Shown: positions 1-64,000, numbered from the stretch's first letter. The stretch: DNA of 64,000 bases from an uncultured Candidatus Rokubacteria bacterium (GCA_963762145.1 CAVXJS010000009.1:160001-224000), one strand, 5' to 3'. Program-made: numbers and translations. The notes: generated by a model from the letters alone, not told the origin.

Positions 1-393
1 GTAGCCGTCCGGATTCACGATGAAGCCCGAGCCCATGCTGCGCACGGTGCGGGGCGACGGCGTCTCGCCGAACCGCTTGAAGAACTGCCGGAGCTGCTCG
101 TTGTCCCCGAACGGATTCTGGCCACCGAACGGATTCTGCATCTGCGCGCGGTCCTCCACGCGCTTGGTGCTGATGTTGACGACCGCCGGCTTCAGCGCCC
201 GGGTCAGCTCGACCCAGTTCGGCTGAGGCACCGCCGCCGCGGCGGCGACCGGCACCGGGCGCTCGCTCCAGAGCGGGGCGGACGTGGTGGTGTAGCCCAG
301 GTGCGGCGCGAGCGCCACGAGCCCCACGATGGCGATCGTGGCGACGCCCATCCAGGCGGCGCGACTTCTGGTGACGAATCTGTTCATGGACAT
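1..393 (-). CDS. htrA: HtrA/DegP (Do family) serine protease, N-terminal part (runs off window)
   Basis: Manual translation: MSMNRFVTRS..signal/TM..WVELTRALKPAVVNISTK..RSMGSGFIVNPDGY; SD GAGGAGG upstream; not in ORF track. Confidence 0.9.
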   Translation of the reverse strand, partial: MSMNRFVTRSRAAWMGVATIAIVGLVALAPHLGYTTTSAPLWSERPVPVAAAAAVPQPNWVELTRALKPAVVNISTKRVEDRAQMQNPFGGQNPFGDNEQLRQFFKRFGETPSPRTVRSMGSGFIVNPDGY

Positions 394-446
394 CGTTCCC
401 CTCCTCGGAGGTGTGCAGGTTTGGCTGATCCCAACGGCCTGCGACA

Positions 447-490
447 ACCATAGCCGGGCCGGATGAGAGCCCGGTGAGGCGGAGATGAGA
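447..490 (-). promoter_or_regulatory. htrA promoter: three 11-bp-phased direct repeats (OmpR/PhoB-type box) plus -10 TATGGT
   Basis: Minus strand TCTCAT-N5-CCTCAC-N5-TCTCAT-N10-TATGGT, directly downstream of an OmpR-family two-component pair. Confidence 0.55.
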
Positions 491-496
491 ATTCGC

Positions 497-1897
497 TTAT
501 CCGGCCTGGGCCAGGGGAAGGCGAATGATGAAGCGGCTGCCCGAGCCGGGCCGGCTCTCCACCGACAGCGTGCCGCCGTGGGCGACCGCGATGGATCGGG
601 CGATCGCCAGCCCGAGTCCGGCCCCGCCCGTGTCGCGGGCGCGGGCCGCGTCGAGCCGCACGAACGCCTCGAAGATGCGATCCGTGTCGGCCGCGGGGAT
701 CCCGATGCCGGTGTCGGACACCGTGAGCACCGCGGCCCCATCCGCGGTGGCCAGGCCCAGCTCGACCTTGCCGCCCGACGGCGTGTACTTGACCGCGTTC
801 TCGACCAGGTTGCGCAGGGCCCGGTTCAACGCGACCGCGTCGCCCCATACGATTGCGGGCGAGGCGGTGTCGATGCGCACGCTCACGCCGGCGGGCCGGC
901 CGAGCCGCGCGCCCACGTCGAAGACGTCGAGCAGGAGCGGCTCCAGGTCGACCCGCGCGCGGGGTCCGTCCGGCCCGGCCGTCGAGCGCGACAGGAGGAG
1001 CAGGTCCTCGGCGAGCCGGATCAGGCGCTCCACCTCCTCGAGGCTCGAGGCGAGCACCCGCCGGTACTCCTCGGGCGAGCGCTCGGCCCGCAGGGTCACC
1101 TCGATTCCGCCGCGGAGCGCGGCGAGCGGCGTTCGCAGCTCGTGGGCGGCGTCGGCCGCGAACCGGCGCGTCTGGGCGAAGGACTCCTCGAGGCGCGCGA
1201 GCATCCCGTTCAGGGTCTCGGCCAGCCGCGCCATCTCGTCGCCCGTTGCCGGCCGCTCCACCCGCCGGCTCAGATCCTCGGCGGTGATGCGACGGGCGGT
1301 CAGGGTCATCCGGTCCACCGGACGGAGCGCGGCGCGGGCGATGATCGCCCCTCCGAGAGCGGCGAGCGCCACGCCCAGCGGGATCAGCACGAGGAGGGTG
1401 TGGAGATAGCGGTCGAGGAGCCCCTCGACCCCCCGCAGCGACATCCCGACCTGGACGATGTCCGCCACGCGGCCGTTCCGCACGATCGGCATCGTGAAGA
1501 CTCGGAGGGGCTCCGCGCCGGGGCCGGTGACGGTCTCGAGCGTGCTCTCCCCGCGCGCGGCACGGGCGCGGGCGGTGGCGGACAGGGGCAAGGCGTCGCC
1601 GCGCCGCTGGCCGGTGGGGCCATGCGGCCGGCCCTCCGGATCCAGGAGCCGGAAGAGCTTGTCGTAGAGCTCGGGGCCGAGCAGGTTGCGGAGCAGCGCC
1701 TCGACCTCGCCCTCGGTCTGTCCCGGAGCGCCGGAGTCCTTGATGGCCCGGGCCACCGCGAGGAGCGAGGCATCGAGGTCCTGATGGGCGGTGCGGCGCA
1801 GCCAGGAATAGGACAGCGCGCCGATCGCGACCAGGATCACGAGCAGGAGCGCGCTGTACCAGAGCGTGAGCCGGGTGCGGATGGACAGCGCCTTCAT
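497..1897 (-). CDS. Sensor histidine kinase (2 TM, HAMP, HisKA, HATPase; CusS/MprB-like)
   Basis: Start MKALSIRTRLTLWY; ADAAHELRTPL H-box, NLVENAVKYT N-box, DTGIGI and GGAGLGL G-boxes; ATGA overlap with regulator. Confidence 0.93.
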   Translation of the reverse strand: MKALSIRTRLTLWYSALLLVILVAIGALSYSWLRRTAHQDLDASLLAVARAIKDSGAPGQTEGEVEALLRNLLGPELYDKLFRLLDPEGRPHGPTGQRRGDALPLSATARARAARGESTLETVTGPGAEPLRVFTMPIVRNGRVADIVQVGMSLRGVEGLLDRYLHTLLVLIPLGVALAALGGAIIARAALRPVDRMTLTARRITAEDLSRRVERPATGDEMARLAETLNGMLARLEESFAQTRRFAADAAHELRTPLAALRGGIEVTLRAERSPEEYRRVLASSLEEVERLIRLAEDLLLLSRSTAGPDGPRARVDLEPLLLDVFDVGARLGRPAGVSVRIDTASPAIVWGDAVALNRALRNLVENAVKYTPSGGKVELGLATADGAAVLTVSDTGIGIPAADTDRIFEAFVRLDAARARDTGGAGLGLAIARSIAVAHGGTLSVESRPGSGSRFIIRLPLAQAG

Positions 1898-2571
1898 CGC
1901 TCGACCCGCAGCGAGTAGCCCGCGCCGCGCACCGTCTGCACCAGGCGGGTCTCTCCGTCCGCGTCGATCTTGCGGCGCAAATAGCCCACGTAGACGTCGA
2001 CGATGTTGCTCTCGGGGTCGAAATCCATCCCCCAGACGTGCTGGGTGATCATGGGCCGGGTGAGCACGCGGCCCGTGTTGCGCAGCAGATACTCGAGCAG
2101 CGCGTACTCGCGGGCGGTCAGCGAGATGCGGCGCCGGCCCCGGGTGACGATTCGCGTGGCGGGATCCAGCGAGAGGTCGCCCAGGCGGAGCACCGGCGCG
2201 GCGCCGCCGGACCCGCGCCGCAGGAGCGCCCGCACCCGCGCGAGGAGCTCCTCGAAGGCGAAGGGCTTGACCAGGTAGTCGTCGGCGCCCGCGTCGAGCC
2301 CGGCGACCTTGTCGGCCACCCCGTCCCGCGCGGTCAGGAGGAGCACGGGGGCCTGCATCCGGCTCGCCCGGAGAGCGCGGAGCACCTGGAGGCCGTCGCG
2401 CTTCGGCAGCATCACGTCGAGGACGACGAGATCGAAGGGCGGGCCGTCCGCCACTGCGTCGAGCGCGGCCTCGCCGTCCGCCGCCACCTCCACCGCGTGC
2501 CCTTCCTCCGCGAGTCCCTGGCGGATGAAGGCCGCGACCTTCCGCTCGTCTTCGACCACGAGGATCCGCAT
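1894..2571 (-). CDS. OmpR/PhoB-family response regulator
   Basis: MRILVVEDE, LDVMLP, GADDYLVKPF, SNIVDVYVGYLRRKID, TVRGAGY. Confidence 0.95.
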   Translation of the reverse strand: MRILVVEDERKVAAFIRQGLAEEGHAVEVAADGEAALDAVADGPPFDLVVLDVMLPKRDGLQVLRALRASRMQAPVLLLTARDGVADKVAGLDAGADDYLVKPFAFEELLARVRALLRRGSGGAAPVLRLGDLSLDPATRIVTRGRRRISLTAREYALLEYLLRNTGRVLTRPMITQHVWGMDFDPESNIVDVYVGYLRRKIDADGETRLVQTVRGAGYSLRVER

Positions 2572-2624
2572 GGCGGATGTAGAATCGCACACATGCTCGT
2601 GACAAGACCAACGGAGGCGCCGTC

Positions 2625-3656
2625 ATGATCGATCTCTACAGCGACACCCTGACGAAACCCACCCCCGACATGCGCCGGTTCATGTGCGAGGCCGAGGTCG
2701 GCGACGAGCAGAAGGGCGAGGACCCGACCGTGAACCTGCTGCAGGAGACGGTGGCCGATCTCCTCGGCAAGGAGGCGGCGGTCTTCCTCCCGTCCGGCAC
2801 CATGTGCAACGAGATCGCGGTCAAGGTGCACACGCGGCCCGGCGACGAGGTGCTGGCCGACCGCACCTCGCACCTGATCCACTTCGAGGGCGGCGGCCCC
2901 GGCCTGCTCTCGGGCGTGCTGATGGGCTCGCTCGACGGCGAGCGCGGTGTCTTCACCTCCGCCCAGCTACGCGCCGCCACGCACCCGCGCTCGCGCTACG
3001 CGCCCCCGACGCGCCTGGTCTCGGTGGAGAACACCAGCAATCTCGGCGGCGGCCGGGTGTGGTCCCTCGCCCAGGTGGAGGACGTGAGCCGCGCCGCGCG
3101 CGGGCTCGGGCTCGCCACCCACATGGACGGGGCGCGGCTGCTCAACGCGGTGGTGGCCTCGGGGACGCCCGCGCGCGCCTACGCCGCGCACGTGGACTCG
3201 CTCTGGATCGACTTCAGCAAGGGGCTCGGCGCGCCGGTGGGCGCCTGCCTGGCCGGCTCCCGCGCCTTCATCGAGGAGGCCTGGCGCTACAAGCAGGCGC
3301 TGGGCGGCGCCATGCGGCAGGCCGGCATCATCGCGGCGGGCGGCGTCTACGCGCTCCGCCACCACGTGAGCCGGCTCGCGGAGGACCACGACAACGCGAA
3401 GGCGTTCGCGCGCGGGATCGCGGGCCTGCGCGGGATCGGCCTCGATCCCGCGCACGTCGAGACCAACATCGTGATCTTCGACGTGGCGGGCACCGGGGTC
3501 ACCGCCCAGGCCCTCGCCGACCGGCTCCTCGCCACCCCCGCGAACGTGCGGCTCAGCGTCATGGGCGAGAGCCGCCTGCGCGCGGTCACCCACCTCGACG
3601 TCTCGCGCAAGCAGATCGACGCCGCGGTCGAGGCCATGGCGGCCGTCACCGCTTGA
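2625..3656 (+). CDS. ltaE: Low-specificity L-threonine aldolase (PLP)
   Basis: [49 protein letters not shown]. Confidence 0.92.
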
Positions 3657-3681
3657 CAGAGGGAGGCGGCCCGTTTAGCGT
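3653..3681 (+). promoter_or_regulatory. Sigma70-type promoter, probably leaderless, for the sulfur cluster
   Basis: TTGACA(3653-58)-N17-TAGCGT(3676-81), 7 nt before ATG 3689. Confidence 0.65.
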
Positions 3682-3688
3682 CCGGGAG

Positions 3689-5278
3689 ATGACTGCCGCC
3701 GCGATCTCCCCCGAGCAGCTCGCCACGCTCCTCGAGCAGCCCTCCCCGCACGCCCTCCTGGACGTGCGCGAGCGGGCCGCCTTCGAGCGCGGACACATCT
3801 ATCGCGCGACCCCCCTGCCCCGGCGGCTCATCGAGCTGCGCCTGCCCGGGCTGGTGACCGCGCCGGGCACGCTGATCGTGCTCTACGACGACGATGGCAG
3901 CCTCGCCGCGCTCGCCGCGCTCACCCTCGCCGAGATGGGCTACACCGAGGTCTTCGTGCTGACCGGCGGCCTCGAGGCCTGGCGGCGCGCCGGGCACCCG
4001 GTGGTCCAGGGCCTCAACGTGCCGAGCAAGGTCTTCGGCGAGCGCGTGCTGCACGACTTCAAGACGCCCGAGATCACCTGCCTCGAGCTCTCCGCGCAGA
4101 TGACGGAGGGGCGCGACATGGTGATCGTGGACACCCGCACCCCGGAGGAGTACTCGCGCGGCTGTCTGCCCGGCGCGTGGAGCATGCCGGGCGGCGAGCT
4201 CGTGCTCCGGATCGGCGAGCTGGTGGCGAGCCCGGAGCAGACCATCGTCGTGCACTGCGGCGGGCGGACCCGCTCCTACCTGGGCGCCGAGTCGCTCCGC
4301 CGCATGGGGCTGCCCAACCCGATCGTGGCGGTGAAGAACGGCACGATGGGCTGGCAGCTCGACGGGCTCGAGCTCGAGCGCGGGGCGACCCGCTGGCCGC
4401 CCGCGCCCTCCGAGAGGAGCCGCGCGCGGGCCGTCGAGATCGCCACGCGCGTGGCCGCGGAGGACGGCACCCCGCTCGTCTCCGCGGACGCGGTCGCCGA
4501 GCGCTGGAACCGGCGCGAGCGCGAGAACGTGACGATGTTCGACGTGCGGACCCGGGAGGAGTACGACGCCGGGCACGTGCCGGGGTCGACCTGGGTGCCC
4601 GGCGGCCAGGCGGTGCAGGCCACCGACGACAACATGGCGGTGCGCGCCGGCTGGCTGGTCCTGATCTGTGACGGCTTCGGCCGCTCGGTCATGACCGCGG
4701 GCTGGCTCAAGCGCATGGGCTTCCCCCACGTGGCGGTGCTGGACGGGGGCGTGCCGGCGTGGCAGCGCTCCGGTCGCCCGCTCGAGACCGGCGAGCCGGT
4801 CGCCACCCCGTTCGGCTTCGACGCGGCCCGCCGCGTGGTCGAGCACGTGCCGCCCGGGCCGGTCGGCGACGCGGTGGTGCTGAGCGTGGACCCGAGCGAC
4901 GTCTACCAGCGGGGGCACGTGCCCGGCGCGCGGTGGATCGGTCGCGGGCGGCTCGAGCTGCTCATCGGCCGCGCCGCGCCCGACACCGGCGCCGCCGTGC
5001 TCTTCACCTGCGCCGACGGCGTGCAGTCCACCCTGGCCGCGGCCACGCTGAGACGTCTGGGCTATGCGGCCGCGCGCGTGCTGGACGGCGGCCTCGCGGC
5101 CTGGAGGGCGGCCGGTCTCCCGGTGGAGACCGGAGCCGGCACCATGCTCGGCGAGACGGACGACGTCGTCCAGAAGCCGTACGAGCGCGGGCGAGCCGCC
5201 ATGGAGGCGTACCTGCGCTGGGAAGAGGCGCTCGACCAGCGCGGCGTGAGCCCGCACGCGCTGCTGCCGCCGCGATGA
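3689..5278 (+). CDS. Four-domain rhodanese-related sulfurtransferase
   Basis: True start MTAAAISPEQL inside ORF 2684..5278; four repeats of DVR/DTR..GH(I/V)PGA..LxGG; HCGGRTRS; GLNVPSKVFGE; C-terminal AMEAYLRWE. Confidence 0.88.
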   Translation: MTAAAISPEQLATLLEQPSPHALLDVRERAAFERGHIYRATPLPRRLIELRLPGLVTAPGTLIVLYDDDGSLAALAALTLAEMGYTEVFVLTGGLEAWRRAGHPVVQGLNVPSKVFGERVLHDFKTPEITCLELSAQMTEGRDMVIVDTRTPEEYSRGCLPGAWSMPGGELVLRIGELVASPEQTIVVHCGGRTRSYLGAESLRRMGLPNPIVAVKNGTMGWQLDGLELERGATRWPPAPSERSRARAVEIATRVAAEDGTPLVSADAVAERWNRRERENVTMFDVRTREEYDAGHVPGSTWVPGGQAVQATDDNMAVRAGWLVLICDGFGRSVMTAGWLKRMGFPHVAVLDGGVPAWQRSGRPLETGEPVATPFGFDAARRVVEHVPPGPVGDAVVLSVDPSDVYQRGHVPGARWIGRGRLELLIGRAAPDTGAAVLFTCADGVQSTLAAATLRRLGYAAARVLDGGLAAWRAAGLPVETGAGTMLGETDDVVQKPYERGRAAMEAYLRWEEALDQRGVSPHALLPPR

Positions 5279-6126
5279 TCCCGTTCGGCCAGGATCCGCT
5301 CGTGAGCACCGAGTGGCTGGCCGCCCACCTGGGCGAGCCCGATCTCCGGGTGGTGGACGCCACCTTCTATCTCCCGCACCTCAAGCGCGACGCGCGCGCC
5401 GAGTTCGAGCAGGCCCACCTGCCGGGGGCGGTCTTCTTCGACATCGAGACCATCTCGGACCACGCCAACCCGCTGCCGCACATGCTGCCGGACGCTCGCG
5501 AGTTCGCTCACGCGGTGGGCGCGCTGGGCATCGGGACGGGCGACCGGGTGGTGGCCTACGGAGGGCGCGGGCTGATCGCCTCCGCGCGGGTGTGGTGGAC
5601 CTTCCGCGCCTTCGGCCACGAGCGGGTGGCGGTGCTCGACGGCGGCTCGGCCAAGTGGAAGAAGGAAGGCCGTCCGGTCGAGTCGGGCACGCCCTCCCCG
5701 GCCCCGCGGCAGTTCGCGGCCACGCTCCACAAGGAGCTGGTGGCCGACCTCGACCGCGTGCTTGCCACGCTCGAGCGGCGCGACGCCCAGATCATCGACG
5801 CGCGCTCGCGCGGGCGCTTCGCGGCCACCGAGCCCGAGATCCGTCCCGGTCTCCGGGGTGGCCACATCCCCGGGAGCCTCAACCTGCCCTACAACGAGCT
5901 GTTCTCGCCCGACGACGACGTGCTCCGTCCGGAGACGGACGTGCGCGGCGCCTTCCAGGGCGCGGGCCTCGACCTGACGCGCCCGGTGGTGGCCACCTGC
6001 GGCTCCGGCGTGAGCGCGGCGGTGCTGGCGCTCGCGATGTACCGGCTGGGCCGTCGCGACGCGGCGGTATACGACGGCTCGTGGACCGAATGGGGTGGCC
6101 GCCGCGACACCCCCGTCGCTCCCTGA
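5275..6126 (+). CDS. sseA: 3-mercaptopyruvate sulfurtransferase
   Basis: LVSTEWL, HLPGAVFFD, PHMLP, ARVWW, GHIPGS, catalytic CGSGVSA, YDGSWTEW. Confidence 0.93.
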   Translation: MIPFGQDPLVSTEWLAAHLGEPDLRVVDATFYLPHLKRDARAEFEQAHLPGAVFFDIETISDHANPLPHMLPDAREFAHAVGALGIGTGDRVVAYGGRGLIASARVWWTFRAFGHERVAVLDGGSAKWKKEGRPVESGTPSPAPRQFAATLHKELVADLDRVLATLERRDAQIIDARSRGRFAATEPEIRPGLRGGHIPGSLNLPYNELFSPDDDVLRPETDVRGAFQGAGLDLTRPVVATCGSGVSAAVLALAMYRLGRRDAAVYDGSWTEWGGRRDTPVAP

Positions 6127-6151
6127 GCGGCCGCCGACTGGAGAATCGACG

Positions 6152-6715
6152 ATGTCGTCCGAGACCTATACCCTCGAGCAGTTCGTGGCGGACCTCGACC
6201 GGATCACCGCGCGTGAGACCGCGCCCGAAGCCATCACCGCCCAGATCGAGCCGCTCCTCGCGCGCCTGATCAGGAATCCCGACGCGATCCCCGCCCGGTT
6301 CCGCGGGCGCGCCCCGGACGGCGGGCGCGGGCGCTTCATGCTCCACAGAGCGAAGCGCTTCAACGTCACCTCGGTGGTGTGGCGGCCCGGCGACCGCGCG
6401 GGCGCCCACAACCACGAGACGTGGGGCGTGATCGGCGTCATCGACAACGAGATCGAGGAGACCCGCTATCGGGTGACCGAGCGCGCGGGCGGCAACGCCA
6501 CCGTCGCGGTCACCAGCGTCACCCGCCACGCGGCGGGCGCGATATCGCGCCTGGTGCCGCCGGCCGACGAGGTGCACGCCATGCACAACCCGACCGCGCG
6601 CGACACGGTCGAGATCCACGTGTACGGCAAGGATCTCTACGGGCTGTCACGCAAGACGTGGGCCGCCGACGGCCGCGTCTCGTCGCTCGTCAGCTCGAAA
6701 TACGTCAACTGCTGA
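6152..6715 (+). CDS. Cysteine/thiol dioxygenase family cupin
   Basis: VVWRPG..HNHETWG, EVH, IHVYG (3-His cupin); SD GGAG upstream. Confidence 0.8.
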   Translation: MSSETYTLEQFVADLDRITARETAPEAITAQIEPLLARLIRNPDAIPARFRGRAPDGGRGRFMLHRAKRFNVTSVVWRPGDRAGAHNHETWGVIGVIDNEIEETRYRVTERAGGNATVAVTSVTRHAAGAISRLVPPADEVHAMHNPTARDTVEIHVYGKDLYGLSRKTWAADGRVSSLVSSKYVNC

Positions 6716-6741
6716 GCCACCCCGGTCAGGAGGACCACCAC

Positions 6742-7377
6742 ATGTCACTGAGACTCGGAGACACCGCGCCCGACTTCACCGCCGAGACCACCCAGGGACC
6801 GGTCAAGTTCCACGACTGGATCGGGGACGGCTGGGCCATTCTCTTCTCGCACCCGCGCGACTACACGCCGGTGTGCACCACCGAGCTGGGCTACGTGGCG
6901 CGGCTCAAGGGCGAGTTCGACAAGCGGGACGTCAAGTGCATCGGGCTGTCGATCGATCCGCTCGACTCCCACAAGGGCTGGATGGCCGACATCAAGGAGA
7001 CGCAGGGGCACGAGCCGAAATTCCCGGTGATCGCGGACCCCGAGCGTAAGGTCGCCAACCTCTACGGCATGATGCACCCCGCGCACGACGAGGTGTACAC
7101 CGTGCGCACCGTGTTCGTGATCGACCCCAAGAAGAAGATCCGCCTGATGATCACGTATCCCCAGACCACCGGCCGCAACTTCGACGAGATCCTGCGCGTG
7201 ATCGATTCCCTCCAGCTCACCGACGGCTACCGGGTGGCCACTCCCGTGAACTGGAAGCCGGGCGAGGACGTCATCATCGTGCCCGCGGTCACCGACGAGG
7301 AAGCGAAGAGCAAGTTCCCCAAGGGCTGGAAGGCGCTCAAGCCCTACCTGCGCCTCACCCCGCAGCCGAACAAGTAG
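6742..7377 (+). CDS. 1-Cys peroxiredoxin (Prx6/LsfA-like)
   Basis: FSHPRDYTPVCTTELG, TGRNFDEILR, ATPVNW, PYLR; SD AGGAGG. Confidence 0.95.
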   Translation: MSLRLGDTAPDFTAETTQGPVKFHDWIGDGWAILFSHPRDYTPVCTTELGYVARLKGEFDKRDVKCIGLSIDPLDSHKGWMADIKETQGHEPKFPVIADPERKVANLYGMMHPAHDEVYTVRTVFVIDPKKKIRLMITYPQTTGRNFDEILRVIDSLQLTDGYRVATPVNWKPGEDVIIVPAVTDEEAKSKFPKGWKALKPYLRLTPQPNK

Positions 7378-7398
7378 CGACCACCCGGGCCTCTTCCC

Positions 7399-8493
7399 AT
7401 GAAAGGCGCCGACGTGCTCGTGGTCGGAGCGGGGTGCGTCGGCGCCAACGTGGCCTATCGACTCGCCGAGCGCGGGGCCACCGTGACCGTGCTCGACGCG
7501 GGCTCCCCCGGCGCCGGGGCGTCGGGGGCGAGCTTCGCGTGGACGAACTCGTTCAACAAGACGCCGCGCGACTACCACGACCTCAACGTCGCGAGCATGG
7601 AGGAGCACGCCGCCCTCGCCAAGGAGCTGGGCGGCGGCGGCTGGCTCCACCAGGACGGCGCGCTCGCGTGGGAGGAGGGGCCGGCCGGGCTCGCCCGCCT
7701 CGGGCAGGCGGTGGAGCGCCTCACCGGCTGGGCCTACGCGGTCGAGCGGATCACTCCGAGGCAGGCTCTCGAGATCGAGCCCGATCTCCGCATCGGCCCC
7801 GACGTCGAGCAGGTCGTGTGGACCCCGGGCGAGGGCTACGTGGAAGCGGTCCCGTTCATCGGCGCGCTGCTCGCCGAGGCCACGCGGCGCGGCGCCCGCG
7901 TGCTCCCCGGCCGGCGCGTGGCCGCGGTGATCCGCTCGGGCGCCCGCGTGCGCGGCGTGAGCACCGCGAGCGGTGAGCGTTTCGAGGCCGACGTGCTCGT
8001 GGACTGCGCCGGCGTGGCCATGGACGAGATCGCCCTCCTGGCCGGCGTCGCCCTCCCGATCGACCGCGTGCCCGGCCGCCTGATCTACACCGCGCCGGTC
8101 GCCACGACTCTCCGTCGGCCGATCCACGCCCCGGGCTGCCACTTCCGTCCGGACGGCGGCGGGCGCATCGTGCTGGCCGAGGGCGCACACGACCAGGTCT
8201 GGGCCGAGGCCGCCCCAGCCTGGCCGCCGGAGCGCTCGCTCGCGACGGTGGCCGCGCATCTGCCGGCGCTGGCGGGCGCACGGGTCGAGGCGACGCGCAT
8301 CGGGGTACGCCCGATGCCGCGGGACGAGCAGCCGATGGTCGGCGGCATCCCCGGCCTCGACGGCTTCTACGTCGTCGCCTCGCACAGCGGCGTCACGCTC
8401 GGCCCGCTCTGGGGCCGCATCGCCGCCGCCGAGCTCCTCGACGGTGCCCTCGACCCGCGCCTCGTCCCCTATCGCCCCGCCCGCTTCCTGTAG
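7399..8493 (+). CDS. FAD-dependent oxidoreductase (DAO/glycine oxidase/SoxB-like)
   Basis: VVGAGCVG dinucleotide motif, GASGASFAW, GVRPMPRD, HSGVTLGP. Confidence 0.85.
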   Translation: MKGADVLVVGAGCVGANVAYRLAERGATVTVLDAGSPGAGASGASFAWTNSFNKTPRDYHDLNVASMEEHAALAKELGGGGWLHQDGALAWEEGPAGLARLGQAVERLTGWAYAVERITPRQALEIEPDLRIGPDVEQVVWTPGEGYVEAVPFIGALLAEATRRGARVLPGRRVAAVIRSGARVRGVSTASGERFEADVLVDCAGVAMDEIALLAGVALPIDRVPGRLIYTAPVATTLRRPIHAPGCHFRPDGGGRIVLAEGAHDQVWAEAAPAWPPERSLATVAAHLPALAGARVEATRIGVRPMPRDEQPMVGGIPGLDGFYVVASHSGVTLGPLWGRIAAAELLDGALDPRLVPYRPARFL

Positions 8494-8498
8494 GGGAC

Positions 8499-8771
8499 AT
8501 GACGCGTCAGGCCCTCGCGGCCGCGGTCCTGGCGCTGCTCATCGCCGCCGCGCCCGCGGGAGCTCACGCCGCCGAGATCAAGTCTCTGACCGAGATCATC
8601 CTGAGAGAGATCGGCCTCGTGGGCCCCTGCCGCCGGAGATACAGTCGACGGTGTACTTCGCGGGTGGAGTCAGCGCGGCCGGCAACCGGAGCGGCCCGGC
8701 AGCTCATCGCGTTCCTGAAGTGCCCGCGGGCCGCCCAGGTAATCAGGGCCCGAGGCATGAGCCCGGAGTGA
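8499..8771 (+). pseudogene. Internally deleted ModA-like (molybdate-type ABC) substrate-binding protein remnant
   Basis: Signal peptide ..AHAAEIK joined to C-terminal motifs VGPLPPEIQ..YFAGG and LIAFL..P.AA.VIRARGM.P spread over two frames. Confidence 0.5.
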
Positions 8772-8870
8772 GCGAGCCGAGCCCGGCCCCGCTGCCGCGA
8801 CCCGTTTGACCTGCCCCGGGGGATCTGGCAGGATCACGCGATGGCGTTGCCCCTCCCAAAGGAGAGATGA

Positions 8871-9856
8871 ATGAGAGTGCTGCTCGCGGTCGTGCTCGTC
8901 GTGGCGGTCGGCGTGTCGGGGGCGGCCGCCCAGGCGCCCGCGCCGGTCAATCTCGCCTTCTCCACCCTGGATACCGGCAGCGCCTGGTACGTCTACGGCG
9001 CCACCATCGCCGAGCTGCTGCGGAAGACCTGCCGGCGGGCTCGAACATCGACGTCAAGCCGCGCGCCGGCGGCGTCGGCAACCCGCGGCTGGTGGCCAAG
9101 AACGAGACGCCGCTCGGCCTGTCGTTCACGGTGACCAACCGCTGGGCCCTCGAGGGCAAGGAGGCCTACGACCGAGAAGCTCGAGAACATCCGCGCCCTC
9201 GTCGGCGGCTTCGACACCTACTATCTCGTCGCCATGGCCACCAAGAAGCTCGGGATCACCTCGGTGCGCGAGCATCCGCGACAAGAAGCTGCCGGTCCGC
9301 GTCTACACCCAGCCGGTCGGCTCGCTCGGCGAGTTCGCCGGGCGCCAGGTAGCTGCGCGCGGCCGGCCTCAGCTACGCCGATATCAAGGGCTTCGGCGGC
9401 TCCACCCAGCACGTGGGCTACAACGTCATCATCGACGCCTTCAAGGACGGCCGCGCCGACATCCTGTTCGCGGTCGTGACCCCCAAGCACCCGTCGGTGA
9501 GCGAGATCGTGTCCTCGGTGGACGTGGAGTTCCTGGGTCTCGACGCGGATACCGCGAAGGCGCTGCTGCCGCTCGGCTACGTCGCGGCCACGATGCCGCC
9601 CGAGACCTTCAAGAACCAGTCGAAGCCGGTCAGCACCGTCGGATTCCCCACGGTGCTCATCACCAACTCGGACCTGCCCGAGCCGATCGCCTACACGGTG
9701 ACGAAGACCGTGGTGGAGAACAAGGACGCGCTCGTGCGCGGCCACGGCGGGCTGGCCGATTTCGATCCGCGGACGGCGTGGCAGCCCGATAAGGTCGGCA
9801 TCCCCCTGCATCCGGGCGCCGAGCGGGCGTACCGCGAGAAGGGGTGGATGAAATAG
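8871..9856 (+). CDS. TAXI-family TRAP solute-binding protein (frameshifted)
   Basis: Pieces in successive frames: STLDTGSAWYVYG, AGGVGNPRLV, AFKDGRADI, YTVTKTV, IPLHPGAERAYREKG. Confidence 0.85.
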
Positions 9857-11515
9857 CCGCCGACCTCGTTCTCGTCAACGGCCGCATCCTGACCCTCGAC
9901 CCCCGGCGCCCCGTCGTCGCCGCGCTCGCGGTCGCCGACGGGCGGATCGCGGCCACCGGGGGGCGCGCGGAGGTCGAGCGGCGGCGCGACCGGCACGCGC
10001 GGGTGATCGACCTGCGCGGGGCGCACCGTCATCCCCGGGCTCGTGGACGCCCACGCCCATCTCGATCGCGAGGGGCTGAAGCTCATCTATCCCTCGCTCG
10101 CGCGGTGCCGCTCGATCGCCGATATCCAGCGGCTGATCCGCGGGCAGGCGGCCCGCCGGAAGCCGGGCGAGTGGATCGTCACCATGCCGATCGGCGCGCC
10201 GCCGTTCTACCAGGGCATGCCCGACGGCCTGGCCGAGCGGCGATGGCCGACGCGGGCGGACCTCGACGCCGCCGCGCCCGACCATCCCGTCTACATTCGC
10301 GGGATCTGGGGCTACTGGAACCGGCCGCCCGTCTACTCGGTCGCGAACAGCCGCGCGCTCGCGCTGGCCGGCATCACGCGCGACACGGTGCCGCCGCCGG
10401 GCGTGGAGATCCTGAAGGACGCCGCCGGCGAGCCCACCGGCGTGCTTCGTCGAGCACAATCTCATCCAGGTCGTCGAGTTCACCCTGATGCGTGCGGCGC
10501 CGCGCTTCACGCCCGCGGACCGCCTGCGCGCGCTCCGCGTCTCGCAGCGCCGCTACGCGGCGCGCGGGGTGACCGCGGTGTACGAGGGCCATGGGATCGC
10601 GCCCGAGGTGCTGGCCGCCTACCGGGAGAGCCACGCGCGGGGCGAGCTCCGGCTGCGCTGCGCGCTCGCGGTCAGCCCGACGTGGGACGCGGCCGGGGCC
10701 GCACGCGCGATTCCCGAGCTGGCCGCGTGGGCCGGTGGGCGCGGGCTCGGCGACGACCGCCTGCGCGTGGGCGGCATCTGCCTGCACTACGGCGGCGACC
10801 CCGGCGTCGCGCGCATCCTGCACGCGTCCCAGCCCTATACCGGATGGGCGGGGTTCGTCGAGAGCGCCAACGACCCCGCCGCCTATCGCGAGCAGGCCGA
10901 GCTGGCCGCACGCCACCGGCTGCGCGTCAACACACTGGTGACGCGGTGCTTGCCGGAAGTGCTCGACGCGTGGGAGGACGTGGCGCCGACGCCATCCCAT
11001 CCACGATCTGCGCTGGGTCCTCGTGCATCTCAACGCGGCCAGCGCCCGAGCAGCTCGCGCGCATCCGCCGGCTCGGCGCGGTGGCCACGACCAACCCCAT
11101 CTCCTACCTCTACCGCTCGGCCGGCGACGAGGTGGCGAAGCTCGGCGGCGCCGCCGACCAGCTTCTGCCTCACCGGAGCCTGGCCCGCCACCGCATCCCG
11201 TTCGGGATGGCCACCGACAACAAGCCGGCCGATCCGTGGGTCGCTTTCGCCGCGGTGGTAGCCCGCCGCGACATGCGCACGGGCATCGTCGTGGGCGAGC
11301 GCGAGCGGCTCACCCGGACCCAGGCGCTCGTCGCCCTCACGCAGGGCGGCGCCTGGGTGACGTTCGCCGAGCGGGAGCGCGGCCGGCTGGCCCCGGGCTG
11401 GGCCGCCGACCTCGCGGTGCTCGAGCACGACCCGCTGACCGCGCCGCTCGAGGCACTGGTCGGACAGACGGCGCGCCTCACCATGGTCGGCGGCGAGATC
11501 GTCCACGATGCCTGA
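9844..11515 (+). CDS. Amidohydrolase_3 (YtcJ/NfdA-like) metal-dependent hydrolase (frameshifted)
   Basis: ADLVLVNGRILT, IDL.G..V.PGLVDAHAH, VANSRALALAGITRDT, GEPTG, ATDNKP, GRLAPGWAADLAVL, TMVGGEIV. Confidence 0.85.
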
Positions 11516-13400
11516 GCTGCGCTCGCCGCGGGTGTGGCTGGCCATCGCCTGGTCGAGCTTCCAGCTCTACACGGCCTACGCCGGGCTCTACGACCTGCTG
11601 ATCCAGCTCCCGGTGCACGTGGCCTTCGCCATCGCGCTCGGGTTCCTGACCGAGCCGACGCCCGACTCGTCCGAGGCCGCAGCCCGGCTGGCCTCACAGC
11701 GCCCTCGGCGCTGGCTCGACGGCGGCCTGGCGCTGCTGGCCTTGCTCTGCGCCGCACACTACGTGTGGCACAACGAGCGGCTGGCGAGCCGCATGGCCAT
11801 GGTGGACGATCCCGGAGCGCGTGGATGTCGTCGTCGGCGTGCTCTTCACCGTGCTGCTGCTGGAGGCGTCTCGCCGCCACATCGGCCCGGCCCTCGTCAT
11901 CCTGGCGCTCGTCTTCGTGGCGTACGCGTTCGCTGGCCCCTGGCTGCCCGGCTTCGTCGGCCACGGCGGAGAGACGTTCCTCAAGCTGATCGACCAGCAG
12001 ACGCTGACGACCCAGGGGATCTTCGGCATCCCCACGCTGGTCTCGGCCACGTTCATCTTCCTGTTCGTGGTCTTCGGCAGCGTGATGTCCCACGGAGGCC
12101 TGCTCGCGCTTCTTCACCGACGGCGCCCTCGCGGTCGCCGGCGGCACCCGCGGCGGCGCGGGGAAGGTCGCGGTGATCTCGAGCGGGCTGTTCGGCACGG
12201 TCAACGGCAGCGCGATCGCCAACGCGGTCACCACGGGCGCGTTCACGATCCCGCTGATGAAGCGCGCCGGCTACCGGCCGGAGTTCGCCGCCGGGGTCGA
12301 GGCGTGCGCGTCGATGGGCGGCCAGCTCATCCCGCCGGTCATGGGCGCGGCCGCCTTCATCATGGCGGAGACGCTGCAGGTGTCGTATGCCTCGATCGCG
12401 GTGGCGGCCGCGATCCCCGGCGTGCTCTACTTCGTCGCGGTCGGCGTGATGGTCCACTTCGAGGCCGCGCCGCCGGGGCCTGCCCGTGCTGGACCGCAGC
12501 GCGCTGCCGCGCCTGGGCGCCGTCCTGCGACGCGACCTGCACCTGCTGGGGGGCCCGGCCGTGCTCGTGTACTTCCTCGTGGACGGGCGCTCGCCGCTCT
12601 TCGCCGGGTTCTGGGCGCTGGTCGCGGCGTTCGCCCTGTCGTGGGTGCGTCGGGACACCCGGATCGGGCTGGCCCGCAGCCTCTCGATCCTCGTCGACAG
12701 CGCCCAGGCCGCGATGCCGGTGGCGCTGGCGTGCGCGACGGTCGGGCATCGTGGTCGGCGTCGTGACGCACCACCGGGCTCGGGCTCAAGCTCGCCACCG
12801 GCATCGTCGGCCTGGCCGGAGGCAGCCTGCTCCTCACGTTGATCCTCACGATGGTCGCCGCGCTCGTGCTGGGCACCGGGCTGCCGACCTCCGCGACCTA
12901 CATCATCACGTCGATCATGGCCGCCCCGGCGCTGGTCGAGCTGGGCGTGCCCAAGCTGGTCGCGCACATGTTCGTGTTCTACTTCGGAATCCTGGCCGAC
13001 CTCACCCCGCCGACCGCGATCTCGACCTACGCGACCTCGTCGATCGCGGGCGCCGACGTGTGGCGCACGCAGTGGCTGGGCATGATGCTGGCCCTGTCGG
13101 GCTTCATCATCCCGTTCTCGTTCGTCTACGACCCGGCGCTGCTGCTGATCAACGCCTCGGTGCCCCACATCGTCTTGCGGACACTGGCGGCCACGCTGGG
13201 GATCGTCATGCTGGGGGCCGGCCTCATCGGGTACTTCCGCGACGCCGACCCGTCTCTGGGAGCGCGTGCTGCTCCTGGCCGGCGCGCTGCTGCTGATCTT
13301 TCCCGGCGCCTGGACCGATGCGGCCGGGATTCTCTGCTTCGCCGCGGTAGTCGTCTCGCAGCGCGCCGCTCGACCGGCCGGCGCCACGGAGGTAGCGTGA
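11508..13400 (+). CDS. TRAP fused 4TM/12TM permease, TAXI type (frameshifted)
   Basis: GIFGIP, SSGLFGTVNGSAIAN, SMGGQLIPPVMGAAAFIMAE, LGTGLPTSATY, HMFVFYFGILADLTPP; several indels. Confidence 0.88.
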
Positions 13401-14771
13401 TGGCACAGGGCATCCGGGACTTCGTGGCCGGCTACGAGCGCGCCTTCCCGGGCGAGGTCGTGCACGTGACCGAGCCGGTGACGACCGATCACGACATCAT
13501 GGCGCTCGTGCTCGAGTACGAGCGGCGGCGGCGCTGGCCCATCCTCCTGTTCGAGAAGGTCACCGGCGCCGACATGCCGATCATCGCCAACGTGGTGGCC
13601 AGCCGCACCGCGCTCGCGTGGGCGCTCGGGGTGCCCGAGGCGCGCCTGGCGCGGGAGTACGCGCGGCGCATCAAGGACACGATCAAGCCCACGGTGGTCG
13701 CGCGCGCGCCGTTCCACGAGCGCGTGCTGACCGGCGCCGACCTCGATCTCGGCCGCGCTGCCGATCCCGACCTATTTCCCGGGTGACGCGGGCCGCTACC
13801 TGACCGCCGGCATGCTCGTCGCGCGCGATCCCGAGACCGGGGTGGAGACCGAGGGCTATCACCGCTTCCAGGTGAAGGGCCGCGACCGCATGGGCGTGAG
13901 CCTCCATTCGCGCCGCCGCATGTTCGAGTACCAGCGCCGCGCGGAGGCGCGCGGCCAGGCGCTGCCGTGCGCGGTCGCGCTCGGCCTGCACCCGCTCGTG
14001 TCGATGGGCTCCCTCGCCTACCCGCCCGCCGAGGTCGGCAAATTCGAGGTGGTGGGCGGCCTCTTCGGCGAGCCGCTCGAGGTCGCGCCCTGCACCACCA
14101 TCGACCTCACGGTCCCCGCGGCGGCCGAGATCGTGATCGAGGGCGAGATCCTGCCCGGCGTGCGCGAGCCCGAGGGGCCGTTCGGCGAGTTCACCGGCTA
14201 CTTCTCGCGCCGCTCGACCGAGCACGTCTTCCAGGCCAAGGCGATCTCGATGCGGACGAGCCCCTGGTTCCAGTCCATCGGCTCCGGCCGCGCGGGCGAC
14301 CACATCACGACGCTGGCGCTCGTGCGTGAGGCGGAGATCTGGAACGCGCTCCAGCGCGTGATCCCCAACGTGACCGGCGTCCACGTGCCGCTGTCCGGCA
14401 CGTCGTCCTTCACCGCCTACGTCGCGATCAAGCAGGGCCGCCCGGGCGAGGCCAAGCACGTGATCCCGATCGTGCTCGGGGTGGACCACTACCTCAAGCT
14501 CGTGATCGTGGTGGACGACGACATCGACGTGTTCGACGAGTCCGACGTGATGTGGGCGGTGGCCACCCGCATGCAGGCCGACCGCGACCTCGTCACCATC
14601 GGCGGCAGCCTCGGGGCCCTGCTGGATCCGAGCGCCGACGAGCGCGGGGTGACCGCCAAGCTCGGCATCGACGCCACCCGGCCGTTCGGAGAGCCTTTCG
14701 CGGACAAGCTCGTGATGGATCCCGCGAAGATGGCCTGGGCGCGCACGCTGGTGGATCGCCTCGGGGGCTGA
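13400..14771 (+). CDS. UbiD-family prFMN-dependent (de)carboxylase (one frameshift near 13750)
   Basis: MAQGIRDFV..LLFEKV; DAGRYLTAG, YHRFQV, VPAAAEIVIEG, EGPFGEFTGY, VVDDDIDVFD..DVMWAVATR, LDPS, KLGIDAT. Confidence 0.92.
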
Positions 14772-14796
14772 AGCACACACCTCAAGGAGGTTTCTC

Positions 14797-16026
14797 ATGA
14801 CCACGCCTCGTCGCATCAATGTCTCCTCCGGCCGGACCCTCGAAGAGACGGCGCACTACTCGCGCGCGGTCCGTGTCGGCGACACGGTGCTGCAAGCCGG
14901 CACGACCGCGATCGACCGGAAAGGCGACGTGCGCGGCGTCGGCGACGCCACGAAGCAGGTCGAGACGATCATGGCCATCGCGGAGTGGAGCATGGGCAAG
15001 GCGGGCGGTCGCCTCGACGACGTGGTGCGTTCCCGGATCTACGTCACCGACATGAAGGTCGCGGACGAGGCGGCGCGCGCCCTAGCCAGGCGCTTCCGTG
15101 ACGTGCGGCCGGCCTCGACGCTGGTCGAAGTCCGTGGGCTCGCGCGCCCGGAACAGCTCGTCGAGATCGAGCTCGAGGCCGTCGACGGTGCCGGCAAGAG
15201 CGCCCGCCGCATCGGCTCGGGACGGTCCATCGAGGACCAGTACGCATACTCCCGGGCGCTCCGGGTGGGCGACCGCGTGTTCATCTCCGGCAGCACCGCC
15301 CTCAACGCGCAGGGTGGGATCGACGGGCCCGGTGACATGTACCGCCAGACCCGGAGCACCCTGGACACGATCTTCGCGGCACTGGCCGAGGCCGGCGGCA
15401 AGCCCGCCGATCTCGTCTACACGAAGAGCTTCTTCTCCGATCTCTCGCACATGGCCGACTACACGCGCGCATGGCTGGAGGCGTTCGGCGACGTCCGGCC
15501 GACGTCCACCACGCTCGGCATCCCCGCGCTGCTGCGGCCGGAGATGCTGATCGAGATCGAGGCGGAAGCGATCATCGGCGCCGCGAGGACACGGCGCGAC
15601 GTCTACACGCAGCAGCAGCGCGAGAAGTCTCGGGGCTATGCGCGGCTCGTGGAAATCGGGGAGCGGATCTACATGAGCGGGTGCACCGACCTCGATGCGG
15701 CCGGCCAGCTCCAGGCGCCGAACGACTGGGCGGCCCAGTACGACCACGCGCTCGAAACCGTGCGCTGGTCGCTGGATCAGGTGGGCGCATCCCTCGACGA
15801 CGTCGTCCGGCGCCAGACGTTCACCGTCGATCGCGCGCAGGTGAATCGTGCGCCCGGTCAGGGCCCGGCGTACTTTGCCGGGAGCCGGCCCGCGTCGATG
15901 GGCTGCCGCATCATGGGCCTCGGGCGGCCGGAGCTGCTCGTCGAGATCGAGGTGATGGCCGTGAAGGGCGCCGGCACCGGGATCGAAGCGATCGGTCCGG
16001 ATTCCGTGGATCCGGTCGATCGCTGA
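14797..16026 (+). CDS. Protein of three tandem Rid (YjgF/YER057c/UK114) domains
   Basis: Three repeats of [10 protein letters not shown](T/S/C)T..RP(A/T)S..L.RPE.L(V/I)EIE..A. Confidence 0.9.
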
Positions 16027-16042
16027 AGCATCGATGGGCCGC

Positions 16043-16951
16043 CTACTCGCCGCGGAGCCGGGGATCGAGCAGGTCGCGGAGCGCGTCGCCCACCAGGTTG
16101 AAGGCGAGCACCGCCAGCATGATCGCGAGCCCGGAGAACGTGGTGATCCACGGGCAGCACTTGATGTACTGGCGGCCCTCGCTGAGGATGTTGCCCCAGC
16201 TCGGCGTGGGCGGCGGGATCCCGAGGCCCGAGGAACGACAGGCTCGCCTCGGTCCGGATGGCGGTCGCGATGTAGAGCGTGCCCACGACCACCAGCGCGT
16301 AGAGCGCGTTGGGGAAGACGTGGCGGGCCATCACGCGGAGCTGCCCGCTGCCGAGGGCGCGCGCGGCCATGATGTAGTCCTGCTCGCGGATGGTCAGGGC
16401 GAGGCTGCGCGCCAGGCGCACGAAGTTCGGGGTCAGCGCGATGCCGATGGCCAGGATCTCGTTGATGAGCGAGCCGCCCAGCGCGGTGACGATGATCAGC
16501 GCCAGCAGGAGCGTGGGAAACGCCATCAGCATGTCCGCGCACCGCATGATCAGCGGTCTCGACCTCGCCGCCGCGCACGCCGGCGAGGATGCCCAGCGGC
16601 ACGCCGAGCACGAAGCCCCAGAGCACCGAGGCGAGGCCGACCTGCAGCGAGACGCGCGCGCCCCAGATGATGCGGCTCAGGATGTCGCGCCCGAACTCGT
16701 CCGTCCCCAGCAGGTGGCGCTCGACGCGCCCGGCCCCTTGAGCACGGCGTCGGAGAACTGCGCCGACGGGCTCAGCGGCGCGATGAGGGGCGCGGCGGCC
16801 GCCATCACGACCATGGCCACCGCCATCAGGAGCCCGATCCCGATGGGCAGCCAGCGGCGCAGGTAGCGGCGGCGCGCGGGCGCGCCTGCGCCTCTCGCCT
16901 CGGCGGCGGCGACGCTGAGGTCGAGCGATCCGCGCTGCGAACGATGGCCAT
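16043..16951 (-). CDS. Opp/Dpp ABC permease (DppC-like), frameshifted
   Basis: [54 protein letters not shown]. Confidence 0.85.
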
Positions 16952-16968
16952 GGCGGCTCCGGTCCGGC

Positions 16969-17980
16969 CTACCGGTAGGTGATCGCGGGGGTCGACGACC
17001 GCGTAGAGCATGTCGACGACCAGGTTGACGACGATGATGATCATGGTGAACACGGTGATGGCGCCCTGGGCCAGCGGGTAGTCGCGGGCGCCGATGGCGT
17101 CCACCAGCATCTTGCCGAGCCCGGGCCGCGTGAAGACCGTCTCGGTGAGCACGGTGCCGGTCAGCGCGATGGCCACGAAGATCCCGATGATGGTGAGCAG
17201 CGGGACCATCATGTTGCGGAGCGCGTGCTTGTAGACGACCAGCGCGCTCGCCCTGGCCCTTGGCGCGCGCGGTGCGGATGTAGTCCTGGCTGATCACCTC
17301 CAGCATGGCCGAGCGCGAGAGCCGGCTGACCGTGGCGGCCAGCGTGAAGCCGAGCGCGAGCGCGGGCAGGGCCAGGTGGTGGAGGACGTCGCCCACCGCG
17401 GCGAGGAAGTCGCGCGGGCTCGGTGAAGACCTCGCCGGAGCGGATCATGGCGAGGACGCCGTCGAGGTCGCCGCCGCCGATGAGCGGGAAGATGTCGAGG
17501 TGCAGCGAGAACACGATCAGGAGCAGGATCCCGAGCCAGAACACCGGCATCGACAGGCCGAGCAGCGCGAAGATCCGCAGCGGGTAGTCGATCAGCGGGT
17601 TGCGGCGCTTGAGCGCGGAGATGATGCCGATCGGGATGCCGATCAGGGCCGCCACGACGGCGCTCGCCACGACCAGCACCAGGGTGTGCGGGAACATGCG
17701 GGCGATGTACTCGCTGACCGGGTAGCCCTGGCGGAAGCGAGTTGCCGAAGTCGAACTGCACCGACCGCCAGATGTAGTCGGCGTACTGGACCGCCAGCGG
17801 CCGGCTGCAGCCCGAGGTTCTTGGTGCAGTCCGCGAGCGCCTCGGTGGTCGCCTGGTCGCCCATCATGGCCACGCACGGGTCGCCCGGGCAGGATGCGCA
17901 TCGCGAAGAACACGATGCTCATGGCCCCGAGCAGCATCGGCACCGCGACCAGGAGCCGCCGCACGCACGTACTTGAACAT
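16969..17980 (-). CDS. Opp/Dpp ABC permease (DppB-like), frameshifted
   Basis: RRLLVAVPML, SMPVFWLG, RSAMLEVISQDYIRTARAKG, ETVFTRPGLG, RDYP. Confidence 0.87.
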
Positions 17981-17996
17981 GGCTCGCGAGCTCAGC

Positions 17997-19616
17997 TCAG
18001 TTGAGGACCTTGAGCATCTCCGGGTAGTTGTAGCTGTAGTGCAGCGAGAACTCCCCGTACTCCGGGTCGAACGGGCGTGCTCACCCGCTTGGGGTTGCGC
18101 GCCCACTGCCCCGGCACGTCGCTGATGGGCAGGCAGATCAGATCCCGCTCCATGCGCTTCTGGGCCTCCGCGTAGATCGCGGCCCGCTTCTTCACGTCGC
18201 GCTCCAGCCGGCCCGCGGCGAGCAGGTCGTCGATCGCCCTGGTAGTGGGCGAAGTTGGTGCCCTTGTTGCCGGTGGCCGGGTCGGGAATCTCCTTGCGAG
18301 TCGAAGAACAGCGAGAGCCAGGGGTCGGCGTCGGTGATGCGCGTGCCGCCGTAGAGCACGAAGGGGTTCAGGTTCTTCCGGATGTTCTCGTGGTAGGTCG
18401 CGTGCTCGACGACCTGCAGCTCCACGTTGATGCCCACCTTCTTGAGCTGCTCCTGGGCCAGCGTGAGCACCTTGGGATAGAAGAACGACTTGCTGATGAA
18501 GTAGTTCTTGATCGTGAAGCCGTTCGGATGGCCGGCCTCGGCCAGGAGCTTCTTGGCCTTCTCGGGGTCGTACTCGGGGAACGTCCATCGGGATGTGGCC
18601 GAAGTAGCCGGGGGGCACGCAGCTCGATGGCCAGCCGCGCCAGACCGCCGGGGTACATGGTCTCCTTGATGGCCTTGCGGTCGATGGCGTGCATGAAGGC
18701 CCGGCGCACGCGGATGTCGTCGAAGGGCGGCTTGGTCATGTTGATGTAGAAGCGCTCCTGCCCGCCCGGGCCCCGCCGGTCGATGACCGCGCCCATCTTC
18801 TTGACCTGGTCGGCGAAGTCGGCGGTGACCGCCTCCGGGATAGAGCAGGTCGAACGTCCCCTTCTCGAGCCCGATCAGCTTGGTGGCGTCCTCGGGCACG
18901 TCGAACCAGTGGACCTCGTCGATCTGGGGCTGCCCGCCGTGGTACTTGTCGAAGGCCTTGAGGACGATCTTCTCCCGCGGCGAGTGCCGCTCGAAGTAGA
19001 AGGGGCCGGTGCCGACCGGGTTCCACTTGAACTGCTCGCCGTGCTTCTCGGCCGCCTTCTTCGAGACGATGTAGCCCTGCTGGTAGCCGACCATGCGCAG
19101 GAGGAAGATCGGGTCGAAGGCCTTCAGCGCGATCTGGACGGTGTGGGGATCGACGACCTCGATGGACTTGATCACCTCGAGGTTGACGCCGAAGCGCGTG
19201 CCCGGCGCCCGGTTGATCTGCCGCTCGAAGCTGAACTTGACGTCCTCGGCGGTCAGCTCGCCGAAGCCCTTGTGGAACTGCACGCCCTTCTTGAGCTTGA
19301 ACGTCCACACCGTGCCGTCGGGCGAGAGCGTCCAGCTCTCGGCGAGGTCGGGCTCGACCTCGGCGGTGGTGACCTTGCCGTCCTTGATGGCGAACCGGGT
19401 GAGCCCCCGGTACATGAAGCGCTTGATGGCCTGGGTCTGCCCGAGGATGCTCGTGTGCGGATCGAGGGTGTCGGGCTCCTTGGCCGCGATGTTCAGGACC
19501 TTCTTCTGGGCCTGGGCCGCGGGCGGCGCCGCGAGGGCGCCCAGGCCCATGATCAGCAGGACCGCGAGGACGGTGACGGACCGGAACGCGAACCATGAGC
19601 GGAGCGGGCTCGGCAT
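17997..19616 (-). CDS. Opp/Dpp family-5 substrate-binding protein (frameshifted)
   Basis: Signal peptide; EPDTLDPH, EPDLAESW, FKLKKGVQFH, PVGTGPF, PPFDDIRVRRA, YDPEKAKKLLAEAG. Confidence 0.9.
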
Positions 19617-19823
19617 GGGTATCCCCCTTGCGTGGAGTCGATGGGAAGCGGGCACAGGAATCGTAGCGCGGCCGGGAGGCGCCGCGATCGTGGACCTCGA
19701 GCGGGCCGGGACCGGGTCGGTCATCAGCGACCTCCGGCGGACCGTTGGGGGGCCAGCCCTCGACCCGCGGGCACCGCGCGCGGGGAGCGCCGCGGCTCAC
19801 CCGACGGGGTCAGGGTGCCGCCC

Positions 19824-19852
19824 AGGATAGTCGAGGTCGTCGCCCGCGACAA
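19824..19852 (-). promoter_or_regulatory. Sigma70-type promoter about 200 nt upstream of the SBP gene
   Basis: Minus strand TTGTCG-N17-TATCCT. Confidence 0.45.
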
Positions 19853-19874
19853 GCGGCAAGTAGCCGGGAACGGC

Positions 19875-20809
19875 CTACTTGAGCCGCGGGTCGAGGGCGT
19901 CGCGGAGGCCGTCTCCGAAGAGGTTGAACCCCAGCACGGTGACGAAGATGGCAGGCCCGGGAACAGGGACAGCCACGGGTTGGCCTGGATGAAGGCCACG
20001 TTCGCCTTGAGGTCCCATCCCCAGCTCGGCGTCGGGGGCTGGGTCCCCAGGCCCAGGAAGCTCAGCGTGGCCTCCACGATGATCGAGGTGGCGATGCCCA
20101 GGGTCGTGGTCACGATGATGGGAGCCAGGCAATTGGGCAGGATGTGGCGCGCCAGGATCATCGGATCGCGTACCCCGAGGGCCCGGCAGGATTCGATGTA
20201 CTCCTTCTCCTTGATCGAAAGCACACTGCCCCGGACGAGCCGGGCGTAGATGGGAATGCGCACGATCGCGATGGCGCCCGTCACCTTGATGGTGCCGATC
20301 AGCCCCGCGGTGGGCGTGAAGATGACCATCAGGATGATCGCCAGCAGGTAGATCGGGAAGGCGAGGATGAGGTCCATCGCGCGCATCACGACGCTGTCGA
20401 CCCGACCGCCGTAGTAGCCGGCGATCAACCCGAACGGCACCCCGACGAAGAGGGCGAGCAGCACCGAGGACACGCCGACCAGGAGCGAGATCCGGGTGCC
20501 GTGGATCACGCGGCTCAGCATGTCGCGTCCGAGCTGGTCGGTCCCGAGCGGATGGTCCCAGCTCGGGCGCGCGAAGGTCTGCGTCTGGTCGTTGGCGATC
20601 GGGCTCTGCGGCGCGAGGACGTCCGCGAAGAGGGCCACCAGCAGCAACCCGGCCACGATGACCACCCCGATGACGGCGGTCGTGCTCTTGCGCAGCCGAC
20701 GGATTGCCTGCCGGAGCGGCGACTCCGAGCGATCGCCGGCCGACACCGCGATGCCGACGGGCAGCGCGGCCTCGAGAGCTCCCCTGAACGACTCCCCGCC
20801 GTTGGCCAT
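19875..20809 (-). CDS. Opp/Dpp ABC permease (DppC-like), frameshift near 3' end
   Basis: HPLGTDQLGRDMLSR, KEKEYIESCRALG, EATLSFLGLG..PSWG; tail GDGLRDALDPRLK in adjacent frame. Confidence 0.9.
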
Positions 20810-20819
20810 CGCGCCCTCC

Positions 20820-21794
20820 TCAGGCGTACCGGATCCGCGGATCCAGGAACGTGTAGGTCAGGTCCACGAGCAGGTTGATGACCACGAACGCGAGCGCGGT
20901 GATGAGGGCGAAGCCCTGCACCTGCTGATAATCACGGGCGACGATGGCGTCGATGCCGAAGGTGCCGAGCCCGGGCATCGCGAAGAGGGTCTCCACCACG
21001 ATCGCGCCGCCGATGAGGAAGCCGACCTGGAGGCCCATCACGGTCACGGTCGGGATCAGGGCGTTCTTGAGCGCGTGCTTGAACACCACCGGCCGCTCTC
21101 CCAGGCCCTTGGCCCGCGCGGTGGTGACGTACTCGGTCCGGATCACCTCCAGCATGCTCGCGCGGAGCAGTCGGGTGAGGATGGCGGCACGCCCCACCCC
21201 GAGCGCGAAGGCGGGCATCAGCACATGCATCGTGTTACCCCACAGGCTCGCGCTGCAGACGATCGAGGGGCAGGTGCCCGGCAGGTAGACCCACCCGGAG
21301 CTCGGGAGCAGGCCGCCGAGGCCGATGGAGAACGCGAGCAGGAGCAGCACCCCGATGAAGAACTCCGGGATCGAGACCCCGATCATGGCCGCGGTCGTCG
21401 CGGTGTAGTCGGCCCAGGTGTTCTGCCGCAGCGCCCCGATGATCGCGGCGGGCACCGCGATCACCAGGGCCACGAACATCGACAGCACGATCAGCTCGAG
21501 GGTCACCGGCAGGCGGATCAGGACGTCCTGGAGCACCGGGCGCCCGGTGAGGATCGAGGCGCCCCAGTCGCCCTGCACGAGCTTGCCGAGCCAGATGAGA
21601 TACTGGACGACGATTGGCTTGTCCAGGCCGTAGGCCTCGCGGGCCTTGATCGCGTCCTCCTCGGTATAGGCGTCGCCCAGGACCGAGACCACCGGATCAC
21701 CGGGCACCGACCGCATCATCACGAAGACCACGAAGGTGATCATGAGGACCGTCGGCACGATCTGGACCAGGCGCTTCAAAATGTACGTGCGCAT
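20820..21794 (-). CDS. Opp/Dpp ABC permease (DppB-like)
   Basis: YILKRL, PGDP, EYVTTARAKGL, KHALKNA, LDPRIRY. Confidence 0.93.
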   Translation of the reverse strand: MRTYILKRLVQIVPTVLMITFVVFVMMRSVPGDPVVSVLGDAYTEEDAIKAREAYGLDKPIVVQYLIWLGKLVQGDWGASILTGRPVLQDVLIRLPVTLELIVLSMFVALVIAVPAAIIGALRQNTWADYTATTAAMIGVSIPEFFIGVLLLLAFSIGLGGLLPSSGWVYLPGTCPSIVCSASLWGNTMHVLMPAFALGVGRAAILTRLLRASMLEVIRTEYVTTARAKGLGERPVVFKHALKNALIPTVTVMGLQVGFLIGGAIVVETLFAMPGLGTFGIDAIVARDYQQVQGFALITALAFVVINLLVDLTYTFLDPRIRYA

Positions 21795-21812
21795 CGCGCG
21801 GCCGGCTCCCGC

Positions 21813-23432
21813 CTACCGGTCCAGCCAGACCTTGTCGTAGTGCACTTCGAACTCGGCGTTGTACGTGTAGCCCTTCATCCACGGCTGCGCGACCATGTAG
21901 AAGGGCGAGCCGGAGATGGTGTTCCAGTACATGTTCTCGGTCATGTACTCCAGGAACTCCTTCCCGAGCGCCTTGCGCTTCGCCACGTCCAGCTCCCTGG
22001 CGTAGCGCGCGTAGTAGTCGTCCACCTTGGTGTCGGTGTGCCGCGGATGGCTCCACGCCGAGGACTTGGTGGAGACGTACGCGCTCGAGAGGTAGCCGTT
22101 GCTGTCGATGGTGAGCAGGGACAGGAGATCCTCCACGTACATGTCCCACGGCCCGTCCCCGAGGGTCGTGTTCATCCAGGAAACCTTGTCCACGAGCCGG
22201 ATGTTGGCGGTCACGCCGATGCGCGCGAGTTGCTCCTTGACCACGGTGGCGATGACGTTGAACACGCTCTTCTCGGTATTGGTCATCAGCTCGAGGGTCA
22301 GCGGCTTCGAGGGGCCGTAGCCCGCCTCGGCGAGGAGGGCCTTCGCCTTCGCCTGATCGTAGGGGCACAGGTGGTTGACGTTCACGGATTCGAGCGTACC
22401 CGGCGGAGCCATGCCCACCCAGGGCGTCGCCTGGCCCTTGAACGCGATCTTCACCACCTCCTGGCGGTCGATGCCGTGGCAGCCGATGGCCTTGCGGACC
22501 CGGACATCGCCGAAGATCGGGTGGGGCGCGCGGTCCGGCGACATTGGCTTGCCGTCCTTCGGGACGGTCACCTTCATCGCGGCCAGCATCGGCGTCGTTT
22601 CCTTGCCGGTCATGATCTGCGCCTTCGGGTTCTGGGTCCGCATCGTGTCCACGTGATCCGGGGAGAACGAGGCGACGAAGTCGATCTCGCCGGCCTTGAA
22701 GGCAGCCATCTCGGTGACCGGGTCCTTGATCACTCGGATGATGACCTTGTCGAGGTAGGGAAGCCCCGGCTGGAAGTACTTGTCGAAGCGCTCCATTAGG
22801 AGGTGGCTGCCCTTCACCCACTCGACGAACTTGAACGGCCCGCAGCCGATGATCGCCCCCGGCTTGCCCTGCTTGCGGTCGTCCACCCCGAACTTCTGGA
22901 TGGAGGCCGGCGAGAGGAGGACCAGCCCGGTGCGGTAGGCCGCGAGCATGTGCAGGAAGAACACGTAGGGCTGCTTGAGCCGGACCTGCACGGTCTGCGG
23001 GTCCAGGATCTCGATGCTGTGGACCGGCTCGTAGAAGGGGCGCATCCCGGACTTGGTGGCCGGGTCCATCATCCGCTCGATGTTGAACTTGACGGCGGCG
23101 GCGTCCACCGGGGTGCCGTCATGGAAGAGCACGTTCTTCCGGAGCTTGAACGTGTAGCTGAGCCCGTCGGGCGTGCTCTGCCAGGACTCGGCCGCGTCGC
23201 CCACGAACTTGCCGTCGGGGGTGATGTTGACGAGGCCGCAGCCGACGTTCATGGCGACCCACATCATTTCGTAGCCGGGGGCAGTGTGGAAATCGAGGTG
23301 GGCGATCTCGTTGCCGTAGCTGACGCGGAGCGTGCCTCCACGCTTCGGCGTCTGGGCCAGCGCCGTGCTGGAGACGAGGGCGAGCGAAAGCACCAGAGCG
23401 GTCGGGACGAGCAGGAAGGGTCGGAAGTTCAT
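21813..23432 (-). CDS. Opp/Dpp family-5 substrate-binding protein
   Basis: Signal peptide, PKRGGTLR, FKLRKNVLFHDG, GCGPFKF, PYLDKV, YDQAKAKALLAEAG. Confidence 0.92.
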   Translation of the reverse strand: MNFRPFLLVPTALVLSLALVSSTALAQTPKRGGTLRVSYGNEIAHLDFHTAPGYEMMWVAMNVGCGLVNITPDGKFVGDAAESWQSTPDGLSYTFKLRKNVLFHDGTPVDAAAVKFNIERMMDPATKSGMRPFYEPVHSIEILDPQTVQVRLKQPYVFFLHMLAAYRTGLVLLSPASIQKFGVDDRKQGKPGAIIGCGPFKFVEWVKGSHLLMERFDKYFQPGLPYLDKVIIRVIKDPVTEMAAFKAGEIDFVASFSPDHVDTMRTQNPKAQIMTGKETTPMLAAMKVTVPKDGKPMSPDRAPHPIFGDVRVRKAIGCHGIDRQEVVKIAFKGQATPWVGMAPPGTLESVNVNHLCPYDQAKAKALLAEAGYGPSKPLTLELMTNTEKSVFNVIATVVKEQLARIGVTANIRLVDKVSWMNTTLGDGPWDMYVEDLLSLLTIDSNGYLSSAYVSTKSSAWSHPRHTDTKVDDYYARYARELDVAKRKALGKEFLEYMTENMYWNTISGSPFYMVAQPWMKGYTYNAEFEVHYDKVWLDR

Positions 23433-23626
23433 CGGCTTGACTCCTTCCGGCGACCGGTTGTCGCCGAGAAACCACGAGTGGGTCGTTACATGGGGTCAGG
23501 GCTCCTCTTGTCGAAAACGAGACGGATCACGCCAGCCATGCTCCCGGGGTCCGCCAGGAGGCGGACGAGGAATCGGGACGTTGCGGGAGTGTGCCCCCGG
23601 TTCCTACCGCTTTGCAACTGAATTCG

Positions 23627-24535
23627 TCAGATGACGCGGGGGTCCAGGGCATCCCGGAGCCGGTCGCCCACCAGGTTGATGGCGAGCACGGTGAGGAGGA
23701 TGGCCAGGCCGGGGAAGGTGGGGAACCACCAGGCCACGCTCACGAAATCCCGCCCGAGTGCGATCATATGGCCCCAGGTCGGATAGGCGCTTCCCGTCCC
23801 CACCCCCAGGAAGGACAGGGCCGCCTCCTGCAGGATGGCCTGGGCCACCTGCAGCGTGGACAGCACGATGATGGACGAGAAGGTATTGGGCAGCAGGTGG
23901 CGCAGGAGCGTGCGCAGGGGGCTCGCCCCGATGGCGCGGGCGGCCTCGATGAAGTCCTTCTCCCGCAGGGCGAGCACCTCCGCCCGCACCACCCGGGTAT
24001 AGCGCTCCCACCCGGTGAGGCCGAGGACGATGATGATGGTGATCAGGCTGGGGCCGAGCGCGGCCACGAAGGCGAGCGCGAGCAGGAGCTGGGGGAAGGA
24101 CAGCATCACGTCCACCACCGTCATGATCGCGGTGTCCACCCGTCCCTGCAGGAAGCCGCTCATGAGCCCCAGGGTGACTCCCACGGTCAGGCTGACCAGA
24201 ACCGCCGAGATCCCGACGATCAGCGAGACGCGGGCCGCGTGGATGATACGGCTCAGGATGTCACGGCCCACCTGGTCGGTGCCGAGCAGGTAGGTCGCCT
24301 TACCCCCCTCGGCCCACACCGGCGGGGTGAGTCGGCGGATCAAGCTCTGGCGCGTGTGCTCGTGCGGAGCCACGTAGGGCGCGAAGATGGCGGCGCCGAT
24401 GACGACCAGGAGGATCAGCGCGCCCGCGATCGCGGCCGGGTTGCGCACGAACTTGCGCCAGACCCGAGAGCGCTCCGTGGTGTGGCCGAGGCCGGCCGCA
24501 GCGTTCATGGGCGGCGCGAGGGTGCCGATGGCCAT
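23627..24535 (-). CDS. Opp/Dpp ABC permease (DppC-like)
   Basis: Start MAIGTLAPP; LLGTDQVGRD, REKDFIEAARAIG, EAALSFLG, GDRLRDALDP. Confidence 0.92.
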   Translation of the reverse strand: MAIGTLAPPMNAAAGLGHTTERSRVWRKFVRNPAAIAGALILLVVIGAAIFAPYVAPHEHTRQSLIRRLTPPVWAEGGKATYLLGTDQVGRDILSRIIHAARVSLIVGISAVLVSLTVGVTLGLMSGFLQGRVDTAIMTVVDVMLSFPQLLLALAFVAALGPSLITIIIVLGLTGWERYTRVVRAEVLALREKDFIEAARAIGASPLRTLLRHLLPNTFSSIIVLSTLQVAQAILQEAALSFLGVGTGSAYPTWGHMIALGRDFVSVAWWFPTFPGLAILLTVLAINLVGDRLRDALDPRVI

Positions 24536-24540
24536 GACGC

Positions 24541-25455
24541 TCAGCGCACCCGGATCTGCGGATTCAGGTAGATGTACAGCAGGTCCACCGCGAAGTTCAC
24601 CAGCACCACCATCAGGGCGATCATGAACACGCCGGCCTGGACGATGGGGAAGTCGAGCTGACGGATCGCGCCGATGATGAGGCGGCCCAGTCCGGGGACC
24701 GCGAAGACGGTCTCGGTGATCACCGCGCCACCCAGGTTCAAGCTGAACTGCAACCCGGCCACCGTGACCAGCGGCAGCGCCGCATTGGTCAGGGCGTGGC
24801 GGCAGATGACGAACCACTCCGAGACGCCCTTGGCCCGCGCGGTGCGCACGTAGTCGAGGTTGATGACCTCCAGCATGCTCGAGCGGACGATTCGCAAGAG
24901 GAGAGGGGTCGAGAAGGTGGCCAGGGTGGCCGCGGGCAGCAGCAGCGCGGCCCAGCTCTCCCAGCCCGAGACCGGCAGCACGCGGAGCTGGACCGCGAAG
25001 AGCAGGATGAGCATGATCCCCGTCCAGAAGACGGGCATGGAGGTGCCGAGGAAGACGACGAGCGTGGCGGTGTGATCGAAGACGGAGTTGCGGCGGATCG
25101 CGCTCACGATGCCGATGGGCAGCGCGATGGCCAGGGACACCGTCATCGCGAGGAGGGTCAGGAGAACGGTGGTCGGCAGGCGGGCCAGCACCAGCGGCAG
25201 CGCCGGCTCGCGGTGGAAGAAGGACTGGCCGAAATCGCCGCGGACGATGTTGCTGACGAAGCGGGCGAACTGCACGGGCAGCGGGTCGTTGAAGCCCATG
25301 GACTGGCGCAGCACCGCCCGGTCGGACTCGGGCGCTTCCGGCATCATGAGCGCGACCGGGTCTCCGCTCGCCTGGAGGATCGCGAACGTGACCAGCGACA
25401 CGCCTACGAGCACCACCAGGAGGCGGGCGACCCGGCGCACGAGCACGGTGAACAC
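24541..25455 (-). CDS. Opp/Dpp ABC permease (DppB-like)
   Basis: GDP, GDFGQS, SMPVFWTG, DYVRTARAKG, ETVFAVPGLG. Confidence 0.92.
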   Translation of the reverse strand: MFTVLVRRVARLLVVLVGVSLVTFAILQASGDPVALMMPEAPESDRAVLRQSMGFNDPLPVQFARFVSNIVRGDFGQSFFHREPALPLVLARLPTTVLLTLLAMTVSLAIALPIGIVSAIRRNSVFDHTATLVVFLGTSMPVFWTGIMLILLFAVQLRVLPVSGWESWAALLLPAATLATFSTPLLLRIVRSSMLEVINLDYVRTARAKGVSEWFVICRHALTNAALPLVTVAGLQFSLNLGGAVITETVFAVPGLGRLIIGAIRQLDFPIVQAGVFMIALMVVLVNFAVDLLYIYLNPQIRVR

Positions 25456-25496
25456 GTCGACCGCCTTACCTCAGCCCGAGCGCGGCGCCTCCGGGC

Positions 25497-27029
25497 CTAC
25501 CTGGCCGCGGGCTTGGCGTCATAGAGCCAGAGCCACTCGTCCGGTCGGGCCGCGTACTGCACCTTCTTCGAGATGCCCAGGGTGTCGTACTGCGTGTACA
25601 GGAAGATGGTCGGTGCCTCCTCCCGGATCATCTGCTGGATCTGCGTGTAGAGCCGCTTGCGCTTGGGCTGGTCCACGCTCGAGCGGGCTTCGTCGATGAG
25701 CTTGTCGAGCCCCTCCACGCGCGCGTACCACTTGCCGACCCAGCCGCCCGGCTCGGTGTGGTAGAGCGGATGCAGCACCGCGTCGGCGTCGAAGACCGAG
25801 TAGTTGCCCCAGGTCCCGTACCAGCCGTGGGTCGACTTGCCCTCCGACTGGAAGAACTTGTTCCACGCCGGGCCCGGATCCCACATCCGCGGGGTCGTGC
25901 GAATGCCGACCTCGGTGAGCATCTGGGAGACGGCCTCGAACGAGGGGCGATCCGCGACGGAGGCGCTGTGCAGCGTGATGTCCACCCCGTTCGGGAAGCC
26001 GGCCTGGGCGAGCAGCTCCTTGGCCTTCTTCTGGTCGAAGGGATAGGGCTTCACCTCGGCGTCGAAGCCGAAGGCGGGCGGCTGTACGGTGGTCGAGACC
26101 TGGGTGCCCAGTCCCGCCATCAGCTTCTGGATGATGGTCGGCTTGTCCACCGCGTAGTTCGCGGCCTGCCGGGCCGCCTTCTTGTCGAACGGGGCCGTGC
26201 GCATGTCCAGCCCGACGTAGTGCACGCGCAGGATCGGCGTCGAGGAGATGTAGGCCACCGGATGCGTCTTGAGCTCGGGAAGGATGTCCGCGGCGACGTT
26301 GCGGATGATGTCGACCCCGCCGGTCTTGATCTCGGCCACCTGGGTCGCCACCTCGGGGATGTTGCGGAAGTTCAGGTTCTTGAAGGCGGGCTTCCCGCGC
26401 CAGTGCTGGTCGAAGGCCTCGAGGCGGATGACCTGGTCCCGCTTCCACTCTACGAACTTCCAGGGGCCGGTGCCCACCGGAGACGTCGTCCCGAAAGCCT
26501 GGTCCCCCACCGTCTCGACGTGCTTCTTGTTCACGATCGGGAAGAACACGAGCCGCTCGAGCAGCAGCGGGAAGGGCTTGTCGGTGATGATGTGGACGGT
26601 CTCCGCGTCGACCACCTTCACTTCCTTGATCGCGCGGATATTGCCGTACTGGGGCGACTTCTTCGTCTGGTCGATGACCCGGTCGAAGGAGTACTTCACG
26701 TCCGCCGGGGTCAGCACGTCCCCGTTGTGGAAGCGGACGCCCTTGCGGATCTTGAACTCCCACTGGGTGTCCGAGAGCGCCTTCCACGAGGTCGCCAGCG
26801 ACGGCTCGAACTCGAGCTTGGTGCTCCGGTGCAGGAGCGAGTCGAACATGTTGATGTTCACGAGGATCCCGACCCGCTCGAAGTGCATGTGGGGATCGAG
26901 GGTCGGGGCGTGGGACACCAGGGCGACGGTCAGCGTGTCCTTGGCCTGGGCGGAGACGGCCGGGGGCACGGCGGCCAGCGCCAGGAGCGCCAGGACCAGG
27001 GCGGCAGCTAGTGGGGCGCATCGCTTCAT
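25497..27029 (-). CDS. Opp/Dpp family-5 substrate-binding protein (GsiB/DdpA-like)
   Basis: Start MKRCAPLAA with SD GAGGAGG; TLDPH, PSLATSW, FKIRKGVRFHNG, PVGTGPW, AKELLAQAGFPNG. Confidence 0.92.
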   Translation of the reverse strand: MKRCAPLAAALVLALLALAAVPPAVSAQAKDTLTVALVSHAPTLDPHMHFERVGILVNINMFDSLLHRSTKLEFEPSLATSWKALSDTQWEFKIRKGVRFHNGDVLTPADVKYSFDRVIDQTKKSPQYGNIRAIKEVKVVDAETVHIITDKPFPLLLERLVFFPIVNKKHVETVGDQAFGTTSPVGTGPWKFVEWKRDQVIRLEAFDQHWRGKPAFKNLNFRNIPEVATQVAEIKTGGVDIIRNVAADILPELKTHPVAYISSTPILRVHYVGLDMRTAPFDKKAARQAANYAVDKPTIIQKLMAGLGTQVSTTVQPPAFGFDAEVKPYPFDQKKAKELLAQAGFPNGVDITLHSASVADRPSFEAVSQMLTEVGIRTTPRMWDPGPAWNKFFQSEGKSTHGWYGTWGNYSVFDADAVLHPLYHTEPGGWVGKWYARVEGLDKLIDEARSSVDQPKRKRLYTQIQQMIREEAPTIFLYTQYDTLGISKKVQYAARPDEWLWLYDAKPAAR

Positions 27030-27148
27030 GCGGGTGTCCTCCTCAGTGTCACGGGAGCCGTGGGAGATGGGAGAGGGCGGCGGTGGCCTCAACGCTTTCG
27101 GTGCGTATACCACAAAGGCCCCACCCAGGACAATGCCCCGGGGGAACG

Positions 27149-29749
<2,601 letters not shown>

Positions 29750-30787
29750 TCAGCCGGACAGGCTGTAGGCGGCCACCGGCGCCTCCTTGCCGCGCAGGTC
29801 GAGCTCGCCGCACCGCCGGGCCAGGACGCCCGGCGGCAGCTCGAGCCGGCGCAGCAGCGCGTCCGACACGACGAGGTCCAGCCCCGCCCGCTTGGCGTAC
29901 TCCTCGAGCCGCGCCGCGGTGTTGAGGATGTCGCCGACGAAGACGATCTGCCGGCGCAGGTCCCCCAGCTCGCCCGCGGTGACCGTGCCGCCGTGGAGCC
30001 CGCCGCGGAAGCGCGGCACCGTGCCGAAGTCGCGCGTGTACCGCGCCGCCTCCCGGGCCACCGCGGCGCGGCCCCAGAAGAAGCAGCGGACGCAGTTGGC
30101 CGCGCGCACGCCCTCGGCGAGGGGCCACGTCACCACCACCTCGTCGCCCGCGTACTGGTAGATCTCCCCGCGCGAGGCCACGATCGGGTCGGTGAGGTCG
30201 TCCACGAAGCGCCGGAGCAGCTCGAAGTAGCGGGCGCTCCCCAGGCGCTCGGCCAGGGTCGTCGAGCCCTCGAGGTCGAGGAAGAGAAAGATGCGCTCCT
30301 CGGCGGTCGGACGATGGTAGCGCCCGGCCACGAAGTAGCGCAGCACGTTGGCGCCGATCATGCGGTTCATCTGCAGGGCGAACAGCATCGCCACCGCGAG
30401 GACCACGAAGTACGGCAGGGCGTAGTAGAGCAGATGCGGCTCGCCGAGGCTCGTCACGAAGCGCGAGGGGTCGCCGCTCGTCAGCACCTGCCCCAGGCCC
30501 CGCCCGATCAGGAACAGCGCCACCACCGTCACGCTGCTGATGGCCAGGTCCGCCACGAAGCGCCGCCGCCGGAACCAGGCGCGCAGATAGCCGTCCCGGA
30601 CGAGCTGCAGGTAGCCGCCCACGAGCCCGGTCACCAGCACGCCGTCGACCACCCCCTGGACCGCGGAGCGGAGCGTGGGCGCGCTCGTCAGCACGTTGAA
30701 GATCGGCGTGACCGCGCAGACCGCCAGCATCATGACCCCGATCTGGCGGAGCTGGATGCGTGCGCGGCTGTCCCCGCGGCCGATCAC
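29750..30787 (-). CDS. Membrane-anchored class III nucleotidyl cyclase
   Basis: GTG start VIGRGDS; about 4 TM then FLFLDLEGST, QYAGDEVV, GLHGG, GDILNTAARLE, LRGK. Confidence 0.88.
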   Translation of the reverse strand: MIGRGDSRARIQLRQIGVMMLAVCAVTPIFNVLTSAPTLRSAVQGVVDGVLVTGLVGGYLQLVRDGYLRAWFRRRRFVADLAISSVTVVALFLIGRGLGQVLTSGDPSRFVTSLGEPHLLYYALPYFVVLAVAMLFALQMNRMIGANVLRYFVAGRYHRPTAEERIFLFLDLEGSTTLAERLGSARYFELLRRFVDDLTDPIVASRGEIYQYAGDEVVVTWPLAEGVRAANCVRCFFWGRAAVAREAARYTRDFGTVPRFRGGLHGGTVTAGELGDLRRQIVFVGDILNTAARLEEYAKRAGLDLVVSDALLRRLELPPGVLARRCGELDLRGKEAPVAAYSLSG

Positions 30788-30810
30788 TCGACCCTCGTCG
30801 CGGCGACCCG

Positions 30811-31879
30811 CTACGCGTCGCGGAAGTGCGGCATGACCTCCCGGGCGAAGAGCTCCATGGAGCGGCGGATCTTGTCCTGGGGCAGGCCGCCGAAGTTCAT
30901 CCAGCAGAGCACGTGGCCGATGCCCATGGCGCGCATGGCCTCGATGTGGCGGGCCACCGTGTCCGGCGAGCCGAAGGCGACGGTCTCCGCCACCAGGCCC
31001 TCCCACGTGACCTTCTTGAACCGCTCGGCGGCGGCCCGGAACCCGGGCTGCAGGCTCGGATGCGCGTCCTCGATGCGCTCGGGCACCTGGAAGCGCCGCA
31101 GCGAGTCCTGGTACCACATCTCGGCGTCCTTGGCCTCGGCGAGGGCCTGCGCGTCGGTGGCGGCCACGTAGATCTGGCGGGACACGCCCCAGTCCTTCAT
31201 CAGCCCGGCGATCTCGGCCTCGGTGCGCCCGTGCTTGCGCAGCGCGGTGAGGTAGCTGTCGCGCCGCTTGACGAGCTGGTCCATCGGCCCGGTGAGGAGC
31301 GAGTTCAGCATGGGCCAGCCGCGCGCGGCCGAGCTCTCGATGCCGTCGTCGCTGCCGCAGACCTGGTAGATCGGCGGGATGGGGCCGCTGCCAGGGCTTC
31401 GGGATCACCCGGGTCTCGCCGATCGTGAAGAAGCGCCCCTCGTGGGCGAAGCGATCCTCGGTCCAGGCCTTGAGCATGATGTCCACGGCCTCGTCGAAGC
31501 GCTCGCGGTTCTCCTGCTGGGGCACGTGGTAGCCCTGGAACTCGGCCGGGCGGTTGCCGCGCCCCACGCCCACGTCGAGCCGGCCCTTCGACATGATGTC
31601 GATCAGCGCCATCTGCTCGGCCAGCCGCAAGGGATGGTGGAACGGCAGGATGGCCGCGGCCAGGCCGATGCGCACCCGGCTGGTGCGGGCGGCCGCGGTG
31701 GCGGCCAGGCTGGCCGGATCCACCGACAGGCCGTAGTCGATGAAGTGGTGCTCGGTGAGCCAGATCTGATCGAACCCGAGCTCCTCCGTCCACACCATCT
31801 GCTCGATCTCGCGATGGATGACCTCGGCGTGGGTGAGGCCGGGGGCGGCCTGGAAGAAGTAGAAGGTCCCGAAGCGCAT
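30811..31879 (-). CDS. Luciferase-like (LLM) flavin monooxygenase, frameshift near 31375
   Basis: MRFG, LGFDQIWLTEHH, HPLRLAEQ, GRLDVGVGRG, PKPWQRPHP, FGSPDTV, SMELFAREVMPHF. Confidence 0.9.
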
Positions 31880-31889
31880 GCTACCGAGG

Positions 31890-31897
31890 ATTATAAT
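31890..31897. promoter_or_regulatory. Symmetric -10 element ATTATAAT (TATAAT on both strands) between divergent genes
   Basis: AT palindrome in a 35-bp gap of a very GC-rich region. Confidence 0.6.
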
Positions 31898-31914
31898 CAC
31901 GCCGGAGGCACTCC

Positions 31915-32637
31915 ATGGAGACCAAAGTCGACGAGATCGCCGAGCGGATCTATCGCCTGTCCACGTTCTTGCCCGCCGTCGGGCCGCGCGGCCTCACGTT
32001 CAACCAGTTCCTGGTGGACGCCGAGCAGCCCCTGCTCTTCCACTGCGGCCAGCGGTCCCTGTTCCCGGCCGTCTCCCAGGCCGCCGCCCGCGTCATGGAC
32101 CTGCGCCGGCTGCGCTGGATCGCCTTCAGCCACATCGAGGCCGACGAGTGCGGCGCCCTCGGCGAGTGGCTCGCCGCCGCCCCGGACGCCACCGTGACCC
32201 ACGGCGCCATCGGCTGCGCGATCTGGCTCAACGACCAGGCGCCGCGCCCGCCTCGCGCGATGGCCGACAACGAGGTGCTCGACCTGGGCGGCCGCCGGGT
32301 GCGGCGCCTCGACACCCCGCACGTGCCCCACTGCTGGGACGCGGGGCTGCTCTACGAGGAGACCACCGGCACGCTGTTCACCAGCGATCTGTTCACGCAC
32401 GCCGGCAACCCGGCCGCGCGGACCGACGGCGACATCACGGGGCCCGCGATGGAGGCGGAGAAGCAGTTCGGCTACACCGCGCTCACGCCCTCCGCGGGGG
32501 CCACCATCCGGCGGCTGGCCAAGCTCGAGCCGCGGACGCTCGCGGTGATGCACGGCTCGTCCTACTCGGGCGCGGGGGCGCCGGTGCTGGAGACGCTCGC
32601 GGGCTTCTACGACGGGCTGCTGGAGAAGGCGCGCTAG
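31915..32637 (+). CDS. Metallo-beta-lactamase-fold diiron protein (ODP/FprA N-terminal-like)
   Basis: TFNQFLV, SHIEADECG, TPHVPHCWD, LFTSDLF, MHGS. Confidence 0.85.
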   Translation: METKVDEIAERIYRLSTFLPAVGPRGLTFNQFLVDAEQPLLFHCGQRSLFPAVSQAAARVMDLRRLRWIAFSHIEADECGALGEWLAAAPDATVTHGAIGCAIWLNDQAPRPPRAMADNEVLDLGGRRVRRLDTPHVPHCWDAGLLYEETTGTLFTSDLFTHAGNPAARTDGDITGPAMEAEKQFGYTALTPSAGATIRRLAKLEPRTLAVMHGSSYSGAGAPVLETLAGFYDGLLEKAR

Positions 32638-32642
32638 CCCCA

Positions 32643-32756
32643 CTCACCTCTGGCCCCTCACCTCTGGCCCCTCACCCTGCCCTCTCCCCAGGGGGGAGAG
32701 GGAGAGTCACGGTCTTCCCCCCTCTCCCCCCTGGGGAGAGGGCCGGGGTGAGGGGG
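32643..32756. repeat. REP/BoxC-like palindromic element, inverted doublet, preceded by a 14-bp tandem duplication
   Basis: CTCACCTCTGGCCC x2, then CCCTCACCCTGCCCTCTCCCCA-GGGGGGAGAGGG and an inverted copy CCCTCTCCCCCCTGGGGAGAGGGCCGGGGTGAGGGG. Confidence 0.85.
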
Positions 32757-33769
32757 CGTCGACGCGCACGCGCCGGCCGACCGGGAAGAAGCGCAAGCTC
32801 CCATCGGTCGGCGACCATTCCCCACAAGCCCCTGCGGATACGCGAGCATCACGCCCACCGCGAGCGTGCCCAGCAGGATCATGTACCAGGCCCCGTAGTC
32901 GGAGAGGTACTCGCGCACGAGGAAGAAGAGCGCGGTGCCGATCAGCGGGCCCTCGAGCGAGCCGAGCCCGCCGATCACCACGATGAAGATGGTGTAGGCC
33001 GTCCAGTTGATGCTGAAGCCGGCGTCCGGCGAGATGCGGAGCAGGTTCAGATAGATCAGCGCGCCGGTGACGCCGGTGCCGAACGCGACGCCGACGTAGA
33101 CCACGAGCTTGACGCGGAAGACGTCGACCCCGAGCGTCTCGGAGCCGTGCTCGCTGTCCCGGATGGCCATCAGCCCGAGCCCGTAGCGGGAGCGCAGGAA
33201 CGCGTAGACCGCGACGAGCGGCGCCCACGCCGATGGCCAGCGCCAGGAGATAGGTCGTCACCTCGCGGCTCTCGCGGGCCAGCGGGAAGACCGCCTTCAG
33301 CGTGCGGCCCGATCCGCGGCCGAGCGCGGCCGTGTTGGCGATGAGCAGGCGGTAGACTTCGGCGATGGCCCACGTGCCCACCGCGAAGTAGCCTCCGCGG
33401 AAGCGGAAGACGAGGGCGGCGGTGGGCAGCGCGAACGCGGCCGCCACCAGCCCCGCCAGCGGGACCGACGAGGAACGGGTTCACGCCGAGATCGTCGGCC
33501 AGCACGATCAGCGCATAGCCGCCGAGGCCGACGTAGGCCTGCTGCCCGATGGAGACGAGCCCGGCATACCCGGCGAGCAGGTTCCACATCTGGGCCAGCA
33601 CGAGCAGGGCGATGAACTCCACCAGGATCCGCATCGTGCTCGGAGTCGCCCCAGGCGGGCAGGCTGACGAGCGCGATCAGGACGAGCGCGGCGCCGACCG
33701 CGCCGACGCGGCTCGGCGGACGTGGTGCGCTCGATCCGGACGACCGCGGGCTCCATCGGCGCGGCTCAC
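32707..33769 (-). CDS. Branched-chain (HAAT) ABC permease LivM-like, frameshifted
   Basis: WNLLAGYAGLVSIGQQAY, RFRGGYFAVGT, AIRDSE..LGV, IGGLGSLEGPLIG; ends approximate. Confidence 0.85.
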
Positions 33770-34643
33770 GCGATCCTCCGCCGCCTTGGTGAAGAGCCCC
33801 TGCGGGCGGAAGGAGCAGGACGGCCAGGAACACCAGGTGCCCGGTGAGGATCCCCCAGCCCGGCGACAGCTTGGCGCCCACCGTCTGGGCGATCGCCCAG
33901 CACCGCGCCGCCCACGAGCGTGCCCCAGAGCGAGCCCAGCCCGCCGATGATGACGGCCTCGAAGGCGAAGAGCAGCCGGTCGGGCCCGCTGCTGAACGTG
34001 AACGTGGTCCGGATGCCGAGGAACACGCCGGCGACCGCGACGATGCCGAGCGAGAGCGCCATGGCCAGGCGCGTAGAGCCGCCGGTTGTCGATGCCCATC
34101 AGCTCGGCCGTCTCCTGATCGTCGGAGGTGGCGCGGAAGGCGCGCCCCACCGACAGGCGGCTGATGACGAGCTGGAGCCCGACCAGGATCAGCACCGCCA
34201 CCGCCAGCGTGATGAACGGGAACCAGCCGATGGCGAGACCGCGCCCCGAGCGACAGGCTCGCGGTCTCGATGCCGCCGGGATTGAGCCGGCGCGAATCGG
34301 CGGAGAAGGTCTCGAGCAACGCGTTCTGGATGATGATGGAGAGCCCGAACGTCACCAGGATCGGCGGCAGGATGCCGCGGCCGAGCAGGCGGTTGAGGAC
34401 CAGCGTCTGGAGCGCGTAGCCGAGCGCGGCCATGAGCGGCACGACCAGGGCCAGGGCCACGAACGGGTTGAGCCCGAGCGTCTCCACGACGACGACCGCG
34501 AGGAATGCGGCCAGGATGCTGAGGTCGCCGTGGGCGAGGTTGACGATGCGCATGACGCCGAAGATGAGCGAGAGGCCGGTGGCGAAGAGCGCGTAGAGCC
34601 CGCCGAGCAGCAGTCCCTGGAGGATGGTGTCGACCCAGCCCAC
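33766..34643 (-). CDS. HAAT ABC permease LivH-like, frameshifted
   Basis: GLLLGGLYALFATGLSLIFGVMRIVNLAHG, GRAFRATSDD..AELMGI, IIGGLGSLWG. Confidence 0.88.
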
Positions 34644-34645
34644 GG

Positions 34646-35350
<705 letters not shown>

Positions 35351-35354
<4 letters not shown>

Positions 35355-36077
35355 TGCACGTCGATCCCCAGGTAGACGCGCTGCACCTCCGCGCTCGCCA
35401 TCACCTCGTCGGGCGCGCCGTCCATCAGCAGCCGCCCGGCGCTGATGACCGCGAGCCGGCTCACCACCGAGCGCAGCGCGTGCACGATGTGCTCGATCCA
35501 GATGATGGCCACGCCCGCGCCGTGCACGCGCCGGATCACCTCGACGAGCTCGTGCACCTCGTGCTCGCTGAGGCCGCCCGCGATCTCGTCGAGCAGCAGC
35601 ACGCGCGGTCCGGTGGCCAGCGCGCGCGCCAGCTCCAGGCGCTTGCGCTCGAGCAGGGTCAGCGCGCCCGCCCGGGTGTTGGCCTTGGCCGCGAGTCCGG
35701 CCAGCTCGAGCGCGGCCATGGACGGGCCGTAGGCCGCGCGCTCGGACGTGCCCGCCCCGAACACGCCGCCCACCAGCACGTTCTCGAACACGGTGAGCGC
35801 GTCGAACGGATGCGGGATCTGATGCGTGAGCGCGATGCCGGCGCGGCACCGCGCGTGCGGCGGGGCGCTCGTGACGTCGCGCCCCGCGAAGACGACCGCG
35901 CCCGCGCTCGGGGCGCAGGCGCCCGATCATCAGGTTGAGCGCCGTGGTCTTGCCGGCGCCGTTCGGCCCGATGACGCCGAGCGCCTCGCGCTCGCCCACC
36001 GCGAGCGTCAGCTCGTCGATGACCCGGAGCGACCCGAACCCCTTGGAGACGTTCTGCAGCGCGAGCAGCGCGGCCAT
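35351..36077 (-). CDS. HAAT ABC ATPase LivG-like, frameshifted
   Basis: GPNGAGKTT, RKRLELARALA, LLLDEIAGGL, WIEH, VQRVYLG. Confidence 0.9.
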
Positions 36078-36119
36078 CAGGGCCGGCCGGGACGGCGCCC
36101 GTCAGCCGCCCGCGGGCGC

Positions 36120-37419
36120 TCACGCCTGGCCGATGGGCCGGAGCTTCCCGGAGGCCGGGATGTTCGGCGCCGTCTTGTTGCTGACGACCACCATGTCGAA
36201 TCGGAACTCCTTGCCGCGCACCCACTGCCCGCCGACCAGCGGCGTCTTGGTGACGTTGGGCACCGGCCCCTTGCCCCAGCTGATCGGGCCCACCACCGTG
36301 TTGAGGTTGGTGGCCTTGATGGCGGCGACCACCGCGTTCTTGTCGTCCGCGGACGGGGCCCGCTTGAGCACGTCCACCGCGACCTCGAAGAGCGCGTGGG
36401 TGAAGCCGAGCGGCTGCGTCCACTGCTTCTTCGTGTCCTTGGTGTAGGCGGCGGCCAGCTCGGCGGCGCTCGCCCCGGTGAGCGAGGACTTGAACGGATG
36501 CCGCGGCGTCCACCACACCTCGGTGGACATGCCGTCGCCCAGGTCGCCGAGCGCCTCGACCGAGCGCGGGAAGAGCAGCGCCTTGCCGACCGAGGCGATC
36601 TTCGGCTTGAACCCCTGCTGGGCCGCCTGCTTCCAGAACGTCGTCCAGTCCGGCGGGATGGGCACGCCGGTCACGATCTCGACCTTCTCCTTCTTGAAGG
36701 CGGAGATCTGGGCGGAGAAGTCGTCGGAGAGATTCGGATACCGTCCGGGATCGACGAGCTTGTAGCCGGCCTTGCGCCAGCGCGGGCGGGAAGCCCCGCT
36801 GCGGGTCGCCCCACGCGTTGCCGTCGCCGTCGTTCGGCCAGAGCGCGCCGACGACCTTGTTGGTCGGCAGCGTGTTCCACATGTCCACGAAGACGCCGAT
36901 GATGTCCTCGAGGCCCCAGAAGAAGTGGTACGTGGACTTGAAGCCGGTCTCGGGCTTGCCGCCGCGGCCGAAGAACCACGGCTGCCACGGGCAGACGCTC
37001 GAGATGCAGGGCGTGCCGTTGGCCTCGCACTGGTCGGACACGGGATTCGTCGTCTCCGGCGTGCTCGACACCAGCATGAGGTCGACCTTGTCCGACAGGA
37101 TGAGGCGCGAGGCGACCTCGGCGGCGCGATTCGGGTCGGACTGGCTGTCGCGCACGAGCACGTCGACCGGAACGCTCTGCCCCCGGATGGTCAGCCCGCT
37201 CCCGACCACCTGGCGGATGCCGCCGACCACGAAGTTGTCGGTCTCGCCGAAGCCGGCCAGCGGGCCGGTCTGCGGGCTCACGTAGCCGATCTTGAGCGTC
37301 CGCGTGCCGCGCTGGGCCGCCGCCCGACCCGGCCGGATGCCGTGGAGCGCGAGGGCCGCGGCGGAGCCGCCGGCCACCCGCAGGAACTCACGCCGACCGC
37401 TCCGCCTGATCTCGGACAT
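36120..37419 (-). CDS. HAAT ABC substrate-binding protein with Tat-like signal, frameshift near 36775
   Basis: GRREFLR, KIGYVSPQTGPLAGFG, RDSQSDPNRAAEVA, PWQPWFFGR, KTPLVGGQW. Confidence 0.9.
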
Positions 37420-37441
37420 CGTCGTCCTCCTGCCGTCGGGC

Positions 37442-38430
37442 CTAGAACTGCACGGGGGCCGGCGGCATCTTGCCGCTGGCGTAGAGCGCCGGGAGCTCCG
37501 GCGAGGCGTTCTCCCACACGAGCAGCATCGAGCGCTTGGGCGAGAAGCCGCGGTGCCGGATGTCGGCGGGCATGGCGGCCACGTCGCCGGCCTTCATGGT
37601 GACGCGGGCCCGGACCGCGCCGGTGTCCCGGTCCTCCACTTCCCACTGGATCTCGTCACAGAGCTGCACGAACCACTCCACGCGGTCGTTGCCGTGGATG
37701 ATCGGCAGGATGTACTCCTCGGTGGTCGGGCAATAGAGGCTGTTCTTGCACACCGAGACCACCGAGGGGTTCCACGTCACGTCGGAGCGCGAGAGATAGG
37801 CGAAGAGGTTCACCGAGACGACCTCGTGCTCGAAGCCCGGCTCCGCGTGCACCTCGGGCGCGTCCTGCGGCACGTCGGTGAACTGGCGGTTGATCGGGAA
37901 GCCGTTGTCGTCGGTGCGGATCGGCTCGTCGCCGGGCGCGCCGATCATGCGCTTGGCGGTCACCCGGTGCCGCGTGATCGCCCGCTTGTTGCTCCCGTTC
38001 TTGGGCCCGAAGGCGCTGCCCGTCTCCGCCGGGGACGCGAAGGGATCGAACGTGGCGTTCGTCCAGTCGGCCAGGATCGCCTCGAAGAGGCGGCTGATCG
38101 CGTCGGTCTTGAAGTTCTCCGAGTAGTCGAGCCCGGCCTGCCGGTACTGGGCGTTGAAGCGGCCCGCGAAGAGATCCACGGTGCCGTAGTGGTTCACGGT
38201 CCCGATCACGGTGTCGAAGTTGACGATGCCGTAGAAGAAGCCCCACGCCACGTCGCGCTGGATCGCGCGGAGGAAGGCGTCGGCCGCGAGCATGTGGGTG
38301 CCGTTGGGCCAGCGGACGTGCACGAAGTACTCGTCGCGGCTGAACGAGAACTTGCCCAGCGTGAAGTCCTGGTAGCCGATACTGATTGGGCTCGATGCTG
38401 CCCGAGCTCGGGAAGCGTGTCGGTCGTCAT
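37442..38430 (-). CDS. Hydroquinone 1,2-dioxygenase large subunit (HapD/PnpD/HqdB-like), frameshift near 5' end
   Basis: F.LGKFSFSRDEYF, RDVAWGFFYG..NFD..IGTVNHYG, NLFAYLSRSDVTWNPSVVSVC..SLYCPTTEEYILPIIHGNDRVEWF, GDVAAMPADIRH.G.SPKRSMLLVWEN. Confidence 0.88.
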
Positions 38431-38448
38431 GGCGTCATCCTCCTCCGC

Positions 38449-38967
38449 TCAGGCCTGGGGCCGCGGCGTGGTCTGGCAGATCTCGGCCCAGCGCTCCACC
38501 GTGTCGCGGCCGGCCAGGGTCTGCAGCAGGATCACGCTCGGGCTGCGCCGCGTGGAACTGGTAGGCCGCGCCGGCGGGCAGCAGCGTCATGTGCCCGCGC
38601 CGGGCGCGCACGCGGCCCATCTTCCTGCCGGCCGGGTCGCCGGCCAGCGGAATCGAGCCCTGGCTGCCCGGCGGCACCAGCGACGGATCGTCGGGCTTGA
38701 CCAGGCGGACCTCGACCTCGCCGTCCATCACGAGCGCGAACTCGTCCTGCGCGGCCACCCGCCATCCGGACGTGCCCTCGGCTCGGATGGCCTCGATCAC
38801 GTATTCGATGTTCTTGCCGACCGCGACCTTCTCGTAGGGCTTGGCCTTCGAGGCGACCTCGAACACGTTGGAGAAGACGTAGTTCCGGGGGTCGTCCTTG
38901 ATGACCTCGACGCCGCCCTTCTCAAAGTGCTGCGAGCGAGCCGAAGCGGGTGCGGCTGTGGCGCCAT
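38449..38967 (-). CDS. Hydroquinone 1,2-dioxygenase small subunit (HapC/PnpC/HqdA-like), frameshifted
   Basis: TRFGSL, KGGVEVIKDDPRNYVFSNVFEVA..PYEKVAVGKNIEYVIE, DEF, GRKMG..RGHMTLLP.GAAYQF, VERWAEICQT; SD AAGGAG. Confidence 0.85.
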
Positions 38968-39440
38968 TGCCGTTCTCCTTTTCGCGACGCTCCCGGAGTC
39001 CGCGGCCGAGCCGCCGGCAGAGCCGGCCCAGCTCCGCCTGCTCCGCCAGGGAGAGCGCGCGCATCTCGCGCACGACGTGTTGCGCGTGGCGTGGGAAGAT
39101 CTCGCCGATCAGCCGGCGGCCCTTGTCGGTGAGCGTGACGGTGACGAACCGGCGGTCGTCGGGCCGCCGCGTCCGGCGCACGAGCCCCCGCCGGGCGAGA
39201 TTGCCGACCACGACGGTGGTGTTGCCGCCGCTGCGCAGGAGCTTCCGCCCGAGATCGCGCTGGCAGAGGGGACCCAGGTGCAGGAGGGCCTCCAGGGCGC
39301 CGAACTGGCCGACGGTCAGGTCGGCCGCCCGCATCAGCGGGCTCGAGGCGGGCCGTCACCGACTCGGCGGCGCGCATGAGCTTGATGTAGGCGTCGAGCG
39401 CCGCCTTCTCCTCCGCGCTGCCGCGGTAGTGGGTCGCCAT
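38922..39440 (-). CDS. MarR-family repressor (MhqR-like), frameshift near 39335; 3' end uncertain
   Basis: AYIKLMRA, LTVGQFGALEALLHLGPLCQ..LGRKLLRSGGNTTVVV..L..RGLVRR..DDRR..VTLTDKG..IFPRHA. Confidence 0.85.
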   Translation of the reverse strand: MATHYRGSAEEKAALDAYIKLMRAAESVTARLEPADAGGRPDRRPVRRPGGPPAPGSPLPARSRAEAPAQRRQHHRRGRQSRPAGARAPDAAARRPPVRHRHAHRQGPPADRRDLPTPRATRRARDARALPGGAGGAGPALPAARPRTPGASRKGERQWRHSRTRFGSLAAL

Positions 39441-39492
39441 AGTTTCAACTTGAACCGTTGTCTTACTAACGCCGCGCGCCCGGCCTTGTCAA
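39441..39492 (-). promoter_or_regulatory. Promoter (-35 TTGACA) and palindromic operator for the marR-dioxygenase operon
   Basis: Minus strand TTGACA at 39487-92; TTCAA-N-TTGAA inverted repeat at 39444-39454 just before the ATG. Confidence 0.55.
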
Positions 39493-39505
39493 GGGCCCCC
39501 GCGCT

Positions 39506-39591
39506 CCCTCACCCTGCCCTCTCCCCAGAGGGGAGAGGGAGAATCGCGCTCGTCACCCTCTCCCCGCTGGGGAGAGGGCCGGGGTGAGGGG
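39506..39591. repeat. REP/BoxC-like palindromic element, inverted doublet
   Basis: CCCTCACCCTGCCCTCTCCCCAGAGGGGAGAGGG..CCCTCTCCCCGCTGGGGAGAGGGCCGGGGTGAGGGG, same family as 32668-32756. Confidence 0.85.
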
Positions 39592-40452
39592 CTACGCCTC
39601 CACCGCGAAGCGCCACGCGTCGCGGTGGCTCACGATGCGGCCCGCGGTCGGGTGGTGGAAATGCGTGCCCAGCACGGTCACGGGCCGATCGCCGTAGCGG
39701 GCGCAGAAGGCGCGCCGGGTCTGCTGCGCGGCGGCGGGGTCGGTGTCGAAGGTGGTCTGCCAGGTGGGCTCCGCGATCTGGACCGGGTGGTGCATGAGGT
39801 CGCCGGTGATGACCGCGTCCGCGCCGCCCGAGGCGAGGCGCACGCTGACGTGCCCGGGCGTGTGGCCGGGGGTCGGCTCGAGCCGGATCTCGTCGGTGAC
39901 CTGGTGGTCCATGTCCACGAGCTCGGCGAGGCCCGCGTCGAGCACCGGGGCGACGCTGTCGCCCATGATGCGCTGCGTGCCCTCCTCGTTCTCGCCGGTC
40001 CAGTGCTCCCACTCGCGCCGCGCGAAGAGGTAGCGCGCGCGGGGGAAGGTCGGAACCCACCGCCCGTTGTCGAGGCGCGTGTTCCAGCCGACGTGATCCA
40101 CGTGCAGGTGCGTGCAGATCACCACGTCGACCGCCTCGGGCGCGACGCCGGCCGCCTTCAGCGTGTCGAGGAAGCCGGTGCGCAGCATGTGGAAGGGCCG
40201 GCGGCCGCCCCGGTCCTTGTCGTTGCCGATACAGGTGTCCACCAGCAGCGTGAGATCGGGCGTCTTCACCACGAAGGTGTGCACGCTCTGGAGCAGCCGG
40301 CCCTCCGCGTCGAGGAAGTGCGGGGCGAGCCAGTCGCGGTGACGATCCAGCGCCTCCGGGGTCGCGCCGGGGAAGAGCCACGTGGCCCGTGTGGGGCCCG
40401 CGGTCTCGACGACCGCGCCGACGCGGAGACGGCCGACCGTGATGTCGCGCAT
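39592..40452 (-). CDS. MBL-fold metallo-hydrolase (lactonase/YtnP-like)
   Basis: LVDTCIGN, THLHVDHVGWN, PTFPRARY, TPGHTPGH, GDLMHHP, GTHF. Confidence 0.9.
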   Translation of the reverse strand: MRDITVGRLRVGAVVETAGPTRATWLFPGATPEALDRHRDWLAPHFLDAEGRLLQSVHTFVVKTPDLTLLVDTCIGNDKDRGGRRPFHMLRTGFLDTLKAAGVAPEAVDVVICTHLHVDHVGWNTRLDNGRWVPTFPRARYLFARREWEHWTGENEEGTQRIMGDSVAPVLDAGLAELVDMDHQVTDEIRLEPTPGHTPGHVSVRLASGGADAVITGDLMHHPVQIAEPTWQTTFDTDPAAAQQTRRAFCARYGDRPVTVLGTHFHHPTAGRIVSHRDAWRFAVEA

Positions 40453-40566
40453 CGCGCGCGGATTGTATCACCGGGGACAGCCCTGCCGGGGGGAGAGCCT
40501 GCCGGGGACCCGCCCGATCGTGTATACTCCGGCCCGCATCGCCTCTCACACCCGGAGCGAGCCACG

Positions 40567-40986
40567 ATGGCCACGACGAGCCTCGACCGCGCGACGCTGC
40601 GCGAGCTGACGATCCGCTTCACCGACGCGTTCAACCGCGACGACCTCCCCGGCGTGCTGGCGATGATGGCCGAGGACGCGGTGTACGAGGAGTTCAGCGG
40701 CACCGTGAGCCGCGGCCGGGCGGCGATCCGGACCGCCTTCGAGCCCCAGTTCCGGGGCGACTTCGGCAAGATCCGCTTCGAGACCGAGGACCTCTTCGTG
40801 GACGAGAGCGCCGGACGCGCGCTCATTCGATGGGTCTGCCGGCTCGAGACCCGGCGCGGGCCGGCGGCCTGGCGGGGCCTCGACATCCTCCACTTCGACC
40901 ACGGCCTGGTGACGCGGAAGCTGACCTACGCGAAGGCGAAGGTGCCGCTCCTGGGCGAGACGCCGCACCACGGCGGGAAGGCCTGA
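40567..40986 (+). CDS. SnoaL/NTF2-like protein
   Basis: RFTDAFNRDDL..MAEDAVYE..GRAAIR..WRGLDILHF. Confidence 0.8.
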   Translation: MATTSLDRATLRELTIRFTDAFNRDDLPGVLAMMAEDAVYEEFSGTVSRGRAAIRTAFEPQFRGDFGKIRFETEDLFVDESAGRALIRWVCRLETRRGPAAWRGLDILHFDHGLVTRKLTYAKAKVPLLGETPHHGGKA

Positions 40987-40990
40987 CGCG

Positions 40991-41815
40991 ATGGGACAGC
41001 TCGACGGCAAGGTGGCGATCGTCACGGGATCGGGGCGCGGCATCGGCCAGCAGGTCGCCCTGCGGCTGGCGCGCGACGGCGCGGCGGTGGTGGTCAACGA
41101 TCTCGACGACGCGCCCGCCAAGGAGACGATCGGCCTCATCGAGAAGATGGGCGGGCGCGCGGTCGCCTGCAACGGCGACGTGACCGCGAAGGACTTCGGC
41201 GACCGGATCGTGGACGTCGCGGTCAAGCAGCTCGGCGGTCTCCACGTCGTCGTGAACAACGCGGGCTACACGTGGGACAACGTCATCCAGAAGATGACCG
41301 ACGAGCAGTGGTACGCGATCATGGACGTCCACGTGACCGCGCCCTTCCGCATCCTGCGCGCCTTCGCGCCGTACCTCCGCTCCCAGTACGAAGCCGAGGC
41401 CAAGCGGGGCGAGCGGATCGTGAGGAAGGTCGTCCAGGTCTCCTCCACCTCCGGCGTGCGCGGCAACGCGGGCCAGGTCAACTACTCCTCCGCGAAGGCG
41501 GCGGTGACCGGCATGACCCGCACCCTCGCCAAGGAGTGGGGCCGTTACGCGGTCACCGTGAACTGCGTGGCCTTCGGCTACGTGCAGACGCGGCTGACCA
41601 AGCCGCTCGCCGAGGGCGAGGCCGGGACGATCGAGGTCGCCGGCCGCCAGGTGAAGGTCGGCGTGCAGGGCGCGCGCATCGCGGCCATGAACCAGATGAT
41701 CCCGCTCGGCCGCGGCGGCCTGCCCGAGGAAGCGGCGGGCGCGATCTATCTCTTCTGCAGCCCGGACAGCGACTTCGTCAGCGGCCAGACGCTCGTCGTC
41801 ACCGGCGGCGCCTAG
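40991..41815 (+). CDS. SDR oxidoreductase (FabG-like)
   Basis: TGSGRGIG, NNAG, NYSSAK, IPLGRGG. Confidence 0.92.
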   Translation: MGQLDGKVAIVTGSGRGIGQQVALRLARDGAAVVVNDLDDAPAKETIGLIEKMGGRAVACNGDVTAKDFGDRIVDVAVKQLGGLHVVVNNAGYTWDNVIQKMTDEQWYAIMDVHVTAPFRILRAFAPYLRSQYEAEAKRGERIVRKVVQVSSTSGVRGNAGQVNYSSAKAAVTGMTRTLAKEWGRYAVTVNCVAFGYVQTRLTKPLAEGEAGTIEVAGRQVKVGVQGARIAAMNQMIPLGRGGLPEEAAGAIYLFCSPDSDFVSGQTLVVTGGA

Positions 41816-41829
41816 CCCGGAGGTCGCCC

Positions 41830-43026
41830 GTGTCCGGTCCGCTCAGCGGCGTGCGTGTCGTGGACTGCACGACGGTGGTGCTCGGCCCCTGGGCGGCCCA
41901 GCAGCTCGGCGACCTGGGCGCCGACGTGATCAAGGTCGAGCCGCCCGAGGGCGACACCACGCGCCAGCTCGGCCCCATGAAGAACCCGGGCATGGGCGCC
42001 TTCTACCTGGCGGTCAACCGCAACAAGCGCTCGATCGTGCTCGACCTCAAGCAGGAGGCCGCCCGCCGCGTGCTGCTCCGCCTGGCCGGCAACGCCGACG
42101 TGCTGCTGCACAACTACCGCCCGCAGGCCGCGCGGCGGCTCGGCATGTCCTACGAGGTCTTCCGAGCGGCCAACCCGGGCCTGGTCTACGTCGGCACCTA
42201 CGGCTTCCGCGCCTCGGGTCCCTACGGCGACAAGCCCGCCTACGACGACATCATCCAGGCCGCGTCCGGGGTCGCGTCGCTCCAGGCCTCGATCATGGGC
42301 GAGCCGCGCTACGTGCCGACGATCGTGGCGGACAAGTCGAGCTCGATGACGGTGCTGGCCGCGGTGCTCGCCGCGCTCTACCACAAGGCGCGCACCGGCG
42401 AGGGCCAGGAGGTCGAGGTGCCGATGTTCGAGTCGATGGCCGCGTGGGTGATGGTGGAGCACCTCTACGGGGAGACGTTCGTGCCGCCCGCCGACACCAT
42501 CGGCTACAAGCGGATCCTGAATCCGAACCGGCGCCCGTTCAAGACCAAGGACGGCTACCTCGCGATCCTCCCCTACACCGACCAGAACTGGCGGGACTTC
42601 TTCACGCTCACCGGCCGCCAGGACCTGCTCGACGATCCGCGCTACAAGACGCTCGGCACGCGGCTGCGCCACATCGAGGGCCTCTACGCCGAGGTCGGCA
42701 AGCTCGCGCTGACCCGCACCAACGCCGAGTGGCTCACCGAGCTCGACCGGCGGAATATCCCGGCGATGAGCGTCAACACGCTGGAGTCGCTGCTGCACGA
42801 CCCGCACCTCGAGGCGGTCGGCTTCTGGCAGATGGTGGACCACCCGACCGAGGGCCCGCTGCGTCTGCCCGGCCTGCCCGCCACCTACGGCAAGACGCCG
42901 GGCGCGATCCGCCGGCTGCCCCCGCGCCTGGGCGAGCACAGCGAGGAGATCCTGCGCGAGGCGGGCCTGCCAGCCGACGAGATCACCGCGCTCCTGTCCT
43001 GCGGCGCCACGCGCACCCCCAAGTAA
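41830..43026 (+). CDS. Family III CoA-transferase (CaiB/BaiF)
   Basis: GPLSGVRVVD, LGADVIKVEPPEGD, NRNKRSIVLDLK, GPYGDKPAYDDIIQA, PRLGEHS. Confidence 0.92.
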   Translation: MSGPLSGVRVVDCTTVVLGPWAAQQLGDLGADVIKVEPPEGDTTRQLGPMKNPGMGAFYLAVNRNKRSIVLDLKQEAARRVLLRLAGNADVLLHNYRPQAARRLGMSYEVFRAANPGLVYVGTYGFRASGPYGDKPAYDDIIQAASGVASLQASIMGEPRYVPTIVADKSSSMTVLAAVLAALYHKARTGEGQEVEVPMFESMAAWVMVEHLYGETFVPPADTIGYKRILNPNRRPFKTKDGYLAILPYTDQNWRDFFTLTGRQDLLDDPRYKTLGTRLRHIEGLYAEVGKLALTRTNAEWLTELDRRNIPAMSVNTLESLLHDPHLEAVGFWQMVDHPTEGPLRLPGLPATYGKTPGAIRRLPPRLGEHSEEILREAGLPADEITALLSCGATRTPK

Positions 43027-43061
43027 CCCTCTCCCCTTTGGGGAGAGGGCAGGGTGAGGGG
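43027..43061. repeat. Single REP/BoxC-like hairpin between convergent genes
   Basis: CCCTCTCCCCTTTGGGGAGAGGGCAGGGTGAGGGG. Confidence 0.85.
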
Positions 43062-43068
43062 AAGCAGG

Positions 43069-43560
43069 TCACCGCGTCAGCCGAAGCAGCAGCAGGTTCC
43101 CGAACGCCCCCTGCTTGAGGCCCACTCGTTCGAACCCGAGCTTCTCCAGCACCCGCACCGAAGCGACATTGATCTCGTCCACGTCGGCCACGATCTCCTC
43201 GAATCCCGGTTGCGTGCGCGCATGCGCGATCGCCGCGCGTGCCATCTCCGTCGCGACTCCGCGGCCCGTCCAGCGCTCGAGCAGCGCGTAGAGGAGCTGC
43301 GGCTCCGGGAAGCTCGGCGCGATCCAGAAGCCGCAGAAGCCCACCAGCTCGCCGGTCTCCCGGTCGTGGGCCAGCCAGATCGTGACGCCGCGCTGCTCCA
43401 GCAGCACCTCGCTCTCCCGCACCCGCGCCTCGCTCCACTCCCGCGGGAACACCTGACCGTCCATCATGTAGCGCCGGACGTGCTCGTCCTGCACGAGCCG
43501 GTGGAACGCGTCGAGGCCGGCGGGGTCGAGAGGCCGGTACGAGAGCCGGTCGGACTGCAT
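43069..43560 (-). CDS. GNAT acetyltransferase (RimJ/RimL-like)
   Basis: LVGFCG, WTGRGVATE, NVASVRVLEKLGF. Confidence 0.88.
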   Translation of the reverse strand: MQSDRLSYRPLDPAGLDAFHRLVQDEHVRRYMMDGQVFPREWSEARVRESEVLLEQRGVTIWLAHDRETGELVGFCGFWIAPSFPEPQLLYALLERWTGRGVATEMARAAIAHARTQPGFEEIVADVDEINVASVRVLEKLGFERVGLKQGAFGNLLLLRLTR

Positions 43561-43577
43561 GGCTCCGCGCCGGTCGC

Positions 43578-43874
43578 TCAGGCGAGGGATCCGAGCCGCA
43601 GCGCCCAGGGCGTGACGCGGACGACGCGCAGGAGATCGGTGACCGCCCACGGATCCGCCGCGAGCCGGGCGCGGATCTCCTCCTCGCTCGCGGCGCGGAT
43701 GATCAGCAGCACGTCGGGCGTCCCGTCCAGCGGGCCGCCGAGCGCCACGAACCCTTCCCTCGCGAGGCCGTTCATGAAGGCCGCGTGCGCGCCCCAGTCG
43801 GGCTGGCCCTCCAGGGGCTGACCGTCCCGCCACGCGGGGCCACGCGTGCGGATCACCGCGAAGAGCGTCGACAT
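43578..43874 (-). CDS. YciI-like protein
   Basis: MSTLFAVIRTRGPAW..HAAFM..LGGPL..LAADPW. Confidence 0.75.
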   Translation of the reverse strand: MSTLFAVIRTRGPAWRDGQPLEGQPDWGAHAAFMNGLAREGFVALGGPLDGTPDVLLIIRAASEEEIRARLAADPWAVTDLLRVVRVTPWALRLGSLA

Positions 43875-43891
43875 GCTTCTGCCGCGCGGGG

Positions 43892-45508
43892 CTACACCGC
43901 CATCACGATGCCGTCGCGGCCGGGGTCCGCGCCGCCGTCGAGGCCGTCGGGGTGCACGCGGATGGCGTGGACCGCCGCGAACCCGTAGGTCTCGGGGCTG
44001 CGGACGACCTCGTAGCCCATGCCCGTGAGCTCGCGCTCGACCCCGCGCGGGATGCGGTTGCACACGTCGATGGCGTTGCTGGTGGCCGAGAAGCGGGGCG
44101 CGCTCACCGCCTCCACCATCGTCATCTCGAAGTCGAGCGCGTTGAGCAGGACCTGGAGCACGCCCATCGCGATCTGCGTCGCGCCGGGCGCGCCGATGAT
44201 GAGGTGCGGGCGATCCGCCTCCCACGCGATCGAGGGCACCACCGAGCTGAAGCGCGCCTTGCCGGGGGCCAGGCTGCCCGCGCGTCCGGGCCGCGGGTCG
44301 AACACGCCCATGCAGCCGTTGTACATGAACCCGAGCCCCGGGGTGACCACGCCCGAGGGCATGCCGAGCGAGTGGGTCATCGTCACGCACCCGCCATCGG
44401 CGTCGATGACCGAGACGTGGGTGGTGTCCTTGACCGGCGCGCCCTGGTTGAGGCGCACGACCTCGGCCTTCTTGCCGGCCCGGATCTCCGCGGCCAGCTC
44501 GGCCGCGTACGCCTTGCCCGCGAGGCGCTCCACCGGCACCTCGACGAAGCGCGGATCGCCCACGTACCGGTCCTTGTCCACGGTGGCCCGCTTCATCGCC
44601 TCCGCGACCACGCGGATGTACTCCGCCGAGTTGTGCTCGAGCTGGGCCAGCGGGAAGTGCTCGAGGACGTTCAGCATCTCGAGCAGCATCACGCCGCCGC
44701 CGGGCGGCTGGTTGCTCGAGACACGATAGCGCCGGTACGCGCTCCAGAGCGGCGCGTTGCGCGTGGTGTGCCAGGCGCGCAGGTCCGCCTCGGTCAGGAG
44801 ACCGCCGTGCGCCTTCAGGTCCTCCACGATCGCGTGCGCGATCTCGCCCTCGTAGAACACGGTGTCGCCGTGCTTGGCGATCAGCCGGAGCGTCTGGCCG
44901 AGGTCGCGGTTCACGACCTGGTCGCCCACGCGCTTCGGGGTGCCGTCGGGCCGGCAGTAGAGCGCACGCGAGGCCGGCGTGAACGTGAGCCGCTCGTGGT
45001 TGGCCGCGCGCCCCATCTGCCCCTCCTCGGCCCACCAGGACCCCACATCGGGGCGCACCGTCCAGCCGCCCTCCGCCCAGCCGATCGCGGGCTCCAGGAT
45101 CTGCTCCCACGGCAGCCGCCCGTGCTCGCGGTGGGCGTCGCGGTAGGCGCGCAGGCTGGCCGGCGCGCAGATGGCCTGGTAGCCGATGTCGTTCACGCGC
45201 CCGCGCAGGATGAAGCCGTAGCCGTCGCGCGCCTCGGACTCGATGCGGTCGGCCCACATGTCGGGGCGCGTGGCGAGCGGAGCCGGTGCGTGGAAGTCGA
45301 TGTAGCCGTGGAACCCCTTGGCGGGCATCGCGATGCCGCAGCTGCCGAAGCCGGCGATGCCGCACATCAGCGGGTCCACCACGCCCTGCACGAAGGCGCA
45401 GGCGAGCGCGGCGTCCACCGCGTTCCCGCCCGCCTTCAGGATCTCCGCCCCGGCCTCCACCGCCTCCGGCTGGGCGGCCACGATCATCGCGCGCTTGTGG
45501 TATCGCAT
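43892..45508 (-). CDS. ggt: Gamma-glutamyltransferase (Ntn hydrolase)
   Basis: GGNAVDAA, PPGGG, nucleophile DTTHVS, PGKARFSS, GAPG, GGADPGRDG. Confidence 0.9.
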   Translation of the reverse strand: MRYHKRAMIVAAQPEAVEAGAEILKAGGNAVDAALACAFVQGVVDPLMCGIAGFGSCGIAMPAKGFHGYIDFHAPAPLATRPDMWADRIESEARDGYGFILRGRVNDIGYQAICAPASLRAYRDAHREHGRLPWEQILEPAIGWAEGGWTVRPDVGSWWAEEGQMGRAANHERLTFTPASRALYCRPDGTPKRVGDQVVNRDLGQTLRLIAKHGDTVFYEGEIAHAIVEDLKAHGGLLTEADLRAWHTTRNAPLWSAYRRYRVSSNQPPGGGVMLLEMLNVLEHFPLAQLEHNSAEYIRVVAEAMKRATVDKDRYVGDPRFVEVPVERLAGKAYAAELAAEIRAGKKAEVVRLNQGAPVKDTTHVSVIDADGGCVTMTHSLGMPSGVVTPGLGFMYNGCMGVFDPRPGRAGSLAPGKARFSSVVPSIAWEADRPHLIIGAPGATQIAMGVLQVLLNALDFEMTMVEAVSAPRFSATSNAIDVCNRIPRGVERELTGMGYEVVRSPETYGFAAVHAIRVHPDGLDGGADPGRDGIVMAV

Positions 45509-45523
45509 GCGGTTCTCCTGGTC

Positions 45524-46327
45524 CTAGGGCATCACCGCGCGGGTGGCGGCCAGCGCCTCGCGGGCCACGTCCTCGGCGGGGCGCTTCCACGCGGCGGGGT
45601 TCGGCGCCTCGTAGCTCGCGTAGCCGGCGTAGCCCCGGCGGGCGAACGCGGCGAAGAATTCCTTGAACGGCACGCTGCCCTGCCCCGGCGGCAGGCGATC
45701 GAGCGCCTTGCCCGGCTCGAGCCCGGTGCGCGGCACGTCGCTGTACTGCACGTAGGCGATCTCCTCGGGCCGCACGTCCTCGATGTCGCGCGGCGAGGCG
45801 CCGGTGCGGCCGAGGTGGTAGGTGTCGAGCAGGAGGCCGGTCTGGGGATGCGCGGCCCGCGCCATCACCTCCCGCATCGGTCCTAGCGCGTTGAGCTGCT
45901 CGCACTGGGAGTTGAACTCGACGGCCAGCCGCACGCCGTGCTCGCGCGCGATGTCGCCGACTTCCCGGATGCTGCGGGCGGCTTCTCCCACGTCCCCGCG
46001 GCCGCGATCCACCGGGCTCATGATGGTGGTGCAGCCGAGCGCCTTCGCGCGCGCGGCCTGCTCGGCGAACACGCGCAGCAGCCGGGCCCGCTCCTCCCCG
46101 GTGGCCCAGACCCAGCCGAGCTCCACACCCACGCAGGCGACGGGCAGACCCGAAGCCCTCACCAGCGCCAGCACCTGCTCGGCCGACTGGCCGGCCTGGG
46201 CGGCGCGCTCGAAGTCGAGGCGGCGCAGCTCGACGGCGTCCCAGCCCGTCTTCTTGATGACGGCGAGCGCGTCCGCGAGCGGAGTCGTATCCAGCGTCCA
46301 CGTGTGCAAGGACAAGCGCATGGTCAT
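45524..46327 (-). CDS. Sugar phosphate isomerase/epimerase (xylose-isomerase-like TIM barrel)
   Basis: GWDAVEL, LAVEF, LLLDTYH, QYSD, DRLPPGQG, SYE. Confidence 0.8.
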   Translation of the reverse strand: MTMRLSLHTWTLDTTPLADALAVIKKTGWDAVELRRLDFERAAQAGQSAEQVLALVRASGLPVACVGVELGWVWATGEERARLLRVFAEQAARAKALGCTTIMSPVDRGRGDVGEAARSIREVGDIAREHGVRLAVEFNSQCEQLNALGPMREVMARAAHPQTGLLLDTYHLGRTGASPRDIEDVRPEEIAYVQYSDVPRTGLEPGKALDRLPPGQGSVPFKEFFAAFARRGYAGYASYEAPNPAAWKRPAEDVAREALAATRAVMP

Positions 46328-47337
46328 GTCGGGCTCCCTGGTAGGTCGAACGCCTCGGCGAGTAGCTCGTAGGAGCGCATTCGCGCCTTGAAGTCGTGCG
46401 TGATCGTGACGACGATCAGCTCGTCGGCCTGGTAGTCGGCGACCATCTGGAGCAGCCGCTCGTGCACCTGCTCGGGCGTGCCCACCACGCTGCGCCGCGC
46501 CGCGTGCTGGGCGATGGCCACCTCCTGCGCATTGTAGGGGTAGCTCTCTGCCTCCTCCACCGACGGATACGGGGCGGGACGGCCGGTGTACAGCCGCACG
46601 ATGAAGAGGTCGCGGCTCCGCGCCAGCCGCCGCGCCTGGGCCTCCGTCTCCGCGCAGACCGCGAAGACGGCCACGCTGCTGCGCGGCGCGGCCAGGTCCG
46701 GCGAGGCGCAGAACCGATCGCGGTAGGCGCGCGTGGCCTCCGCGCCGCCCTGCTCGTTGATGAAGTGGGCGAAGCAGAAGGACTGGCCGAGCTGGGCGGC
46801 CAGGAGCGCGCTCTCGTCGCTCGAGCCCAGCAGCCACACCTCGGGCACGCTCGGCCCGGCGGGCATGGCGTGCACGCCGCGCCACGGATGCTCGGCGGGC
46901 AGATCGTCGTGGAGGAAGGCGACCAGATCCTGGATCTGCCGCGGGTAGTGCTCGATCCCGAGGGCGCCCGGCCCGTGACGCAGGATCCGGGCCGTCCGCT
47001 GATCGCTGCCCGGCGCGCGCCCGATCCCGAGATCGATGCGGCCGGGATGGAGCGTCTCCAGCATCCGGAACTGCTCGGCCACCTTGAGCGCGCTGTAGTG
47101 CGGCAGCATGACGCCGCCCGAGCCGACCCGGATGCGGCTGGTGACCGCGGCCACCTGGGCGATCAGCACCTCGGGGCTCGCGCCGGCCAGGCCGGGGGTC
47201 GAGTGGTGCTCGGCCAGCCAGTAGCGGTGGAAGCCCCAGCCGTCGGCCGCGCGCGCCAGCTCGATCGTCTCGTGCACCGCGTCGGCGGGCGTGCCTCCGC
47301 TCCGCACCGGCGACTGGTCGAGGACGCCGACCAGCAT
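46324..47337 (-). CDS. LLM flavin monooxygenase (YhbW-like)
   Basis: VLDQSP, YWLAEHH, IRVGSGGVMLPHY, GRIDLGIGRAPG, WLLGSS, SYELLAEAF. Confidence 0.92.
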   Translation of the reverse strand: MLVGVLDQSPVRSGGTPADAVHETIELARAADGWGFHRYWLAEHHSTPGLAGASPEVLIAQVAAVTSRIRVGSGGVMLPHYSALKVAEQFRMLETLHPGRIDLGIGRAPGSDQRTARILRHGPGALGIEHYPRQIQDLVAFLHDDLPAEHPWRGVHAMPAGPSVPEVWLLGSSDESALLAAQLGQSFCFAHFINEQGGAEATRAYRDRFCASPDLAAPRSSVAVFAVCAETEAQARRLARSRDLFIVRLYTGRPAPYPSVEEAESYPYNAQEVAIAQHAARRSVVGTPEQVHERLLQMVADYQADELIVVTITHDFKARMRSYELLAEAFDLPGSPT

Positions 47338-47340
47338 GAA

Positions 47341-48922
47341 CTAGTTGATCCGTTTCGTGCGGCCCTGCCACTCCCGGTCGCGCAGCACGAACTTCTGGAT
47401 CTTGCCCGTCGAGGTCTTGGGCAGCTCGCCGAACTCCACCGCGGCCGGCGCCTTGAAGCCCGCGATGTGCTGCTTGCAGAACTCGATGATCTCGGGCTCG
47501 GTCGCGCGCTGGCCCGGCTTGAGCGTGACGAAGGCCTTGGGCCGCTCGCCCCACTTCTCATCCGGGATGGCCACCACCGCGCACTCCATCACCGCCGGGT
47601 GCCGGGCCACGCACTGCTCGACCTCGATCGTCGAGATGTTCTCGCCGCCCGAGATGATGATGTCCTTCTTGCGGTCGCGCAGCTCCACGTAGCCGTCGGG
47701 ATGCCACACCCCGATGTCGCCCGAGTGGAACCACCCGCCCCGGAAGGCCTCGGCGGTGGCGTCGGGCTGCTCGTAGTAGCCCTTGGCCACGTTGTTGCCG
47801 ACCATGATCACCTCGCCCAGCGTCTCCCCGTCGCGCGGCACGTCGTTCATCTCGCCGTCCACCACGCGCACGAGATCGAAGAGCGCGTAGCCCTGGCCCT
47901 GGCGGGCGGCCAGCCGCGCCTGCTCGTCGGCGGGCAGCGCGTCCCAGTCCGCGTTCCAGCCGCAGACGGTGTGCGGCCCGTAGGTCTCGGTGAGGCCGTA
48001 GACGTGCACCGGCTTGAAGCCGAGCTCCTTGAGCTTGCCGAGGAGAGTCGGCGAGGGCGGCGCGCCGGCCACCGTCACCGTCACCGGCCGCGTCAGCTTG
48101 TGGGCCTTCGGGTCGTTGACCACGCCGATCTGCACGGTGGGCGCGCCGTTGTAGTGGGTGATGCCCTCCGCGTCGATGAGCTCCCAGATGCGCGCGGGCT
48201 CGACCTTCCGGAGGCACACGTGGGTGCCCGCGACCGAGGTGACCGCCCAGGTGAAGCACCAGCCGTTGCAGTGGAACATCGGCAGCGTCCAGAGGTACTT
48301 CGTGTCGAAGGTCATGCCGGTCTCGACGACCTCGCCGACCGCGTTCACCCACGCCCCGCGGTGCGAGTACATGACGCCCTTGGGCCGCCCGGTGGTCCCC
48401 GAGGTGTAGTTGATCGAGATCGTCTCCTCCTCGTCCTCGAGCCAGCTCTCGACCGGCTCGGGCGAGCCCCCGGCCAGGAAGTCCTCGTAGGGATCGCCGG
48501 CCGCGCCGGTGTCGTCGATGCGCACCACGCGCAGGCCGCTTGAGCTCGAGCGGCTTGATCAGGTGCTCGAGCTCCGCGTCCACGAAGAGGAAGCTCGAGC
48601 CGGAGTGCTGGAGGATGTAGCCGATCTCGTCGGAGGAGAGCCGCGTGTTGATCGCCACCAGGACGCCGCCCGCCGCGGGCACGCCGTAGTGCGCTTCGAG
48701 CATCGGCGGGATGTTCGGGCAGAGGAAGGCCACCCGATCGTGCTTCCGCATGCCGGCCGCCCGCAGCGCGGAGGCGAGGCGGTTCACCCGCTCCCCGAGC
48801 TGCCGGTAGGTGTAGCGCCGCTTGCCGTGCACCACCGCGGTCTTGTCCGGGAAGACGTAGGCGCTGCGGACGAGGAAGCTCACGGGCGTGAGCTCGGTGC
48901 GGTAGACCCGGTGGTGCTTCAT
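47341..48922 (-). CDS. Acyl-CoA synthetase (medium-chain/AAE-like), frameshift near 48535
   Basis: LTPVSFL, NYTSGTTGRPKG, LPMFHCNGW, YGLTETYG, GWFHSGD, SGGENIS, PKTSTGKIQK. Confidence 0.92.
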
Positions 48923-49016
48923 CGCGTTGCGGCCTCCGGTGGCGTGGGGGTGATCGTGCCCCCGCAGTGTACCCAAGCGCTTCCGGAATGGCGAGGGGCT
49001 GCTACAATGCCCCGCC

Positions 49017-50561
49017 ATGGCCTGGGACGAGCGGATGAAGGACTTTCACGCCCGGCGCGCGAAGGCGCGCGCCATGGGTGGGCCCGAGCGGCTCGCGCGC
49101 CGTCGGGACGCGGGCACGCTGAACGCGCGCGAGCGCGTGGAGCGGCTCCTCGACGCGGGCTCCTTCCTGGAAGTCGGCACGTTCAACACCTCCGACGTGC
49201 CGGGGATGGAAGCCGAGACGCCGGCCGACTCCAAGGTGAGCGGTCTCGGCCACATCGACGGCCGCCCGGTGGTGGTCTGCTCGAACGACTTCACGGTGCT
49301 GGCCGCCACGTCGTCCCGTGTGGCCTCCCACAAGGAGGCGGAGCTCAAGCGCCTCGCCGCGCGCCGGGGCATGCCGATCGTCTATCTGGCCGAGGCGGGC
49401 GGGGCGCGCATGCCCGACATCATGGGCTCCGCGGGCATCGCCTCCTTCGGCAACTCCACCTACTACGGCACGCGCCGGCGCCGCGTGCCCATGGTGACCG
49501 CGGTGCTCGGGCAGGCCTACGGTCTGCCCACGTGGAACGCCTGCCTCTCCGACTTCGTGGTGATGCTCGAGGGCGCCTCGATGGCGGTCTCGGGCCCGCG
49601 CGTGCTCGAGCTGGCCACCGGCGAGAAGATCTCGGCCGAGGAGCTGGGCGGCGCCAAGGCGCACGCGGAGGAGACCGGCTTCGCCGACGTCGTCGGCAAG
49701 ACCGAGGACGAGTGCTTCGCCCTCGTGAAGCGCTTTCTCTCCTACCTGCCCTCGCACAACCGGCAGGCGCCGCCGGTGGCCGAGGTGCCCGCGGGCTCGG
49801 GCGCGGAGATGGGCACGATCGCGGATCTGGTGCCGGAGGCGCGCAACCGCGCCTACGACATGACGCGGGTGCTGCGGCGGCTGGCCGACGGCGGCGAGAT
49901 CTTCCCGGTCAAGGAGCGCTTCGGCCGCAGCCTGATCACCGCGCTCGGCCGCCTGGGCGGCCACGTGGTGGGCTTCGTGGCCAACCAGCCCATCCAGAAG
50001 GGCGGCGCCTGCGACGCCGACGGCTGCGACAAGGCGGTCTCGTTCCTCGCCCTCTGCGACTCGTTCAACATCCCGCTCGTCTTCCTCCACGACATCCCCG
50101 GCTTCTTCATCGGGCGCGACGCCGAGCGCAAGCGCGTGGCGGGCAAGATCATCACCTGGATGGAGGCGCTCGGCATGGTCACGGTGCCGCGCGTGTCCAT
50201 CATCGTGCGCAAGACGTACGGCCAGGCCTACTTCAACATGGGCGGCGGCGGCTACGCGGACCTGATGGTCGCGTGGCCCACCGCGGAGATGTCGTTCATG
50301 GACCCGGCCACCGGCGTCAACGTGGTCCACGGCGCGGAGCTGGCCAGGCTGCCCGCGGAGGAGCGCGCAGCGCGGCGGCAGGCGCTGCTCGCGCAGTGGG
50401 AGCTCGACACGCTGCCCTACGGCGCCGCCGCCCGGCACCTCATCGACGAGGTGATCGACCCCGCCGACACGCGGGACGTCGTCATCCGCTTCCTCGCCCA
50501 GGCGCGCACGCGCTCCGCCATCGGCCGGCATCGCCTGGCCGGCTGGCCGACCAAGTTCTAG
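49017..50561 (+). CDS. Acyl-CoA carboxylase carboxyltransferase subunit (PccB-like)
   Basis: ARERVERLLD, GGARM, EELGGA, VANQP, CDSFNIPL, RKTYG, IDEVIDP. Confidence 0.9.
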   Translation: MAWDERMKDFHARRAKARAMGGPERLARRRDAGTLNARERVERLLDAGSFLEVGTFNTSDVPGMEAETPADSKVSGLGHIDGRPVVVCSNDFTVLAATSSRVASHKEAELKRLAARRGMPIVYLAEAGGARMPDIMGSAGIASFGNSTYYGTRRRRVPMVTAVLGQAYGLPTWNACLSDFVVMLEGASMAVSGPRVLELATGEKISAEELGGAKAHAEETGFADVVGKTEDECFALVKRFLSYLPSHNRQAPPVAEVPAGSGAEMGTIADLVPEARNRAYDMTRVLRRLADGGEIFPVKERFGRSLITALGRLGGHVVGFVANQPIQKGGACDADGCDKAVSFLALCDSFNIPLVFLHDIPGFFIGRDAERKRVAGKIITWMEALGMVTVPRVSIIVRKTYGQAYFNMGGGGYADLMVAWPTAEMSFMDPATGVNVVHGAELARLPAEERAARRQALLAQWELDTLPYGAAARHLIDEVIDPADTRDVVIRFLAQARTRSAIGRHRLAGWPTKF

Positions 50562-50572
50562 GCGCCCGCTCG

Positions 50573-51295
50573 TTGTCGCTCACGTGGCTGGTCGGCGCGG
50601 TCGTCATCGCGGCCGCCTGCTTCGTGCAGGGCCTGGCCGGCTTCGGCATCGGCCTCGTCTCGCTCGCCTTCCTGCCCTTCCTGATGTCGCCGCAGCACGC
50701 CATCGTCCTGATCACGCTCTACGCGGCGGTCTTCATCGCGGTCATCTTCATCCCGCTGCGCCGAGACTTCACGCTGCACGGCATGATCGAGCTGGTGGTC
50801 GGCACCATCGTCGCGACACCCGCCGGCATCTGGCTCCTGGCCGAGCTGCCGTCCGACCTGCTGAAGCGCCTGATCGGTCTGGTGCTGCTGCTGATCGTGG
50901 CGCTCGAGTGGCTCGGCCTCTATCCGCAGCGGCTCCGCGGCCGCGGCTGGGGATTCGGCGCGGGCCTCGCCGCGGGCCTGCTGGGCGGGGCGATCGGCAC
51001 GCCCGGTCCGCCGGTGATCCTCTACGCAGCGGCTCAGGACTGGAGCCCGCGCACCGTGAAGGCCAACATCCAGGCCTTCCTGATCGTCAACCAGGCCGTG
51101 ATCTTGATCGGCTACTGGTGGGCGGGCCTGCTCGACCGTGAGATCTGGCGTCTCACCTGGCTCTTCGCGGTCCCGGCGGTGGTCGGGCTCGTCGCGGGGA
51201 TGCTGCTGTTCAACCGGCTCGACCGCGAGCGGTTCCGTCGGGTGGTCTTTGCGGTGCTTCTCCTCTCGGGCCTGGTCCTGTTGATCCGCGGGTAG
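50573..51295 (+). CDS. TauE/SafE (sulfite exporter-like) membrane protein
   Basis: VQGLAGFG, GLLGGAIGTPGPP, about 8 TM; TTG start uncertain. Confidence 0.82.
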   Translation: MSLTWLVGAVVIAAACFVQGLAGFGIGLVSLAFLPFLMSPQHAIVLITLYAAVFIAVIFIPLRRDFTLHGMIELVVGTIVATPAGIWLLAELPSDLLKRLIGLVLLLIVALEWLGLYPQRLRGRGWGFGAGLAAGLLGGAIGTPGPPVILYAAAQDWSPRTVKANIQAFLIVNQAVILIGYWWAGLLDREIWRLTWLFAVPAVVGLVAGMLLFNRLDRERFRRVVFAVLLLSGLVLLIRG

Positions 51296-51380
51296 GAATT
51301 ACCGGCCGCCATCGTTGCGACTCGAGCAAATCGTGCACTGTTTGCATGCGAACCAGAAAACTCTACGCGCGACTACGTAG

Positions 51381-52019
51381 TCAGCGCGCGTGGGCGAGGA
51401 TGTACGCCCGGCGGCTGGCGTGCTCGATCTCCGCGTAGGGCTCCCGCTCGATGCGCTCCAGCACGACAAGGCCCACCTCGACGAGCGACGCGACCATGAC
51501 CTCCGGCATCAAGAACCGAAAGTCGAGCGATACGGGATGGCCCCAGAGCTCGTCGCGATGCACGGTCTCCTCGCCGACGTGAAACGCGACGAGCAGGAGC
51601 CCGCCCGGCGCCAGCACGCGCCGCAGCTCGCGCAGGGTGGGCAGCATCTCGCGCTCGTCGATGTGGATCAGCGAGTAGAACGCGACGATCCCGGCGAGCG
51701 CGCCGTCGGGCAGCTCGAGGGCCCGCATGTCGCCGACGCGGAACTCGATCTCCGGCGAGCGCGTTCGCGCCCACTCGATCATCCGGGGCGCGAGATCGAT
51801 GCCGAGCATCCGGACGCCCTGCTCGTGGAGATAGCGCGCCACGTGGCCAGGCCCGCAGCCGACATCGGCGACGAGCCCGCGGCCGCGCACGTCTTCCGCG
51901 AACCGGTTCAGCAGGTGCCGGTCGAGCGGCTTGCCGGCCAGCTCCTCGAAGATTCGCTCGGCGTACGTCGCGGCCAGCTCGTCGTAGCTCTCCCGGGTGC
52001 GGGACGCATCCTCGCTCAT
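51381..52019 (-). CDS. Class I SAM-dependent methyltransferase
   Basis: ADVGCGPG, GIDLAPRM, GDMRAL, YSLIH, LAPGG. Confidence 0.9.
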   Translation of the reverse strand: MSEDASRTRESYDELAATYAERIFEELAGKPLDRHLLNRFAEDVRGRGLVADVGCGPGHVARYLHEQGVRMLGIDLAPRMIEWARTRSPEIEFRVGDMRALELPDGALAGIVAFYSLIHIDEREMLPTLRELRRVLAPGGLLLVAFHVGEETVHRDELWGHPVSLDFRFLMPEVMVASLVEVGLVVLERIEREPYAEIEHASRRAYILAHAR

Positions 52020-52140
52020 TGCGCGGCGGCCATGTCCATGAAGTGGTGCAGGCGCTCGGTGCGCATGCGGGCGCGTCGGCTAGTCCGCGCTTCGGCGGCG
52101 ATGAACTGCGTGCCCAGGAGCAGCGCGCGGCCCCGGTCGC

Positions 52141-52481
52141 CTAGTCCGGGGCCGCCCACGTGTCGGGCCCGTCCGCGCTGCACCGAAGGGCGAGCACTTG
52201 CCGGTCGGCTCGTGGACGACGGCCCGGATCCGGCCGGCCGCGGTCGAGGGCGTCCTGAACTCGAGCCAGACCGCGCCCTCCACCGTCTCCGAGATCCACC
52301 GGGCAAAGGGCTGTCCCAGCACGGCCTCGATCTCCGGGAGGCTGGACCCCGGCGGGATGGCCCGGCACCGGGTGAGCTTGTCGTCGCCCGGGAGATGCTG
52401 CCGCACGTACTCCCCCACCGCGGTGATCATCGCCAGGGCGATCAGCAAGGCCGCGCCGACGATCAGCGCGGGTCTGTTCAC
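52141..52481 (-). CDS. Hypothetical membrane-anchored protein, frameshift near 52200
   Basis: N-terminal TM, then GSSLPEIEAVLGQP; GTGA overlap with upstream gene; tail in ORF 52141..52368. Confidence 0.5.
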
Positions 52482-52900
52482 GCCGCGAGAGCGCGGCCGC
52501 GCCAGGCCAGCACGCGACGCCCCGCGTGGGTCAGCAACACGTAGCCATAGCCGAACAGCAAGACCAGGATGGAATAGAAGATGAGCACACCGACCCACGG
52601 CTCCGTGCTCGCCGTCCACCATCGAACCAGGAGGAGATAGGCCAGGAACGGGGGAAGGAAGAGGACGGGCGTGATCCAGGAGACCTGCCGGTACCGCGGC
52701 ACGGGCTGCCCCGCCAGCCACCAGAAGAGTGCGGTCGCGAACGGGATGTACGCCGGCCAGGCGATCCCCGACACGTAGAGCAGGATCGTGACCCGATCGA
52801 TCAGGCCGATCGTCGGGTCGTCGCGATAGAAGAGGTGGGCGATGAAGGGAATCACGACCGGCAGGGTCGCGGCCAGACGGTAGTAGGTGACTTCCCTCAT
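52478..52900 (-). CDS. Hypothetical 4-TM membrane protein
   Basis: MREVTYYRLAA.. four hydrophobic segments. Confidence 0.65.
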   Translation of the reverse strand: MREVTYYRLAATLPVVIPFIAHLFYRDDPTIGLIDRVTILLYVSGIAWPAYIPFATALFWWLAGQPVPRYRQVSWITPVLFLPPFLAYLLLVRWWTASTEPWVGVLIFYSILVLLFGYGYVLLTHAGRRVLAWRGRALAA

Positions 52901-52949
52901 CCCATCTCGATGGTATCCTCCGCCCGTTCGGCCACCGGCAACAAATCCG

Positions 52950-53495
52950 TCAGGTCCGCTTCCACAGCCCCTGGGACGGGATGCGCAGCGCGCGGTTGAA
53001 CTTGCTGGACGCATTCTCCCAGGCAATGATCGCGGTCAGCTCCACCAGTGCCTCGTCGTCGTAGAAGCGCCGAAGGCGCGCGAAGAAGGCGTCGTCGACG
53101 TCACGCCCGCTGATGGTCATGCGGTCCGCGTATTCCAGGGCCACCCGCTCCGCCTCGTCGTACAGCGGGCTGGTGGCATAGTCGGCCAAGGCGAGGATCT
53201 TGGCCTCGGACAGGCCCAGCTTGCTGCCGACGGCAGCGTTGATGTCCTGTCAGAACTCGCAGCCGTTCAGCGCCGCGACCCGGCGGTTGAGCAGGGCCCC
53301 CAGCTTGCCGTCGATCAGGCCCGAGCCGTCGATCCCGGTCCACATCCCCCGGGCCCCGCGGAAGATCGACGGCCGCCGGGCGTAGACCAGGTGGTTGAGC
53401 AGCGGCGCTCCCCACGTCTTGGCCTGAGCCGCCAGGATCCTGGCGATGTAGTCGTCCGACACTTGCCCGGGATCGACCCCTTCAACGCGTGCCAT
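52950..53495 (-). CDS. AhpD/carboxymuconolactone-decarboxylase family protein, probable selenoprotein (CxxU)
   Basis: ORFs 53250..53498 and 52950..53189 are in frame, separated only by TGA in RVAALNGCEF*QDIN; downstream ERVALEYAD..T..VDD..F..L..ELT..IAWEN..KFN. Confidence 0.85.
53223..53249 (-). other. Candidate bacterial SECIS element
   Basis: UGA-CAGGACAUCAAC-GCUGCC-GUC-GGCAGC: 6-bp stem with a GU-containing loop 12 nt after the UGA. Confidence 0.7.
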
Positions 53496-53535
53496 CACTC
53501 TGTTGACCTCCGCTTGCGAGTTCGAATCGGAACGG

Positions 53536-54060
53536 CTATGACGGCGGGAAAAACAAGGGAACGAACCAGACGGCTCCTCCGCACGCGGTCACGGCGACCT
53601 CCATCACGGTGGCCGCGAGAAGCGCGAGCCGCGGGGAGCGGTGCGGCGAGAAGATCGCGCACACCAGAAAGGTGAGCGCGAGGACTGGCGCGACGAGGAT
53701 CCTGAGCACGGCGAACGCGGCCCACGTCGCCAGGGGCGACGGCGCCGCGTGCCGACCGACGGCGAAGAGGATCACAGCCGCGATGCCCGTGACCGCCACC
53801 ACGACACCCAATGCCGAGAGCCCGGTCCAGAAGGGGCGGTAGGGTCTCAGGAAGAAGAGCGCGGCGGCCGTGGGCACGAGCGCGGCCACCCCGAAGACGG
53901 CAACGAAGAGCACCGCGTCCCCGAACGCGTACATGCCGCTCGACGCCTGCGCGTCGGGGCCGCTCGTGCTCGCCACGCGGATGGCAACGACGGCGGAGGC
54001 GATGAGGAAGGCCGCCGCGTACCCGCCGGCGACCAGAGCGACCTTGAGAAGCGGTCTCAC
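53536..54060 (-). CDS. Hypothetical multi-TM membrane protein
   Basis: 174 aa hydrophobic ORF with ASSGMYAFGD segment; SD GGAG. Confidence 0.65.
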   Translation of the reverse strand: MRPLLKVALVAGGYAAAFLIASAVVAIRVASTSGPDAQASSGMYAFGDAVLFVAVFGVAALVPTAAALFFLRPYRPFWTGLSALGVVVAVTGIAAVILFAVGRHAAPSPLATWAAFAVLRILVAPVLALTFLVCAIFSPHRSPRLALLAATVMEVAVTACGGAVWFVPLFFPPS

Positions 54061-54096
54061 CGCGTCGCTCTCTCCTCCGGGTCACACCCGCCGTGG

Positions 54097-54591
54097 TCAG
54101 GCACGCTCATGACGGACGACGTTGAATCTCTCATCTTCGGAGGGAGGCTCGAAGTACGCCGTGATGGCTTCGAACTCCGCATCCGTGGTCCACGGACTGC
54201 GCGGAGGCAGGTCCTTGCTTCGATCCTTGAGCTGACGCTTGCACAGGGCGTCGGGAGCGTCGACAAAGTGTAGTTCGTGCTCGACATTCGCCCGCTCGAA
54301 CATTCCACGGAACCACGCGCGCTGCGACCTTGTATTGCCCGGAAAGTCGAGCACGACGGGCACGCCCTTCGCCAGCAGGGCGCACACGTGTGGCTCGAGC
54401 GCATTCTTCAATCGGGAAGAGCACCGGACGAATCCCGGTATATCCGTGATCTCGTCCGGATACAGGCTGTCCAGGAGCTGGTCCTGCACGAGGAGAATGG
54501 CATCCCCTCGCTCGGCCAGCTCTCTCGCGAGAGTGGATTTCCCCGACGCCATCTTGCCGCACAGGAACATCAGCTTCGCGGCGGCCCTCAT
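54097..54591 (-). CDS. Small P-loop kinase (AAA_33-like)
   Basis: LCGKMASGKST, VVLDFPGNT..QR, FEPP..DE. Confidence 0.82.
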   Translation of the reverse strand: MRAAAKLMFLCGKMASGKSTLARELAERGDAILLVQDQLLDSLYPDEITDIPGFVRCSSRLKNALEPHVCALLAKGVPVVLDFPGNTRSQRAWFRGMFERANVEHELHFVDAPDALCKRQLKDRSKDLPPRSPWTTDAEFEAITAYFEPPSEDERFNVVRHERA

Positions 54592-54597
54592 GGCGCG

Positions 54598-55062
54598 CTA
54601 CGGCCGGCCGAACTCGACCTCACGGATCTTGGCGGCTCCATTCTCCGACGAGACGACCACGATGACGGCCTCGCTGTACAGGTCGCCTCCGATGCTTACA
54701 TAGGCCCAGCCAACATCGGAGGGCTGCTTCCCCGGCCAGCTCGTCATGGTCTCGCCTACCTCGATCGGTCCAATGGGGCCCCAGTTCATCGGGACGATGG
54801 CTTCGAATGCGCTCTGAAGCTCATCGATCGTGCTGTTCTGGCGGTATCCCTGAGACATCATGGCATAGGCCTTCGGATACTCACGCGCGCCCAGCAACGT
54901 GGCGAACTCCAGCGCAATCTGTCGGTAGTCGGCGGTGCTCCCGGACGGCGTCGTCGCCGGCTCCTCCCGGGAACAGCCGACCATGACCGTGGCCGCCACC
55001 ATGAGGGCGACCGAGAAGGACACGAGAGTGGAAGCCGGCCGGCCGCTAGATGACACTGCCAT
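54598..55062 (-). CDS. Hypothetical exported/lipoprotein
   Basis: Hydrophobic leader ending VMVGC; start uncertain. Confidence 0.55.
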   Translation of the reverse strand: MAVSSSGRPASTLVSFSVALMVAATVMVGCSREEPATTPSGSTADYRQIALEFATLLGAREYPKAYAMMSQGYRQNSTIDELQSAFEAIVPMNWGPIGPIEVGETMTSWPGKQPSDVGWAYVSIGGDLYSEAVIVVVSSENGAAKIREVEFGRP

Positions 55063-55519
55063 TGAGCTCCGTCAGCGCCCATCCGTGGAACCGAGCACCC
55101 ACGGTGTGCTCCGTGTCCCACGCCGTCCGATAGGCGATCTCCACCGTCTCGATACCACCCAACCGCTCGATCAGCACGCGCACCGGCGAGACATGCCCCC
55201 ACACCTGGTCCGGGCGGCTGAGGCGCAGGATCTCTCCTGGGTCCGCCCCCTCTCCCGATTCGGCGTCCGAATACGGCTCATAGTGCTCGAACAGCGCGCC
55301 CTCGATGGCCGGACGAAGCGCCGCGTATCGCTGGCCGAGCTCGCGAGCGAGCCCGAGACGTGTCTCGTCCGGGGCGGCCCGAGGCCCCGCGAGGAGCAAC
55401 GGAACACCAGTCTCGGATCCGAGGCTGATCGCGCCCCGCCAGTAGCCTTTGCTGCGGACCAGGGTGCCGAGGACCGGATCCCGGTACTCGGACGGCTTCA
55501 AGAAATCTAGAATGCCCAT
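55046..55519 (-). CDS. Hypothetical protein (possible immunity-type)
   Basis: MGILDFLK start and C-terminal AWDTEHTVG motif; co-oriented in the gene train. Confidence 0.6.
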   Translation of the reverse strand: MGILDFLKPSEYRDPVLGTLVRSKGYWRGAISLGSETGVPLLLAGPRAAPDETRLGLARELGQRYAALRPAIEGALFEHYEPYSDAESGEGADPGEILRLSRPDQVWGHVSPVRVLIERLGGIETVEIAYRTAWDTEHTVGARFHGWALTELNGSVI

Positions 55520-55537
55520 GGACGCTCGCTGGAAGGG

Positions 55538-56170
55538 TCAGGCCGCATGCCGATCCCACTGGGCACGCGTGATCCGATACAGACAGTGCAGCCGCAGTGG
55601 ATGGCCCTCCGGCACCCCCGGATATTCGAAATCCTGGTCGGCGTTGACCATGCCCAGGCGCTCCATCACCGCGCGTGACCTCAGGTTGCCCACCGAAGTG
55701 AACGACACGATCTCCGGCAGGGCCAGGCGCTCGAAGCCGACGCCCAGCGCCGCCCGAGCCCCCTCGGTGGCGAGGCCCTGGCCCCAGTAGCGGCGCGCGA
55801 GACGCCACCCCACCTCGACACAGGGGGAAAACGGGAGCGCGCGCTGCGGCACCGACAGACCGACGAAGCCGATGAACTGTCCGGACTCCAGTAGCTCCAC
55901 GGCCCAGTTGCTCCAGCCGCGGGTCGCGAGCTGTGATTGCCAGCCATCGATGCTCGCGTCACTGATCGCTCGGCTCTGAAGCGAGTGAAAGAACTCCATC
56001 ACCACCGGATCGGCGTTCATGGCGGCGTACGGCTCGCGGTCGGAGTCGCGCCACTGGCGCAGCCGCAGCCGTGGAGTTTCAAGCTCGATGACGGTCGACA
56101 CGTGGGTAGTCGGGCCGGGTGACCCGGGCGATGTGACCGGAGCGGCCTTCGGGGACGCGGGACGACGCAT
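55538..56170 (-). CDS. GNAT acetyltransferase (RimJ/RimL-like); start may be GTG 56101
   Basis: LETPRLRLRQW, MNADPVVM, VEVGWRL..YWGQGLATE, NLRSRAVMERLGM. Confidence 0.9.
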   Translation of the reverse strand: MRRPASPKAAPVTSPGSPGPTTHVSTVIELETPRLRLRQWRDSDREPYAAMNADPVVMEFFHSLQSRAISDASIDGWQSQLATRGWSNWAVELLESGQFIGFVGLSVPQRALPFSPCVEVGWRLARRYWGQGLATEGARAALGVGFERLALPEIVSFTSVGNLRSRAVMERLGMVNADQDFEYPGVPEGHPLRLHCLYRITRAQWDRHAA

Positions 56171-56220
56171 GGTCCCTTGGTTCGTTTCAGTGTTACACAG
56201 ACCTGGATATTTCTGGACAG

Positions 56221-56637
56221 TCAGTCGAGCCCCCAGGTGCGCACCTGCTCGGGCACCACGCGGAACATCACGCGGTCCGCGGGCATCGCCCGGCCGCTCC
56301 AGTAGTTCTCGAGGTGCGGATGATACTTGTCGAGGATCCGGGTCGCGAGGGCGCGGCGCTCGGGCGTGTCGCCGAGGAACTCGGCGCGCCCGCGGATCGC
56401 GACGCCCCGGATCTCGGCGCCGCGGGCCCCGCTCTCCGCGACGATGTGCAGCCGCGGGTCGCGCCTGAGGTTCCTGACCTTCTGCAGGTTGTCCACGCTG
56501 ATCAGCGTCAGCGCGGACGGCTCGTGGAGAAACCACATGGCGGTGACCAGGGGCGAGCCGTCCGGGTTGATGGTGCCGAGGACGACGATGTCCTTGGTCG
56601 CCAGGTACTGCTGGATGCGCGGGTCATCGAAGGTCAC
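56221..56637 (-). CDS. PPOX-class (pyridoxamine 5'-phosphate oxidase-like, F420/FMN split barrel) protein
   Basis: LGTINPDGSP..AMWF, KVRNLRRDPR, GVAIRGRA; GTGA overlap with SBP. Confidence 0.82.
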   Translation of the reverse strand: MTFDDPRIQQYLATKDIVVLGTINPDGSPLVTAMWFLHEPSALTLISVDNLQKVRNLRRDPRLHIVAESGARGAEIRGVAIRGRAEFLGDTPERRALATRILDKYHPHLENYWSGRAMPADRVMFRVVPEQVRTWGLD

Positions 56638-58253
56638 GGGGCGATCCACACCTTCATGAAGGTGTTGTTGTCGTAGGTGGTGAGGCCGGGCTTGTAGTTG
56701 CGGAGCTTCTTGTCCTTGAAGAACCAGCCCTCGACCCAGCCGACCGCGATGGAGGCGTGGTCGCCCTTGGCCAGCAGATACCGCTGCAGCTCCCAGTAGA
56801 GCTGCTTGCGCTTGTCGCGGTTGGCTTCCTTCAGGGCGCGCTCGGCGAGGTCGTCCACCTTGGGGTCCGAGTACTGACCGTAGTTGCTGCCCGACTCCGT
56901 CGTGTAGGAGATGTGGAACACGCCGGAGGGCTCGTTGATGTCCATGGCCCGGTCCTGCGTCGCGATGATCGTGAAGTCGCCCTTGCCGAAGGCGGCATAG
57001 CCGGCCGCGCTCTCGTGGGTCTTCATGGTGCCGCGGATTCCGATCCGGCGGAGCTGGGCCAGCACGAGCTGCCCGCGATCCACGTAGTTGCCGACCTGCC
57101 GCACCGCCATCTCGACGTCGAGGCCGTTCGGGTGGTGCTTCTCCACCAGCTTCTTGGCCTCGGCGATGTCCTGCTCCTTGGGCTGGCGGCACCCGGGTGC
57201 CTTCTGGACCTCGTCGAGCGGCAGGGCGAAGTCGCCGACCAGCTTCGGGTCGAGGATCGCGCAGGGCACACCCGCGCCCTCCAGCGCCTTGCTGACGAGC
57301 TCCTGGCGGTCGATGGCCAGGTTGACGGCGCGGCGCAGATCCGGATTGTCGAACGGCGGCTTCTTCGAGTTGAGATAGATGAAGAAGACGGTGTTGATCG
57401 GCGCCTGGTAGATGTCCACGTCCGTGCGGGCGCGCGCCAGCTCGTCGGCCTGCGTCTTGCGCATCGGCGGCCACGCGTCCCACAGCATGATCTTGGAGGC
57501 CTTGGCCGCCGCGAGCTGGGTCGGCCCGCCCACCAGGATGAACTGCTTCACCCCGTCGAGGTAGGGCAGCCCGGGGATGAAGTAGTTCGGATTCTTCTCC
57601 CACTCGATCACGCTGCCGCGCTCGTACTTCTTGAACTTGAACGGCCCCGTCCCGACCTGGGCCTCGGCCGAGTTCAGGTCGCCGTACTTGGCCAGGATGT
57701 GCTTGGCCGCCACCCGGCACCACGCCGACGCGATCGAGGGGATGAACGGCGCCGCCGCGAACTTGAGCTTGAACTCGACGGTGTTGGCGTCCACCGCCTC
57801 CACGCTGGCCACCATCGGCTTGAGCGAGGCGCCGCACTTGGGGCTCTTGAAGTCGGGGTTCAGCACGCGATCGAAGGTGGTCTTCACGTCGGCCGAGCTG
57901 AACGGCTGACCGTCGTGCCACTTCACGTTCTTCCGGAGATGAAACGTGTAGGTCTTCCCGTCCGGCGAGACCGTCCAGCGCTCGGCGAGGTCGCCGATCA
58001 CCTTGCTCGGCTCGTCCGGATCGTACTGGAGCAGCCCGCTATAGATGCCCGCGGTGGCCTGCTGGACCACCAGGGGCGACTCGGCGTGCACGTCGAGGCG
58101 GCCGGGATCGCCGTAGTCGAACCAGTTGAGAACGCCGCCGGTCCGGGGCTTTTCCTGGGCGGCGGCCGGCGGCGCGATCGGGGACCCGAGCGAGAAGAGC
58201 AGCGCGACGGCGAGGGCCACCACGCGAGTGAGGCTCGAGAGGGTCATCGTCAT
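56634..58253 (-). CDS. Opp/Dpp family-5 substrate-binding protein
   Basis: Signal peptide, KPRTGGVL, GDLAERW, LRKNVKWHDG, GTGPFKF, LPYLDG, PPFDN. Confidence 0.92.
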   Translation of the reverse strand: MTMTLSSLTRVVALAVALLFSLGSPIAPPAAAQEKPRTGGVLNWFDYGDPGRLDVHAESPLVVQQATAGIYSGLLQYDPDEPSKVIGDLAERWTVSPDGKTYTFHLRKNVKWHDGQPFSSADVKTTFDRVLNPDFKSPKCGASLKPMVASVEAVDANTVEFKLKFAAAPFIPSIASAWCRVAAKHILAKYGDLNSAEAQVGTGPFKFKKYERGSVIEWEKNPNYFIPGLPYLDGVKQFILVGGPTQLAAAKASKIMLWDAWPPMRKTQADELARARTDVDIYQAPINTVFFIYLNSKKPPFDNPDLRRAVNLAIDRQELVSKALEGAGVPCAILDPKLVGDFALPLDEVQKAPGCRQPKEQDIAEAKKLVEKHHPNGLDVEMAVRQVGNYVDRGQLVLAQLRRIGIRGTMKTHESAAGYAAFGKGDFTIIATQDRAMDINEPSGVFHISYTTESGSNYGQYSDPKVDDLAERALKEANRDKRKQLYWELQRYLLAKGDHASIAVGWVEGWFFKDKKLRNYKPGLTTYDNNTFMKVWIAP

Positions 58254-58279
58254 GGCTATCGCTCCTTTGCGATCCGCGG

Positions 58280-59119
58280 CTACCCGAGGCCGCCGCGGAG
58301 GCGTGGATCCGTCAGATCGCGGATCGAATCGCCGAGTAGGTTGAGCCCGAAGACGGCCAGGCTGATGGCCATCCCGGGGAAGAATACCATCCAGGGCGCG
58401 GTTTCCAGCGCCTGGATCCCCGCGGTGAGCATGCCCCCCCACGAGGGCTCGTCGGGCGGGGCCCCCGCCCCGATGAAGCTGAGCGAGGCCTCCACCACGA
58501 TGGCGTACGAGATGTTGGTGGTCACGAGCACGATGTAGCTCGCCATGCAGTTCGGGATGAGGTACCGGAAGATGATGCGGGTCTGCGAGGCGCCCGCCGC
58601 CTGCGCCGCCTCGATGAAGGGAGTCGCGGCCACCCCCAGCGCGACGGACCGGACCGTCCGGGCCGCGGTGGGCGTGAGCAGGATCACGAGGGCCAGGATG
58701 ACGTTGTTGACCGACTGCCCCAGCGCGGCCATGAGCGACAGCGCCAGGATGACGGGCGGCAGGGCCATCAGGCAATCCACCACCCGCTGGCTGCCCGCGT
58801 CGCTGGCCCCGCCCAGGTAGCCGGTGACCGCGCCCCAGAGCGAGCCGAGCGTGACGCCGAACAGCACGGAGACCACGCCCACGTAGAGCGAGAGGCGCGC
58901 GCCCCAGATCACGCGGCTCAGCAGATCGCGCCCGAGCTGGTCGGTGCCCATCGGGAACTCGCGGCCGGGCGCCACGTAGGGGGCGAACGCCGCGTCCTTG
59001 GGCCCGTGGGGGGCCAGCGAGGGCGCGAACACGCCCACCACGATGAGCGCGAGCACCACGAGGGCTCCCGCCGCGCCCAGCGGCTGCCCCACCACGAAGC
59101 GGCCGAGCGCGGCGGTCAC
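58280..59119 (-). CDS. Opp/Dpp ABC permease (DppC-like)
   Basis: MGTDQLGRDLLSR, FIEAAQAAGA, EASLSF, PSWG, GDSIRD. Confidence 0.92.
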   Translation of the reverse strand: MTAALGRFVVGQPLGAAGALVVLALIVVGVFAPSLAPHGPKDAAFAPYVAPGREFPMGTDQLGRDLLSRVIWGARLSLYVGVVSVLFGVTLGSLWGAVTGYLGGASDAGSQRVVDCLMALPPVILALSLMAALGQSVNNVILALVILLTPTAARTVRSVALGVAATPFIEAAQAAGASQTRIIFRYLIPNCMASYIVLVTTNISYAIVVEASLSFIGAGAPPDEPSWGGMLTAGIQALETAPWMVFFPGMAISLAVFGLNLLGDSIRDLTDPRLRGGLG

Positions 59120-60078
59120 GCGTACCGGATGCGCGGGTCGAGCCACGCGTAGAGGAGATCCACCGCCAGGTTCACGATCAGGAACACGAGGGCCATCATG
59201 AAGACCATGGCCTGGACCGTCGGATAGTCGCGCTGGCTGACCGCCTGGATGAGCGCGCTGCCCATGCCGGGCACCACGAAGATCATCTCCATGATCACGA
59301 GCCCGCCGAGGAGGCGCCCACCCCACCAGCCGATGAAGGTGACGACCGGCAGCAGCGAGTTGGCCAGGGCGTGGCGGTAGACCACCGCGCGCTCGGCCAG
59401 TCCCTTGGCCCGCGCGGTGCGCACGTAGTCCTGGCGGACCACCTCGAGCATCTGCGAGCGGGTGAGCCGCGTGATGGGCGCGCTGATGTAGTAGGCCTGG
59501 GCCAGGGCGGGCCAGATGAGCTGCTTGAGGTTCTCCACCGGGTCCTCGGTGAACGAGACGAACTCGAGCGGCGGCAGCCAGCGGAAGAACCGCACGAGGC
59601 CGTACAGGATGAGCGCCCCGGTGAAGAAGAGCGGCAGGCTGAGCCCGCTCAGGCTGACCAGACGCGCCAGGTAGTCGAGCGGGCCGTTCTGCCGCACCGC
59701 CGAGACGACCCCGAGCGGGATCGCCCACACCATCGCGATCAGCATGGTGAGCGCGGCCAGCTCCATCGAGCGCGGGACGCGCTCCTTGAGGATCTCGATC
59801 ACCGGCCGGCGCTGCACGTAGGACTGGCCGAAGTCCCCGCGCACCGCGCCGCGGATCCAGTCGAGGTACTGGACGACCACCGGCCGGTCGAGCCCCAGCT
59901 CGTGCCGGATCTGCTGGATCTGCCGCTTCTGCACCGTGCTCGACTCGGATCCCGTCTGGTAGACCAGGATCTCCGCGATGTCACCCGGCACCAGGCGCAT
60001 CAGGACGAAGATGAGGATGGAGGCGCCGAGAAGGGTGGGGATGAAGAGCAGCAGCCGCTGCAGGATGTAGGTGGACAC
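59116..60078 (-). CDS. Opp/Dpp ABC permease (DppB-like)
   Basis: YILQRL, GDFGQS, QDYVRTARAKGL, RDYP, LDPRIRY. Confidence 0.93.
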   Translation of the reverse strand: MSTYILQRLLLFIPTLLGASILIFVLMRLVPGDIAEILVYQTGSESSTVQKRQIQQIRHELGLDRPVVVQYLDWIRGAVRGDFGQSYVQRRPVIEILKERVPRSMELAALTMLIAMVWAIPLGVVSAVRQNGPLDYLARLVSLSGLSLPLFFTGALILYGLVRFFRWLPPLEFVSFTEDPVENLKQLIWPALAQAYYISAPITRLTRSQMLEVVRQDYVRTARAKGLAERAVVYRHALANSLLPVVTFIGWWGGRLLGGLVIMEMIFVVPGMGSALIQAVSQRDYPTVQAMVFMMALVFLIVNLAVDLLYAWLDPRIRYA

Positions 60079-60090
60079 CGGGGTCAGGTC

Positions 60091-60528
60091 TTACATTCCG
60101 ACATGGTCGAGCCGGTGGCGGCGAAGGGTCTTGGCCGTCGCCTCGGGACTGAAGCCGAGCTGGAGCAGCGCCGCGCCCAGGTCGAACGACTCGCGGTAGG
60201 CCGCGATGCGCCCGCCGCGCTTCTCGAACACGCTCATGCCGCGAAAGCGCACCGGTCGCCCCGCGCTGCGCGGGATCGCGTCGCTCACCACGTAGGCGAA
60301 GGTCCACTCGGCGGCCGCGCACGCCTCCGTCTCCACCACCGTCTCCATGGTCCACGCGTAGTCCCGGCCCTCGCGGAACATCCGCGCGAACATGGCGCGG
60401 AGATGATCGGCCCCCGCGTGGCCGCCGAAGAAGGTGTCGTGGTAGCTGCCGTCCGGCGTGAAGCAGGCCACGAGGGCCGCGACGTCCTGCCGGTTGAAGG
60501 CCCGCTCGAACTCCCGCACGATGCTCAT
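60091..60528 (-). CDS. SnoaL/NTF2-like protein
   Basis: AFNRQDV..FTPDGSYHD, AAEW, FRGMSVF, YRESFD. Confidence 0.82.
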   Translation of the reverse strand: MSIVREFERAFNRQDVAALVACFTPDGSYHDTFFGGHAGADHLRAMFARMFREGRDYAWTMETVVETEACAAAEWTFAYVVSDAIPRSAGRPVRFRGMSVFEKRGGRIAAYRESFDLGAALLQLGFSPEATAKTLRRHRLDHVGM

Positions 60529-60579
60529 GGCGTGGCTCTCCCAGTGCTCGTCATCGAGACCGGCCGCCGACGGCCGGGG

Positions 60580-61827
60580 CTACCGGATCGCGAACCGCAG
60601 GTGGCGATGCGCTTCCCGCAGGGCCGCCTCCGCCAGGGCGGGGGTGGCCGCGCGCGAGAAGATGAAGCCGAGGTAGCGCGAGCCCTCCGGCAGGGGCACG
60701 ATCACCTGCCCCTTGGGGATCGAGATCGTCACGTCCTCGATGTGTCGGACCGCGCGGGCCTCGTCGAGTCCCGTCACCTCCTCGAGCACGCCGCCGCGCG
60801 GGATCGGGATCATCATGACCGCGGCCGCCGCGCGCTCCCGCTCGAACGAGGGCACCGCCCGGCCGAGGGCGCGGCGGAGGATCAGCTCCTCGAGTGACAT
60901 GCCGGTGCCGAAGCGCAGCGTGCGGCCGCAGAGCCCGCCGATCGAGCGCGCCGCGATCTCCAGCACCACCGGCTCGAGCCCGTCCGCGCGCGGGCGCAGC
61001 CGCAGCTCGCAATGGACCGCGCCGTCCGAGAGGCCGAGCGCGCGGGCCGCGGCGGCGGTCGTCTCCGTCACCTGGGCCTGGACGGCCTCGGGCAGGCGCG
61101 ACGGCGTCACGTAGATGGTCTCCTCGAAGAAGGGCCCGTCGAGGGGATCGGGCTTGTCGAAGAGCGCCAGGGTGCGGAGGGCGCCCTCTTCCAGGAGCCC
61201 CTCGAGCGCCACCTCGGCGCCCGGCACGAAGCCCTCCACCAGGATCGTGTCGGTTCCCTCGCCCAGCTCGCCCACGTCCGCCGCGCGCAGGATCTCGCGG
61301 ATCCGCTCGAAGGCGGCGACGAACTGGGTCACGTCGTCGGCCCGGATCACGCCGCGGCTGGCCGAGAGCACCAGGGGCTTGAGCACGCAGGGGTACGTCA
61401 TGCGGCCCGCCGCCGCGTGCGGGTTCTCGTCCACCGTGACGGTGGTGAACGGAGGCGAGGGCACCCCCGCGCGCGCGAGCCGCCCGCGCATCACGAGCTT
61501 GTTGCGGGTGGCCTGGGCCGCCGCGAGCGGGTTCACGCGCAGGCCGAGGGCCTCGCCGATCGCGGAGGCCACCACCGTGGTGGCGTCGTCCACCGGCACC
61601 ACCGCGTCGAGCGGCCGGCGGGCCGCGTACCCGCTCATCTCGCGCGCCGCCGCGGCCGGATCGCCGAACGGCAGGGTGAGCAGGTGGTCCGGGAACTCGC
61701 CCGCCATCACGTTCGGACGGTCGGAGGCAATCACGAGATCCACGTCGAGCGTCTGCGCCGCCTCGACGAAATCCTCGGTGCGGTAGGTGGTGGTGGGGAT
61801 CAGCAGCAGCAGTCGCTGGAGCGCCAT
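60580..61827 (-). CDS. ATP-grasp enzyme (amino acid/peptide ligase-like)
   Basis: RNKLVMR, YPCVLKP..SASRGVIR, LVEGFVPGAE, FDKPDPLDGPFFEETIYVTPS, HCELR, EIAARSIGG. Confidence 0.88.
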   Translation of the reverse strand: MALQRLLLLIPTTTYRTEDFVEAAQTLDVDLVIASDRPNVMAGEFPDHLLTLPFGDPAAAAREMSGYAARRPLDAVVPVDDATTVVASAIGEALGLRVNPLAAAQATRNKLVMRGRLARAGVPSPPFTTVTVDENPHAAAGRMTYPCVLKPLVLSASRGVIRADDVTQFVAAFERIREILRAADVGELGEGTDTILVEGFVPGAEVALEGLLEEGALRTLALFDKPDPLDGPFFEETIYVTPSRLPEAVQAQVTETTAAAARALGLSDGAVHCELRLRPRADGLEPVVLEIAARSIGGLCGRTLRFGTGMSLEELILRRALGRAVPSFERERAAAAVMMIPIPRGGVLEEVTGLDEARAVRHIEDVTISIPKGQVIVPLPEGSRYLGFIFSRAATPALAEAALREAHRHLRFAIR

Positions 61828-61933
61828 GGCCGCGGCGTCGCTGAGTTTATCACGGGGCACGCGGCCCGCACTTGCGGTATACATGAGGGCCCGGCCCCTC
61901 ACCGGGATCCCGAGCACACGAGGAGATCTGATC

Positions 61934-62875
61934 ATGCGCGTCGGCATCATGATCGAAGGCCAGGAAGGGCTCACCTGGGAGCGCTGGTGGCGGCTCGTGC
62001 AGGCGGCCGAGGACATGGGCTACGAGTCCCTCTGCCGGTCGGATCATCTCACCGGGCTCTGGGGCGAGGCCAAGCGCGCGTCCCTCGAGACGTGGACCTC
62101 GCTCACCATGCTGGCGACGCGCACCCGGCGCATCCGGTTCGGCCCCATGGTCTCCCCGATCACCTTCTACCACCCCGCCCTGCTCGCCAAGATGGCGGTG
62201 GCGCTGGACACGCTCTCCAACGGCCGCATGGACCTGGGCATCGGCGGCGGCTGGAACGAGCACGAGCACAACATGTTCGGCTTCGCGCTGCCGCCCATGA
62301 AGGAGCGGCTCGATCGCCTCGAGGCGGCCGCCCGCTACATCCGCGCCCTGGGCGTCGGCGAGCCGGTCACGCTGGAGCAGCCCTACTATCCGCTCCACAA
62401 GGCCGAGAACTATCCCCTGCCCACCCACGGCCGGCTGCGGCTCGTGATCGGCGGGCGCGGGGAGAAGCGCACGCTGCGCATCGCGGCCGAGTTCGCGGAC
62501 GAGTGGAACTGCACCCGGGTAGACCTCGATACCTTCCGCCACAAGCGAGAAGTCCTGGCCAAGCACTGCGCCGCGGTGCGCCGCGATCCGGACACGATCG
62601 AGCGCTCCCTGATGATCCCGCTCGCCATCGGCCGCGACCCGTCCGACGTGGCCCAGCGCATCGCGGCGGCCCGCGCGACCTTCCCCCAGATGCCCGCAGA
62701 CGAGGACGGCTGGCGCAAGGCGAGCTTCCTGGTGGGCTCGCCCGCCGACGTCGTGGCGAGCCTCCGGGAGTGGGAAGCGGCGGGCGTGCAGCGCGTGCTG
62801 CTCCAGATGCTCGACATGGAAGACCTCGCCGCGATCGAGCTCTTCGCGCGGCACGTGCTCCCGCAGGTGAAGTAG
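61934..62875 (+). CDS. LLM-class, probably F420-dependent oxidoreductase
   Basis: EGQEGLTW, RSDH, GRMDLGIGGGW...EH, IGGRGEKRTL..A.EWN; SD AGGAG. Confidence 0.88.
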   Translation: MRVGIMIEGQEGLTWERWWRLVQAAEDMGYESLCRSDHLTGLWGEAKRASLETWTSLTMLATRTRRIRFGPMVSPITFYHPALLAKMAVALDTLSNGRMDLGIGGGWNEHEHNMFGFALPPMKERLDRLEAAARYIRALGVGEPVTLEQPYYPLHKAENYPLPTHGRLRLVIGGRGEKRTLRIAAEFADEWNCTRVDLDTFRHKREVLAKHCAAVRRDPDTIERSLMIPLAIGRDPSDVAQRIAAARATFPQMPADEDGWRKASFLVGSPADVVASLREWEAAGVQRVLLQMLDMEDLAAIELFARHVLPQVK

Positions 62876-62894
62876 CGCCCCGCCGGCCGATCCG

Positions 62895-63628
<734 letters not shown>

Positions 63629-63632
<4 letters not shown>

Positions 63633-64000
63633 GGGTTCGCGCGCGCTTCCTCCGCGAAGCGCAGCAGGGCGAGGGTCAGGGCCACCACCACCGGCCCCAC
63701 CACCAGCCCGATGGGGCCGAACACGCTGAGACCGCCGATCAAGCCCAGGAACACCGGGAGCGTGGAGATCTGCGCGCGGCCCGAGATGAAGAGCGGGCGC
63801 ACCACGTTGTCGGCGCTCGACACCACCGCCACGCTCCACGCGGCCAGGAAGAGCGCGGCCACCCAGCGCCCCTGCAGGAACAACACCGCCACCGCGGGCA
63901 CCCAGATCAGCGTGGTGCCGACGAACGGGATCAGCGAGGCCACCGCGGCCACCGCGCCGAACACTACCGGCGAGGGCAGCCCGACCAGCGCGAAGCCGAT
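63629..64000 (-). CDS. AI-2E (YdiK/PerM) family transporter, C-terminal part
   Basis: LIPFVGT..WVP, DNVVRP, GLIGG..FGPIGLVVGP. Confidence 0.85.

Follow-up and report, generated by a model that had tools for sequence, protein, structure and literature searches.

A selenoprotein gene of the CMD/AhpD fold predicted from a split reading frame in a Candidatus Rokubacteria genome

AhpD of Mycobacterium tuberculosis is an alkylhydroperoxidase with a C-x-x-C redox motif. The AhpD signature is C-x-x-C-x-x-x-H, and in mycobacteria the AhpD gene is linked to the peroxiredoxin gene ahpC (ahpC-ahpD). The selenocysteine (Sec) insertion element (SECIS) of Escherichia coli fdhF is a hairpin located within the coding sequence about 11-12 nt past the UGA, has G/U in its apical loop and is read by SelB.

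Selenoproteins belonging to the CMD/AhpD superfamily have been catalogued repeatedly. A CxxU "AhpD-like protein" (COG2128) and a "CMD domain-containing protein" are among the Sargasso Sea selenoprotein families of 2005, for which SECIS figures are given (PMC1088965). "AhpD-like 1" of the GOS set of 2008 is credited with 299 selenoproteins and 902 Cys homologues (PMC2398784), and AhpD-like and CMD selenoprotein families appear in the tables of later reviews (PMC9312934, PMC13188914). The largest predicted bacterial selenoproteome, of 63 genes, is assigned in a 2026 review to a Methylomirabilota MAG from a groundwater survey (PMC13188914).

The gene described here lies in a 64,000-nt stretch of DNA from an uncultured Candidatus Rokubacteria bacterium (GCA_963762145.1, CAVXJS010000009.1:160001-224000), hereafter the window. 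A first-pass annotation had proposed it to be a hidden selenoprotein gene split by gene callers, and the homologues, the conservation of the hairpin, the Sec machinery of the genome and an invariant TGA all support this proposal. We consider it highly probable that the gene at this locus is intact and translated, and that its product is a redox protein of 181 residues with the CMD/AhpD fold, a member of NCBIfam NF053654 in which the UGA at codon 82 is read as Sec.

Reading frame, family and chemistry of the gene

Standard ORF calling gives two minus-strand ORFs here, 53250..53498 (82 aa) and 52950..53189 (79 aa). Both are in one frame (53498-52950+1 = 549, or 183 codons). With TGA read as U, the minus strand from 53495 to 52950 forms a single frame of 181 codons followed by a terminal TGA, with only one in-frame TGA inside. 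The features of the locus are as follows:

52950..53495, minus strand: predicted selenoprotein coding sequence, ATG start at 53495..53493, TGA stop at 52952..52950, open when TGA is read as U
53250..53252, minus strand: UGA of the predicted Sec82 (counted from Met1), second position of the C-E-F-U redox motif; the TGA column is conserved
53259..53261, minus strand: TGC codon of Cys79, the presumed resolving partner of Sec82 in CxxU, invariant in a 27-sequence alignment
53238..53249, minus strand: 12-nt spacer CAGGACAUCAAC from the UGA to the hairpin, invariant in length in orthologues
53223..53237, minus strand: SECIS-type hairpin GCUGCC-GUC-GGCAGC, 6 bp in the stem and 3 nt in the apical loop, which starts with G
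53507..53511, minus strand: likely ribosome-binding site GGAGG, 11 nt upstream of the ATG, a candidate from sequence reading

Translation starts at ATG 53495 and not at GTG 53498, because the NCBIfam model begins at that Met and the residue just before it varies in orthologues (T, I, V, L or M). A promoter and terminator scan returned no sites of either kind. The protein context around the UGA is A-L-N-G-C-E-F-U-Q-D-I-N-A-A-V-G-S. Three structural claims had been made for this locus: that the two ORFs are one reading frame split by a single TGA, that this TGA takes the place of the second Cys of a CxxC motif, and that a GCUGCC-GUC-GGCAGC stem-loop follows 12 nt past it. All three hold: the minus-strand frame is open with TGA read as U, the U aligns with that Cys in Cys homologues and in solved CMD structures, and the stem-loop occupies 53237..53223 (minus).

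The read-through protein matches NF053654 (YciW-related (seleno)protein) over model positions 1-179 of 179 (E 1.9e-101, 337.2 bits, curated cut-off 310; 331.2 bits in a six-frame search of the genome). Its C-E-F-U at residues 79-82 provides the Sec or Cys which the family requires at the second C-x-x-[U/C] position, and residues 46-125 match the Pfam CMD domain PF02627 (35.4 bits, gathering threshold 23). Judged by these matches, the gene can be assigned to NF053654. Orthologues in related genomes score 311-337 bits and have one TGA each. The "peroxidase-related enzyme" model TIGR01926 is matched at 21.9 bits only, far below its cut-off of 81.8, and the AhpD core domain TIGR00778 is not listed for the read-through protein at E <= 0.01.

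By sequence, the nearest PDB match is Atu0492 (2gmy, 9.5e-13), followed by the debrominase Bmp8 (6ohi, 3.1e-12); the nearest solved AhpD, 6k40, is a weak match (E 3.3e-4). The CxxC of all three aligns to C79/U82, the motif of 2gmy being NGCAFCVDMH. By analogy with the fold family, Sec82 would be the attacking nucleophile and Cys79 the residue that resolves, so that the enzyme would cycle between a selenol/thiol and an intramolecular selenenylsulfide. The substrate reduced by the enzyme may be a hydroperoxide, or else an oxidised protein or small-molecule partner, while a thioredoxin-type or low-molecular-weight thiol system could serve for re-reduction. It is the fold family, then, that suggests a "thiol peroxidase/reductase" role.

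The genomic context offers little guidance on function. Among 30 flanking ORFs (from the window and nine loci of four phyla) there is no peroxiredoxin and no neighbour conserved across phyla, the ORFs belonging to unrelated families. The two membrane-protein genes that flank the gene in the window lack paralogues in the genome, and none of 173 orthologous loci has a homologue of either nearby. The gene stands alone, and its context names neither a partner nor a substrate. Two Candidatus Rokubacteria loci (L133 and L142) show a different arrangement, absent from the window, in which a membrane protein of ferric-reductase type (MsrQ-like) is encoded next after the orthologue. Upstream of the orthologue, L142 also has a molybdopterin oxidoreductase (MsrP-like), while the ORF at that place in L133 has no Pfam match. 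The flanking ORFs are:

L133: 2-1600 and 2116-2769
L142: 2-1477 and 2117-2767

A selenoprotein that is not directed at peroxides or peroxiredoxins, and whose CxxU centre performs some other thiol/selenol chemistry known in the CMD fold, is possible, though we regard it as the less likely case; examples would be the reductive dehalogenation carried out by Bmp8, or the detoxification of an electrophile or metalloid. It would agree with the rank of Bmp8 among the solved relatives, with the missing signature His of AhpD (see below), with scores that fall short of the AhpD-type NCBIfam models, with the lack of an ahpC-type neighbour and with the neighbours of the gene in some Rokubacteria, namely a molybdopterin oxidoreductase on one side (L142) and a membrane protein of ferric-reductase type on the other (L133, L142). 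However, there is no positive pointer to any particular alternative substrate, and the neighbours vary by phylum. This alternative also keeps the same decoding mechanism, with the substrate alone being different, so the Sec reading of the UGA is common to both.

The AhpD signature is broken in this protein (C-E-F-U-Q-D-I-N), as Asn86 (codon 53238..53240, minus strand) occupies the position of its His. Asn is found at this position in all 174 orthologous DNA loci with TGA (described below). Among the listed homologues it is present in 24 of the 24 inferred Sec forms, whereas 31 of the 35 Cys forms have His. CMD genes of the genome itself show a similar split, with His at +4 in five of seven CxxC genes against one of seven CxxU genes. 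Asn is retained in two Cys forms, P0004 and P0019, which by identity fall within the Sec clade. The Asn/His pattern may go back to a single ancestral event. If the Asn/His swap is functional, the low pKa of selenocysteine would make a general base dispensable.

Orthologues are 70-88% identical in protein sequence across four phyla, and their UGA-spacer-hairpin regions are nearly identical (L131-L210). In a quick tree Rokubacteria, Chloroflexota and Rubrobacter are nested inside Acidobacteriota; in the AU test a single Acidobacteriota clade was not rejected (p 0.74) and the constrained tree scored higher. Horizontal transfer between phyla is possible, and we claim no donor. We speculate, with considerable doubt, that the Cys-to-Sec swap rewired the active site (CxxUxxxN against CxxCxxxH with its proton-relay His) and that the gene with its minimal 15-nt SECIS could be a mobile, SelB-promiscuous cassette.

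The hairpin past the UGA and the selenocysteine machinery

The hairpin encodes A87-A88-V89-G90-S91, and GCUGCC-GUC-GGCAGC is the central helix of the predicted fold. Taken alone, it is no better than chance. The fold of the 71-nt region is not significant (z = -1.23). The genome has 70% G+C, and of about 20,000 positions drawn from it at random 12.4% have a perfect stem of at least 6 bp at the same offset; a folding energy of -12 kcal/mol or below is reached by 33% of random 36-mers. Scanning the region 53100-53350 against Rfam (E <= 10) returned only a chance miRNA match and no SECIS family.

Comparison of orthologues gives a different picture. The partly overlapping locus sets reduce, after removal of duplicates, to 141 distinct 48-nt sequences. 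Five of the six stem pairs are paired in 100% of them and the loop-closing pair in 73%; the apical loop is always G-U-N, and the commonest spacer sequence occurs in 94 of the 141. Changes within the stem amount to 21 G-U wobbles and one double change, a compensatory replacement of U-A by C-G in L156 for which L151 has the U-G intermediate. Double changes are few because the stem encodes conserved residues. The conserved hairpin expected at this site is thus present in orthologues, with wobble pairs and one compensatory change. No lower stem below the 6-bp hairpin is conserved between orthologues.

Synonymous sites of the stem are strongly constrained. When the 60 conserved codons with four- or six-fold degeneracy are ordered from the lowest synonymous entropy, those of the stem take places 1, 2, 3 and 5 (0.06, 0.22, 0.40 and 0.69; mean 1.54), while the loop codon Val89 is free (1.16). 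Ala87 is encoded by the rare GCT in 87 of 87 sequences, whereas GCT makes up about 10% of the Ala codons in the rest of the gene.

Paralogues within the genome were also compared. The CxxC/U motif is absent from 10 of the 24 CMD-family matches that were examined. All seven CxxU genes have a perfect stem of 6-8 bp located 14-17 nt from the U of the UGA, with five unrelated stem sequences among them, whereas none of the seven CxxC genes has a stem exceeding 5 bp. Since an ungapped DNA alignment sets the stems of paralogue SECIS regions out of register, these regions were excluded from pair counting. What does lie far beyond chance is the position of the TGA, its conservation, the constraint on synonymous sites of the stem and the contrast between CxxU and CxxC genes. 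It is the pairing in orthologues, the frozen synonymous sites and this contrast that make the predicted SECIS role of the hairpin convincing.

In line with the established bacterial mechanism, SelB carrying Sec-tRNA(Sec) would bind the small hairpin within the coding sequence 12 nt past the UGA and compete with release factor 2 in bringing Sec to the ribosome, after which translation would proceed for 99 codons beyond the UGA to the true stop.

The selenocysteine machinery, which the first-pass annotation expected elsewhere in the genome, is indeed there. The assembly (6.26 Mb in 25 contigs, 88% complete, 70% G+C) contains tRNA-Sec (69.3 bits; anticodon TCA according to ARAGORN), selA (577 bits), selB (363 bits) and two copies of selD, one of which (341 bits) has one in-frame TGA while the second copy has no stop; tRNA-Sec, SelA, SelB and SelD all exceed the cut-offs of their families. 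The selD genes are located at C11:419505-420437 (L018) and C14:136744-137655 (L019), C denoting contigs, and the TGA-bearing one is presumably a selenoprotein gene itself. selB, selA and tRNA-Sec lie side by side at C9:751777-758747 (L001, L009, L010, L228). They share a contig with the window, and the AhpD/CMD-like gene is about 540 kb away. A two-CMD-domain gene with the motif C-N-Y-U-V-R-A-H directly adjoins tRNA-Sec, which places a selenoprotein gene beside the sel operon.

selA is present in 37 of 41 related genomes. When the genome lists are cross-read, it is found in 30 of the 33 genomes carrying this type of gene, the other three being incomplete or fragmented MAGs (78-92% complete), and in five of five carriers from other phyla.

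Six further CMD-family genes of the genome have a TGA at CxxU and a downstream hairpin of their own (L025, L026, L028, L029, L031, L228):

C21:1067781-1068317, plus strand: CxxU CMD gene with TGA and hairpin
C21:984205-984729, plus strand: CxxU CMD gene with TGA and hairpin
C14:582793-583284, plus strand: CxxU CMD gene with TGA and hairpin
C9:331087-331554, minus strand: CxxU CMD gene with TGA and hairpin
C14:354094-354444, minus strand: CxxU CMD gene with TGA and hairpin
C9:758166-758747, minus strand: CxxU CMD gene with TGA and hairpin

None of these six reaches any NCBIfam cut-off (the best NF053654 score is 245.8 against 310 bits), and they may represent uncurated selenoprotein subfamilies. 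In a crude scan of the whole genome, an in-frame TGA had to be flanked by at least 45 open codons in either direction, show the GC3/GC2 signature of coding sequence and have a stem of at least 6 bp; this gave 55 candidates, a raw count that may include false positives. Six of them have a D-U-G-S-C motif, and several show UxxC in thioredoxin- or peroxiredoxin-like contexts. As predictions, the 55 candidates suggest a large selenoproteome.

Conservation of the UGA codon and its reading

The first-pass annotation proposed a check of sequencing reads for the TGA, and the outcome agrees with it. The stretch 52800-53700 was compared with contigs from one RNA library and from soil-metagenome DNA sequencing (three runs, three studies). 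A 1175-nt contig of run X1 spans this whole stretch with six differences, and no change at 53250-53252 is listed in the contigs of the four public runs. One 151-nt contig from the RNA library overlaps the Sec site, which is not proof of transcription. Between 53234 and 53264 contig depth rises to a three- to ten-fold peak, and loose ends flank it at about 53223 and 53269. Because the sequence flanking this peak is unlike, the core of about 40 nt comprising the CxxU, the spacer and the hairpin is common to many soil contigs of other organisms or of paralogues.

The TGA is conserved far beyond this species. A search of 41 related genomes at E <= 1e-30 gave 52 matches to NF053654, with exactly one TGA in 51 of them; the 52nd is a fragment covering model positions 108-179 only and stops short of the Sec site. 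All 13 matches above the family cut-off hold one TGA, and in all 12 of the corresponding fetched loci it falls at the Sec column. When 27 fetched loci were mapped on the query, 25 had TGA at the Sec column, one paralogue had TGC and one weak match was unaligned. TGA also occupies the column in 80 of 80 metagenome loci and in 80 of 80 loci from species-representative genomes of four phyla. Going by the titles of their genomes, the latter carriers belong to Methylomirabilota/Rokubacteria, Acidobacteriota (Pyrinomonadaceae, Blastocatellia), Chloroflexota and Rubrobacter. Three of those from Chloroflexota are cultured Ktedonobacteria, namely Ktedonosporobacter rubrisoli SCAWS-G2, Dictyobacter aurantiacus S27 and D. 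alpinus Uno16; their TGA-bearing orthologues are L139, L143 and L182, and they have selA.

Database proteins show Cys at the Sec column in 16 of 45 aligned sequences. Among the listed homologues covering the motif, which reach further out, Cys is found in 35 of 59, NCBI-annotated Bradyrhizobium proteins being among them. The expectation that homologues would have Cys or Sec here is therefore borne out, by TGA at the DNA level and by Cys in distant homologues.

The same database proteins raise the question of tryptophan, which is printed at the Sec column in 21 of the 45 aligned sequences and in 24 of the 59 homologues of the wider tally. Trp at this column had been named beforehand as an observation that would speak against Sec. 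It does occur in database proteins; at the DNA level, all 174 loci of this clade have TGA at the column and none has TGG. The W-bearing proteins stem from JGI or Logan gene calling, on contigs only about 1 kb long. In several of them (P0010, P0021, P0025) a tail with further W residues runs on past the normal end. None of 31 W proteins occurs exactly among the 80 metagenome loci; among the fetched loci the closest read-through match to a W protein is 89.5%. Most probably the database W is a TGA translated under a Mycoplasma-type table.

These W forms are what could be cited for a gene that is read through but whose UGA yields Trp (or else Cys or Gly) in place of Sec, under a reassigned code or through near-cognate suppression. 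We consider such decoding very improbable. The orthologues end in TGA in 93, in TAG in 42 and in TAA in 39 of the 174 loci. As TGA terminates the very same gene in 93 of them, it is an ordinary, not reassigned, terminator in these organisms. The real substitute in distant homologues is Cys, a classic Sec/Cys pairing, and the Sec machinery of the genome is complete.

That the TGA is a true stop, whether in a pseudogene, through a sequencing error or between two separate small genes, could draw on the two ORFs of standard gene calling and on the many database entries that are C-terminal halves of 103-110 aa, but it is extremely improbable, given a TGA at the identical column in all 141 distinct sequences, which come from four phyla, the lack of any listed variant at the TGA in contigs from four independent studies, a read-through protein that matches a curated full-length model end to end, and the 60 nt from the TGA to the first start codon of the second ORF, which are conserved as protein with free synonymous sites. 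Codons 93 and 94 (Leu, Gly) within this interval are 99-100% conserved as amino acids with synonymous entropies of 1.93 and 1.79, the pattern expected of selection acting on the protein.

Comparison with known systems

The gene is very probably a real selenocysteine gene, and one of an already known kind, since its family, motif and decoding mechanism are all catalogued. Its practical value lies in re-annotation. Public gene calls (P0003-P0027 and others) store the family as C-terminal halves of 103-110 aa or as full-length W forms. Gene callers split the gene or, most probably, render its UGA as Trp on short contigs, and therefore public databases hold halves and W forms of a predicted selenoprotein; these forms are a systematic annotation artefact. 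The gene also enlarges by one the set of selenoproteins in a genome of Rokubacteria/Methylomirabilota type.

The closest described system is the NCBIfam model itself, NF053654.1 "GroundWater_YciW" (equivalog, release 20.0). It has the same length and the same CxxU column, and we found no difference from the protein described here. The 2026 selenoproteome review (PMC13188914) makes no mention of the accession NF053654 in its main text; the "GroundWater" label of the model may point to the groundwater survey cited there.

Among solved structures, Atu0492 (2gmy) and Bmp8 (6ohi/6ohj) are the best matches by sequence, over residues 39-171. Both are Cys proteins, and inspection of the alignments indicates that their identity to the Sec protein is low. 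Bmp8 functions in debromination, while Atu0492 has no assigned function. With AhpD of M. tuberculosis the protein shares a fold family and a redox pair at the C-x-x-C position, in which Sec here replaces the second Cys. It differs from AhpD in having Asn where CMD relatives bear the His of CxxCxxxH (as in the 2gmy alignment) and in the absence of an ahpC neighbour.

Like the SECIS of fdhF, the element found here is a hairpin within the coding sequence with a similar spacer and G/U in the loop, and it would be read by SelB. Unlike the fdhF element, it is much smaller, consisting of a perfect 6-bp stem and a 3-nt loop, with no bulged U seen.

The published AhpD-like family (COG2128/YciW), so far as it is set out in the sources cited above, likewise belongs to the CMD/AhpD superfamily, has CxxU with Sec in second position and widespread Cys homologues, and carries, directly past the UGA, a small SECIS hairpin whose apical loop contains a G. 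The 2026 review links this family to TIGR01926 (PMC13188914), and the protein described here stays below the cut-off of that model (21.9 against 81.8 bits), so it represents a sister subfamily of the published one. The published AhpD-like sets cited here are marine, whereas the clade described in this work comes from soil metagenome runs and from genomes of Methylomirabilota/Rokubacteria, Acidobacteriota, Chloroflexota and Rubrobacter.
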